This document shows positions 1 through 64,000 of a DNA stretch of 64,000 nt, in pieces. The notes beneath the pieces were generated by a model. It searched no databases. It saw only the letters and a program-made list of their open reading frames with translations, and was not told the DNA's origin. The number at the start of each line of letters is the position of its first letter. The first letter of the stretch is position 1. Origin of the DNA: Carcharhinus amblyrhynchos (lineage: Eukaryota); contig OZ336879.1 in assembly GCA_965287045.1 (NCBI GenBank), forward strand, positions 62,124,001-62,188,000, given 5' to 3'. The position numbers and the translations under genes are program-made.

Positions 1-76
1 GTACCTTCTATAAACTTGAGGTTATTCAAAACTATGCATTTAACAAAAATGCTGTCCTCGTTGTTGGCTGGTAGGT

Positions 77-393
77 CATAGAATCATAGAATACTACAGT
101 GCAGAAGGAGGCCATTCAGCCCATGGATCTGCACTGACCACAATCCCACTCAATCCCTATCCCCATAAACCCATGCATTTACTCTAGCTAGTTCCCCTGA
201 CTAAGGGGCAATTTGACATGGACAATCAACCTAACCTGCGCATCTTTGGAGTGTGGGAGGACCTGGAGGACACCCACGCAGACACGGGGAAAACATGCAA
301 ACTCCACACAGACAGTGACTCAAGCTGGGAATTGAACCTGAGTCCCTGGCTTTGTCAGGCAGCAATGTTAACCACTGTGCCACCGTGCTGCCC
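77..393 (-). mobile_element. tRNA-derived SINE, HE1-like (shark), with CR1-type 3' tail
   Basis: Minus strand reads GGGCAGCACGGTGGCACAGTGGTTAACATTGCTGCC (A box) and GGTTCAATTCC (B box), then the TGTGTGGAGTTTGCA..TCCCCGTGTCTGCGTGGG core, ending in (ATTCTATG)n. Homologous copies at 26236 and 59609. Confidence 0.85.
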
Positions 394-744
394 CTGCAAG
401 TATGATTGTGTAATGTCCTAAATATGTTAGGGGTTGTGGGTGATACATTAAAAAAATGTGATTTGCACAAGTAGATTCAAACCAACAACACAAGGTTTAT
501 TCCTGGAGCTCTTAGCTATACAGAATAGAAAATGAAACTAAATGGGAGCCTGTGAAAAATCCAATGACATCACCATTAATTCATATGTGACTGGCATTTA
601 AAGCAATCATATAATCACTTAAATATATAAAAGATTGATGGCATAATTGAGGCTGGTCAAATTCCAATGCCAGCTGACCATCATGAATTTTATTCCTTAA
701 TTTGATAACATTTATCCATTAAATTGAAACACAACAAATACATA

Positions 745-1300
745 CCCAGCCCTGTCATCCCTGCCAAGTTCTCCTCACTAGTATCTGGGGACCTTGTGAT
801 TAAATTGGGTGAGCAGTCCCACAGACTATTCAAGCAATAGTTTGAATCATACCTTACAGCTCATGTCGCAGACTCTTCCATCACCATCTCTGGGTATGGT
901 CTATCCCCGCAGCTGGAAAGACCCACCAGCAGTGGCAACATAATAATATACAGTCTAAGGTGTGGCCCTGGGAACTCTTCCTCAACATTGACTCCAATCC
1001 CTATGAACTCTCGTGGCATCAGGTCAAACATGAGTAAGGTTACAACCAAATGCTCTATCTCTCAGCTGAAGAATGTTGATCATCCTGTGGAAGAATAGGT
1101 GAGATAGCAAGGGTACAAAATGTACTCTGGATGGGGTCTTCATTGTCTATTACCAAGCATGGTTTGGTAGCACCATGAGAGGCTGAGCCCAGAAGGATAT
1201 AGCTGCCACACTGGCAGATAGTGAGAGAAACAGCATGAGTGAAGCCAGTCGTGATTTTGTCCTCATCAGTCTACACTTCACATACGCATTTGTCCATGGC
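745..1300 (+). mobile_element. Degraded CR1-group LINE fragment (endonuclease-proximal region)
   Basis: Resembles the 5' ORF2 region of a common shark LINE family (CACCATCTCTGGGTATG, CTCAACATTGACTCC, TGGCATCAGGTCAAACATG). Recognised from recall; no intact ORF. Confidence 0.45.
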
Positions 1301-1633
1301 AACATTGACATGCTTGATCATCAAACAGATTTTGCAGAGATTAAGGCCACAATTCTCCCGAATTAAGACTAAGTGCCCATGCCAGTGGGTAAACAGGACC
1401 ATTTCCCATTGCCACTAGGAGCACCTGTCAGTTGGGATTCACCCACTTGACAGATGCAAATTCACACATACTGAGCAACCTGCTGGCCAGTCCTGATTTT
1501 CAGAGATCTGGCTATCATTTTTAAATGACTCCACAATCTCCACGCTCAGAGACAGGTTTCCCTCCTCCCAAAAAATGAAATGGTAACCCCTCCACTCCCC
1601 CGCCCCCACTGGCCAGGGAAGCACCACCAACCC

Positions 1634-2610
1634 ACAAGACCATAAGATATAGGAGCAGAATTAAGCCATTATGGCTGATTAATTTCTCAACCCCATTCTC
1701 CCACCTTTTCCCTGTAATCTTTGATCCCCTTGCCAATTAAGAACCTATCTATCTCTGTCTTAAATGTACTCAATCAGCTGGCCTCTGCAGCCTTCTCTGA
1801 CAATAAATTACTTAGCTTCACCACCCTATGACTGAAAAAAATTCCTCCTCATCTCGGTTCTGAAGGGTTGTCCTTTTATTCTAAGGCTGTGCCCTAGGAT
1901 CCTAGTCTCTTTGATTAAGGGAAACATCTTTCCCATGTCCACTCTATCCAGACCTTCCAGTATTCTGTAAGTTTTATCCTTCTAAATTCCATCGACTCCA
2001 GACCCACAGTCCTAAAATACTCCTCATATATCAAGTTTTTAATTCCTGGGATCATTCTCATGAACCTCCTCTGGACCCTCTTCAGAGCCAGCACATTCTT
2101 CCTTAGATACAGGGCCCAAAACTGCTCATAATACTCCAAATGTGGTCTGATCAGAGCCTTTTAAAGCCTCAGTAGTCCATTCCTGTTTTTGTATTCTAGT
2201 TCTCTTGAAATGAATGTTAACATTGGATTTGCCTTCCCAACTACAAACTCAACATACAAGTTAACCTTAAGAAAATCCTGAACTAGGACTCCCAAGTCAC
2301 ATTGCGCTTCCGATTTCTCAATCATCTCCCCACTTAGAAAATAGTTTCGACCTGTTCTTCCTACCAAAGTGCCTAATCTCACATTTTCCCACGTTGTGTT
2401 CCATCTGCCATTTCTTTGCCCACTCTTTTAACTTGTCCAATTCCTTCCGCAGTGTCTCCGGCTCCTTGATACTACCTGTCCCTCCACCTATCTTTGCATT
2501 ATTGGCTAACTGAGCCATAATGCCCTCAGTTCCATCATCTAGATCATTGATGAAAAGTTGTGGTCCCAACATTGATTGCTGTAGAACTCAACTCATCAAA
2601 TGCCAACCTA
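1634..2610 (-). mobile_element. 5'-truncated CR1 LINE (RT C-terminal half and 3' UTR)
   Basis: ORF fragments LGPQLFINDLDDGTEG..AKIGG..WAKKWQMEHNVGKC, DLGVLV and EYYEQFWALYLRKNVLALKRVQRRF are typical of CR1 ORF2. Tail near 1634-1650. Confidence 0.9.
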
Positions 2611-3144
2611 TAACCCAAACAGGGGCATCCTTCCCCTTTCCCACAAATAATGGATCACCCCCTACACCAATCCCACATAGGCATGAGGGTGACCCGAACA
2701 CCCCACTCAGAGCCCCGCATTCGTACCCTGTCTCCACTCAGACATCCCCCCATTGAGTTCTCTTCCCCACATTCAGTACCCCTCCTCACTCAGACCACCC
2801 ATTCAGCCCCTATGAACTCTCCCAATTATCCCTTCTCCGACCCCAACTCAGCCTACTTCCCCACTCAATACCCTATTAAACCCCCTTCCCCACTCAAAAC
2901 CTACTCATTCCCTTTTCCCCAGGCAGACACACATTCAAACCCGCTCTCCATTCAAACATGCCAACAGCCCTTTCATTTTGGCAGTGTCAATGGTGCAGTG
3001 CTCTGGCACCATGGCCTGGCACTTTGGGCTCTGAAGGGGAATTCATAGGCTGAATGGGTGGTCTGGGTCACTCTCATGCCTGTGTGGGGTAGGGGTAGAG
3101 GGTGATCCATTATTTGTGGGGAGGGGGAAGGATGCTCCTATTTG

Positions 3145-3357
3145 GGTTATAGGTTGGCATTTGACGAGTCGAGTTCGACAGGGGTCGGTGTTGGGACTAA
3201 AACTTTTCACTTTATACATCAATGATCTAGATAAAGGAACTGAGAGCATTGTGGCTCAGTTTGCCAATAATGCAAAGATAGGTGGAGGACAGGTAGTATT
3301 GAAGAGGCGGAGAGGCTGCAGAAGGACTTGGATAGGTTAGAAGATTGGGCAAAGTAG
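3145..3357 (+). mobile_element. CR1 RT fragment forming the right arm of an inverted duplication
   Basis: Translates RQGSVLGLKLFTLYINDLDKGTESIVAQFANNAKIGG (degenerate QGSVLGP and FADD motifs). It is the reverse complement of ~2415-2610. Confidence 0.85.
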
Positions 3358-5271
3358 GTCCAGTGGACATTTGCCTCTCTGCCGTGACCAAGCTGCAGAG
3401 GGCAAGTGCTGGGAATTGGGAGGGCTGGAGCTGAGGGCAAGGGGTTGACCATGCCAGTCTCCCCAGAACTCAGGTGGCATGGCTGAACTGCCCCTTCTAG
3501 CCCGGGCAGACCTGATGATCACCCCAGAATGTGATTTCAGGCAGCCCTGTGATAAACATTTTCATTCCAGTCTGTCAGCTGTGAAAGTTTTGAAGTGGCC
3601 AGGTCACTTTAATCTCCATGTCCCTGGTCACCTGGCTGGCTTTTAAATCACTGGAGTACTCCATTCCGCAGCAGAGATTTTCCTTTCACCGCGTCAGAGG
3701 CTGTAGGTGTGAGCAGACCTCTTTGAAGTTCTCTGACAGGAGATGTCAATTTCACCTTGAAGGGGAGGTACCATTCTCCACAGCTGTGCACTCAACCCCA
3801 GTGTATTCACACAGCTTTGATTTGAAGTCTCTGAGCCTTCCTAGCAAACTGAAACCTTTGTAACCTTCTCTACTGTGCCAAAAACCTTTGATCTATGTCA
3901 ATTTCATGCTTTGAAAGAAGAGCCCTGCCTTGGGGTTCTGGCACTTTTTCCAAAACTTTTAAATATAGAATAAAGCATAAAACATCACCCTCCAGCCCTC
4001 ACTCCCCCTCAGTCTCCCATATATTCCCCATGCCCCATCCTTGCCAACCTATGCCATCTCATACCCTGTACATACACCCATGACCCCTTATATCATCCAT
4101 GCCAACCTATGCCCTTCTACTCATTAACCACTAGCCTTACATCTACTATGCCAACTCACCCAGTATCCACCATGGGCAGAGCTTAAGACTCTTGCAGAAT
4201 TGAGATAAAACACATTCTACGAAGTTCAAGGTACCTATTGCAGACTTCACGATGCTCAATAAAACACAAAAAATAACAATTACTACATTCATATTCCCTC
4301 AACTAAATAAAGCTTTATAACAGCAAATATTTACTTCAATGAACAATCCCTTGTAACAAAAGCAGTAAAATTCAGAGTACCACTTCAAAGAGTATATAAC
4401 CGCTTGGAGCTGCCAATCAGATTGTGAAATGGCAGGCACCTGACTGCGATAATGGGGGTTGTAAAATCAGTCATACAGCAATTATCCTGTATTAGGCAGT
4501 TAGGTTTATGTTAACAGTGTGAAACAGGAAGAAACAATTTTTTATCTCTCACACTTCAGACATTTTCTTTAAAGATTTAAAAAGGGAGAGCTTTTAAATG
4601 CTTTGTCCATTTGACAGCTCCCTTTGACAGGCCCTCTTGATACTTTTGACAGGACAATTATTTTTGACAGTTGCTTTTGAGTTTTGATGGTTTACTTTGA
4701 CAGATCTGTTGAGAGTTCCAATGAGCTTGACAGTTAATGAGTATATGCATTTTATTATATGTATTTGTGGCTACTTTTTAACAATTCCAAAGGCACTTTA
4801 CCTCCCTCAAAGGGCACCTGACCTAGCCCAGAATTCTCCAAATCTAAACCAAAAGGTATTTCACCTCATTCAAAGGGCACCCGAACTCCCCCAAAAGCAT
4901 CCAAGGACCATATTCAAAGGAGTATCTTACCTCTCCAAAAGGTTACCCTCATTATCCTAAGAAAGGCACAATGTTAAGGCCTGTTTTAACAGGTCCACTT
5001 TGCACACTTCAGATTTCACATCCCTATTGTTGATGATTTAATTTGCCATCTACCAACATAAAAAGGTGCATGCATGAAATGCGAGCCGCCACCATTCCCA
5101 CCCTTGTGAAAATGGGAAATGTTGTGTTCAACGTGTGGGGGACCTCAGATTTTCAGGCACTTCTGGCATTTTCACCATAATGAAAAATCCAGGCTGATGT
5201 GCTTTTCCATTAACATGAACATTTTTCATGTGTTCTGAATAGAGCCAACAAAAAAAAATCCTCTCATCCTG

Positions 5272-5400
5272 GTGGCCATGGTTCAGTTGATAGCATACTC
5301 AACTTTGGGTCTGAAAATTATAGGTTCAAGTCCCACTCCAGGCATCATATCACAAAAATCTAGATTGTCACCACAGTGTAGTATTGTTGGAGCTACCAAG
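5272..5400 (+). mobile_element. Degraded tRNA-derived SINE head (SacSINE1/DeuSINE-like)
   Basis: A-box-like TGGTTCAGTTGATAGC and B box GGTTCAAGTCCCACTCCAGG, followed by CACAAAAATCTAG. Family assignment from recall. Confidence 0.5.
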
Positions 5401-6425
5401 GTCCCAGTTCTACAAACTGTTTATTTAAAACACTTGTTCAATGCAAGCGAAATGTACTTGGCTGTTATGCCCAATCAAAAAATGATGCACAATCTTTTGG
5501 GGCTTGGGGGACAGCTGGGGGAGGGAAAAATGGATAGCTGGAAGTTGGCTACTATAGAGACTAGAATTTGATCACCTGACATTTGATTTCCAGTCCCAAT
5601 ATGTCTCTGTAGCTTTATTGTAGTAGCTAGATAACTATTCCGTGAGAGCCCTCGTTTGTCCGTTGGATTGTTGCGGCCATTCTTCATAGGAGACACATTA
5701 ATGGAACATGGCCAACTGAGTGTGATGTGCACAGTGAAAACTAGAACTTCCCTGTGGAATAGAAGTTAAGTACCATTGTAACATTTTGTGCACACAGTCA
5801 ATGAAGTGCCACTAAGTGCCCCTACTGGTTTTTACGGACTAAGTAACCCACCTACAGAGCCGATACCAGTTAGCTACGGTTCCTCTCTTATGTTCAAATG
5901 GCTGCTTCTTGTATTCGTAACTGCTCTTCTTCTGTTAAATCACTGCTTTGGGTAATTCTTTATGCGAATCATGAATCTCCCATTGAATCTGCACCCCAAA
6001 GACACTTTCTTCTTCTCTTGTACTAAGTGAAACTTGGCAGTGCCACTGTAGCCATGCTCTGCTTAAATTTGAAATCTTAGTATTGGTTGGGCTAATGCCA
6101 CGTCTGCCTTGGACTTAAATACAAACTTTCTGAAAATCCCCTGGCTATACAAGTTTCTGTTTAAGACATTATCTAGCATTACAGCTTTTTCTCCCAACAT
6201 GTTTGCTAAGATTGAAATCAATTTTTGACAGGGGGTGGAATCTCTCAGGGAAGAGCTGAGCAGATACCACTACTCTCACCTCATTTCTCCTTTATGTTAA
6301 TATCAGTGAAGATAACTCTTCCCCAATGTTGAAAGCTGTTTTACAGCCTCAGTGAATGGAAATTGTGTGAATTTGCAGCAGTACTGGTTGTTGTTAGTAG
6401 GATAGTCCCGTTTTGATGTCACATT

Positions 6426-7147
6426 GGATGGAATTTTACGAACAGAGATGAGGTGTGGCTGTCTGGTTCAAAACTGGGTGACACTGACACATCCAATGCA
6501 ATCCACAATTGCATTGTTACTTCCTGTCAGCCAAGACAAGGGTGGTGGGCATGACTATTCTGGAGATGGAAGAACACAGTGAAGAATAGAGCTGAAGATT
6601 TCCCCAGCTAGTGTTTTCCCTGTCTGCAACCTTCCCTAGGAACAAGGAACACGAGTACTGTCAGTTTCCTCTCACCTGTACATGTCCCCTTCATCCATCG
6701 AGAGATTGGCAACTCTTACGTTAAGCTAGCTTCAGTTTGTGGATGCTGGAGATGCAAGCAGGCTCACATGTCATCAGAGTGACTGGGAGGTTGCTGGACT
6801 GTTCCCGAGTTCCTCGTTCTTCTCAGGTTAACAGGGAAGCGCAGATGTATCTTGCGAGGGAGGGACAATGGCCGCCTCCTGCTTCTGGGGGCTCCTCTCA
6901 GAGTGTTCCAAATATGGACAGCAGCTCCTCAACCTCTCCAGTAGTGACATTGGCTCAGAAACTGCAAAGACAAAGGAGGATCCTGGAACTGTTGACTATA
7001 CAGCTATATTCCATCCAGAGGCCTGGAAATAGGAAGCTATCTCTGGTAAAAATTTTGATCATGTCCCGCTGCCAATAAGTGTGGGCTCAAAGATGCCTCA
7101 TTTCTTTCCAAATAACAGATCCTGAAGCCCACGGTAAAATCCTGCCC
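6426..7147. mobile_element. Non-autonomous DNA transposon (MITE-like), TIRs and 3-bp TSD
   Basis: Starts GGATGGAATTTTAC and ends GTAAAATCCTGCCC (imperfect TIR). Flanked by ATT on both sides (6423-6425, 7148-7150). Confidence 0.6.
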
Positions 7148-7149
7148 AT

Positions 7150-7635
7150 TTAGTCAACTTCTGGGCACCTCACTTGAGGAAAAATGTCAAGGCTCAAAAT
7201 TCAGAAGGAAATTGCTGGAATGGTGCTTGGAATGAAGGACTTCACTTATGTGGAGGGATTAGAGAAACAGGGATTGTCCTCCTTAGAACAACGAGGTTAA
7301 GGAAGTTTTAATAGAGGTTCTAAATATCATATTCTGATGGAGTAAATAAGGAGATACTGGTTTCAGTGGCAAAAGGGTAAATAACCACAGCACCCAGATA
7401 TAAGGCACTTAGCAAAAGAATAAGAGGGATGGATTTAAGTGATATATTTTTGCACAGATGTTATGATCTGGAATGTTTGTGCCTGAATGGTGATGAAAGC
7501 AGATTCCTTAATAATTTTCAAGAGAGAAGTAGATAAATATTAATTGGAAAAGTGCAGGGAAATGGGCTAATTGGACCATTCTTTCAAAGGGCTGGCACAG
7601 GCATAGTGGGCCAAATGGCCTCCCATACTGTACAT
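7150..7635 (+). mobile_element. Old CR1 3' fragment
   Basis: TTCTGGGCACCTCACTTGAGGAAAAATGTCAAGGC (FWAPHLRK.V motif), ending in GGCACAGGCATAGTGGGCCAAATGGCCTCC, a CR1-like 3' end. Confidence 0.7.
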
Positions 7636-8165
7636 TCATTCCAGGATACTTTGGCTCTTTGACATTACATATTAAATAACATCAGTCTGCATCTCCTCCA
7701 ACTCATCATGAGAAATATCAAGAGAGATTCACCAGCAGAAATAAAGTTATTGCTTTTGGTATTTATTTTGTCTATTGCACTTGAAGCATCATATTTCTTG
7801 TATCACAAGCCAGGGAACACACCTCAGGCATTGCACTTGAAACGCAAAACACTTCACATGCTTAACTCAAATTTTATATTCATAAAACAGCGGCAACAGA
7901 GCTAAAGATGTCAAGAATGTACAAATCAAGCAGAAGGAAAACATTGTAAAACCTCCAATAAAAAATCTACTAAGGATGTAATAAAGCAAAAGAGCACGAG
8001 GGGTCAGCAAAATCTACCAATACACAAATGCAAATAAATCCAATCTTTCCAAATATATTTTTGTCAATTGCATGTCTGTTTGTGCACGCCCTACAATGTT
8101 GGAGATGTTTTTTCTTAGGCTATCTCCTAGGATCAAGGCTGACTTGCTTCCACTTTGGTTCAATG

Positions 8166-8286
8166 GGATGGAATTTTCTCATCCTGCTTGCCACAGAAAC
8201 CATGGCGGGTGGGACAGGACCATACAAAGGTCTGTTGACCTTGGGCAGAATTTTCCGGTCTTGAGGCATGGCCATATAATCCCACG
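8166..8286. mobile_element. Short MITE copy, same TIR family as 6426, 21999 and 30146
   Basis: Begins GGATGGAATTTTC, has an internal GGGCAGAATTTTCC, and is similar in reverse orientation to 30146-30270. The right end is degenerate. Confidence 0.45.
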
Positions 8287-8555
8287 TGTTTGCAGATTTG
8301 TGTGCTCCCTCTGACTCCCTGAAAGTGTCCTTGCATGTTCCTGACAAAGTCTGTTGAAGTGTTTGGTGCCTTCCCGATGACCCGTCTTCATTTTGGTCAG
8401 TCACATGTCAGGGGCTCCCATGTCTGACCATTTCAGGGATGCTTTGAGGACATCCCAAAAGTATTTCCACTATCCCCTTGGGAGTCTAGTGTCAGGCAGA
8501 CAAAGGACTTGTCCTGCCCAGTTTGCATTGGTTTCTGAGTGATTAGCTCCTTGAT

Positions 8556-9489
8556 ATAAGAACATAAGAACATAAGAACATAAGAAATAGGAGCAGGAGT
8601 AGGCCATCTAGCCCTTCGAGCCTGCCCCGCCATTCAATAAGATCATGGCTGATCTGTTGTGGCTCAGTTCCACTTTCCCGCCCTCTCCCCATAACCCTTA
8701 ATCCCCTCTCTTATCAAGAACCCATCAACCCGCGTCTTAAAAATATTTAGTGAGGCAGCCTCCACCACTTCAACGGGCAGAGAATTCCAGAGATTCACCA
8801 CCCTTTGAGTGAAGAAGGTCCTCCTCAACTCCGTTCTAAACCGCCCCCCTTTATCTTGAGGCTGTGCCCCCTAGTCCTACTGTCTTTTTTGAGCGGGAAG
8901 AGTCTCTCCACCTCTATCCTATCCATCCCATTCATCATCTTATACGTCTCAATGAGATCTCCCCTCATTCTTCTAAACTCTAACGAGTACAAGCCTAGTT
9001 TATTCAGCCTCTCCTCATAGCTCAATCCCCTCAACTCCGGTATCAGCCTAGTAAACCTCCTCTGCACTCCCTCCAGGGCCAAAATATCCTTGCACAGGTG
9101 CGGCGCCCAAAACTGCACACAGTACTCCAGCTGCGGCCTCACCAATGCCCTATACAGCCGCAGCAAGACCTCCCTACTTTTATATTCAATCCCCCTCGCT
9201 ATGAAGGCCAGCATCCCATTCGCCTTCCTGACCACCTGCTGCACCTGCAAGCTGGGTTTTTGCGACTCATGCACAAGGACCCCGAGGTCCCTCTGCACCG
9301 TCGCCTGCTGCAGTTTTTCGCCACGTAAGTAATAGTCCTTCCTACCATTCTTCCTACCAAAGTGGACCACCTCACACTTGCCAACATTAAATTCCATTTG
9401 CCATTTCCTGGCCCATTCGCCCAGCCTATCTAGATCCTTCTGCAGACTCTCCACACCCTCCGCACAATTTGCCTTTCCCCCAATCTTCG
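8556..9489 (-). mobile_element. Young 5'-truncated CR1 LINE, copy A
   Basis: Uninterrupted ORF2 C-terminus ([66 protein letters not shown]). (TTCTTATG)n tail and retained CpGs. Confidence 0.95.
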
Positions 9490-10412
9490 CCAAGCTGGCT
9501 TGAATGAGGATGCTGCTGTTACACTGCATCTCTTGCCACCAGGATCTTACAAAGGTACCACTGGTGGTATTCAAACCAGTGCTTTGAGGTGCCTACTAAA
9601 GGTTGCCCAAGCCTCTAATGCATAGAGAAATCCAGGGATTACCGATGACCAGTAAACAATGATCTTAATCCTGGATTTGAGATCTTGGTCCTTAAAGTAC
9701 TCCTCCTAAGTAGGTCAAAGACTGAGATGGCACATCAGAGGCAATGATGAATTGTTGAAATACATCAGCCTTTATTGACAGGAGGCTCCCAAGATATGGA
9801 AATAGTACCCATTTTACAGGATCTCACCATTCATCTTAATTGATGGAGTGGGGTAGTGAGGGGTGGAGGGGATTTGCTGCTGTTCTGTGGGAGCTGGTTC
9901 AATTGAGCTTTAGTTTTCTAGGTGTTTAGTGAAAGATTCATTACAAGGATCCCTCCTCAATTGCCTCCCAGCAGACAAAGAGTCACAGTGAGATTTTCAC
10001 CACCAAGAGGTGCCAAAGACATATCCTTCACTGCACAGCCTTATCTTAGTGAAGACTGGGTTCATTCTCCATCTTCCTTGTTGTAATGCTGCCCCTCATC
10101 TCCAACAAATTAATCAGATGTGGAGATCATTTACACAACATTAATGAAGCTGTTCAACCTATGTTGCTTTTAATCAAAAACCCAAAGCTCTCCAATCTCA
10201 GTCGTTGAGCTTCAGCCTACAGAGGTTGGAGTGGCTTGTGTCTGCACTCACTCAGCAACTGAGTTCCAGGTCATCGTCCACTTCTGCTCCAAAACGTTTG
10301 AGAAAATGGGCCATTCACTAAACACGTGGTAGGATACGTATGTGTAGTATTATGTATTGGGGTTGTTGTTGTATTATGGTACTGTCTCTTTTAGAGAATA
10401 TCATGAGTACAG

Positions 10413-12827
10413 TTTGATTTGATTTATTATTGTCACATGTATTAGCATAGTGAAAAATATTGTTTCTTGCGCACTATACAGTTAAAACATACCATTCATA
10501 GAGAAGGAAAGGAGGGAATGTGAAATGTAACATTACAGTCATTGCTAGGGTGTAGAGAAAGATCAACTTAACTTGAGGTGGGTCCATTCAAAAATCTAAT
10601 GGCAACAGAGAAGAAGCTATTTTTTGAGTCGGTGATCTCAAACTTTTCTATCATTTTCCCGACGGAAGAAAGTGGAAGAGAGAATGTTCGGGGTACCTGG
10701 GGTTCTCAATTATGCTGGCTGCTTTTCTGAGACAGCAGGAAGTGTAGACAGTGTCAATGGATGGGAGGCTGGTTTGTGTGATGGACTGGATCTCATTCAT
10801 GATCCTTTCTAGTTTCTGGCAGTCTTAGACAGAGCAGGAAACATACCAAGCTGTGATACAACTAAAAAAAAATGTTTTTATGGTGCATCTGTAGAAGTTG
10901 GTGAGCGATGTAGTGGACATGCCAAATTTCCTTAGTCTCCTGAGAAAGTAGAGGCTTTGGTGGGCTTTCTTAACTGTAGTGTTGGCATGGGGGGACCAGG
11001 ACAGCTTGGTGGTGATCTGGACACCTAAAAACTTGAAGCTCTTGACCATTTCTACTTGGTCGCCATTGATGTAGACAGGGGCATGCCCTCCATAATGCTT
11101 GCTGAAGTCGATGACTATCTCCTTTGTTTTGTTAACATTGAGAGAGAGATTATTGTTGCTGCACCAGTTCACCAGATTCTCTATTTCTTCTCTGCAATGT
11201 TTCTCATCATTGTCTGAGATTTGACCCATTACGGTAGTGTCATCAACATCTTAAAAATCGAGTTGGAGGGGAGTTTGACCATGCAGTCAAAGGTATATAA
11301 GAAGTATATTAAGGGGCTGAGGACATAGCTTTGCAGAGCACCAATGTTGAGGATGATCGTAGAGAAGGTGCTGTTGCCTATCCTTATTGATTGTGATCTG
11401 TGGGTTAGGGAGTTCAGGGTACAGTTGCAGAGCGAGGAGCTGGGCCCCAGGCCATAGAGTTTGGAGATGAGTTTCATAGCAATAATGGTGTTAAAGACTG
11501 AACTGTAGTACGAGTCTGACATAGAAGTCTTTGTTATCTAGGTGTTCCAGGGTTGAGTGTAGGGAGATGGCGTCTGCTGTGGACCTTGCGGTATAGGCAA
11601 TCTGTTGTGGATCCAGGTAGGCTGGAAGGTAGGAATTGATTTGTGCCATGGTTAACTTTTCAAAACACTTCATAGTGATGGATGTCAGAGCCATCAGACG
11701 ATAGGCACACTGGCTGGCTTTTCTTTGGTACCAGGATGATGGTCGTCGTCTTGAAGCAGGTAGGGACCTCAGATTGGTGCAAAGAAAGGTTGAAGATGTC
11801 TGTGAATACCCCCGCCAGCTGGTTCGGGCAGGGCCTGAGTACTCATCTGGGTACCCCATCAGGGCCAGTCACTTTCCGTGGGTTGACTTTTGAGAAGGCT
11901 GCTTTGACGTCAGCAATGGTGACCTTGGATACAGGTTTGTCCAAGGCTTCTGGAATGTAGGGTGTGCTCTCGCTGACCTCTTGCTCAAAACGGGCATAGA
12001 ATGCATTGAGCTCATCGGGGAGGGGTGCATTGGAGCTGGCGATTTTACCTGCCTTCATCTTGTAGTCTGTTATGTCTTGCTGACCTTGTCATAGTTGGTG
12101 GGAGTCCATGTGGCTAGGCTGAGACTTTAGCTTGGTCCAGTACCGTCTTCTGGCATCTTTGATGGATCACCGTAAATCATAGGTGGCTTTCTTGTATAGG
12201 TCAGTATCACATAATTTGAACGCCTCAGACCAAGACTTCAGCAGGTGGTGGATATCCCTGTTGATTCATGGTTTCCGGTTGGGAAACATGTGGATTTGCT
12301 TCTTTGGCACACAGTCTTCTATACACTTACTAATAAAGTCAGTTAGTGAAGTCAATTACCGTACTCTTTCAGACTGAAGGCAGAATTTTTAAATACTGAC
12401 CAATCTGTTGGCTCTAAGCAGCCCTGTAGGAGATCATCTGATTCCTCAGACCACATTGCACAACTTTCTTTGACGAATTTCCTGATCGGTTTTTGCTTGT
12501 AAGCAGACAGCAGGAGCACAGCCTTGTGGTCTGATTTACCAAAGTGTGGGTGGGTGGTAGAGCAGTTGGCATTCTTGATATTTGTGTAGCAGTGGTCTAG
12601 GATGTTTCAGCTTTTGGTGGAACAGGAGATGTGCTGGTGGTATCTTGAGCTTGGCCTGATTGAAGTCATTGGTCATGATGAACAAGGCCTTCATCTCAAG
12701 GCTATTTGTGGTGGTGTATATTTCTTCCAGCGTGATCTTCATGTCCACGTGGGTGGGATGTAAACTGCTATCAGGATAACAGAGGTAACTGAAGGTAGTA
12801 GGGGCAGCATTTTAGCATCAGGTATTC
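10413..12827 (-). mobile_element. Rex1/Babar-clade LINE, 5'-truncated within the endonuclease domain
   Basis: ORF fragments [47 protein letters not shown] and WCSNNNLSLNVNKTKEIVIDF..FKFLGVQIT..KKAHQSLYFLRRLRKF. (ATCAA)n tail at the left end. Confidence 0.88.
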
Positions 12828-14595
12828 ATTGGCTGCTTCACGGGCTTTGTCTCAGTCTAGATCAAGCCTTTGTAGAGTTAACAGCTATTCAATAAACCTA
12901 TCTTGTTGTTTGCACCCAACCCCAGGTGCTATAACTTCACATTCTTTTGTCATAAGAGTGCAATATATAACAAGATAAAATGAATACTGGCAGTGAGGAG
13001 CTGATAAAATACCTTATGAGCAAAAAATAAAAAAGAAAATCAAAACTGCACTTACCAATTGAAAACTTTGATACTATGACATGAAACAGAATCAACAGTA
13101 GGTCAGTCAAATGTACCTAGCATCAGACTGGCACATGCCTACGAGATCAGGTACTTTCAGTCAGACAGCCATGCCAATGCTGATATATTGTTAAGATTGC
13201 CTTTACCTACTGCTCAAGAAGCATCCAGTAGTGTTCCCAATATCTTTAATTTTTCACAGATAGGACAGATCCCAGTGAGTGCAGTTCAAGTCCAACAATA
13301 CAGCAGAAGTAATCCCGTGATGGGGAAGGTACTGGAAATAAAAGGGAGAACAGTAGGAACACATCCTGAATTAAACCCATATATTTCCAGAAAAGTCGAA
13401 TATAGGGTGGATCTTGTTGTGGGGGATGAGGGTAATAATTCCTCCAAATTTGTGACACCCAGGTATAGTTCAAATGAAAGAACTTACAAGGAACTAATTC
13501 TGGTGCCTGGATTAGATGCCCAGACTCAGGAAAAAGCAGGACTGTGCCAGTCATTTACATGGGTAAGGAATGCATCCTTGGAATGGCCTAAAATGCTTAG
13601 TAATGTCTACACATTGACTTTTCAGGCACATATGACGGGCATATGTTCATGGTTGCACACTTTGTCTCCTAATGAAGTCAACAACTACTGCATAAACCAT
13701 CAAAAAAGTCAATGAGATTTTTGCTAGATTTGGGAAACCAGACCAAACTGTGAGTGATAATGGGCCACAATGGGCTACAATTCGCGCCTCAAGAGTTCAG
13801 AGACTATCTAAAGATGAGTGGTATCCAATACCTAAAATCAGCATCATCCTACCCATCAATGAATAGATCAGCCGAAAGGTTTGTTAAGTCCTTGAAGCAT
13901 TCACTGAAAGCCTCCAAGGACCAAGGTTCATTTAGTCACTGTCTAACAGTTTCTTGGTGATGCATCAGAACACTACACATGCACTCAGAGTTCCCAGCTT
14001 TACTATTACTGAAGAGAAAGCTCAGGACTAAATTTAATCTATTTTTATCACAGGAAATGTCCGAGGTAGATCCTTTTTTCAACAAGGTGAGCATGTTTTG
14101 GCACACAGCTATACCACTAGTGAAAAGTGAGTTCCTGCATCTGTATTGGCTCAATCTGGCCCTAACTCCTATACAGTACAGTACCGATGAGTTAGTGTGG
14201 ATCAGTCGTTAGCTACACACATCAACATGCCAGTACCATATATGTCAGAACTACCAAGGATGAACCACCATCTATGTCACCAGAAACTGTGACTACACCT
14301 TCTGGTCAATCAGCAGAAACTGAGATGGTTGGAAAATCCCTTGCTGCCAGTAATCTTGCTTCTGTAAAAGAGACACCTTCCAGGATTGAAACATCCTCTG
14401 AAGATCCGGAGAACAACCAAATTCCTGAAGTGCACGGGCAACCAGTATGGAATAGACACCTACCCAATAGTCTTTCCTACAGTCTGTATTACCCTGTAAT
14501 GATTTATTGCCCGCCCTTATATTATGTTTCATTGATAATGTAGAAGTATTATGGTTATTTGTTGCTATGAACTCTTAGCAGTAAAGGGGAAAGGA

Positions 14596-14816
14596 TGTTA
14601 TGTCTTTGGGGTTGTTGCCATGTGTTGCGCTGTCACTTTAAGAATCTAACCACATGTATAGTTTGTGACATCACCGGCTGCTTCATGGGCTTTGCCTTAG
14701 CCTAGATCAAACCTCTGTAGAGTTAACAGATATTCAATAAACCTGTTTTGTTGTTTGTACCCAATCCCAATGCTATCACTTCATGTTCTTTTACCCAAGG
14801 GCTGCAGTACATAACA
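14596..14816 (+). repeat. Intact 3' LTR (221 bp) of the Gypsy element
   Basis: TG...CA ends, 7-bp terminal inverted repeat, internal AATAAA, direct-repeat similarity to 12827-12972 and 10348-10416. Confidence 0.85.
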
Positions 14817-17800
14817 CACAGAATAATGACACTTTCAGTTTTTCTAAACTTCAGCTTTTAGACATTCCTTTAGAAGAAAAACTCTGGGTTCAAATGGCCC
14901 CTATTTCTTCCACAGAGCTCTGCCTGATGGTGGTTAGATTTTACTGCTGTCCAGCTCACTTTCAGCCAACTCTTGGGTGGGCAGTTTTAAATCAACATGA
15001 GACTTTGCCCACACCCTGAAATCTGTCCAAGTGCCAAGATTCAGATTTACAAATGTGCAATTCACCTCACACATGCTCTTCTGTAAATTGGCTCTGGGCC
15101 AGCATATTCTACGAAAATGTTTGCTTCAAATCAGAATCCAAAACTTTTAAATGTCTTGTTAGTTATGTTTAGGTATTGACATTGATTTACTATTTTTCAT
15201 TTATGATTAGCAGACGGCAAGAGTTTAATATATATAATTGAAGTTTTCATTTTTTGTATTTCCTGTTTGCTTTGTGTTCTAAACAATGAAAGAATGGCAC
15301 AATTCTTTCAATTGACAAAAATAAATTAATTTTAAGTTACTTAGGAGGTGTGTCTGTTTAATGTGTATTTCTATCAACAGCTTGCTTACTGTGTATTTCT
15401 TATACTGTCTATGGATGTACTCTACTACTAATTATTTCCCTATCTGAGGATTAGCAATGAGTAATAATTACATAGCTAACTACAGAAATTGGAAGGGTAC
15501 TGAAGCCCCGTGTGCTACAAACATGAAGCTAATTATCTGCGTCAATATCTCTGTTGCGCTGGCTGCTTTGCCCTGAGTGTTTGAGGTAGTACCTATCAGT
15601 TTCTGTGTAAGATTATATGATCGCATAAAAACATTGCCAACTGAAATCTCAATCAGTTACTTCAACACATGTCACTGTCGTGACTAATCCTTCATGATCC
15701 TTATCATCAATTGGGTTGGGCATTTTACTGGTAAGTACACTTCAAAATCTCGTTAACATAGATGCCTCTATCCATGCTGCAAGAAAGTTGAAGGTGTCTC
15801 TATTTCTAGGTCTTCATGGTGAAAGTGGGAATATTCATGAAAAATGGCCCATGTAAGGTTTCCAATGAGATTGTCACAAAATTTCCCATTGATGTTCCCC
15901 ATGTGTTCAATGCAAGATTACCATGAAGCAAGCAACATCTATCATGTCATTCATGGAAGATGACAACACATATCCAAGTGCCAGACTCACCTAACCACTC
16001 AACTCATGTTTCAATGTTGTGCGCAAGGAGATAAACAAGTATTCAATATTATGCTGTTGATGTACCATCCGCTGTTTAAAAACAGGCCTCTAAAGTTATC
16101 CTCTGAGAACTCAGAAAACAATGACAAATTGTAATTATGTAGCACCTTTAATGGAGAAAATTGTTCCAAGGTGCTTCATAGAAGTGTAATCAGACAAAAG
16201 GGGCACTCAGCCTCTTGGGATTGGTTCTTCATCAAGAAAAACACTGATAACTTTTCATCACCAATACTTGGTGCTTCATCCTGTGTAGTACATCACTATC
16301 TGTTTCTCAATTAGGATGTGCATCTGGACTGCTGCCTGCTTCAAGTGTGCACCTGGTGGTACATTGTGTTCCCCTTGTCCTCTAACAAGAGCAGATGGTA
16401 CATTACAGGGTTGAATTTCTGCTGAGCAATACTTTTAGCACAAAATTAACCCACAAAATTCCAATTTGCACTTTCAAACTAAACCCTTTGCCCATTTCTT
16501 TTAAAAAGGTGAATAATTTTGGTAACATAACTCACATAGGAATTTTAAACAAGCATGATAAGCACTCTGCTAAAAAGAAATCAGCTCCGCAAAATTACAA
16601 TCCCATGTTGAGTAACATATCTACCTTTGAATTTTGTACTGTCATATTATACTATAAAGCCACTACATGTGGACATTTTGATTGAATGTATCATAGTGTT
16701 TAAGATTATCTGAATCAAGCACTAATTCCCTGGGTGAGTCAGCCAGTAACAATATAATTTGTGGAAAGGAGTGATGAGCACTTTTAGAAATGTCTGAAAC
16801 TCTAACTATTCCATGCAATGCTATGCACTGAACAAGATGAGGAACAGAGCAAAGTTTCCTCATTCCTCTTCTCAGACAGGGGAGGTATTTTCAACCTTGG
16901 CTCAAAATGGAGGCTAAATCAATGGACAACCATGGGTCTTTCTCAAGATTAGAGTCAGAGTGCACTTACTTCTGCAATTTCAGAAAACGGGAGAGTTGAC
17001 CAGCTTCTGCATTGAGATTGCGAGCAGGTAGGACCTATCAGTATCAAATAGAGCCCAGAGGAGTACAAGAACAAACTAGAAGCAGGCTAGGAGGATTTTA
17101 CATGTGTACCAAAACGAAAGCTTCCCTCTTGTAGAGTAACCTCCATTGGTTCTTTTAATAACCAATGCGTCGGTCACCTAACCTTTGATCTAACAGGGAC
17201 TCGATGACATCACACATATTCCATGCATTTGTACATTAAAATTGCAATCAGAATCCGGCAAGAGGTCTAAGACATGATTCCCATATTTAATAAGTAACCC
17301 AGCTGCTTTGAAAATGATGCTGGCCCTCCATTTAAAGGCCTGCTTGCAATATGAATCAATTGGTTGTCCAATGTGTCCATCAAACTTTCCTCTGCCAGTC
17401 ACCCATTTTCCAGTGAGAAATGGGCAGTTAAGATTTGAAAATCTCTGTGCAACAGTAACAATCATCCTTATATGACTCTTGCGACTGGAGTGCATATCCT
17501 AGGTAAAATGGTCCTATGCTCCTATTACTTGCAATTTCTTCAAATAAGTTGCACATTGAAACCCTTACAGAATCCTTCCTGAGCTTTGAGGCGTCTTTGA
17601 TCTTTCATAAAGCCACAGTATGTTCGACACATTTCTGATCAGATTAAAATCTTTCTTCCTTTCCAGTTCTTCTACTGACCTCCAGAGTTTCAGGTATTGT
17701 GACAATGCAAAGACTTAACTCAAGGCAGAAAGATTTCCTATATTTTAGGATTTTTTAGGATTCCATACTCTGATGATGACGTAATAGCCTTGCTGTTAGC

Positions 17801-18274
17801 CTTGCTATTAACTCCTCTCCGCAATGAATGAAGGAGGGTTGGGGTAGGGTAAAAATTTTTAAATGAGGAGCTTAACTCCAAAATGCTGCACTCATGTCCA
17901 TTTTTGGTTTTTGCAACAGTAAGTGGGGTGCCATGTCAGTGCTTCACACCTGAAAGGAAGGATGCATTGACATACTTAAACTATATTCTAGTATTGCCAC
18001 TGAGAGCCCAATTTAAATTTAACTGTTGTCAAGCATCTTTTCCAGCTCAGAAATGATGGTTGCTGGGTCTTTTATAGCACTTCTTGTTCCAGGAAGAACA
18101 GGAGTGCTTTCCCTGCAGTCTTTCAAGGAAACCTTCGCTTACCCTCGACCATCCCCTTATTGGGAAATAAGGCTTAATTGCCCATTGCGAAGATGACATC
18201 AATAAAATCACAAGGAAACTCCTAACAGTGCAACAGGAGGATGGAGGATAAGAGCAACACAAATTGGGGGTACG

Positions 18275-18840
18275 GAGAGAGAGAAAGAGAAGCAACACAA
18301 ACAGAAAGAGGGAGAGTGAGAGAGCAAGCAACACAAACTGAGAGGAATGGGGAGACAATGACATAAGCAGAGAGAGAGCGACACAAACTGCTGGGAAAAG
18401 CAAGACCAACACAAACTGAGAAGGGGAGAGTTCGAGAGCAAGCAACACAAACTGAGATAAGAGGGAGAAGGAGAAAATGACACAAACATAAAGAGAGAAA
18501 GCGACACAAACTGCAGGAGAAAGAGAAGAAGAGCGACACAAACTGAGAAAAGGAGAATAAGAGAACAAAACTGAAAAGAGACAGAATGACATAAGCTGGG
18601 GAGAGAAACAGATAGATGACAAACTGGGGAATGGAGAGAGAGACACACACACACAAACTCAAGAAGGGAGACNNNNNNNNNNNNNNNNNNNNNNNNNNNN
18701 NNNNNNNNNNNNNNNNNNNNNNNNNNNNNNNNNNNNNNNNNNNNNNNNNNNNNNNNNNNNNNNNNNNNNNNNNNNNNNNNNNNNNNNNNNNNNNNNNNNN
18801 NNCTGGGGAGAGGGAGAAAGAGAGAGCAATACAAACTGAT
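18275..18840. repeat. Degenerate ~30-bp purine-rich minisatellite (core ACACAAACTG) spanning an assembly gap
   Basis: More than 10 recurrences of ACACAAACTG or variants separated by GA-rich linkers, continuing after the N run. Confidence 0.85.
18673..18802. other. Assembly gap (130 N)
   Basis: Run of n characters. Confidence 1.
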
Positions 18841-19898
18841 GAAGCGATTTTTGAACTTTTATGACCAGTTCAAGGGTGCTTGAGAAGTGTTAAAATTTTT
18901 CATACATTAATTATGAACATTTCAATAAATCCCTATTCTCATAAATTACATGTTCTCAGGTTTTGGGGAAAGAAAAAAGTTGAACTCCTTAAAATATGCC
19001 TAGTCTGTCTTAAAGTATAAAGTGCAGTATTGAAAAAGAACAAAGGACTTTGAGTAAAAGTGGAAATGTCAATTTTAGCAAAACATTCTTCAGTAATTGA
19101 TACAAAATTTCCTTACGTAAGGTGAACATTTCTTTACTATTTCATGTACAAGTTTCTGAATTTGTTGGAAGGATTCTGTTTTCATAACAAGTCATTTTGC
19201 AAGTGATTTTTATCATTTGTAGTAAGATTGCAAAAGAAACAAATGTGGCATTATAATGACACAGGTGACAAAAGGTTCTTCAGTCTCAAGCAACACAAGG
19301 TGAGCCAAATTTCTTTTTCATGATGGCCCTACTTTTTGATATGCTTTGTTATTTATCTCTCCCTTCAATGGACACAAACTTACCGGTCCTGTTTCGGTGG
19401 AGTCTGGCTTTCAAAGCATTGTTCTTAGTGACTATTAAGTAGATTATGTGAGTGGTATGGACTTCTTACTTGTCATTCTGATCTTCATACTTGATGCCCC
19501 TAACTCCCAGCATCAATGATTACACTGATGTGGGAAACTCCCTTTGGTACTTCCAATTAGTTTTAGGAAATTGGAAGTGGTAGTGTAGAACTTTTTTGCT
19601 TGGGACTGAGCATTCACTCCTTATAAGTGTTTGATCATCTGGTTTCAGGTGATTCAGGTGTCCTTCCATTGCCAGAGTTAAACTGTTTTTTTTGTTTTGA
19701 CAAGACTTATAATGATAGTGTTTAGGCCTTTTATTATTTAGGTGTGTTATTTTGTTATTGGTATCAATATATATATTTGTATACTTCCCATTTGTGCAAC
19801 TGCTCTTCTCACTCTGATAGCACTTCCACTCCACTCCTTGAATAACCTAAAGGAAAGTCAAGGTTTTCTACTCTGGAGAGAGACATTTCATGATTAAT

Positions 19899-20802
19899 GA
19901 ACATAAGAACATAAGAAGTAGGAGCAGGAGTAGGCCATCTAGCCCTTCGAGCCTACCCCGCCATTCAATAAGATCATGGCTGATCTGTCGTGGCTCAGTT
20001 CCACATTCCCGCCCTCTCCCCATAACCCTTAATCCCCTCTCTTATCAAAAACCCATCAACCCGCGTCTTAAAAGTATTTAGCGAGGTAGCCTCCACCACT
20101 TCAACGGGCAGAGAATTCCAGAGATTCACCACCCTTTGAGTGAAGAAGTTCCTCCTCAACTCCGTTCTAAACCACCCCCCCTTTATCTTGAGGCTGTGCC
20201 CCCTAGTCCTACTATCCTTTCTGAGCGGGAAGAGTCTCTCCACCTCTATCCTATCCATCCCATTCATCATCTTATACGTCTCAATGAGATCTCCCCTCAT
20301 TCTTCTAAACTCTAACGAGTACAAGCCTAATTTATTCAGCCTCTCCTCGTAGCTCAGCCCCCTCAACTCTGGCATCAGCCTAGTAAACCTCCTCTGCACT
20401 CCCTCCAAGGCCAAAATATCCTTGCGTAAGTACGGCGCCCAAAACTACACACAGTACTCCAGCTGCGGCCTCACCAATGCCCTATACAGCCGCAGCAAGA
20501 CCTCCCTACTTTTATATTCAATCCCCCTCGCTATGAAGACTAGCATCCCATTAGCCTTCCTGACCACCTGCTGCACCTGCAGGCTGGGTTTTTGCGACTC
20601 ATGCACAAGGACTCCGAGGTCCCTCTGCACCGTCGCCTGCTGCAGTTTTTCACCACGTAAGTAATAATCCTTCCTACCATTATTCCTACCAAAGTGGACC
20701 ACCTTGCACTTGCCAACATTAAATTCCATTTGCCAGTTCCTGGCCCATTCGCCCAGCCTATCTAGATCCTTCTGCAGACTCTCCACACCCTCTGCACAAT
20801 TT
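19899..20802 (-). mobile_element. Young 5'-truncated CR1 LINE, copy B
   Basis: Near-identical to 8556-9489 (4 mismatches in a 120-bp sample). Same ORF2 C-terminus with one premature stop, and a (TTCTTATG)n tail. Confidence 0.95.
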
Positions 20803-21112
20803 AACCTTTTTCTCACTTTGATATCTGTTATTTTCTTACATCTCATTCCTGGGTACTTCCTCATTATGTTTTTTGTAATTTCATACAATTCTCCTTTGCT
20901 TACTTTATATGGAATGTATACTTTATTTGAATGAATACTATTTTTATTCAGCTTTTCAGAATCCTATGAGAATTGGGCTGAAGTTCCTGCATGGTTCTGA
21001 ATACATATGTCTTGGCCCAACTTCTGATTCCTGAACACAGGATTTACACTGCCTGGCTACTTGTCACTGCTTATCACTTTTACCTCTTCTATACCAGTAT
21101 CCTTATCATGAC

Positions 21113-21757
21113 TGTTATCGGACAACAAATTTTATGAAATTGGGCACACAATATGCAAACAGACTAAAGTTACACTCAGAGCCTCTCCACTAAAAATCGC
21201 AAAGTAACAGACACCGATCAGCAGACAAGAGCGTGCTTTTAAAATGCAAATGAGGGCTAGCACATAAGGGAAGCCGGACAAGATGGCACCTACAGGAACT
21301 AAATCTCCACCCCATCAAAATCAGCACTTCTAAAACAGTCAAACAACCCATGGAGACACCTAAATTAGCATAGTCAAGGAAACATTCCTGGCCCCTCAAA
21401 CCTCTCTTGAGATCAATGACACACCTATGGTTCAAACCCCAGAGATTCTAGACCATTAATAACCAATCAGACAAAAACGATTAACACACACTTAAAACAA
21501 TTGCTCCAACACTCAAACATTGAGACAGGATGGCTGAAGTCAAATACTATAAATAAAGGATTAGCATTTGAAACATGTACTACACCGAAGTTCAGGTATA
21601 ACTGTAGCCCATTGCGGGGGAGTCTTTAGTGTGCTTTTGGGACAGTCCAATTATATGTCCTGACTGCACCTCTGTCGATGTAAAAGAAAATAAAGCTGTG
21701 CCATTATTGAACTTCACCCTGAGTCCGTAGTGGTCGTTTCGCCCACTCGCACTAACA
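21113..21757 (+). mobile_element. Solo LTR (645 bp) with 4-bp TSD
   Basis: Begins TGTTA and ends TAACA. Flanked by TGAC at 21109-21112 and 21758-21761. TATAAA at 21548 and AATAAA at 21689 are in U3-R-U5 order. Confidence 0.8.
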
Positions 21758-21998
21758 TGACCATTGTTTAGAAGTTCAGTTGGCTCAATACCATTTTATT
21801 AAGATCATTCAATGATTTAATCATAGTTCTGTTAAAATTGGACAGTATAAGTTCACTGCGTTTTCCGCTGTATGCCAATTGCAAATTCATATCAGATAGT
21901 CTTGTAATAAAACATGTCCTCAATGCCCGACAGTACTTTTAAACCAGTGCGGTATGTGGTACTTTTTTACCAAAAATGCTAAGTTTTGCAAAGAAAAT

Positions 21999-22133
21999 GG
22001 GGCAGATTCACTTACTGTTCACAGCCCACCACTGTTGCCAGCAAGAACAGAAAATTTAGCATTCAGCAAGCCTCCATTCATTACAGCGGGACTGGAGAAT
22101 CCCAGCTGCGGGCAAGGTCAAAGAATTCAACCC
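21999..22133. mobile_element. MITE with 3-bp TSD (AAT)
   Basis: Imperfect TIR GGGGCAGATTC...GAATTCAACCC with AAT on both flanks. Confidence 0.55.
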
Positions 22134-22689
22134 AATGTTACAACTCAATTCATACAATGAAATGTTATAGGGACATAGGGGAGATTTTAACCCTCCTCCT
22201 GCTGACACAAACAATGGGGTTCTCTTCCCCCGCCCCCCCACCAACACCAACAACGGGGGTCTCCCCCACCTATGTCAACATCAGGGCACTCCCCGGGCAA
22301 AGGTTAGCACTTCTAAAGTGAAAGTGCCAACCTGTGCCAACCCAGCAGTGTCAACCTGTTTCAGGGAGCAGTGCCAGGGCACTGCTCAGACATGTCCCTC
22401 TCCCACCAGGCCTCTACTTAGCTTGGTGTCTCTGGCAGGATTCCCTCAACTGTTTCCTGTGTTCACAAGCCTATTGTGAACCTTGCCAACAAAGTTTCAA
22501 TATTTTGTGAGGGGGAGATCCTTTAAACATATGTTAATACATTAAAATGTATTTAAATTAAAAAACCTTGTTACATCACTAGCCAGGGGATGGAGAAAAT
22601 CAACAAACATGATTTGTCCTCATCATCTGTTCCCCGCCAGCTTCTGTTCACTCTGACCTTTGAACTGATCTGTGGCCTTTTCCATCTCT

Positions 22690-23220
22690 GCGGCAGCACT
22701 TGGAGTATTGCGTACAGTTCTGGTTGCCGCATTATAAGAAAGATGTGGAAGCATTGGAAAGGGTGCAGAGGAGGTTTACCGGATGATGCCTGGTATGGTG
22801 GGAAGGTCTTATGAGGAAAGGCTGAGGGGCTTGAGGTTATTTTCGTTAGAGAGAAGGTTAAGAGGTGACCTAATTGAGGCATACAAGATGATCAGAGGGT
22901 TAGATAGGGTGGACAGTGAGAGCCTTTTTCCTCGGATAGTGATGGCTAACACGAGGGGACACAGCTTTAAATTGAGGGGTGGTAATAATAGGACGGATGT
23001 CAGAGGTAGGTTCTTTACTTTAGTAAGGGCATGGAACGCCCTGCCTGCAGCAGTTGTGGACTCGCCAACTTTAAGGGCATTCAAATGGTCAGTGGATAGG
23101 CATATGGATAGCATTGGAATAGTTTAGGTTAGAGGGTCATTAGATTCGTTCCACTGGTCGGTGCAACATCGAGGGCTGAAGGGCCTGTACTGCGCTGTAA
23201 TGTTCTATGCTCTATGTTCT
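22690..23220 (+). mobile_element. CR1 3' fragment (different subfamily)
   Basis: [56 protein letters not shown], with a (TTCTATG)n tail. Confidence 0.92.
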
Positions 23221-23865
23221 TTCTGTGGGTTCCATCTCTGCCCGAAACAAGATTGAACATATCAGCCATTGGTACATTCTGTACAATAAATGTCACACTC
23301 GCCATATTCTGCATCTCCCCCCAACCCGCGCCCCCCCCCGCCGCCATCCCCCAGCACTCCTACCCCACCAGAGGTACTAATTTACAAAAACAAATGGACA
23401 ACGAAATCCAAAAATATTGACTCCCTCACAATATTCCTTGCCTAATCAAAATCAGGAGTTAAATCTGATGCATTGTCAAGCCTGCCTGCTGCTACTCCCT
23501 CTTGATGTCATCATGTTTCCCTTTCCTGTTCAAATTTCCTGGCTTCCTTCTTTCTTTGCAATTTCTCTTTCCATTTCTCTGACAAATGAAAAATCATACA
23601 CCACAAGTATATTTTCACTGCCTCTTAAATAGACATTCAATTCTCCCAAAATCAGTAAAAAATTATTTTTAGCTCTGAAGTGTTTACTTCTGTTGTTTTC
23701 CTTTCTTGATCTGGTAATTTCTAACCACATAACTGTCATTCATGGTGACAGGATTACTGGAGATCCTCTCTCTAGCACAAGCTAGGTGAATCTTCCAGTT
23801 TAGTTTTAAATCCCAACAAATTTGGTCTTTTCAGTCCGAATTGAATAGAGATTGAGTCCGAATTG

Positions 23866-24320
23866 AAAAGAGATTGAATAGACTGGGTCTGTACTCGTTG
23901 GAGTTTAGAAGGCTGAGGGGGGATCTTATGGAGACGTGTAAGATAATGAAGGGGATGTATAGGGTAGAGGTAAAGAGATTCTTCCCACTTAGAAAAGATA
24001 GCAGAATTAGAGGGCACAGCCTCAAAATAAGGGTGGGGGGGAAGCAGTTTAGAACGGAGTTGAGGAGGAACTTCTTCACTCAAAGGGTGGTGAACCTCTG
24101 GAATTCTCTGCCCATTGAAGTGGTGGAGGCTACCTCGTTGAATATATTTAAGTCATGGGTAGATAGATTTCTGATATGGGAATTAAGGGTTATGGGGAGA
24201 AAGCAGCAAAGTGGAACTGATCCACTTCAGATCAGCCATGATCTTATTGAATGGTGGGGCAAGCTCGAAGGGCTAGATGGCCTACTCCTGTTCCTATCTC
24301 TTAAGTTCTATGTTCTTATG
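23866..24320 (+). mobile_element. CR1 3' fragment related to copies A and B
   Basis: RLGLYSLEFRRLRGDLMETCKIMKG..FRTELRRNFFTQRVVNLWNSLP, with a TTCTATGTTCTTATG tail. Confidence 0.92.
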
Positions 24321-25480
24321 AGTGTGACTCTCTACCCATATGCCAGTGCAGGGAATCATAGAGACTTTTAGCTTCTAGTTGTTCTCTCTTTCTCTCCTTG
24401 ACCTTGGTGGACTAACCTGTCCGTGATAACCAGTGATATTTTAGGAAAGGTTATAACCCAATATCACAATGTTTCCTCTGTACCCTTCCCATCTCAATGT
24501 CCATCATCACGGTAATATGAATCACATGGGCCTTGTATTCAGATAGGGATGCTAATTAGCTATCCTTGAGATCCAATTCTCTTTCACCTCAAAGTAAATG
24601 GATATTTTGAAGCACAACTGTTTACTACTCAACATTCTTAACACTTTTCTGGGACTTTGGAAACTCACAGTCTATCCATTGTTCATACAGAGGCCACTGC
24701 CGTTGTCTCCAGGTGTACATTTTACTCTATTTAAAGACACCACAACAAAACATAATAATCTTATAAACTATTTAATTGTAACAGAGAAGGAGTTCTATCG
24801 TAAAATGACAAGGTCGGCAGCAGAAAGAAATTAGGAAGGAAAATCAGAGAGTTAAGGCTGAAGCAGCTCAACATTATACCAGCAATAATGAGGCAAAGGG
24901 AGAGGGAATGCTAAATGGCCAGATTCAGAGAGAATATTAAGTTATAGGAAGTATAGAGATTCATCGAAGCAAGAACTTGGAAGCATTTGATTGACAATAA
25001 TGACAATTGCAAAATAACTGCATTGGAAAATAGTGATCCAACGTAGCTGTTAAAATAGAAATTAAATTCACAGTGCATGCCCACCTTCTCCATAGGTATG
25101 GGAATCTTGTTCAAGGAGACTGCAAATATCAGCAGTGAGCTGCTGTGAGACCCTGAGCTTCCTAAAGCACTAGAGCTCACACGTGTCAGGAGAACTGATT
25201 CTCCAGCTACAAATCGTGTGTTGGATGTTTTGCCTCCTTCCAGGTGGATTTCTGTGGTCCATTCTCTCTATCCCGTGGAGGAGAATGCAGCTAAGGAGAA
25301 TGCTGCTGGTGTTCCTTCTGCTGCTCCTAGGACAGCGAGTAGTGATCTTGCTTCTCCCCTTGTCCCTCGTTAGAAGTGCAAGGCAGAGCTGCAAAAGCTG
25401 ATCCCACTGCCATGATGAAGTCTGTAAGAAGTCTCACAACATCAGGCTAAAGTCTAACAGGTTTATTTGGTAGCACAAGC

Positions 25481-25515
25481 CACTAGCTTTTGGAGCGCTG
25501 CTCCTTCATCAGGTG
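25481..25515 (-). ncRNA. Minimal type I hammerhead ribozyme motif, opposite-strand copy
   Basis: Exact reverse complement of 25598-25632. Confidence 0.65.
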
Positions 25516-25597
25516 AATGAGATTTCAGTTCACAAACAGGGCATATAAACTTGAGTTTGTGTCTTTACATGCCCTGTTTGTGAACTGAAATCCCACT

Positions 25598-25632
25598 CAC
25601 CTGATGAAGGAGCAGCGCTCCAAAAGCTAGTG
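25598..25632 (+). ncRNA. Minimal type I hammerhead ribozyme motif (G12-to-A variant, probably inactive)
   Basis: CAC-CTGATGA-A-GGAGC-AGC-GCTCC-AAAA-GC-TA-GTG: stem I CAC/GTG, CUGAUGA box, stem II, GAAA box changed to AAAA at a CpG, palindromic AGCT stem III. Confidence 0.65.
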
Positions 25633-26235
25633 GCTTGCGCTACCAAATAAACTTGTTGGACTTTAACCTGGTCTTGTGAGACTTCTTGCTGTGTTTACCC
25701 CAGTCCAACTACGGCATCTCTGCATCATGATGAAGACTGGCAGCAGGTAAGTACAGCTGAAGGTGACTGAAGGGTAGGGCAGGCAAAGTGCCTTCCAAGA
25801 AGTTGGCAATCACCTATCAAACAGTGAAAACACTCTTTCAGAGAAACGGCTTGGGCAGGGGCATCTCACCTGGCCATGACTAGAGCTCTTCAGTTTCACT
25901 GATGAAAGGTTTCTCAGCTTGTCAATTTCACTGAACAATCCTGTTGTGCAGGATTGATGGTTGAAGTAGTACTGAGTGAAGTTTCTCATTATTCTAATTG
26001 CTTACTTGGCAACTGTAGGGGTGTTATCTGCTCACCTTCAATTCTCCCTGGTGAAATCCTGAAGTGTGTTGATGTTGGGATCCTGATCCAATACTGCTTT
26101 TAGGGGAGTAAAATCACTGCATATACCCAAACCTGCATTCCTCTGCTTGAGAAAATCCCACTCTTTGAGTCAGCCTTCATAGCAATTACAAAGTGTGTAC
26201 TGGAAATTGTCAGGAAATGAGAGTCTAAGATGAAT

Positions 26236-26589
26236 AATCATTGAATTCCTTCAGTGCAGAAGGAGGCCAATCAGCCCATCGAGTCTGCACTGACTCTCCA
26301 ACAGAGGATCTTCTCCCACTTCCGGCCTCAGTGCCACTCTATTCCCGTAACTCCATGCATTTACCCTGCTTATCCCCCTAACCTTGGGACCCTAAGGGTC
26401 AATTTAGCACGGCCAATTCACCTAACCTGCACATTTTTGGACTATGGAAGGAAACTGGAACACCCAGAGGAAACGCATGCAGACATGGGGAGAACATGCA
26501 AATTCCACACAGTCCCCAAGATTAGAAAAGAACCTGGGTCCCCGGTTCTGTGAGGCAGCAGTGCTAACCACTGTGCCACTGAGCTGTCC
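26236..26589 (-). mobile_element. HE1-like SINE
   Basis: Homologous to 77-393 (CAGTGCAGAAGGAGGCC..CCTAACCTGCAC..GTGAGGCAGCAGTGCTAACCACTGTGCCAC). Confidence 0.85.
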
Positions 26590-26599
26590 ATTAATTACT

Positions 26600-28015
26600 T
26601 AAAGTAATTAACATGGAAAAAATAATGGGAGCAAAAGGCAACAAATTTCTTGCATGTGATATTGTCCATCCTAATGTTTTAATATAGGTGCTTACAGAAA
26701 TTGTGAATGCTTTATTTTTGATCTTCCATAATTCTCTAGATTTTAGAACAGTTACTGTTGTTCAGAAGGTAACCCTGCTGTTCAAAAAAGGAAGGAAAGA
26801 GGAAACAAGGAACTTATGGACCAGTTAGTCTAACATCAGTACTAGGGCAAATGCTGGAATCTATTACTAAGGAAGTGAGAACAAAGCACTTTAAAAATCA
26901 CAATATGATTAGTTTGGGTCAGCACAGATTTATGAAAAAGAAATTGTATCTATTAGAGTTTTTGAAGGGTGTAACTTGCAGAATAATGAAGGAGAAACCA
27001 GTGGCTTTCACATGTTTAGATTTTCAGAGAGTATTTAATAATAGCTTCAAGAGATTGTTACACAAAATTAGGGTTCATGGGGTTGAGAATAAAAACTTGG
27101 ATAGAGAACTGGTTTACAGATAGAAAACTGAGCAGGCTACAAAGCTAAGTAGGAAGTTAAGCTATAAAGAAAATATGAAGAGGCTTTAAAAGGATATAGA
27201 CCAGTTAAGAAATTGACAAGAATATCAAAGAAAGAACATAATATAGGATGTGTGAAATTATCCATTTGATAGGAAGAATGGAAAAGTAGATTTTTTAAAT
27301 GTTAGAGAATAGTGAATGTTAGTGTTCAGATGCATTGTGCTCCTATATAAATCACAGAAAATTAGTATAGGACCACAACAAGCAAGTATGATTTTGACTT
27401 TATTGCAAGGAGGTTTGAAACAACAGTAAGGAAATCTTGCTGCAATTATGTAGGCTTTTGGTAAGACAACACCTAGAGTACTGTGTACAGTTTTGGCCTC
27501 CTTACCTAAGGAAGCATATACTTGTCTTAGATGAAATGCAACAAAGGTTCCCTAGATGGATTCTTGGGATGAGAAGACTGTCCTAGAATAGATTGAGTAG
27601 AATGGAACTATATTCAATGGAGCTGAGAAGAATGAGATGATTCCACTGAAATTTGTAACATTCTTTAGGAGTGTGACCAAGGTAGATGATGAGAGGCAAT
27701 TTCCTCTGGCTGGTGAATCTGAAATTAAGGATCATAGTCTCAGAAAAGGATTTGGCTACTTAGGACTGTGATAAGGACAAATATCTTCGCTCAGAAGATT
27801 ATGAATCTTTGGACTCCTTTAGCCCAGAGGGCTCTGGATGCTGAGTCAATGAACATGATCGAGACTGATGCAGCTAGATTTTTGACACCAAGTAAATTAA
27901 GGAATACAGAAATTGGATAGAGAAGCGGAGATGATATCGAAATACAGGCATGATCTTATTGGATGGTGAAGCAGGCTCAAAGGGGCCCTCTCCTGCTCTT
28001 ATTCCTTCTGTTATT
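26600..28015 (+). mobile_element. Old degraded CR1 LINE (RT region to 3' end)
   Basis: [61 protein letters not shown]. Many indels. Confidence 0.85.
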
Positions 28016-28034
28016 ATGTACATGATATTTACAT

Positions 28035-29110
28035 CACAGAATCAGATCATTCAGTGCAAACTGGTATTTAGGTCCCACATTGAGCCTCTTCCCACGCTTC
28101 TTCATTTAATTTCATCAGCATATCTCGCTACCCCTTTCTCCCTTATACATTTCCTAGATTTCCCATAAATACAGCAGTGATAGTTGCCTGAAGTACTTTG
28201 TGTAGTTACAAGTTCCACATTCTAACCATTCTCTGGGTAAATGTTTTTTTCCTGAATTCCCTATTGGATTTATTAGTGACGATAACACGCTAGTACTGGC
28301 CTACCCTGGAAGTGAAAATGTATTTTCTACAGCTACCCTATCAATCCCCTATGAAATTGTAAAGACCTGTATCAGTTATCACTGACTTTTCTATTTTCTA
28401 GAACAAAGAGCCACTACCTGTTCATCATTTCCTGACAGTATAACTCCTCAGTTCTGGTGTAATCCCAGTAAATATTTTTGCAATTCTCCCATGTTTCTAT
28501 ATAATTTTTAATAAATCAGGAATCCAGAACTGTTTGCAGTATTTCATTATGGTGGAAACATGGCTCAGTACATATTTATTATAACTTTGCTGTGTTTCAA
28601 TTACATCCATCTAGAAATGAACCCAATGCATTTTGTTTGCTTATTTTTATGCCTTATTAAGCTCTGTTGCTACCTTTAGTGATCCATTTATCTATATCCT
28701 CAGAACCCTCTGCTTATTGACCCTATTTGGATAATTATCTTCTTAGGGAAGTACGTGGCCTCCTTATTCTCCCTATCTAAATGTATCACCTCATAGTGAC
28801 CCAAATTAAAGTTCACTTGCCAATTCCATGCTCATTCTGCTAGTTTATTAATGCCTTTCTGTATGTTGTCACACTCTTCCTCTGTATTAATGATACCCTA
28901 ATTTTGTATTGTCTATAACTTTTGAAATCATGGTTAATTCTAATTCACAAGTTTCAAATTATTCATGTAAATTGTGAACAAAAGTGATCCCAATGCTGAT
29001 TTTACTGCAATTGTGCTTCCCAACTTCTGTCAGTCAAAATAATTACCTTTATCCCCTGCTCTGTGCTTTTGGTTTTGTGGCAAACTCACTATCATTCTGC
29101 TACTTGTACC
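28035..29110 (-). mobile_element. Old degraded CR1-type LINE
   Basis: TTCCACATTCTAACCATTCTCTGGGTAA and CCAGAACTGTTTGCAGTATTTCA (reverse complement of an EYC.QFW motif). Heavily decayed. Confidence 0.65.
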
Positions 29111-29964
29111 CCGACTTCACATATTTCTTCAAAAGAGCTTGTGTAGGAGCTGAAACAAATCAACAAAGCTTGAAGCTGAATGTTGAGTGAAGTTAGGAAA
29201 ATGATGGAAGTCTTGGGTCCTAATCCATCCAGAATCTTTCGCTATCTTTCTATGCTTTTTCTCCTTAGATTTGTGATTCCATTTAGAAGAATAGTTTCAT
29301 AAACACAAATCCCATACTGATGGCTTTCTGTCAAGGTATATGATTCCACTTACCAGTCATAAGAATCACTGATTAGTTCCTACTCTGCTGATGCACACAC
29401 TCTGACTGAAACAATTTGAACTCAAAGTACCTGGGTGAAAAACAAAGAGGAGATTTATATTTTAGCCATTGGCCTGACAGGAATATAATCATCTTGCACT
29501 CTCAATACATTTAACTCAGTTTTGAGCAAGTTTAAAACTGTCCCAAAATATCCAAGGAAGCTTGAGAACTTTTTTAAATCAGTCTGACACGACAGTGTCA
29601 ATTACAGGGCGTGTGAGGCAGCTTCTTTCAAAGGTTTCATATAACTTCCCTCCAAGTTTTGGTTGAGACTTAACTGATGAGTTAAAAGGGGTGATTTTAA
29701 CTCTGCTGGTTAAAATTGTCCCAGGAGATGTACCACTGACACGCCATGAATTTCTTAGAAGCTTCAAAATTTAACCTGCTTCTCTCAGCAGGAGCAGACA
29801 ACGCCCACTAGAAATTGGTCAGGTTCTTATTTACATGTGCAATTCGGATACTGCTTGGAACTTTTTTAACTGGTAGCCTGTGTAAGGAAGCTATTGTGCC
29901 TTTCCCACTAAATCAACCCAGCAGAAAGGAAATTAGGCCAAAAACTGTTTTACGAACAGTCAAA

Positions 29965-30590
29965 CGTGCAAATTAGGAAAAGGAGTCAAGCATGTGACCT
30001 TTTGGGCCTGCTCTACCATTCAATAAGATCATGGCTGATCTGATTGTAACCATAAGTCTACATTCCTACCTAGCATGATAACTCCTCCACCCGCTTTTTA
30101 ATCAAGAATCTATCGAGCTCTGCCTTAAAAACATTCAAAGATCCTGGGCAGGATTTTATGGCCCATTTTGTCCCAAAGCCATAAAATTCCACCCAAGCTC
30201 AACAGAAGTTTCCATTATCTGCTCCTTGCCCATTCCGATTCCACGGTGGCAGGATGTTAAAATTCCAGCTTCTGATTCCACTGCATTTTGAGGGAGAGAA
30301 CTCAAAACACCCACGAATCTCGAAGAGGAAGAATTTCTCCTCATCTCTGTCTTATTTTTAAACAATAACCCCTAGTTCTAGATTTTCCCACAAGAGAAAA
30401 CATCCTCAGCACATCCACCTTGTCACAACTCCTCAGGAACTTAAGGCTTTCAATCAAGTTGCCTCTTATTCTTCTAAACTGCAATGAATACAAGCTTATC
30501 CAGTCCAACATTCACTCATAAGACATTTCAGGTATTAACCTAATAAACCTTCACTGAACTGTTTCAAACGCATTTACATCTTTCCTCCAT
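29965..30590 (-). mobile_element. CR1 3' fragment interrupted by a MITE
   Basis: CCATTCAATAAGATCATGGCTGATCTG tail motif shared with copies A and B, and GAATTTCTCCTCATCTCTGTCTTA. Confidence 0.8.
30146..30270. mobile_element. MITE nested in CR1
   Basis: GGGCAGGATTTTATG...GTTAAAATTCCAGCT, with flanks CCT/TCT (imperfect 3-bp TSD). CR1 homology resumes on both sides. Confidence 0.6.
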
Positions 30591-33500
30591 ATGACTTATT
30601 TGAGTGTCTGTTTCTATGGTCACTAGTGATATCCTCCTGATACCTGGCATCACATCCTCCACCAGTCGGTCAGTTGGCACCTCCTGAGTGGTGGCATGCA
30701 AGTGAAGTCCAGGAATTAAAATCTCACAGGAGTCTAGCTGGCAAGTCTGGATTGCTTGCCACCCATCTCAGCAGCTCCAGCTTGATTTCCAGCCCAAATG
30801 AACACCAGCTTTGCCTTACTGCAAAGCAGAATATTTTCATAGCCACACTGAGTTGATGTATAAAGATCTCCTGTGTTCCTAAACGCAGTGTAGTGAATTT
30901 CCTCCTCAAATTTATGTTTTGTTTTTGCAGGAAATATTCAGCTCTTATCTATGAACCGCACTATAATTAGTGGCAGCATACCTCCAACTAATTCTATAGG
31001 AACTGGATTCATAAATATCATGCCATCCATACCAGCATAGAACCATTTCTGCACAAAAATAAACTGCATAAATTGAACAATAGATGTTAACTCAGGAAGG
31101 GGTTAGTCTGGGAACGGGCAACACACTTGGACAATGTGAAGAAAGTGCAATTTGGCCAATGGATCTTGCTGGGTCACATTTAATTTTTTAAAATTAGCTT
31201 CTTGCCCGAAGGCTGAAAGAAGGTTTTGAGATCAGGGCAGAAACAAGTTGTCAAATGAAGGTAGGGACAAGGAGTAGAAAGGCTGGGCTTAGAATTCCTA
31301 TTCCTCCTGGCACATTAGTACTCCATATCAAAATAACGTTCTTGAACTCATTTTGGGCTCTTCTGGCCACCATGCCTCCCACCATGATTTGGCTTTGAAC
31401 GGGTCTTCCATGTGTTAATATTAAAATACTGTACTTTAGGTTTTTCCATTTAATTTAGGCCCCACCCTGACTGAAACAGGAGCCTCTGCCAACTTCAAAA
31501 TAAAATGTAACCAGGTGAGAAGGGTCATTTGGCAATCTATTTTAACTCCAAGCATGCAGCATTTCCAGCAGGCAGAGGCTGGATTTAAAATCAGTTCAAT
31601 GATATAGCAGGCCTGAAAAACTACTCACATATACAAAAGCAAAACATAGCCGGAATTCAAACTGGCAAAGAAGGAAGAGAAACAACATGAAGCACTTCTG
31701 AACACCAGCTAAAACCTAGAGACGCATTCATAACAAAGCTCTATATAACACATAAAGGTACAGCACAGAAATACATTGTTGGAACAAAAGTATGAATGTA
31801 CAAATCACATCACTCATGGGTCATAGCTCAGTTGCACAAATCACAGAGTGTAATGTGGAAACCACTGAATCATTCTTGCACACAACAGAAGAAAATGTTT
31901 AAGTATGAAGGTGCACCTCCTGGAAATATTAAAAATGAATCAGTATCACCATGAGACACATAGCAGAACATACAAGACAAAAATACATAATTGCCAATAC
32001 AGTGCCACACACACATGCAGACACACAAATACAATAGTCTCACAATCACATACATACATAAGCAGAGACAGACATGACTGTGAGCAATGTTACATGAATA
32101 ATTAATGCAAGGTGCATTTTAAATGGGTGAACATCTCTGTTAAAATAGCAGAATGTAATTTAATGTGATCCTGTATCACCTAGAATAGATTACAAGCTAT
32201 AATGTCACGCATATACATGAGCATATACATTCATACACATATACAGATGCACATAGGCAGATACACACAGCCAGAAGCTGTCGTACATTCAATGTAAATA
32301 GCAATACACATAAATCACCCTGGAAAACTTAAGTGTCACTATGGATAAAGAGGGAATTTCTTTTGAGCAAATTTTCACATACTCTAATTTTATGCTGAAG
32401 CATCACAATATGTAAATATCCTCAGTCCTTTGCTCAAACTACTAAACGCCACAAAGCCCATTAACTTAACACCACACAACCACATCTGAGAAATGGTGTT
32501 GAATATTGGTGTGTATTTATCCACTTTAAAGCAGAGGCAAATTTTTGGTGATACCCAAATGTACATTTCTAATACTGATTTTTACAGCAATTTTGTTTTT
32601 GTTTTAGAAATACTGTATATTTCTCCTTATTGGAGTCTGCACTATATTTTCTATACATTTGAATACTTCATTTGTGGCATTAAAATCTACTACAATAAAA
32701 AAGAAAAACTTTTGGAATTGCATTTTCTTAAATATGTTACATTAATATATATAAACCATAGGTTGATGGCTTCAAACTTAAATTTTCATTACATCAATAA
32801 AATAATGAGGGATTTAAAGTAGATGACTGGAGTATATTCTGCACTTTCCCTGAGCCCTGCTGTTTATACTGATTTTAACTTGTTCTGCCCCATTATTTTG
32901 TCCTGATAATGCTTAGATTAGAGCAAAATTTTCATCAGAGAAAACAGCATAGATTTTGGCATTGTTTTGCTGCAAATTGAATTAAGGACATTTTGGACTA
33001 AATTGTGGACATAGCCATACAATCACATAGCTGAAAACATAGATATCCAGACACAATTACATACATACACTGCATGCTTCATTGTTGATGATATATGTTT
33101 TGGTGCAGACTTCCTCCCATGTTCAAAAGGTAAACACTTTTATGTCACAGCCATGCTTCCATGCACGATATACTCCAAAATTGGAAATACCACACAGAAA
33201 CACAGATAGAAAGACATGCACAAATATTTAACTCATGCGCAGACTTATCGCACAAATAATTAAGAAACCTCTCCCTCACTTGTACACACACTTCAATCAC
33301 ACTCACAATACTAACTGATATCACATAGGTAAAAGAGAGAAACATAACTATTCTCATAGAATTGTGCCAAAAACATTAATGTACAAGAAACATAATTATG
33401 CAGAAACACTAACAGTCAACATTCTAGCCACATTGCTAAACTCTGGTTGACACAAACATCCACATCAGAAATACCACATATCATTTATTTTCTTTTTCTC

Positions 33501-36500
33501 CTGGCCTATTCTATCTCTGTTCCTCTGAAATGTTAATTGGGTTTCCATGTTCAAATGAGTCCAGATATCTGTCAGCTTGGGATAAATTCCTGAATACAAT
33601 ATGTTTACCGCTAAAATGTTTTCCATGTGTAGATGTGGTTAATTCATCACCTTAATTTGCCTAGTGGGATGGTTAGGTGATCCATTTCTTATATTTAGAT
33701 ACTGTTGTTACAATGCAATGTGCGTATCAAAAAAGCTACTTGTTCCCTTTCTATGTCTGATTTTCTTTGGCTGCTGTGGTCTTCTATATTGATCTATGAT
33801 TTAGGACTGAGACACATAATATAAACATTTAAGTTTTCTAGTAAGAAAAATATAAACACCTAAAGCTATAAATTAGTTGAAGGTTGAATGGTGGCAACTA
33901 CAGGCAGTGAAGTTCACGTACCAATACCTAATCTGCCATTTTTAACACACACAGGCATTAACTCATTCAATATAAACTGATTGAGGCATGTGTAAAAACA
34001 GAAAACAGCAATGCCAGCAATTTTTGTTTGTCTGATATTTGCCTATCTAAGTTTCTACTCATGAAAAACATTTGAAGAGTATTCCCAGCTCACAATATAT
34101 TGAGTGTGTGGGATTTAGGTGTTATATGTGTAAATGCTTTGCTGTGTGGAGGTGCTGCCTGAGTATCTGTATATAAGGCAAATCAAGTTTAAGTTTTGGA
34201 GGAGACGGTGTTATGCTGAGAGTGTTCACATTACTGAAGGAGTATTTGTATATATGTATGTGCCCTTGACTAATAGCACCTGAGCGATAAGAAAAAAAAG
34301 AGGAAGATTAAGATTAGGCATGAGAGAAAAATTGTGTGGGCAGCACTTGCTTATATGTGACAACTTGCTTCTATGTGGAGTTTTGTGTTGGAAGAACGAA
34401 TGTATTTATGTTGGAGTTTTTGTGAGTGCCTGCATTTCATTAAATATTTCTATGAGTATGCGTCGTAAGTATGAGTAAAGGTTTCTGTGTGCATACGCTT
34501 GCATACATTTGACTGTTTGTGTGTGTGCTTGTGCATAATGACACTTATATAAGTATGTTCCTGAACATTGGAAGTAATTGAAAGTATTAAAAAATGAGAA
34601 AATATTTTTCATTTGTCTATGTATGTCTCCTTTAGAATAGATGTGAGAATGTTTCTTACTGTAATAGAGGATTTGTGAAAGAATTTGTTTGACTGTACAT
34701 GAGTGTGTTTCTCCATATCAGTGTTGCATGTGAAAGAAAGATCAATGTTATGTAGGACAGTGCTGCTTGTGATTGTGACTTTGGGTTTGTGCATGTGTGT
34801 TTCTATATGTGGGAATGTTTCTCTATCCTAGCATGTTTAATAATAGGTATATTATTTTAGTAAGGATTCTGAGTAACCAGCATTCTCAATATCTGAGAAT
34901 ATTCCTATGGATCTCCATTAAGTGTGAATGGGGCTTTCTCTGTGTAGTTTGTGAAGAATATTTTCAGATTCAAATGCATGTTGCAAAGTGCTTATAAACC
35001 TTGAAGTAAAATATTCTCATATGTGTGTGTAGTTTTCTTGTTGCCTTCTTCTAGTGGCAAGACAGATAAAATCATTTTACAAATCTGGTCATAGGATAAG
35101 GAATTTGGATTTAATAATTGCAGAGAAATGGTTTATTGGTGCTAATCTATCAGAATACAGCTAAAAGAATACAGGTACAAAGCAGTTTAGGCGTAGGTCA
35201 AGGTCCTATATGTGTGAGGGTTGGTTATGAGTATTGACATTGCCATTAGTTTGAAGCATGAATGTTTCTATGTCTACACATATGAGGGAGTCACTGCATC
35301 TCTAAGAGTGTTCCATGTGGGGGTTATTCAGGTGAAACTGTTTAGAGGGTAAATGTACAGTGCACAAGTATTTCTGCGTATGTGTGTGCTCCTATATGAA
35401 CATTTTAGAAATGTATATGTATGAATGTGATATATAAAGGTATAGAAATGTATATGTATGTATCTGTACTTGCATTTCTGCTTCTGCAGGAGACTGTATG
35501 TACTTTTCTGTGCATGTGTTTGTGTGCACTAAAACTGTTTTTGTGTTAAAATGTTCTTTCCGTTTGTATGTGTCTGACTGTGTACCTATTTTGGTTTATA
35601 ACGATTTGGATGCAGAAGAGCAGTCTGCCTTTGTCTCAAAATGTTTGTATTTATAAACAATTTTGTCACTTAGTATCTATTTCTTTAGAGTCTGTGTGCA
35701 TATTTCAAGGTTTCGTGCTGTTAAGGGAAAACACATTTACAATACATATTAAATCTTTTAAGAGGTATTTATTTTGAAGATGGAATTTCCTGTCTGTAAT
35801 AGTAATTGTGTACTGAATGGGCATGTACAATTTAGGGTATCACATATGTATGAAAGAGTAACCCTGATTACTTATCAATGAATGTTAAAACATGCAAGTG
35901 TGTTGGGGGAGGGGGTGGGGGGAGGTGGGGGGGAGATTAGCATCAGTGTTTATATATGAATGGATAGTTGTATAGTTCCTTCAGTATTTGGACATTGTTC
36001 AAGAATATCTGAGGACACTGTCTTTGGATATGGATCTGTGTGTTTTGGAGAATGTTGTAATGGCTTGTATAAGAAAATGTCTTTGCATAGACAGTGTTAT
36101 TACTTCTTGTAAATCTGTATGGGCATTTATCTGTGTTTGTGTATTTATGCTGGAATCTGTAAGTTTGTTCTCTGGATATTGATATTAGTAGTGCATGCAA
36201 ATATTTGTCTGTGACTGCAACAGTTAGGCCTTCTTTGTGTCAGAGTTTCTGTACATGAACCTGTATACCAGTACCAGCAATGATATGCATACAATCATGA
36301 AAATATGCATGTGACTACTTTCACATTAATTATATAGGTGTATGTGCAGATTGATAGGAAGAGATGCATTGGTGTGCATATAAAGCTGTGGTTATGCGTA
36401 AAATGTGTTCAAATATTTGTATGTGTTTGTGAATAGATGTTTTTTGATCATTTATCAGGCTGTTGGTGTTGCAGAGGAAGGTAATGTTTATTGCTAACTC

Positions 36501-36524
36501 TAGAAACTGTCTTGTTAGCTGACT

Positions 36525-36780
36525 TCAGAGGAGAGTTAAGAATCACTCACATTGGTGTGCTGTATCATGTGGACCAAAACAGGTGAAGAGAGCAGATTCC
36601 CTTCCCTGGAGGATATTCGTGAATCTGCTGAGGTTTTTACAATAGGGTCTCGTGGTCACTTTTACACACACCTACTTTTTATTTCCATTTTTTAAATTGA
36701 ATTCAAATACTCAACATGTACGGTGAGGTTTGAACGCACATTCTTCAGACTATTAGACCAATAACGTTACAACTAAGTAC
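36525..36780 (-). mobile_element. Degraded SINE (MetaSINE/MER131-like)
   Basis: Reverse-complement similarity to 63177-63478 (GCAGATTCCCTTCCCTGGAGGATATTCGTGAA..GGTTTTTACAA). Confidence 0.55.
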
Positions 36781-37464
36781 TGAACTATTTCTATGTCTGA
36801 ATGTGTGTACATATAAAATCAGGCATTAAATTGATGCAATAATATCAATGAAAAAGGTCTGCAAAGGGAGAGTGTTTTAAAATTGAAGTAATCTCTAAAA
36901 TCTAAATATTGCTCTGCTGTCATCTTAACATTTCCCACACATGTCCTGTTTCCCCTGTTTGCCTCTAGTACCCAACCTCCCTATTCACTCTCCATTGTAT
37001 CCTGCATTGTGACGTTTCTTGTCTTCATGCACATTTATGGCATTTCTGTGGTCAGTGTGGCTCTGAACTTTTCTCTCTTCCTTCTATCCTAAATATTTTA
37101 CCGTGCACACATGGCTTCAGTGTTGAAGTCAAAGTAGTAATTTCACGATTCACCACGCCAGAGTACTGGATCAAGCAATTACTTCTCAAAACTCAGCAGA
37201 CCGTGCCCTCCTCTACTTCATTCTTCCCAGGACCTCAAAACTCGGAGGATTCTTAACTCCATCAGACTTTTCTTCGTACCACAGGCGTGAAACTTCTAAA
37301 CCTTACTGTCAACTAATCTCGACCTCATTATTTACCTCATAATCTGTTTCATTCTTGCTAGGGTCCTGCACCAGAGTCCTTGGCCTTGTATATCCAAAAG
37401 GATATGTGATTATTAAAAGCAGATTAAAAAGAGCCTTATTTCCAAAATGTCTACTATTGGACTC

Positions 37465-37560
37465 GCTGACATAAAACGTTCACCCTACCTTTCTCTCCCC
37501 ACAGATGCTGTCTGATCTGCTGAGCATATCCAGTATTATCATTTTTTTGTTCCAAATTTT
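37465..37560 (+). mobile_element. Half copy of a Penelope-derived palindromic repeat
   Basis: AAACGTTCAC..TTTCTCTCCCCACAGATGCTGTCTGATCTGCTGAGCATATCCAG matches the arms of 62810-63019. Confidence 0.55.
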
Positions 37561-40490
37561 CGTTTTATGTCTTTTTTTAAAATTACGTATACGAGTTCAA
37601 TTGTGGTTCAAGGTTCTGGTGTCACACAAGCCGTGAGTGCGTGCTCCTATGTCTCCTCTTTCCGGGTAAGCTATTCAAACATGAGGCACCTTTATGTGTT
37701 CGCTCTTTTGAAGTCTAGGTATGCCATTTAACTATTTATTTCAGCTCCATTCTAGTTTCTTACAGAAACTGGCCACCCATTTCGATGATGTGTTGGTTCA
37801 TTTAAAATTCCATATATGCTCACCCAACATTTCCCCGAGAGAAGCTGTGAAGAAGTGAATCTCTCTGTTATTGCAAACTCTCGGCGTGTCATCTGTTCGA
37901 GGTGCATGGGTGGTTTAATATTTGGCCAACTCTCAAGCCTATTTTGTGTAGTTTTTTTTGTAGATTTTAGGTTAATAATATGTTGCAATGCACTCGGGAT
38001 GTTCGGACCTTCGTTGTATGGATTTGAGTTTTCATATTATTTGAGTGCTTATCTCTTTCTGAATCACACTGATTACAACACATTGCATTTTCCCCGTCCC
38101 CCCAGGTTATTGCCCGTGTCTTTGCTGACAGGCTACACTCTTCTGACTCTGTGGCCCATATTCGGCAGCTGCAGCTGTCAAGCCTTTCTCCTGGTCCGTG
38201 CTTGAAGTCATTGGATGCTGGGGTGCCCTATTTCGAATATGGACTGTACCCCCATGTACTTATGGTTTGGCGTGGTTGCAGTGAAGTTCGGGTGAGGTCC
38301 AAGACTTGAGATAATGTAGGTTTTAGTGTTTATCTTAAGAGAACAGGTTACTTTGGCTTTCCCTTTCTCGGCAATCCAATTTTATTAGGATTTACTATCA
38401 TTTGTGCGCGGGAATCCCTCGGGAAATAATGCTTTGATTAATGTAATCCTAGGCAGGGATACGCCACATGCCCAGCTCCCAGGGGATGAGCCCTGTTTGA
38501 CAAACAAAAACAGTACAGCCACGCCGAGTGCAACTATTACAATCCGCACCCCACTCCCGGAGACGCACTGGAACATTTGAACAATGAGCAGAAGTAAAAG
38601 GGCAGCCACCGAGGCTGCAGCTGACTGCGGGGGTACAGAACCGCAAGCCCACATTTAACCGGTCAATTCACAGAAAAACTGCAACAAAAAGATCCACCGG
38701 CTTAATACATGTTCCAAATCCCTCACCGGCTGCGTTTGATAAGAAAGGGGGCACATTTGAATTTTTGGGCTAATATCACCCGTCAAAGAACCTTGCAACC
38801 GCTGTATTTAAAATAAGAACCCTTGTATTTATACAAGAATAATGTTCATATCCAAATGCCACGTGAGAAGCAGCAGTCACATGGCGGGTAATATGCACGT
38901 CCCAATATCAAATCAATGCAAAGGTTTCAATAAGAAGCAAATACAATTCATTCGGCAGGTGTTCCAAATCCCGTCACCAGCAAGTGAACCAGAAACCGCG
39001 TGTAAAATACCAAAAACAACGCATAGTTATTCAGTTCCGACTACTGCACGCCGTCATTGGCACCACACAGGCTAATGTAATAATTCAAGCTATGTCAAAA
39101 TGCACAGGGCCGCTGGGAGACATAATACGAATGGGTGACATACACATCCTGATCTTGAAACAATTGAAATATGTCCCCGGATAGATGTTATCTGGATTCA
39201 GCTATCATCCAATGTAAACTCTAATACAAAACCAATATAAATACAGCCAAGAAACTGGAATGAGTGATAAGCATATTCTAACATGAAACCAGGACACAAC
39301 AAAGCACCCAGAGCAGTCACGCTGCCATCTACAACCAGAACCCCATTCTTCAAAATAACATTCACGCTGTCCATGACATAAACCATCTTTTGCCAGCCGG
39401 ATTTATTCCCTTTAATATATGCTAAGCGCTCACTGCTCCATGCAAGAAAACACGGTCATATCGAAAACAGCAGCAATCCAAATTAACATCGAACATGCTA
39501 AGATCCGTGTCTGTGTCGACCAGTTGCGGCCCTGGTCATTTATTATTTAACACCAAAACAATCTTCCATAAAGACTTCGCGGCTACACGGTTCCACGTTC
39601 GCCTTTCCCTTGTTTAAGAGTGAAAGCCCAAACGGTGGGGAGTTGGGGGGTGGGAAGGGAGGGAGGGAGGGAGAGGTTCACGTTAAGCAATGGGATGGAT
39701 ATCCGTGTACCCCTTCAGCAGAGAGGGGTTTGCTGCACACGTCCCAGTCTAACAATTCATAAAATCTAATGTACTGAAATGCAGTAAACATCTGGAATAT
39801 CACCAACAGTACGGGTTATCTCGCATGAAGGATCAGTCTGCATGTTCACTATTTTATTTCTTAACAATTCTGTAAGTAAATTTTATCTTTAAAAACATTA
39901 AAATATAGCATCACACAATAAGATGTTGATTCAGTTCAAAAAGCTTCCAGCTCATTGCCTGATTCGACCACTGCATACATCCATCGAAAAAGATTCACTC
40001 CAAAACTTTTCACAAAGCTGTGTACGAGAGTTTTATTACCTTACTCAAATGTTCCCCCTGAAACTTACCCCTAACCTGAAACGTGTTAGATGTGAAAGAC
40101 GCGAAGGACGTCTTCAATGTTCAAATCCTTCACATTTTCAGACTGTGCAAGTATAAAATAGAATTGTTGATAGTCAATGTAACGCGGGATTTAGATTCAA
40201 TATACGGTTTGGTGAATCAACAAGTACATTTGTGTGGCGACATTTCTTAGCAAGTCCCGAAAAGAGCGGAAATGGTTTACGTACTGATGTTTCAATACTT
40301 ACTTTCCCAAAATGCACGTTTGGAGTGAGCTCCTGTGGTCCAGTGGTCACATTTTCCCCCGGTCACTGGCATTCAATCAAAGCTACGGAAAGTTACAGAT
40401 TCAAAAGAAAGTTTGTCATAATTTATACTTGCTGCAATTTACCCTCATAGTGATATTTAACCCATAAATCTTAAAATGTTCATTCGTAAA

Positions 40491-40601
40491 TGCAATATGT
40501 ATCCATGCATACAATATATTGCAATATATATCCATGTATATAATACATTGCAATATATATCCATGTGTATAATACATTGCAAGATATACCCATGTATATA
40601 A
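40491..40601. repeat. 29-bp tandem repeat, ~3.8 copies
   Basis: Unit TGCAATATATATCCATGTATATAATACAT at 40491, 40520, 40549 and 40578. Confidence 0.9.
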
Positions 40602-43600
40602 CGGACTCCCAGAGAAAGTACCAATATTTCACACACACTGAACGAGAATATAAATATGTTTTTGCAAGACGGTTAGGTTGTATCAAAATGGTCATCCGAT
40701 AATCATACAAAAACTGCAGCAGTAAATGTAACGCGGATCTGCATCTTAAAGCAATACACAGTAACAACCTTGAAACTGCTGAATAAAACTTATTTTTAAA
40801 CAAACGATGCGTTCTGTAACAAGCATAAGGGCGCGCTTTTGCTTTATGATATCTTATTCCACTAAGTCTAGAGTCGTGCAAACATGTTGCAGGAGCTGAA
40901 TTCTTCCCTAACTTTTCCTCCGCCAAAAAGTAATTAGCGATGGTAAACCACCAAATCATCCCATTGTCGGGAACACCCGTAAGGTCAGACTGTTGGAGGG
41001 GTAACGACTTAAAATGGGAACAGTGGCGAAGATAAAACGATCCGGAAACAATAGGAACTATACCATTTGGAAATGTCTGTGAATTTATAGCGAGTATATT
41101 TTTCGTCTTCAATAGTTAATGAAACACAGCCAAATGTACTCCTATAAACGGTTTAGCCATACTTTGGGACACCGCTCGGTTCTCTGATCTCATCACTCGG
41201 AGTTGTGTTAGACGCATATTTAAAATCTAAGGTGCAAAACTCGTTGCCTCGCATGAAATGGGGCAAACCTTTACAGACAAGAGGAAAATCTTTAACTTCT
41301 CTTTGAAAGAAAATCTACGGCAGACGGACTGAGTCGTTGCAGAGACATGCACCGTCACAGAGTGGGCAATGGGGACAGTTGGTGCAAATAACGAACATCC
41401 CCAGAAAAGATACCTAATCTTAGAGGGGCCGAATCTCGTCTCTTCCCACGGCGACAGGCCTTTAAATAGTTACTACCGCAAGGTGCTCTTCGTCATTTTC
41501 CTCGCGAATACCACACTTCACAAGTCCTTTCCCCTCTTCCAATTCCACGTGTTTATATCAGTGTTTTGATATGAAAATTTAATTCAGTAGGGGTCACATG
41601 CTCAGCCAATCTTTACCAATCTCAGACTCGTCTAAGTCTACAGGTTTAAGAACACTTCGCCCGGTTTTCATCCCTCAAAAAGGAGTTGCTTGCCAAGAGC
41701 TCGCTTCTCCAGTCGAAATTAAAGTTTTAAATGGGATTTGTCACAAAACCATCACTATACTCAGTTATCCACGCTGCGATTGAGCATGAGAAAGTCCACT
41801 TCAACGTGCAACTTAACTCAGTGTGGACGCTCTGCCTTTCTTTAATATTCAAGCCAAGTGTTACAAAGTTAATTGGAAACTCTTTACAATCGGCTGGGGG
41901 TGAATTGAGATCGTGTAGGAAAAAAAATAAGTGGGTACTTTCCTTCCACCTTAAAACTTTAGACTAGAAGGCAAAACCGAGCTAGGTAATGAGTAACAGC
42001 ATTGATGAAAATACATATGTATCAAACCCTCATAACAACAACAAAAACTATTGCTTACAGTTCAAGTCGGGGGCAGGCTATTGCATGGAAGTGCCCCATT
42101 GAGGGGCTAGAAATTTCTCACTGGTCGCTATTTCTCCCGCCTGCGTTTTTTTTTTGGCTTTAGCATCTCTGTACTTAACAATAGATGTAATTTCAAATAG
42201 AAATCTTGCTCTCCCCATATATTTTCAATACAGGCTACATTAAATATTTTACTCATTTTTTAATATCATGGATCTGAAAATATTTATTTTTAAGGATCGC
42301 TAAAATTTCCTAGAGAAGTTGACAGATACGCTTTATAATTAAAATTGGAGATCAGGAATCACGCCCATTGCACTCCCTTTTGCATACATGGTTACTATTT
42401 TGACTTTTTTTAAGGCGTCACATTTCTCCTGTTTTTGTATAAACTAATTCTGTGGCTTCTTTTCTCTTCCCCCTCCATGACTGAACTCCGTTATTTCTCT
42501 TGCGCTATGCTCTGTCTTTTCACGCACGGCAGTGCTCCCTACCGCCCACAGCGTGCAAGAGCAGCATCTACCAAGCGCCGCATTTGCATTATGCGCTCCA
42601 GACTCCGCAACTTACAAAATTAACGGCACCCGGGGGGGAATAAACTATATGTTTTAAAATGTCAGAATTGGGAATGGAAGACGGCTACCTTTATTGACTA
42701 TATAGAGAGCTCTATACACTGACTTGGGGTCCCGAGCGTCCTTCCCGGCTGAAATGGAGTCCTTTATCTAAAGCCGAGTGCACAAACATATAGGTTAATG
42801 TGACCACTATTCTTTCCTTTTATTTGGTTCTCTATGGCAACGAAAATGCTGTGCGCAGAAATGCACCCCGTCAAGAAAACAAATGATCTTCGGGGAGCAG
42901 CTCTACATGGCATCTGTTCCAAAGGGGCACAGAGGGAAGTATGGAAGAAGGTAAGAGTGAAAATGTATGTGTGTGAGAGAGAGCGAGAGTGTGTGTGGAG
43001 GGGTGAAATAGAAAGGACTCTTGATGTGTTTGACAGAGAAAGGATTTACGTGCATGTGTGAAAGAGAGAAAAAAATAAAGACTGTAAGTGCGATGCAACA
43101 ATGTTAGAAAAATACTCATTTAAAAACTTGATTTTTTTGTGACTGCAAATTCCTTCGATCTGAAATACTTCGAGCTACCTTTGTCATTTTATAGTGAAAA
43201 CAGTGAAAAAAGACACTTAAATAAAGACTGTTATAGCAGTCTCGCTACACAAACACTTATGTTGTAAAGAAATCAATGTTTTAAAAAAAATTCAATCGCG
43301 CTGTGAAAATGGACATAAAATACCTTTTTTCAAAGCTGAAAACGGGCGTAAAATTCTGTATCGTTATATCTTTTAATGATACACACTACACGTGTCTGGG
43401 CGCGTATACATACAAATGTGTGTGTGCGTGAGTTTGTGTATTTAAGTAAGCTTGACATTCAAATTAATTCCACTCGTCACTACGCGAATCTTTTTTTGGA
43501 ATCAATAATGCGAAGTGCCTGGATTTAAAGACGGGAGCTGCGGAAGAGGACAACACAGTATGAAATGTCAGATTTGGAAAAATTTCTTTTTAACACTTGA

Positions 43601-45249
43601 CCTTGACAATCCAAGTGCTTCCGGTGTGCACCGAGCTTTACCTTTCTGTAGTCGATGGAAAGGAAAGTTGCCGAAGATGCTTTTAAATGTGGGGAGATGG
43701 CGGCCCTATTAGTTTAATGCCTGACGCTCGCACCACCCACCTCTCCGGAGACCTCATCCAAGTTCTCGTTAGTTCCTGATTGATCGGAATACCAGGGGCT
43801 CGGTTTATAGTGGCTGTGCTCTCGGTGCACGGAGTGCTCCGGTCTGCACGTCGGTTTCTGAGAGATCATTTGCAATGCTTTCGCGACCTGATTAATGCGA
43901 GAATCTCCTATTAATTGGGACCCTGCCGAGTGTTCTCGACTTAACGCGTTTCCCTCCACGGTGATAGTGAGGCAGATCAAAAATTTAGCACACACAAATA
44001 AAAACGAGCCCAATGTCCCCCGATCCTCAAATGCCCCAAAATCTAAAATCCAAATGAACCTATTAATAAAGCCTTTTGAGATAGGATACCAGACTTACCA
44101 ATGGGATGTTCGCTGTTCAAACCGTAAACAGTGTTGAAAAGTTTCGCATATTCGGAAGGTTTGCTTTGCTTTTTACCTTCGCTCCGAATGGATCCTCGCT
44201 AAGATGTGCCCTTGTACTGCCTCTACTGAGCCCGGCTCTCACTAGTCTATTATTTTCACCAAAATATATGAAAATTTATGCAAATGTAAATCAGTACAAA
44301 TTGCTCTCTGATGTTTTACTTTTTTTTCTTGGTGGGGAAACAAGCTTTAGAGGATCTTTTTTTTAAAAAAACAAGATATATTTTAGGTATTTTCCATCAG
44401 AACCATTCACTTTTAAGCTTTTAATGGGTAGAAATGTGGTCCTTTTAGGCGGCGCATTCCTGTTCCATTAGCCCACCTGAAACGCCTTTAAATGCGTGCA
44501 CTGTAAAATTCGTAGCAGTAATTTAGACAAAATCCTCACTGTATATTAATGAAAGAGGGCCCCATGGCACCGCTTCTATATTCCCTATTCAGTGTAAACA
44601 AAACCACGAGACTTGGTTTGAGAGTGGTCCAAGGAAAATCTGCTGGAGAGGAAACATGCTGTTGCGGCTCTGGCACAGACTATTCAGCGTCTGCACCTGG
44701 AGATCAGAGATTTAAATGAGATCTGTGTTACATCTCTGAACTCCTTGGCAGTCGCGGGAAAGCAATAAATTCTTACGGTTGGAGGGTCCATTCAGTCTTA
44801 AGACTCCAGAACAGCTCCACATATAAAACGGGTCTGCTAATCGCCAACAAATAGGTATTTTTTTAAGTATGTAGAAATCAAGCGTATGTAAACGTGCAAC
44901 ATCCCTTAAATTTCGAACCTCACACTGAAGTCTAAAGCTGTGCATTAGAGGGGAAGGCGGGCGGGGAGGGAGGGGGTGGTTTGTGCAGGGCTCAATGAAT
45001 CGCTCAGGCAGGAAACTGGCGCATTGGAAGTTTACGTTTCCAACGCAAACTGAGTCGGTCGAATTTCTTACTCTCTGAGACCAGACCAACTCAACTTGCC
45101 CGTTTGCAAATTGAACCGAAAAGTTTATTCATTCTGTTTAAGGGATGGTCAACTTGGTTGCTACTTTGGGAGGGAGAAAAAAAAACAATCTAGGTATTAT
45201 CTTGCTTCAGCAAGGCTGGCTGTTGTGGCAGCTTTTCTGCTTGGTCGCA

Positions 45250-45560
45250 TCTCTTCCCCCCACCCCCCCAATGTACCCACCGACACCCCCCCCCCACCCC
45301 CAGCCTCGCTCCCCTCCCCCCACCTACAGCAGCGACATTCCCCTAATTAAAAAGCAGCCAATCGGAACCGCCGGAAGGAAGCCTCTCGCCTGAGTGTCGC
45401 GGTGGGAAGGTGTCAATCACCCAGCGGGTAGCCAATCAGCGGGAGCCTCTGGCTGAACTTCCTCCTCTTTTTTTTGTGTGTGGCGAGCGAGCGGGCGCGG
45501 GGGGAGAGCGCGGCGAGGCGGCCGAGGTAAACACTGGCTATGTGAGGAGGGAGCTGTCAA
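45250..45560 (+). promoter_or_regulatory. POU3F3 proximal promoter (CpG-rich, CCAAT boxes)
   Basis: CCAAT at 45358 and 45432 (GCCAATC, NF-Y type), TAATTA at 45344, GC-rich CpG cluster, forkhead GTAAACA at 45527, MEIS-type CTGTCA at ~45554, C-runs at 45255-45321. The TSS cannot be determined from sequence. Confidence 0.65.
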
Positions 45561-45584
45561 ATCGCAGCTCTCCCAAGTCCCACC

Positions 45585-45812
45585 AGCAGCAAGCAAGCAA
45601 AGCAAAAGCAAAAGCAAAAGCAGCAGCAATCCCACACACAACAACAAAAACTCTCAACAACAACAACAAAAAGCAGTGCAAAAAAAACCAAAAAGAGGAA
45701 CTTTAAAAAAACAAAAAAAAACTCACTTTTTTTGTTATTTGTTATTTGTCTCTGGCAATCAAAACAACAGCAACTACAACAAAAAAAAGACAAGAGAGAA
45801 AGAGAGAGAGGG
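45585..45812 (+). repeat. 5' leader simple repeats (AGCAAA)n, (CAA)n, A-runs and (GA)n
   Basis: Directly visible upstream of the ATG. Confidence 0.8.
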
Positions 45813-45821
45813 GGAAAAGCC

Positions 45822-46085
45822 ATGGCGACAGCGACGTCCAATCCCTACATGGCCAGCAATAGTATCCTGTCCTCCAACTCTATCGTGCACAGTGATTCAG
45901 GCGGCATGCAGCAGGCGACCACGTACCGAGATCCCTCGAAAATGGTGCAGAGCGACTTCATGCAGGGGGCCATCGCCAGCAACGGCCACATGCTCAGCCA
46001 TGCACACCAGTGGGTGACGGCGCTGCCGCACACCGATGCGGGCTCTCCCTGGTCCTCGGCCATGGCCGGCAGCCCCCTGGGTCAA

Positions 46086-46120
<35 letters not shown>

Positions 46121-47006
46121 GCAACAGGACGTCAAGCCGTCGGTGCAGGTGGTGGGCCGGGACGAGCTGCACACGGGCGCCGCTCCCCTGCACCATCACC
46201 GCCCGCCTCACCTGCCGCCCCACCAGCCGTCACACGGCGGCCACCCGGCCGCCTGGGGGGCCACCACCACGGCTCACCTGCCGTCCATGGGCTCGGCCGT
46301 GCAGCCGCTCATCTACTCGCAGCCCGGCTTCACGGTGAACGGCATGCTGAGCCAGGCGGGCGCGCAGAGCCTGCACCCGGGCTTGAGGGACACGCCGGAG
46401 CTGGTGGACCACGGGCAGCAGCACCACAGCCACGAGCACTCGGACGAGGACACGCCGACCTCGGACGACCTGGAGCAGTTCGCCAAGCAGTTCAAGCAGA
46501 GGAGGATCAAGCTGGGCTTCACCCAGGCCGACGTGGGCTTGGCGCTGGGCACCCTGTACGGCAACGTCTTCTCCCAGACCACCATCTGCCGCTTCGAGGC
46601 GTTGCAGCTGAGCTTCAAGAACATGTGCAAGCTCAAGCCGCTGCTGAACAAGTGGCTGGAGGAGGCCGACTCGTCAACCGGCAGCCCCACCAGCATCGAC
46701 AAGATCGCGGCGCAGGGCAGGAAGCGAAAGAAGCGCACCTCCATCGAGGTGAGCGTCAAAGGAGCGCTGGAGAGCCACTTCTTGAAATGTCCCAAGCCCT
46801 CGGCGCAGGAGATCGCTTCCCTGGCGGACAGCCTGCAGTTAGAGAAAGAAGTGGTCCGAGTTTGGTTCTGCAATCGGAGGCAGAAGGAGAAACGCATGAC
46901 GCCGCCGGGAGGGGTGCAGCAGACGGACGATGTGTACTCACAGGTCGGCAATGTAAACGCCGACACACCACCCTCTCACCACGGACTACAAACCGCCGTA
47001 CAGTGA
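45822..47006 (+). CDS. POU3F3: POU domain class 3 transcription factor 3 (Brn1), intronless, 394 aa
   Basis: Strong Kozak GCCATGG. POU-specific domain ([29 protein letters not shown]..) and homeodomain ([25 protein letters not shown]). Paralog-diagnostic segments [38 protein letters not shown] and C-terminal [22 protein letters not shown] match POU3F3 rather than POU3F1, POU3F2 or POU3F4. Confidence 0.96.
46083..46127 (+). repeat. Coding CAG/CAA repeat encoding Q15
   Basis: CAA(CAG)5 CAA(CAG)6 CAA CAG. Confidence 0.97.
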
Positions 47007-48400
47007 AAGCAGAACATGCAACATAGGCTGTTTAGACTGGAATTTTTTTAAGGAAAAAAATTAAAAAATAAACAAGGACAAAACGAAATCAACAAGTTCA
47101 GGACTATCGCATTGATAGCAAGGTTTTCTACTGTGATTGTGAGGCTGGCGATTGCATTAGAATGAGTGCAACAAAACTGCAGATGTCTTTTCCTAAAAAA
47201 AAACAAAATTTGATCCCCCCCTTTCTCCTCCGCTCCCCCACCCCCCGGCTTGTGGTGATCGACAGGTGGACCCCCAGATACTTCCAGATAAGTGTGTCTA
47301 CATTTTGCCTGCTGTTTCAGAAAGAACTGGTTTATAAAATAATTTCAGATTGGGCCAAGAGAGATGGGATTGGCCGTGGACGCTGGAAAGTGCCTGGTGT
47401 ACTTCCAGAGGCTGTTTTTTTTTATTCCACCCCCCTGGCTCTATCAGGTGCATAGACAACACTGAAAGAGAAAACCGTTCATTCTGTTCTTTGAGATGCT
47501 GAAGACTATCCTTCATGCAAAGCACTGTAATCTGTAGGGGAGAGAGAGAGAAAAAAAGAGGTAATCCGTACTGACTATCAAAACAAAGACCGGTAAAAAG
47601 AAGGGGGTCTTAAAAATACGAAACTTCAGAGCAACATTAAACCTGCCAGGCAGGGGAAATTTCAAGAGAAAACAATTGAAAGGGTTGATCCAAAAATAAT
47701 GACAGATGGAACTTTCAGCAGCGAGGCTTGTTGGAAAAGACAAAAGAAAGACTAGGGGATTTGGGCGAGAAATCGTCCCAGATGTGGCTTTGATGATTGG
47801 TTCATTATATTGTGTTCGACCTCATTTCCCCCTTCCATCCCCCCAAAAAAAAACCTTCGTCCGAATGTTTTCTAATTTCATCTCCAGCCCATTGGAGTAG
47901 AAGCATTTTTTAATAAAAAAAGAAAAAGAGAGAAAAAAACCCTCCACCATCTGCAGCTGCACTTACTGAACTTTTCTTCTAAAAAAAACCATTGCCAAGT
48001 TGAATGAATGGGTGCTGTGGATGCGACTGTGTAAAACTGCCATTTCCAAGCAGTGTTCTTGGTAGGTTTCAATATAGACTTTTCAAAGGCGCAATATAGA
48101 GTCAGTAGATCAGTTACTGATCTAAAAATATTTACTTTATATTTTCATCAAAATTGACTTCTTTTAATATTTTATTCAGAATACCTATGAACTGCTGCAA
48201 AACGGTAATTTATTTTTTCCCCAGATCTTGTATTAGCTGTTTTCAAAACGAGCACAAATAAATGCGATGAAAAAATGGACAGTTGTTAGGTAATAAGGGT
48301 ATCTTTTGATGTGATAATTTGATTGTAATTTAATTTGAGTAGTGATTCCGTAAGAGATGATTCAAGAAATAAATTTGTTAGAGTCAAACGACTTTGTGGC
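47007..48400 (+). other. Probable POU3F3 3' UTR with alternative poly(A) signals
   Basis: Repeat-free AU-rich sequence with AATAAA at 47067, 47912, 48257 and 48368. The last is followed by GT-rich sequence. True 3' end unknown. Confidence 0.5.
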
Positions 48401-51400
48401 TCATGTGTCTGGTGTACAATGACGGTACCTCGAAAAAATTGCAGAAAACCTTCAGTCTTTTTTAAACGTAGCATTTATTTATGAACCATAAATTAATCGC
48501 CATATAATTAAATTACACTTTTAAGATCTAATGCCGTTATACGCTTAAAGGCTCGCGTTTATTTTAATTCCGAAAGTATGATGTAGGTTATGAATTTATA
48601 TATGAAATCCTATTCTGTGCGATTTATCTGTTGTTAGAAATAGGTAAGCCTTTGACCAAGCTCAACTCCCGTGTTGTGTCCTGATGTTTGTCCTGTGTCT
48701 TTTTCCTCTCATTTTTTAAGAGTCTCCAACATATATGTTAGAACAAGCCTTTGCTTCTGTTCGTTTGGGTTTTCCTGATTTTTCCTCCTTCCCTCCCACC
48801 CCCACCCCTCCCAAGCCACTGATTTTCCATATTTTTGAGAACACAAATTGACTTCATCGAAAGAAAATACCGGTCTTTATTCAGTCAGTTTGAAATAGAG
48901 TTATTTAACCAAAAAAAAATTGGTGATAACTGTTTGGGAGGAAAGTAAAGGATAATTCGAGAAGAGGTTCAGGCGCAGGTCACAGATTCATTGAATGAGC
49001 TGTGTTGGTATTGTTAGGCTGGCTTCCTTGAATATTCCTAGAATAAGACCCTGTGGAATAAGGATGTCTGGACATTTTTTTTTAATCAAAGATGTCTAAT
49101 AACTCCCTGTACAGTTCTGCTCATAAATTCTTATTCAGGGAATATATTAAAATGGAAACCACAAATATGTTTATTAACATTGAATATTTCACCTACCCAT
49201 GGACGAAGTTGTTAGCCGCTTACTTGATCTACAACAGCCCTTCTGGGATTTTTTTAACGCTGATATACTTTATAACAGTAACATCCCACTAAAAATCCAG
49301 TCACTGGAATCACAAATTACATATTTTAATATTGTATTGCCGTTCAATATTATAGAGTGTATTTGTGTGAAACCTGGTTTAAAGTATTGTTAAAGATACC
49401 CAGTGAAATCCTTATGATATCGGCTTCTCCTTACTATTTGATAGTTTCACGTTCTTTCTAATGTCTGCTTAACACTGAAGGACGATATTATTAAGATTCC
49501 ACCCGAGTTGTCTTATCTGTTACAAAATGTACTATCTACCCAGATATTTCCCAGTGTCAAAACGTTACGGGTTGGGGGTGGGGTGGCTGAGATGCTGGGC
49601 GCAAAGAGATATTTTAAATTATACAATAACCACAAGAGGTGACGAGGCATGTTAGGTTGCTGGCATGCTCTGGGCTGAATTCTTTCTTTCAACAGCTCTG
49701 TATGTGACGTCAGTTAAGTGTTATATTGCAAATAGATCTTGGAAAACCTGACCATGTTGCCGTTATTATTATTATTTCCGCCGTAGCGTTGCGTCTTTTT
49801 AAGTGAGCTGTGTGTGCTGGGTCTATCAGTAGAAAGTTGTAGGTCGGCGCAGGGTTGTGTTGGCACTTCTCAATCGCAGGACCAGAAATTGATAGGTGGA
49901 GGTTCACTGGCCGAATGGAAAATTTATCGGCAGCTGCGGTGACCAAGGAACAGCGTAAATAAGTGGCGCAGCGATATTAATGAATACTGGGGATTGTGAG
50001 AACATTAGGGTTTGTTGGTCAGACAGAGTTCTGTTAGCAAATAATAACACGTGATTCCGTAAACCTTTCTTTGCACATAAACTGTGCTACTTGATAGGAA
50101 ATTATCACGGCTGCGTAAACCGTGCTGGGGGATGTTGATCCGTCTAGCGCTGGGTGGAATACGGAATGATTTATGTGTCAACCCCGAGTAATTAAAAACT
50201 CTGAAAAGCCAGCCTAGTCTCCGATTTCTAAGTTTGATGTTTGCGGGTACGTGAAGCGCGGAAGTCAGATTTTATGTCACGGTTGCATTAGATACTAGGA
50301 GAATCGCCAGACAATGGCATGGCACAAGAGACATCATTTTATTCTTTTCCATATTAGTTCACTTTATTCTGGAGAAGTTGCATGCAGGGCCCGCTTTGAC
50401 CTGAAGCATTCATTGTGTTCAATTTTGTGAAGATCTAGTGGAAAAAATAGTTGAAATGTGTGGGGAAAGGTAGAATCGGGAGTAAATGTGACAAGAATGT
50501 AAACAACATTTTCGGATACTGCATTGATTTATATGATTCTATTATTCCGGCCTGGATCCGGGTTTTTTTCAAATCTCTTTTTCTCTCTCAAATTTGTGCT
50601 TCATTATCTCGTTTCCTTAGCACCAGCCCCTTTCGCTTATTTCATTTCTATATCCGTTAGCCTAAACCCCTCGAATGGTTACAATAAATTAAACATGCTG
50701 ATCAGGAGATCCCTGCTGCGGAGATATCAAGCTGCATTAATTCCTGTCTCCTTTATCTGTATCCTTCAGTGACACCTTTAACTATTCCCAGTCACCGGCG
50801 GTTCAGTTACTCAGCTGCCCTAGCCCAAGTTTGCCTCTGACAGTGCAGAAGCCTCAATTGTCACTGTCTTTCTCCTTCCAAAGCGTGTACCTATCATTTA
50901 TTTACAGGGTGCATCAGCCCATTAAAGTGCACGTCCAAAAGCTGTAGGAACATGGAATTCACACACGTGCACGGATTGTATATTCGTCCTTGTATTCCAA
51001 TCTTAACTTTTAAACTGATTGCTGAATCTATATCGTCCACTTGTTCCCTTTCTCGTGGTTTTAAAAGTTCTGCTTGAGGTAGTCATCGCTGTCGCTTTCA
51101 TCCGTTGAAATCTATTGGCTTTTCTAGTACAATAGTCCCACCCGGGAGAGTGAATTGCAGAAAAGAGCTCGAGGTGCCGAGGTACATTTTAAAATAATTG
51201 GCGATTGTTTGGAGCTGAGACAATCTCCCAGGCTCCTTTCCCCGCCAGTTTTTGAGTAGTGTTTGATGTGATTAGTCTTCAAAATAAGCAGTAAGCTACA
51301 GAAAAAAACATTCTGAAGTTATCCAGACAATCCTTAGTTTATGTTGAAGTTGCACTGCCTTAATTAATCAAAACTCGCCAACTGGTGCAACAGGTGTATT

Positions 51401-52649
51401 TGGAACTGAACGGGTTCAGTTTCAGTGGCATTGATTTTGTAAGTTTGCCATATGTCTGTATTTTCATTTAAAAAAAACACTCCTTTGTGTTGAACACGAA
51501 TGGCTTGTATTTTAAACAAATTTCCAAGCCTCTGCATACTTTGTTTTGTTTTAACTTAGACGGACATGGGGACAATCTGTGATATTGATGCCTGGTTGTG
51601 GGTTGTGTTGTTTAGAAATACAGCAGAATCGGCGCCCAAAAGAAAAACACACACGCATAAATTCAACTGGTGATTTTATCACATAACGAGTTTTAATCTT
51701 AAGGTTTTGGGGGTGGCATCAGGAAAACACTTTCTAGTTTATCACCTTGCATTAACAAGGTGTGCAATAACTTAATCTACGCAACAGTTTGACAGCATGT
51801 TACATGTCAGTGGCAGAATACATTGTGCAACAATAGTTCTTGAAGCTTGAGTAAGCGAGATTGACCACTGCGTGTTCCCATAATCGATCTTAATTATTAT
51901 GAAGATATAAAATACGCGGTGTGCATACCTAATGCTGTGAGGGACCGTCTTGCTTACATACCAAGATCAAATGGATTTCAATTCTTTTAGAAAATAATAT
52001 TGGATTGTAATAGTGAGCACTGAAAGGCGTGATGCACTGGTATTTCATCTGGTATTCTTTATCTTTTCAACCATGACTTTGTTGGGGAACGGCGTTCAAC
52101 ATTGCAGTGGTCTCATTTAAGCGCAAGTATATACTTGGATTGTTGTAAATCTAAGCTGCATTTTAATTGCGAGCCGTAGAGACATATTCTGTTTCGAGTC
52201 AAAAGTGCTTGCACTCTGCTGAGACCGCCCGCTTCCCCATTGCAAAAAGGCTGCCGTTTCAGCTGTCACAGCTTCCCATTGATTTGCCCAAACCCTCCCC
52301 TTGAAGAATAACATTGTAAAAGTCACAGGTTTCTCTCTCCGTCCCAATTAACTTTATTTTTGGATGCATTCTCCCAAACATAGATAGAAAGGCGAGGGTT
52401 GCAACCCTGTTCACTTAACACGGGTTGCATCCCCCTGCTGCAGGACTTGGAGGCCTTCAGTGAGGGTGTCTGGCTGAACCAGTGCTGCCCGATCGCAGGG
52501 GAACTGCCTCTCGCACGCTGAGGCAGATACTGACTATCTTACAAGTTGCGTTTCTGGGCTCGACCTTTCAGTAAAACTGGGGGAGGGGGCAAGGGGGGGC
52601 CTGGGGAGAGGGAAAAAATCAAATTTCTCTGGTCGACTAGCCAACACCG

Positions 52650-52662
52650 GTTGCTTAGCAAC
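52650..52662. promoter_or_regulatory. RFX X-box motif
   Basis: GTTGCTTAGCAAC near-palindrome within a CpG- and G-rich patch. Confidence 0.45.
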
Positions 52663-52999
52663 AACATTCAAGTGGAGATGAAAGAATATGTATTTTTGTA
52701 TTGCTATTTATTGTTACAACAATAATAATAAGATGACAGTTTGCCTGACTCATTTGACTGTAGTGTGTTTAATTCAAGCCGAGGGGGTATGTTCAGAAGT
52801 TGAGAGACCGAATAAAGTTGTAATTTTCTAGAACAAGGGAGATGTTGCTGGGATTCCAGTCGGATTCTGTTCGGTGACACTACACTATTCAGCAGCACTT
52901 CAAACCTCTGGTAGTAAATTGACGTCCACAAGCATTAGATTTATTTCAAAAATTGGATTGTGAGTGTGCTTTCTGGGATACTTGATGAGTTCAGGTGGT

Positions 53000-53068
53000 G
53001 TCTGGCAATTAGGGATGGGCAATAAGTACCGACCTAGCCAACGAAGCCCTCTCCACGATTGAATGATA
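53000..53068 (+). mobile_element. LINE/SINE 3' tail remnant
   Basis: GGCAATTAGGGATGGGCAATAA is shared with the ends at ~58350 and ~63440. Confidence 0.6.
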
Positions 53069-53814
53069 GTAATAAACAAGCCTCTCTGGTTATCACTTGT
53101 TATGCAGTAACGCGGGGTACTCCTGAGGCGGCTTTCCATGTATCAGTGGCCAAACTGGGTGGGAATTGAACAGGTCACTCCATCTAGTAGCCCTGAAGCC
53201 GGGACTTGCGATAAAGCTGCATATAAGCCAGCGAGATTTCAAAACAAGGCACTTAAAGTGACCACTTTCTATTTATGATTAGCATGCTCTGCAAGCTACC
53301 TTTTGAATCTCCGAATTACACCGATTTCTTTTACTGACTTCAACCATTCCTTTATTTAACGGCTAGTGTCAGACTGGTTGCAGAAGCCAGGGCCACAAGC
53401 CTTCGACGCCTACTACATTGCATCTTCTTAAAGATCTACATTTAATTTGCCATATTCAAGATGGGATTGTTATTAGAAGTGCAGAGCTGGTATTGCTGAA
53501 GGCTCGGACACGTAATAACTAAGGCATGACTGTCCATAAATGCGATAGTTAAATTACTGCCTGGAAGCAGCGAGATACTGCCTCAGCACGCCAGCTTATC
53601 CCGTTGCAAATATCATTAAGTTGTACAGCTGAAGTTGGACCATTGTTGGCACTTTTCACTTTATGGTTAGGGATGCTCACTTTAAAAAAATTATTTGAAG
53701 TAGACTTGATTTTTCTTGATCAAGGGCTTCATGGATAGTTATTCTTTACACTTGGACGAATTGTTCCGACTCATGCCCAGCTTTTTGTCATTGTTTCAGA
53801 ATAGCTTTTAATGA

Positions 53815-53903
53815 GGTTGAAGATCAGCCATGATGTTAGTGAATAACTGAGCAGGTTAAAGAAGCCATAGAGTCTACTCTTGTTCCTATTTCATTTGTTC
53901 CTA
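53815..53903 (+). mobile_element. CR1 3' tail remnant
   Basis: AGATCAGCCATGAT..CTACTCTTGTTCCTAT, matching the tail at 24230-24300. Confidence 0.6.
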
Positions 53904-56900
53904 TAGCTAGAAGGCTGAGTTAAATGGTGCAGCAATGCTCACTGCTTCTAATCATTTGATAATTGGATTTGATACTTGGACCTTTATCGTCCAAAAGTAA
54001 TTATTAGATATGATAGTGTAACGGATCTGGGCTTGAAGTGGTACAGTGCGTGGCACTCACAGAAAACTATTTTCAAGAAAAAAATCGGAATTTTGAGCGA
54101 ATGGATCGGCGGCCCGTGTGGGATCAGCCGTGCCTCTGCAGAAGTAGGAAGTTCTTTGTTCAAGATGCACTGTTGCACCAGAGGGGAGACAACCTGACTT
54201 TGTACAAACGTTATTACAGACCTTAAAGGTATGTTTCTGCACTCGTGTTGCTTGAATCAACTGCCGACCCCACAGCATTGATGCATTTTGTAGAATTTCC
54301 ACTTGCTAGTTTCATAAAACCACGTTGTTGGTTTTTTGGTGTCATGTCAGTATGTGTGATTTCCCGAACCAAAATGTCAATTATGTAAACAAAACTTCCT
54401 TAATGTTTCTTTTATTGCACACATCACAGATTGGTTACAGCTGTACTATTTACACATGTCAACGTGACCTTACAAATTATTACTCCAAAATACAATATAA
54501 GTGCGCGTTTTCTAAGCTTGCGTCAACTGCATATCGTTCTCCTATCTTTCTTTAGTCATAGCTGACTTTACCCAAATACTGTATATGGCAAATTATTGAT
54601 TCAGATGCAAGAAGCCAAATACAAAGGTACTTCAAACTTTTTGTTATTGCTTCTAGTTCGATGCTGAGATTAACCATCACAGCGGTGCAGTGGAAATAAT
54701 GGGAATGTGTTTTGTAATATTCCATGACTTGCCTTTTAACTCATGATATCTGTCGGTTTGGAAAGTGGTGAGAATTAGTTCATGGAGGAGCAGAATATCA
54801 AAGTTAAGGCAATTCTGGCGAGAGAGACAAAGATGACAGAATTAAGAGTGGGGGAGGGACAGGGAACATTTGAGACCTCAGCCAGTCCCGGGGCGGATTA
54901 ACCCTTTCGACCGTAGACTTCACATGCAAATTATACCACAAATATTATTGTTTCAATGTTTCCAGGATACTCTCGGACGTTAAGTTAACTTCGTCATAAA
55001 TAATACTTTCTTAGAGAATTGAAGAAGTGGAAGGAAGGATATCTTCTTCAGCTTTCTTTTGGCGAGTGAAAATGCAAGATTTGTATTCATTGGTTAGAAA
55101 CATTATCTGTAATATCGGATAATTACTGTGATGTCCTCCTATGTCCCATTCAATGTGCACTAAAAGGTGAATCTCGACATTAAGATGATCAGATTCATGT
55201 ATTGCTTTGTAATGAAACATTTGATATTAAAGTAAATTTCAATGTGAGTGATCAGGATGAGGATTGTGTTGAGCTTTATGGAATGTTTTGTCTAGCAGGA
55301 GTATTGTTCTTGAACTGATGAGGTAGGTGAGTTCAACGTTGTCGCTGTTTCTAATATTTGTAATTCTTGTATATTCATTAACTCTTGTGAGGTTACTCTT
55401 TGTCATAATGTAAGAAGGTAATCTGCAATAGGAGTGCATTGATTACCAGGCAGAAGGAACCAACAACGCAAATTCCTAACGGAGCATACGAGACTTGTAA
55501 AGGTATACCATAGAGAACACTGTGGCACTCAGCAACATGTGCACAAAAATGGTGATGTGGGGCAAAATGCGTGCATAGAACAGCATGCACACTGCCTGGT
55601 TTCTATTCTTATGAACAAAAATGCAGCTCGACATGTGTGTACACAATACATAATCAATAGGCCAGATTGTACACTCATTCATTATGGACATTCATTATGA
55701 AACATGCTCATTAGTATGAGTATGATACATATGAGAGCAATGTGGAGGAACATGAAGGGGTGTACAGTTAACAGTGAGTCTTAAATCTTGGTTTTGTGAT
55801 GACATTGAATGAAATTGGTATGAAATGCTTGAACAGATGCCTAACAGCGCACTTTTTTTTCTTAAATTGCTCTTCACAATGGACAGCATATGCCCTTTGC
55901 TATAGCTCCATTATATTCTGCTGCAGAATTTCACGTGACACCGAATGATTGGTCAAGTCTGAGTGGAACAGGTATGTGCAATTTGAAATGCATTTTGAAG
56001 TTACTTTGAGTCTGGCGAGTTGTGTCCTCTAGATTGCTTAGGTCTCAGTAAAACAGAGAATCCTTGCAGTAGGGATGTGTTGAACGAGGATGGCATTTCT
56101 TGAGTGCAACAGAACTTGTTTGGAAAAAGTATAGGTTTTTTATAAGAAATGTAGAGAAGGCGAATTCGGATATTGTAGCCGCTGTTGTTCTTCAGGGTTT
56201 GGATCGAAAACATTTTCAGTCTCTGAGAGCCTAAGTCTCTTTGGCACAAATAATGATGTTAACAGTATCTTACACGTACAAGGATGTTTCATCCGCTATC
56301 ACCATTGTCCACAAATTGTTTTAATAATTCTGTCAGCGCTAACAAATTTCAGTGTGCTGACTGTCTTTATATCAGTTCGATTTTGATATTAATTCGTTAA
56401 ACATTATCGTTCCGACAAGCCAGAGTAAACAAAGCGTTTTGAATCCCACACTCTTCACCTCGCTGCATGTACTGTGCATCTCAACCAAAACCTATGGGAA
56501 GAAAGACTCCTTCGAGAGCTGCCCCCTCCCTCGCCTTCTGGTTATGTATCTCAATTGCAATGTTATTTTCCCAATAATATTCCACTAATTAAAAAATGTG
56601 CCTAGTCCCACATATTTCCCTCATCTTGCTTGTTAATATTCAGCGCACCAGAATTAGAATATATGTGCAGTTTCTTTTCTTTGAAAAAAATGTATTTTCT
56701 TTCGGTGAGCGAAATCTTAGTATTCTCAAAGGTTAGTACTTAGCAGAATTAAATATGACTGGTTAGTGTCAATAATTAGGGCATGAGCCCTTTTTTGAAT
56801 TTTAACTCAATTCTTTTTCCCACAAAATCAACACAGTTGCACCAAATTACAACATGTGCAAGTATTCGGGGAAATAAATAGGCTAAGCGTAGCCAGCTTC

Positions 56901-56949
56901 TATATCTGAGCTTATTACTGTGGCTAAAAGTCTCTGTGCCTTAAACCAC

Positions 56950-58402
56950 GCTGAGAATTCAACCCCTGCATAGTTGAACTAGTGTCCCTCGCCAAACTAT
57001 TCCAATACAACTCCAAACCTGGCGTTGCCCAGCACTGTCTTGTCCACAAAAAAGCAAGGCAAATCCAATCCAGCCAAACACTCCCCCATCAGTCTACTCT
57101 AAACCATCGGCAAAGTGATAGAAAGGATCTAGCACCTGGTCAGCATTGCTCAGTTTAAGTTCCCTTAGGACCACTCGACTATAGATCATATTGCAGCCTT
57201 GGTACAGGCATGGACAAAAGAGTTGAATTCCAGGGGTGAGGCGAGAGTAACTGCCCTTGACACCAAGGCAGCATTTGATGAAGTGTGATATCAATTAACC
57301 CAAATATTATTGTGAGGGAATGGGGGCTTGGGATTCAGAACTGGTTGGAGCCATACCTATCACAGAGGAAAATAGTTGTGATGGTTACAGATCAATCACT
57401 TCAGTCGCAGGATATCATTGCACGAGTTCCCCAGGGCAGCGCCATAGGCCCAACTATCTTTAGCTGCAATGACTCTCTCTCTATATATATCATAAGGTCT
57501 GAAGTGAGGATGTTTGCTGATAATGAACAGTGATCAGTTCCATTCACAACTCCTCAGATAATGGAATGTTCTCTGCCTACTTTGCGGCATGACCCATTCA
57601 CCTTTCAGAGTTTGAGCTGATAATTGGCAAGTGATATTCACATTGCAGCACAAGTGTCAGGCAATAACCACCTCCAACAGGAGAGAATCCAACCATCACC
57701 TCTTGACATTCAATTGCATTGCCATCACTGAACCCCCAACCACCTACCCAATTATTAACATTCTGGGTCCGGAGGGAGACGTTACCAGGGGCCAGAAAAT
57801 GAAATAGACCAGCCATAGGAAGAACTGTGGCTATAAAGCAGATCAAAAGTTGTGTATTCTGAAACAAGTGGCTCAACTACTTCCCCAAAGCCGACCTACA
57901 AGGTATAAGTGAGGAGGGTGATGAGCCCCCCCCCCCCCCCCAACAACTTGTCTGGATGAATGAAGCCCCAACAACACTCAATAAGTTCAACTCCATTCAG
58001 GACAAAGCAGCCCGCTTGATTGGCATCTCCTCCACCACTGGCACCATGTTGCCACGCATTTACAAAAATGCACTGTAGTAACTCGCCAATGCATCTTTGA
58101 CAGCACTTCCCAGTTCTTCTATTTCACCCACCTGGAGCGACAAAGGCAGCCGGCACATGGGAACACTATTACCCTCAATTTCCCCTCAAAGTCACATGCC
58201 ACCCTGATTTGGAAAAACATCCAGTCGTCGTTTATCCTCACTGGGTGAAAATCCTGCAACTCTCTACCTAACAGTACCGAGTGGGCGTCTCTTCAGCACA
58301 CGGGTTGCAGCGCTTGCAGAAGGAGAATGACCGCCACCTTTTCAAAGGCAATTAGGAATGCACAATAAAGGCTTGTGTTGCCAGTGCCGCCTACATCCCT
58401 GT
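56950..58402 (+). mobile_element. Degraded CR1-group LINE (RT to 3' end)
   Basis: RVTALDTKAAFDEV, VPQGSAIGPTIFSC, VRMFADN. 3' end GGCAATTAGGAATGCACAATAAA..CCTACATCCC. Confidence 0.85.
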
Positions 58403-59608
58403 ATTTGTTTGTATGTACAGATGGTAGGCAGCGTACACTGCAACCAGGCAGTATGTTGAAATCTAAAACATTTTGCTTTCAATCCATATTACACTTGTTT
58501 TCACTATAAGTTACAAACATAATAACAGTGAATCTCTCAAACATTTCTGAGCGGCACAGCAAACTTTACAAGAGTTCGGTGATTTGGGAAGCACGTAATG
58601 GAGAGAAATGCCTAATGTGAACTGTAGAAACCTCGATCATTCCAGAAACCGAAAAAACACTTTAACACTAGCCAAAAACCGGTAGGCAATGATGCCAAAG
58701 ATGAATTCTTGTACAGCTATTGCTTTTCTCTTTTGCTCAAAATGACGTTGAATATTGTTAGAATGTTCAAACATATTTTTTCTTCGGACAATGTGTCCAA
58801 TTGGCGTTCGGTTCCGAAAGGGGGTTTGGGGTGTGTTGCCTACAAGTAAGAACAGCTGTTGAGAACAATGGAGTTCAATTTCAGCGGTTACAAACGTTCC
58901 AGATAGTTTGTTTCAGTGCTCACGGACACATGGTGAGTGCATTGTGTAGTGATCACTCCGTTAGCCTGAAGTAAAATGGATGTGTACCATCGTCAGAAAG
59001 CTGGCTACATTCCGGAAACCAGGGGATTTCGCAGCACGCAAAAGACTCCTTTAAAACGAGTTGCAAGCGATGCCGTTCTTTCAACGTAACATCCATGTAG
59101 GTTGCAGACAGACGTTTGCCTGAGGTGTCTAGCACATCCTATACCCCTTATAAACACATCTCTGGCACTTCGCTGTGGAAATGGATGACCTAGGTGGTTC
59201 TCAGGCGTGTTTAGGTTAGCCTTTTCCAAAGAAACGAGGTTGGGTTTAACTTACCAATGTAGTACAGTTCTGTAAGGCAGAATGTTAAATGAGGAGGGTG
59301 GTGACTGATTAGATTTGCAACACTTATTGATTTGTATAGACTGAAGACTTGGGCAATGCGACAGTTAGGCAGCTGCTTGTTGGGTGGCGTTGGAGAGCAA
59401 TAGTCAAGAAACTGTTAATCTCCGTCGCCCCACAAATCGACAGTTCTGCGACTATAAAACCAAACTCAGACCACGGGGATGGAAGGTTAAACTGCAACGT
59501 CAGTTTTTTTTAATATATAGCATCTCTACTATGTGTCTTAAAGCACAATGTCCTCACCAGACAACTAACTTATTCGTTTACTCGGATACCTGATGAGAGT
59601 CGATTAAT

Positions 59609-59897
59609 GCGGCACCGTGGTTAGCACTTTTGCCTCACAGTGCCAGGGACCTGGATTCAAATCCGGCCTCGGCTCACTGTGTGGAGTTTGCACATTCTCC
59701 CCATGTCTGCGTGGGTTTCCTCCGGTTGCTTCGGTTTCCTCCTACAGTCCAAAGATGCGCGGGTTAGGTTGATTGGCTAATCTAAATTGCCCTTTAATGT
59801 CAAGGGTTCTAGCAAGGTGAATAAATTGGGAATAGGGCCTCGGCAGGACCGTGGTCCGTGCAGACTCCTTCTGCACTGCAGGGATCCTATGATTCTA
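59609..59897 (+). mobile_element. HE1-like SINE
   Basis: GGCACCGTGGTTAGCAC..GGATTCAAATCC..TGTGGAGTTTGCACATTCTCCCCATGTCTGCGTGGGTTTCCTCCGG..CTATGATTCTA. Confidence 0.88.
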
Positions 59898-60084
59898 GTG
59901 CAGGTAAAACTTCGAATCTTAAAGAAATGTGTAGAAGTAAATCCTTCCCCCACTGTGTCTGTGATTGCCGAAAGAAACTAAACGGCTTAATCCCATTTCC
60001 TGTTTTTGGTTACTAGGTAGGTAAAGGCACGCCAAGTGCATGTCCAAGTACTTTCCAGATTAGATCAGGGGTTTCCGTCACTAT

Positions 60085-60275
60085 CACTCTCACTTCACAC
60101 TTCGATCATTTCTTGGGTGAAAACATTTCTCCTCGACTCACCTCTAATCCTTCCACCAATTACTTTAAATCTATCTCCTCTCTGGCTAAGGGAAATGGGC
60201 TCTCCCTATTCACTCTACCTAAGCCCCCTCACAATTCAATTAATTAAGTCTCTCCTTCACCGCTTCTGTTTCAAA
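60085..60275 (-). mobile_element. Degraded CR1 3' fragment
   Basis: TGGGTGAAAACATTTCTCCTC..CTTTAAATCTAT..CTATTCACTCTA, similar to other minus-strand CR1 ends in the window. Confidence 0.55.
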
Positions 60276-62809
60276 ATCCCTACAAATGTCGAACTGATTG
60301 TCAATAAATATTAGATTGCCACGAGCATTGTTTTTTGTTGTAAAGAGAATCCTGCTGGAACCAGTACATGCTTTCCAGTTATTGCTCAGAATCCAATGCT
60401 TGAGTCAGACAGCAATGCAAGTCTTCCTACTTGGGACAATGGCTGTGGTTAGTTTCTGTAAACCGGAGATCCCGTCAATCATTTTAAGGACGAATGGAAT
60501 TCTGAAAAGTGTACATAAAGTGAGGCAATCCTTCACTGAAGGAGGAAGTAGTTTCCACCTGAGTTTGGAAGAGGTCAGCTGGTGGCTGGCGAAGCTAGCA
60601 GCTGGTAATCGATGTCCAATAGTTGGCAATGATGTGTCGGGGCTCCATCACAGATTACTTTAATTAAACTTCAATCACATAGTGGAATGGATATAATCTA
60701 ATCGAATATTTGTGTTTAGTTTTCTTTAGATTGACCATTTCGAGTCATTGGCTTTTCCCCTCTTTCCTTCTTCTTGCTTGCCAGCATCTTATTGAATGGG
60801 TTGATATGCTTGGGCACAATGGGGACAGAGTATTAGGGCTAAACTCTCGCAAAGAGCTGAACACACAAATTTCTTCCTTCTGCGCTGTGCCAGCCTATGA
60901 TTGTGTGGCTCTAAATCCATTGTGTGACATGATGTGAAGGGGGAGGGGATGATACCATGACTGACCTCTGCCGGTGCTGCACTGACTGTGAACATTAAGA
61001 AGTGAGTACATGTAATATCCCAGTAATATTCATGTTATTTGACACAACCAAATCGATTAATGAATGTATTATAGCTTGAATTGTTGACATGTTCTATCAA
61101 TACTTATCAAAAGCCATGTGCTATACTTAAATAATAAAATTGCGAAGATTGTTTACACCTTTATTATGTGTAAAAGTTTGTTTTCTCTGTATATGTATTA
61201 CCAATTATAATATGCTTAACTTCATCATGATAGTCATTTTCACCGGAATTGGCTGGTACATAGCATACTAGCACTTTGCGGTCTAATTTGTCTCGCTAGT
61301 ATGATACTTTATGCGTTGTCTGAGAGTATCAGTCCTTCTGTTTTTTCACCCATCTTCTTTAGTTCACTTGCTGCTGACAAAGCAAATGGTTGTCCTGCCT
61401 TTAGATCTATTTCTACTGTCTTCTTATGCTGGGATATTTACTAGGAAGCACCCAACGGTCACAATCACCTGGGGAACAATTTTCCCTTCGAATGGTCTAC
61501 CCTCCCAGGAATGTGTCTGCCTCTCTTGATGCAGCAGAACGGTTGAGATAAGGGAGATGGAATCTGCGTGCCAACACCGTTATGATTGTGAGTGTGCATC
61601 GCCAGACCATCTGTTCTGGTCGTTCCCGAAAACTTCCGATCGCCGCCTTAAGATGTGATATTCGTCAGCTGTGTCTTAATAAATATGCAAACCATTTATG
61701 CAAACCTTTTACAAATGAACAGAAAGTGTTCACCTCGAGTGTTACATATAACCGGGGCAAATTATATATACATGTGTGTATATATAGCATGGGCGTGGCA
61801 TTGTATATATGGCGTGCGGTAAGATGTTACAAACAGCGTGGTGAATGTCTTACCTGGTTTCTCTCTCAAGTGTGGGTAATTGTGTTACATATAGTATGAT
61901 GAGTGGGTCAATGTAGTGAGAGGAATTGCATCATTGAAGAATGGTGTGACTATTATGAAGAAGGGTGTATATGCAGGTGAGTGATTTATATTTACAATGT
62001 AGAAATCGTATCATATACGGTTTGAAATATTATTTGCAAACAGAGAATCGTACATAAACTACATTGATAATGGTATTGCATATACAGCAGCCAGTATATA
62101 CAATATAATAAAAAAAGGATGTTATATGAAAATAAATGGATGATAATATTGCATAGATTATAAAATATATTATATAGCGGGGGGAGCTATGTTACTTATA
62201 GTGCGTGGTATAATATCTACAATACAAGGCAGTGTGGGAAGAGTCTGAAAATGAACATAGTGGGAATGGATACAATGTGAGAGATTGAGTTGCATCAAAT
62301 AGGGGAACAATGTTACATTTAGTGTAGCGAACTTTATATTCTGGAATTGAAACTATATTGCATATCGTATTGGTTACACATTAACATTTACTTATATATA
62401 GAGAGAGAATAGAAATTGTATTCTGTCTTATTACCTCTACTTTTTAGGACGCCTGTATCTTTCTCGCTAAGAAATTCAGTAATATTCTCTAAAAATGTTG
62501 CTGGTGCCATTCTGGAGTGAGTTTCTATGTCAACATGTTTGACGTTACAATTGATACAAAGATTGTGTAACAAATTGTCGCCAAATACAATTGATCAACC
62601 ACCTCTGAAGCATTGGCTGTCATTTCATTCCATTCATAGCTACCCGTCATTGTCCATAAACCGCGGTGTGTGGAGAATTTTCATTTAGCATTTTGCAATG
62701 TGGTGAAATTTCCTGGGTGTTTTGAACTGTGGGGAGTTCTTATTGTGATAATACCCCGAAGATGACGTGAAACACTACTGGTAAATTAGCTGAGGTAACA
62801 AAAGTCACC

Positions 62810-63019
62810 AAAGCAAAACAGAAAATGCTGGAAATGTTCAACAGGTCATGCAGCATCGGCGGAAAGAGGAATCGAGTTACTGTTTCAGGTCAGTGCTCTA
62901 TAATCAGAAACTGATGAAAAGTCATCGAACTAACTTTCTTTCTCGCTCTAGAGTGCTACCCGACCTCCTGAGTATTCCAAGCGTCTTCCGAATTCCAGCA
63001 TGTGCAGTACCTTGTTTTT
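62810..63019. mobile_element. Second Penelope-derived palindromic repeat family, with decayed hammerhead-like core
   Basis: Left arm GAAAATGCTGGAAATGTTCAACAGGTCATGCAGCATC pairs imperfectly with GTGCTACCCGACCTCCTGAGTATTCCAAGCGTCTTC. Central CTGATGA at 62911, but the GAAAC box is missing. Confidence 0.6.
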
Positions 63020-63176
63020 ATTATAAAAGTGGTGTTAATTTGCCTGAACGAGCAACATTCTGAATTACACCCAAAAGTTTGCTATATTAACCAGTTAACT
63101 TATTTACTATAGATTTGTCAACAAATAACTAGCAAAAAATCAATACATATACTAGTTAGAGTCCTTTCACTTAAAG

Positions 63177-63478
63177 GGGAGATAAGTGGCACAGTGGTAT
63201 TGTCGCTGGATTAGTAATCCAGAGAACCAAGGGTAATGCTCACAGCAGATGGTGACACGAATTTGGTAAAAATCTGGAATTAAAAGTCTAATGCTGGCCA
63301 TGAAACCATTGCCAATTGTCGTAAAAACCTATCTGGTTCACCAATGTCCTTTAAGGAAGGAAATCTGCCATCCTTACCTGATCTGCCCTACATGTGACTC
63401 CAGACCCACAGCAATGTGGTTGACTCTAGTTGCCCTCAGGGATGGGCAATAAATGCTGACGCAGCAGCCACGCCACAG
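63177..63478 (+). mobile_element. tRNA-derived SINE (MetaSINE/MER131-like)
   Basis: A box TGGCACAGTGG, core GTAAAAACCTATCTGGTTCACCAATGTCCTTTAAGGAAGGAAATCTGCC..ATGTGACTCCAGACC, LINE-shared tail GGGATGGGCAATAAATGCTG. Family name from recall. Confidence 0.7.
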
Positions 63479-64000
63479 CTCATCGGCGATTAAAATAACA
63501 ATGTATTAACATCGCGGTTTTCAAAGATGATTTAAACATTTCGACTTATTTGATTGTGTTGTCTCGTGCTATTTATGATTTGAATTTCAAGATGATTTAT
63601 TTAAAACATTATAGCAGTCTGCGAAACGTGGTACTGTGGTTGAAATTGTATTCTATACAAAAGACACATGCAAGTCGAAGGTGGACTTTTAGTTTTCATT
63701 TTTATGAACAGCGGTTCTGATCAGATGAAGGTGCGTTCGGTCTGTTATTGAACCACCTATTCTTCAACGCTGCCATCTTTTCTATCCTCAGAGACAACTT
63801 TTTGGACTTGGAGGCCCAATCTGTGATGAACTGCGGAGACTATTTTTTTGTTGCAGATTTGAAGATCGAATCAGCCCAAATCTATTCACATTCTTCGCAA
63901 GCAGGGCTTTCTATGCTGAGCAGAGGTGACACTTCCATCACATGTGTGTGCTTGATTCAATCTGAAGTCCTGCATGTTGGGAGACAGTTATTGACGGATT

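What the first reader, a model, noticed from the sequence alone, without database searches (positions are those of the whole stretch)
25411..25738. 302-bp fold-back retroelement with a hammerhead ribozyme motif on each strand and a 13-bp TSD
Seen: 126-bp arms (10 mismatches, 9 of them transitions), a 14-nt loop, a 36-nt one-sided extension, and flanking CATGATGAAG(T/A)CT duplication. Each arm carries an identical 35-nt CAC-CTGATGA-stem II-(G/A)AAA-GC-TA-GTG motif. Established: Penelope-like elements carry minimal type I hammerheads with palindromic stem III in their pseudo-LTRs, thought to cleave as dimers, and often form inverted pLTR structures. Inference: the TSD around a unit with no ORF suggests the palindrome moved as one non-autonomous unit, like a retrozyme or SINE, that could present a ribozyme from either transcription direction and folds into long dsRNA. 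This is the best candidate for an under-described system here. Both copies have AAAA for GAAA at a CpG, so this instance is probably catalytically dead. The shared change suggests inheritance from the source RNA or arm-to-arm conversion.
Basis: partly seen in the sequence, partly recalled or inferred. Interest (0 to 1): 0.7.

Follow-up and report, generated by a model that had tools for sequence, protein, structure and literature searches.

The report
Dead fold-back stub of Penelope retrotransposon
This 300-base mirror-image sequence is a one-off stub of a very abundant Penelope-type jumping gene, in a head-to-head layout already described for that class; it was likely made in a single insertion event, and its two ribozyme motifs are mutated and predicted to be folded shut, so it is ordinary.

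Summary
The anatomy is as described: 126-bp arms, 14-nt loop, 36-nt extension, two minimal-hammerhead motifs with AAAA for GAAA, and a target duplication (14 bp; paralogues of the target lack the insert). The reading 'palindrome that moved as one unit' fails. The hairpin tip occurs once in the 2.9-Gb genome, while a 34-mer of the family's 3' end occurs 7,537 times. Of 82 independent insertions picked by that 3' end, 50 are fold-backs, 92-2,658 bp long, with different tips, fixed outer ends, a 30-41-nt tail and 11-14-bp duplications. The same layout frames an intact 893-aa RT + GIY-YIG element with Neptune-type motifs. Inverted 5'-truncated copy, tail, TSD and opposite-strand minimal hammerheads are in print (PMC8557442, PMC3846280, PMC4209133). 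The family consensus has GAAA; AAAA is common CpG decay. In either direction the antisense arm is transcribed first and is predicted to lock the ribozyme. Residual interest is family-level: both arms come from one source copy, often neither lies within the other, and their lengths correlate, which fits priming from both cut DNA ends. The scan reported this pattern before on other DNA, in this genome too.

The parts
25411..25424 (.). Left copy of the 14-bp target-site duplication; its last G is also the first base of the inverted arm
   Evidence: empty-site paralogues
25424..25549 (-). Inverted, 5'-truncated copy of the Penelope terminal repeat without the tail (family positions -111 to +14)
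25481..25515 (-). Minimal type I hammerhead motif, G12 replaced by A
   Evidence: consensus
25546..25551 (.). Head-to-head junction; the two copies share 2 or more letters (A-rich microhomology); unique in the genome
25548..25729 (+). Sense, 5'-truncated copy of the terminal repeat (family positions -127 to +54), 92.7% identical to the 3' end of the long copy L061
25550..25563 (+). Apparent 14-nt loop: the part of the sense copy that reaches further 5' than the inverted copy
25598..25632 (+). Minimal type I hammerhead motif; G12 replaced by A at 25622; the site homologous to the cleavage site lies after 25629
   Evidence: descriptor in PMC4209133
25690..25725 (+). 36-nt Penelope 'tail', ending at the start codon of the element's ORF (40 nt if the shared CATG is counted)
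25726..25739 (.). Right copy of the target-site duplication; first four letters shared with the element end
25120..25950 (.). Older dispersed repeat (63-70% to paralogues) into which the stub inserted; borders approximate

Best explanation
It is a dead, doubly 5'-truncated insertion of an abundant endonuclease-bearing Penelope-like retrotransposon with Neptune-type motifs, and its fold-back shape was likely made once, at this site, probably when both DNA ends of a staggered cut primed reverse transcription on RNA of one source element. Shown: the two copies are head to head, the tip is unique, outer ends and TSD length are family constants, and the same layout exists from 92 bp to several kb. 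Inferred steps: (1) the GIY-YIG nuclease cuts with a 14-nt stagger; (2) one 3' end primes at the RNA position next to the ORF start codon, helped by a 4-nt match, the other about 36-40 nt upstream, which leaves the tail on one arm only; (3) both cDNAs stop after 180 and 126 nt and are joined at a short microhomology; (4) gap filling gives the TSD; (5) neutral decay follows (arms 8% apart, CpG loss in the ribozyme core). The hammerheads are passengers of the terminal repeat.
For: Tip 29-mer: 1 match in 2.92 Gb at up to 2 mismatches; ten sister copies at 9-12% divergence would all be missed with probability 0.0005-0.026. 3'-end 34-mer: 7,537 exact matches, control 0. 50 of 82 independent insertions are fold-backs, 92-2,658 bp, median 225. 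Tail 30-41 nt in 65 of 83 fold-backs; TSD in 50 of 83 against 1 of 150 mismatched-flank controls, 11-14 bp in 46 of 50. 12 of 3,081 pairs of two-piece fold-backs have breakpoints within 2 nt, and all 12 differ in junction sequence. [quoted passage not shown] Arms of one insertion share non-consensus letters at 5.7% of sites against 1.7% between insertions, and are 7.9% against 15.9% apart (29 unbiased fold-backs). In 17 of 47 two-piece fold-backs the tail-less arm reaches more than 10 nt further 5' than the tailed arm, so neither is a copy of the other; arm ends correlate, rho 0.73. In vitro, a Poseidon enzyme cuts and extends both strands and starts at two sites that bound the tail (PMC11167929).
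Against: In this instance the inverted arm lies wholly within the sense arm, so self-priming on the first cDNA would also explain it; two-ended priming rests on family statistics and on an enzyme of another clade. 23 of 50 unbiased fold-backs show no TSD at my threshold, and 53 of 79 tips carry unassigned letters (1-49 nt), part of which may be alignment trimming. The sample is 90 of 7,537 places, all from the first 43 Mb of one contig and chosen for an intact tail. The intact element L162 is only 75% identical to the stub; the 93% relative L061 is broken, so the exact source was not found. Clade assignment rests on motifs, not on a tree.
Confidence: 0.88

Rival explanations
1. Same ordinary origin, but the second arm was made by self-priming: the first cDNA (or an antisense template) folded back and was copied, as proposed for rotifer Penelopes.
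For: PMC3846280 argues for self-priming from palindromes at inverted junctions. Here the inverted arm is nested in the sense arm and the tip has a short microhomology. It explains directly why arms share rare letters.
Against: Simple fold-back of the tailed cDNA cannot give the 17 of 47 cases in which the tail-less arm is longer at its 5' end. 53 of 79 tips have inserted letters rather than shared ones.
Confidence: 0.2
2. A non-autonomous palindromic unit (SINE- or retrozyme-like) that is transcribed whole and mobilised in trans.
For: TSD around an ORF-less unit. Many fold-backs of about 300 bp are returned when the whole unit is the query. pLTR sequences can act in cis to mobilise unrelated DNA (PMC3846280).
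Against: Tip unique; no two of 79 two-piece fold-backs share a tip; lengths are continuous; the 300-bp class is selected by the query; no tandem same-strand repeats as in retrozymes (PMC7229834); only 17 of 47 fold-backs keep both arms as far as the ribozyme's front edge. Identical fold-backs were seen only inside larger duplicated blocks (L032/34/38/40; L045/46).
Confidence: 0.03
3. The hairpin was kept or homogenised by the host (arm-to-arm conversion, dsRNA or small-RNA source near a POU-domain gene).
For: 41-bp perfect tract over the ribozyme; same-direction CpG decay in both arms 7 against 0 opposite in sets not chosen on that site (p = 0.01). Both junctions are present in contigs of two other samples.
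Against: A perfect run of 41 or more arises by chance in 17% of placements; differences around shared decays are not depleted (12.0% against 11.4-12.6% in the other classes); shared singletons are as common with long spacers (9 of 1,944) as with short (26 of 4,653). The second CpG shows no such concordance in those sets (3 against 2). Arms differ at 8% of sites, the family average.
Confidence: 0.07

Closest known systems
Insertion units of canonical EN+ Penelope-like elements: inverted 5'-truncated copy, one-sided 30-40-bp tail, TSD (Craig et al. 2021, PMC8557442, passages; Arkhipova et al. 2013, PMC3846280, passages)
   Same: Head-to-head inverted copy, 36-nt tail on one arm, TSD around the whole unit, tail reaching the ORF start, heavy 5' truncation.
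   Different: Both copies are cut so short that no ORF remains; TSD 11-14 bp here against 8-10 bp in the rotifer examples read.
Minimal hammerheads of metazoan PLE pseudo-LTRs (Cervera and De la Pena 2014, PMC4209133, results and discussion read)
   Same: Short helix I, extra base after the CUGANGA box, G10.1-C11.1 pair, palindromic two-base helix III, high stem II variability; that paper reports dual motifs 100-700 bp apart on opposite strands and links them to truncated PLEs.
   Different: Helix II is 5 bp here; both motifs of this copy have lost G12. No shark family appeared in the parts read.
Neptune clade of PLEs (as defined in PMC8557442)
   Same: C-terminal GIY-YIG, DKG motif, CX2-5CxxC finger before the nuclease, two cysteines between GIY and YIG, hammerhead present.
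   Different: Nematis shares the finger; no tree was built and no named family (Repbase, Dfam) could be compared.
Poseidon of Anolis, PAc (Frangieh et al. 2024, PMC11167929, main text read)
   Same: Two fixed outer ends separated by the tail; products expected from cutting and extending both strands; ribozyme activity not needed for insertion in vitro.
   Different: Other clade; in PAc the ORF starts inside the hammerhead and the start sites lie about 111-118 nt into the ORF, here the tail ends at the start codon. Inverted products were not described in the text read.
Animal non-LTR retrozymes (Cervera and De la Pena 2020, PMC7229834, passages)
   Same: ORF-less, about 300 bp, low GC, type I hammerhead, TSD longer than 4 bp.
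   Different: Retrozymes are same-strand tandem repeats with canonical hammerheads that yield circular RNA; this is an inverted pair with minimal, mutated motifs and no sister copies.

Membership tests
EN+ Penelope-like element insertion | Terminal repeat continuous with an ORF encoding PLE-type RT and C-terminal GIY-YIG nuclease | tested here: met
   Stub 92.7% to L061's 3' end and 75% to L162's repeats; RVT_1 E 5e-10; GIY-YIG look-alikes at 0.96, a family on 31-34% of cluster members; Pfam itself gave no GIY-YIG hit
EN+ Penelope-like element insertion | Inverted 5'-truncated copy adjacent at the 5' end | tested here: met
   50 of 82 family insertions
EN+ Penelope-like element insertion | 30-40-bp tail on one end only | tested here: met
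   36 nt here; 30-41 nt in 65 of 83
EN+ Penelope-like element insertion | Target-site duplication around the unit | tested here: met
   14 bp; empty site in 7 of 11 paralogues
Neptune clade | CX2-5CxxC finger between RT and nuclease, CCHH cysteines inside GIY-YIG, DKG | tested here: met
   L162 residues 755-763, 793-809, 298; definitions
Neptune clade | RT groups with Neptune rather than Nematis in a tree | not tested
   no reference sequences fetched
PLE minimal type I hammerhead | Core CUGANGA / GAAA / UH in the family, stems I-III as in the published descriptor | tested here: met
   consensus; stem II keeps pairing across variants; 65 of 174 arms have the whole core
PLE minimal type I hammerhead | Intact catalytic core in this copy | tested here: not met
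   AAAA in both arms
PLE minimal type I hammerhead | Match to Rfam hammerhead models | tested here: inconclusive
   no hit (8 loci); the control rang nowhere, and minimal motifs lack helix III
PLE minimal type I hammerhead | Self-cleavage as dimer | not testable with these tools
   bench assay
Non-autonomous unit (SINE-like) | Several copies with the same internal structure at unrelated sites | tested here: not met
Non-LTR retrozyme | Same-strand tandem repeats with canonical type I hammerheads | tested here: not met
   inverted pair, one motif per strand
Non-LTR retrozyme | Abundant linear and circular RNA of unit length | not testable with these tools
   no raw RNA reads of this organism were offered

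The most novel reading that the evidence does not exclude
The thousands of fold-backs of this family are a fossil record showing that a Neptune-type enzyme primes from both cut DNA ends, in a coupled way, on RNA of one source copy, and that sources whose hammerhead CpG had already decayed were still copied, so ribozyme cleavage is dispensable for insertion in the animal. The stub's twin AAAA would then be inherited from a ribozyme-dead template.
Probability: 0.3. Interest if true: 0.45.

Novelty: new member of a known kind. Interest (0 to 1): 0.15.

Why it matters
The locus itself matters little: it is one dead stub among thousands. It shows that short TSD-flanked hairpins with two hammerheads in such genomes should be annotated as truncated Penelope insertions, not as new mobile RNAs or microRNA precursors. 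How PLEs make inverted structures is called undefined in PMC8557442, and paired arms offer a large genomic data set on that question and on whether the ribozyme acts in vivo.

Tried and rejected
Rfam scans gave only sub-threshold microRNA hairpin matches, rejected as generic; RF00163 on the genome found nothing and its control was silent, so it is uninformative. PDB sequence search of the intact ORF: nothing below E 0.5. Expression: no RNA holder listed; two possible-RNA contig sets from other organisms cover the repeat but not the unique flanks, which says nothing about this locus. No contig spans the hairpin, so arm changes could not be compared between samples. AAAA as a subfamily allele: suggested by 7 of 13 arms, rejected as selection by the query once relatives were picked on upstream sequence only. 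The CpG concordance included the window and look-alikes chosen with it; removes them and the effect is weaker (CA/CA 3 observed, 1.8 expected, p 0.24; same direction 7 against 0). Conversion-tract and spacer tests were negative. The splice-donor-like letters after the right TSD lie in an old repeat and vary among paralogues; not pursued. Rows dropped: L136 (wrong side fetched), seven loci that repeat larger duplicated blocks, and L002, L009, L073 (script found no tailed arm). Three paper searches gave no description of this family or of a palindromic non-autonomous PLE; the library lacks most subscription journals, and no supplements were opened, where named families and alignments may lie.

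Full report
Observation. The structure is present as described: arms of 126 bp with 10 mismatches (9 transitions), 14-nt loop, 36-nt extension, and flanking duplication. It folds at -219.8 kcal/mol, z = -23. The duplication is 14 bp with one mismatch. The flanks belong to an old dispersed repeat; 7 of 11 paralogues fetched (of 22 matches) align across the site with one copy of the duplicated letters and no insert. Contigs of two other samples cross both junctions, so the insertion is not private to this assembly.

The family. The window lies in a 2.92-Gb genome. Earlier scan notes call it shark-like; no call of mine names the organism. A 34-mer of the family's 3' end has 7,537 exact matches, the reversed control none. 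I examined the first 90 places listed, all on contig C1; after dropping one mis-fetched locus and seven repeats of larger duplicated blocks, 82 independent insertions remain. 50 of 82 are fold-backs, 92-2,658 bp long. Adding 33 fold-backs from the 39 places most like the window, the outer ends are nearly fixed: the tailed arm ends at family position +50 to +54, the other mostly at +12 to +22, giving a tail of 30-41 nt in 65 of 83. A TSD is found in 50 of 83 against 1 of 150 mismatched-flank controls, 11-14 bp in 46 of 50. The inner ends vary freely.

Did the palindrome move as a unit? The 29 letters across this tip match once in the genome at up to two mismatches. At the 9-12% divergence expected between sisters, ten sisters would all be missed with probability 0.0005-0.026; at 14.5% it is 0.13. 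Among 79 two-piece fold-backs, 12 of 3,081 pairs have breakpoints within 2 nt and all differ in sequence at the tip. Identical fold-backs occur only within larger duplicated blocks.

The parent. L061 is a 4.4-kb fold-back whose sense copy carries RT and nuclease remains and ends 92.7% identical to the stub. L162 is a young tandem element with an intact 893-aa ORF, an inverted copy bearing the tail and a TSD; its repeats are 75% identical to the stub and its hammerhead has GAAA. The ORF has RVT_1, DKG, YIDD, CX4CxxC and two cysteines between the GIY- and YIG-like motifs; the C-terminal part resembles clusters in which 31-34% of members carry Pfam GIY-YIG. By the definitions in PMC8557442 this is Neptune- or Nematis-type. 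L171 and L172 are young fold-backs of several kb. The tail ends at the ORF's start codon, so the CATG that opens the TSD is also the element's last four letters.

The ribozyme. The family consensus fits the published minimal hammerhead, and stem II keeps pairing across many variants. GAAA is found in 78 of 123 unbiased arms, AAAA in 33. That CpG is decayed in 55 of 110 arms, like the two tail CpGs (42 of 96, 46 of 97), so there is no sign of selection after insertion; CA exceeds TG there (36 against 19), which is unexplained. Among the 29 nearest relatives picked on upstream sequence the site is CG 11, TG 9, CA 8, other 1, so the subfamily source had GAAA. In the full hairpin the hammerhead fold costs 64-66 kcal/mol on either strand, against 4-6 in a lone arm. 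Because the copies are head to head, each direction transcribes the antisense arm first and holds one sense motif only, so a cis dimer cannot form. Rfam models gave no hammerhead hit, which is uninformative.

Mechanism. Arms of one insertion come from one source: shared non-consensus letters 5.7% against 1.7% between insertions, divergence 7.9% against 15.9% (29 unbiased fold-backs); 234 of 278 shared letters sit at 28 recurrently variable sites. In 17 of 47 unbiased two-piece fold-backs the tail-less arm reaches further 5', in 12 the tailed arm, 18 are within 10 nt; the ends correlate (rho 0.73). This fits priming from both DNA ends, as shown in vitro for a Poseidon enzyme that also inserts without ribozyme activity (PMC11167929). 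Self-priming (PMC3846280) is not excluded for this copy, whose inverted arm is nested in the sense arm. Both arms here reach beyond the ribozyme's front edge and predicted cut site, so both were copied from uncut RNA (inference). For the twin AAAA: parallel decay has about a 0.3 chance given the first; same-direction decay is in excess family-wide (7 against 0 in sets not chosen on that site, p 0.01; not at the second CpG, 3 against 2); no conversion tract or spacer effect. Inheritance from an aged source is slightly favoured over conversion, neither shown.

What is known. PMC8557442 (passages) states that an inverted 5'-truncated copy and a 30-40-bp tail are typical. PMC3846280 (passages) shows such units with TSDs. 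PMC4209133 (abstract, results, discussion, part of methods) reports dual minimal hammerheads 100-700 bp apart on opposite strands. PMC11167929 (main text and part of methods) explains the tail. PMC7229834 (passages) defines retrozymes as tandem repeats. No supplements were read. Earlier scan notes reached the same verdict on other loci, several in this genome; they are unchecked and were used as leads only.

Verdict. Real, ordinary, dead: a new member of a known kind. Interest 0.15.

Noticed in passing
82 unbiased insertions, L031-L140: 5' breakpoints cluster at the ribozyme's front edge (24 of 92 within -85 to -75, 10 expected, p 4e-5) and weakly at the predicted cut (6 at -46/-45, 1.8 expected, p 0.01); BLAST ends, not hand-checked. 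The window's own arms are not in either cluster.
   Followed up: partly
L162 (G000:C23:3616500-3626400): Very young, intact tandem Penelope-like element; repeats 100% identical over 1.4-1.8 kb; tail on the inverted copy rather than the sense end. The family may be active.
   Followed up: partly
L171, L172: Young fold-backs of several kb with near-complete ORFs on both arms (L172 arms 99.1% identical over 2.3 kb).
   Followed up: no
L032, L034, L038, L040 and L031, L033, L037, L039: Penelope stubs carried inside larger 91-99% identical duplicated blocks on contig C1; the second group has a short-period GC-rich tandem array and a CR1-like RT frame nearby (CR1 label recalled).
   Followed up: no
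unbiased set: Only 1 of 32 insertions without an inverted arm shows a TSD, against 27 of 50 fold-backs; may mean that TSD formation goes with two-ended insertion, or that their 5' ends were mis-called.
   Followed up: no
family hammerhead CpG: CA exceeds TG (36 against 19) while tail CpGs do not.
   Followed up: partly
window 45732-47006 (+): Intronless 424-codon frame of a class III POU homeobox gene, POU3F3-like (label recalled, not tested), about 20 kb from the stub.
   Followed up: no
window 8568-9470 and 19899-20802: Two 96% identical LINE fragments with RT frames, CR1-like (label recalled).
   Followed up: no
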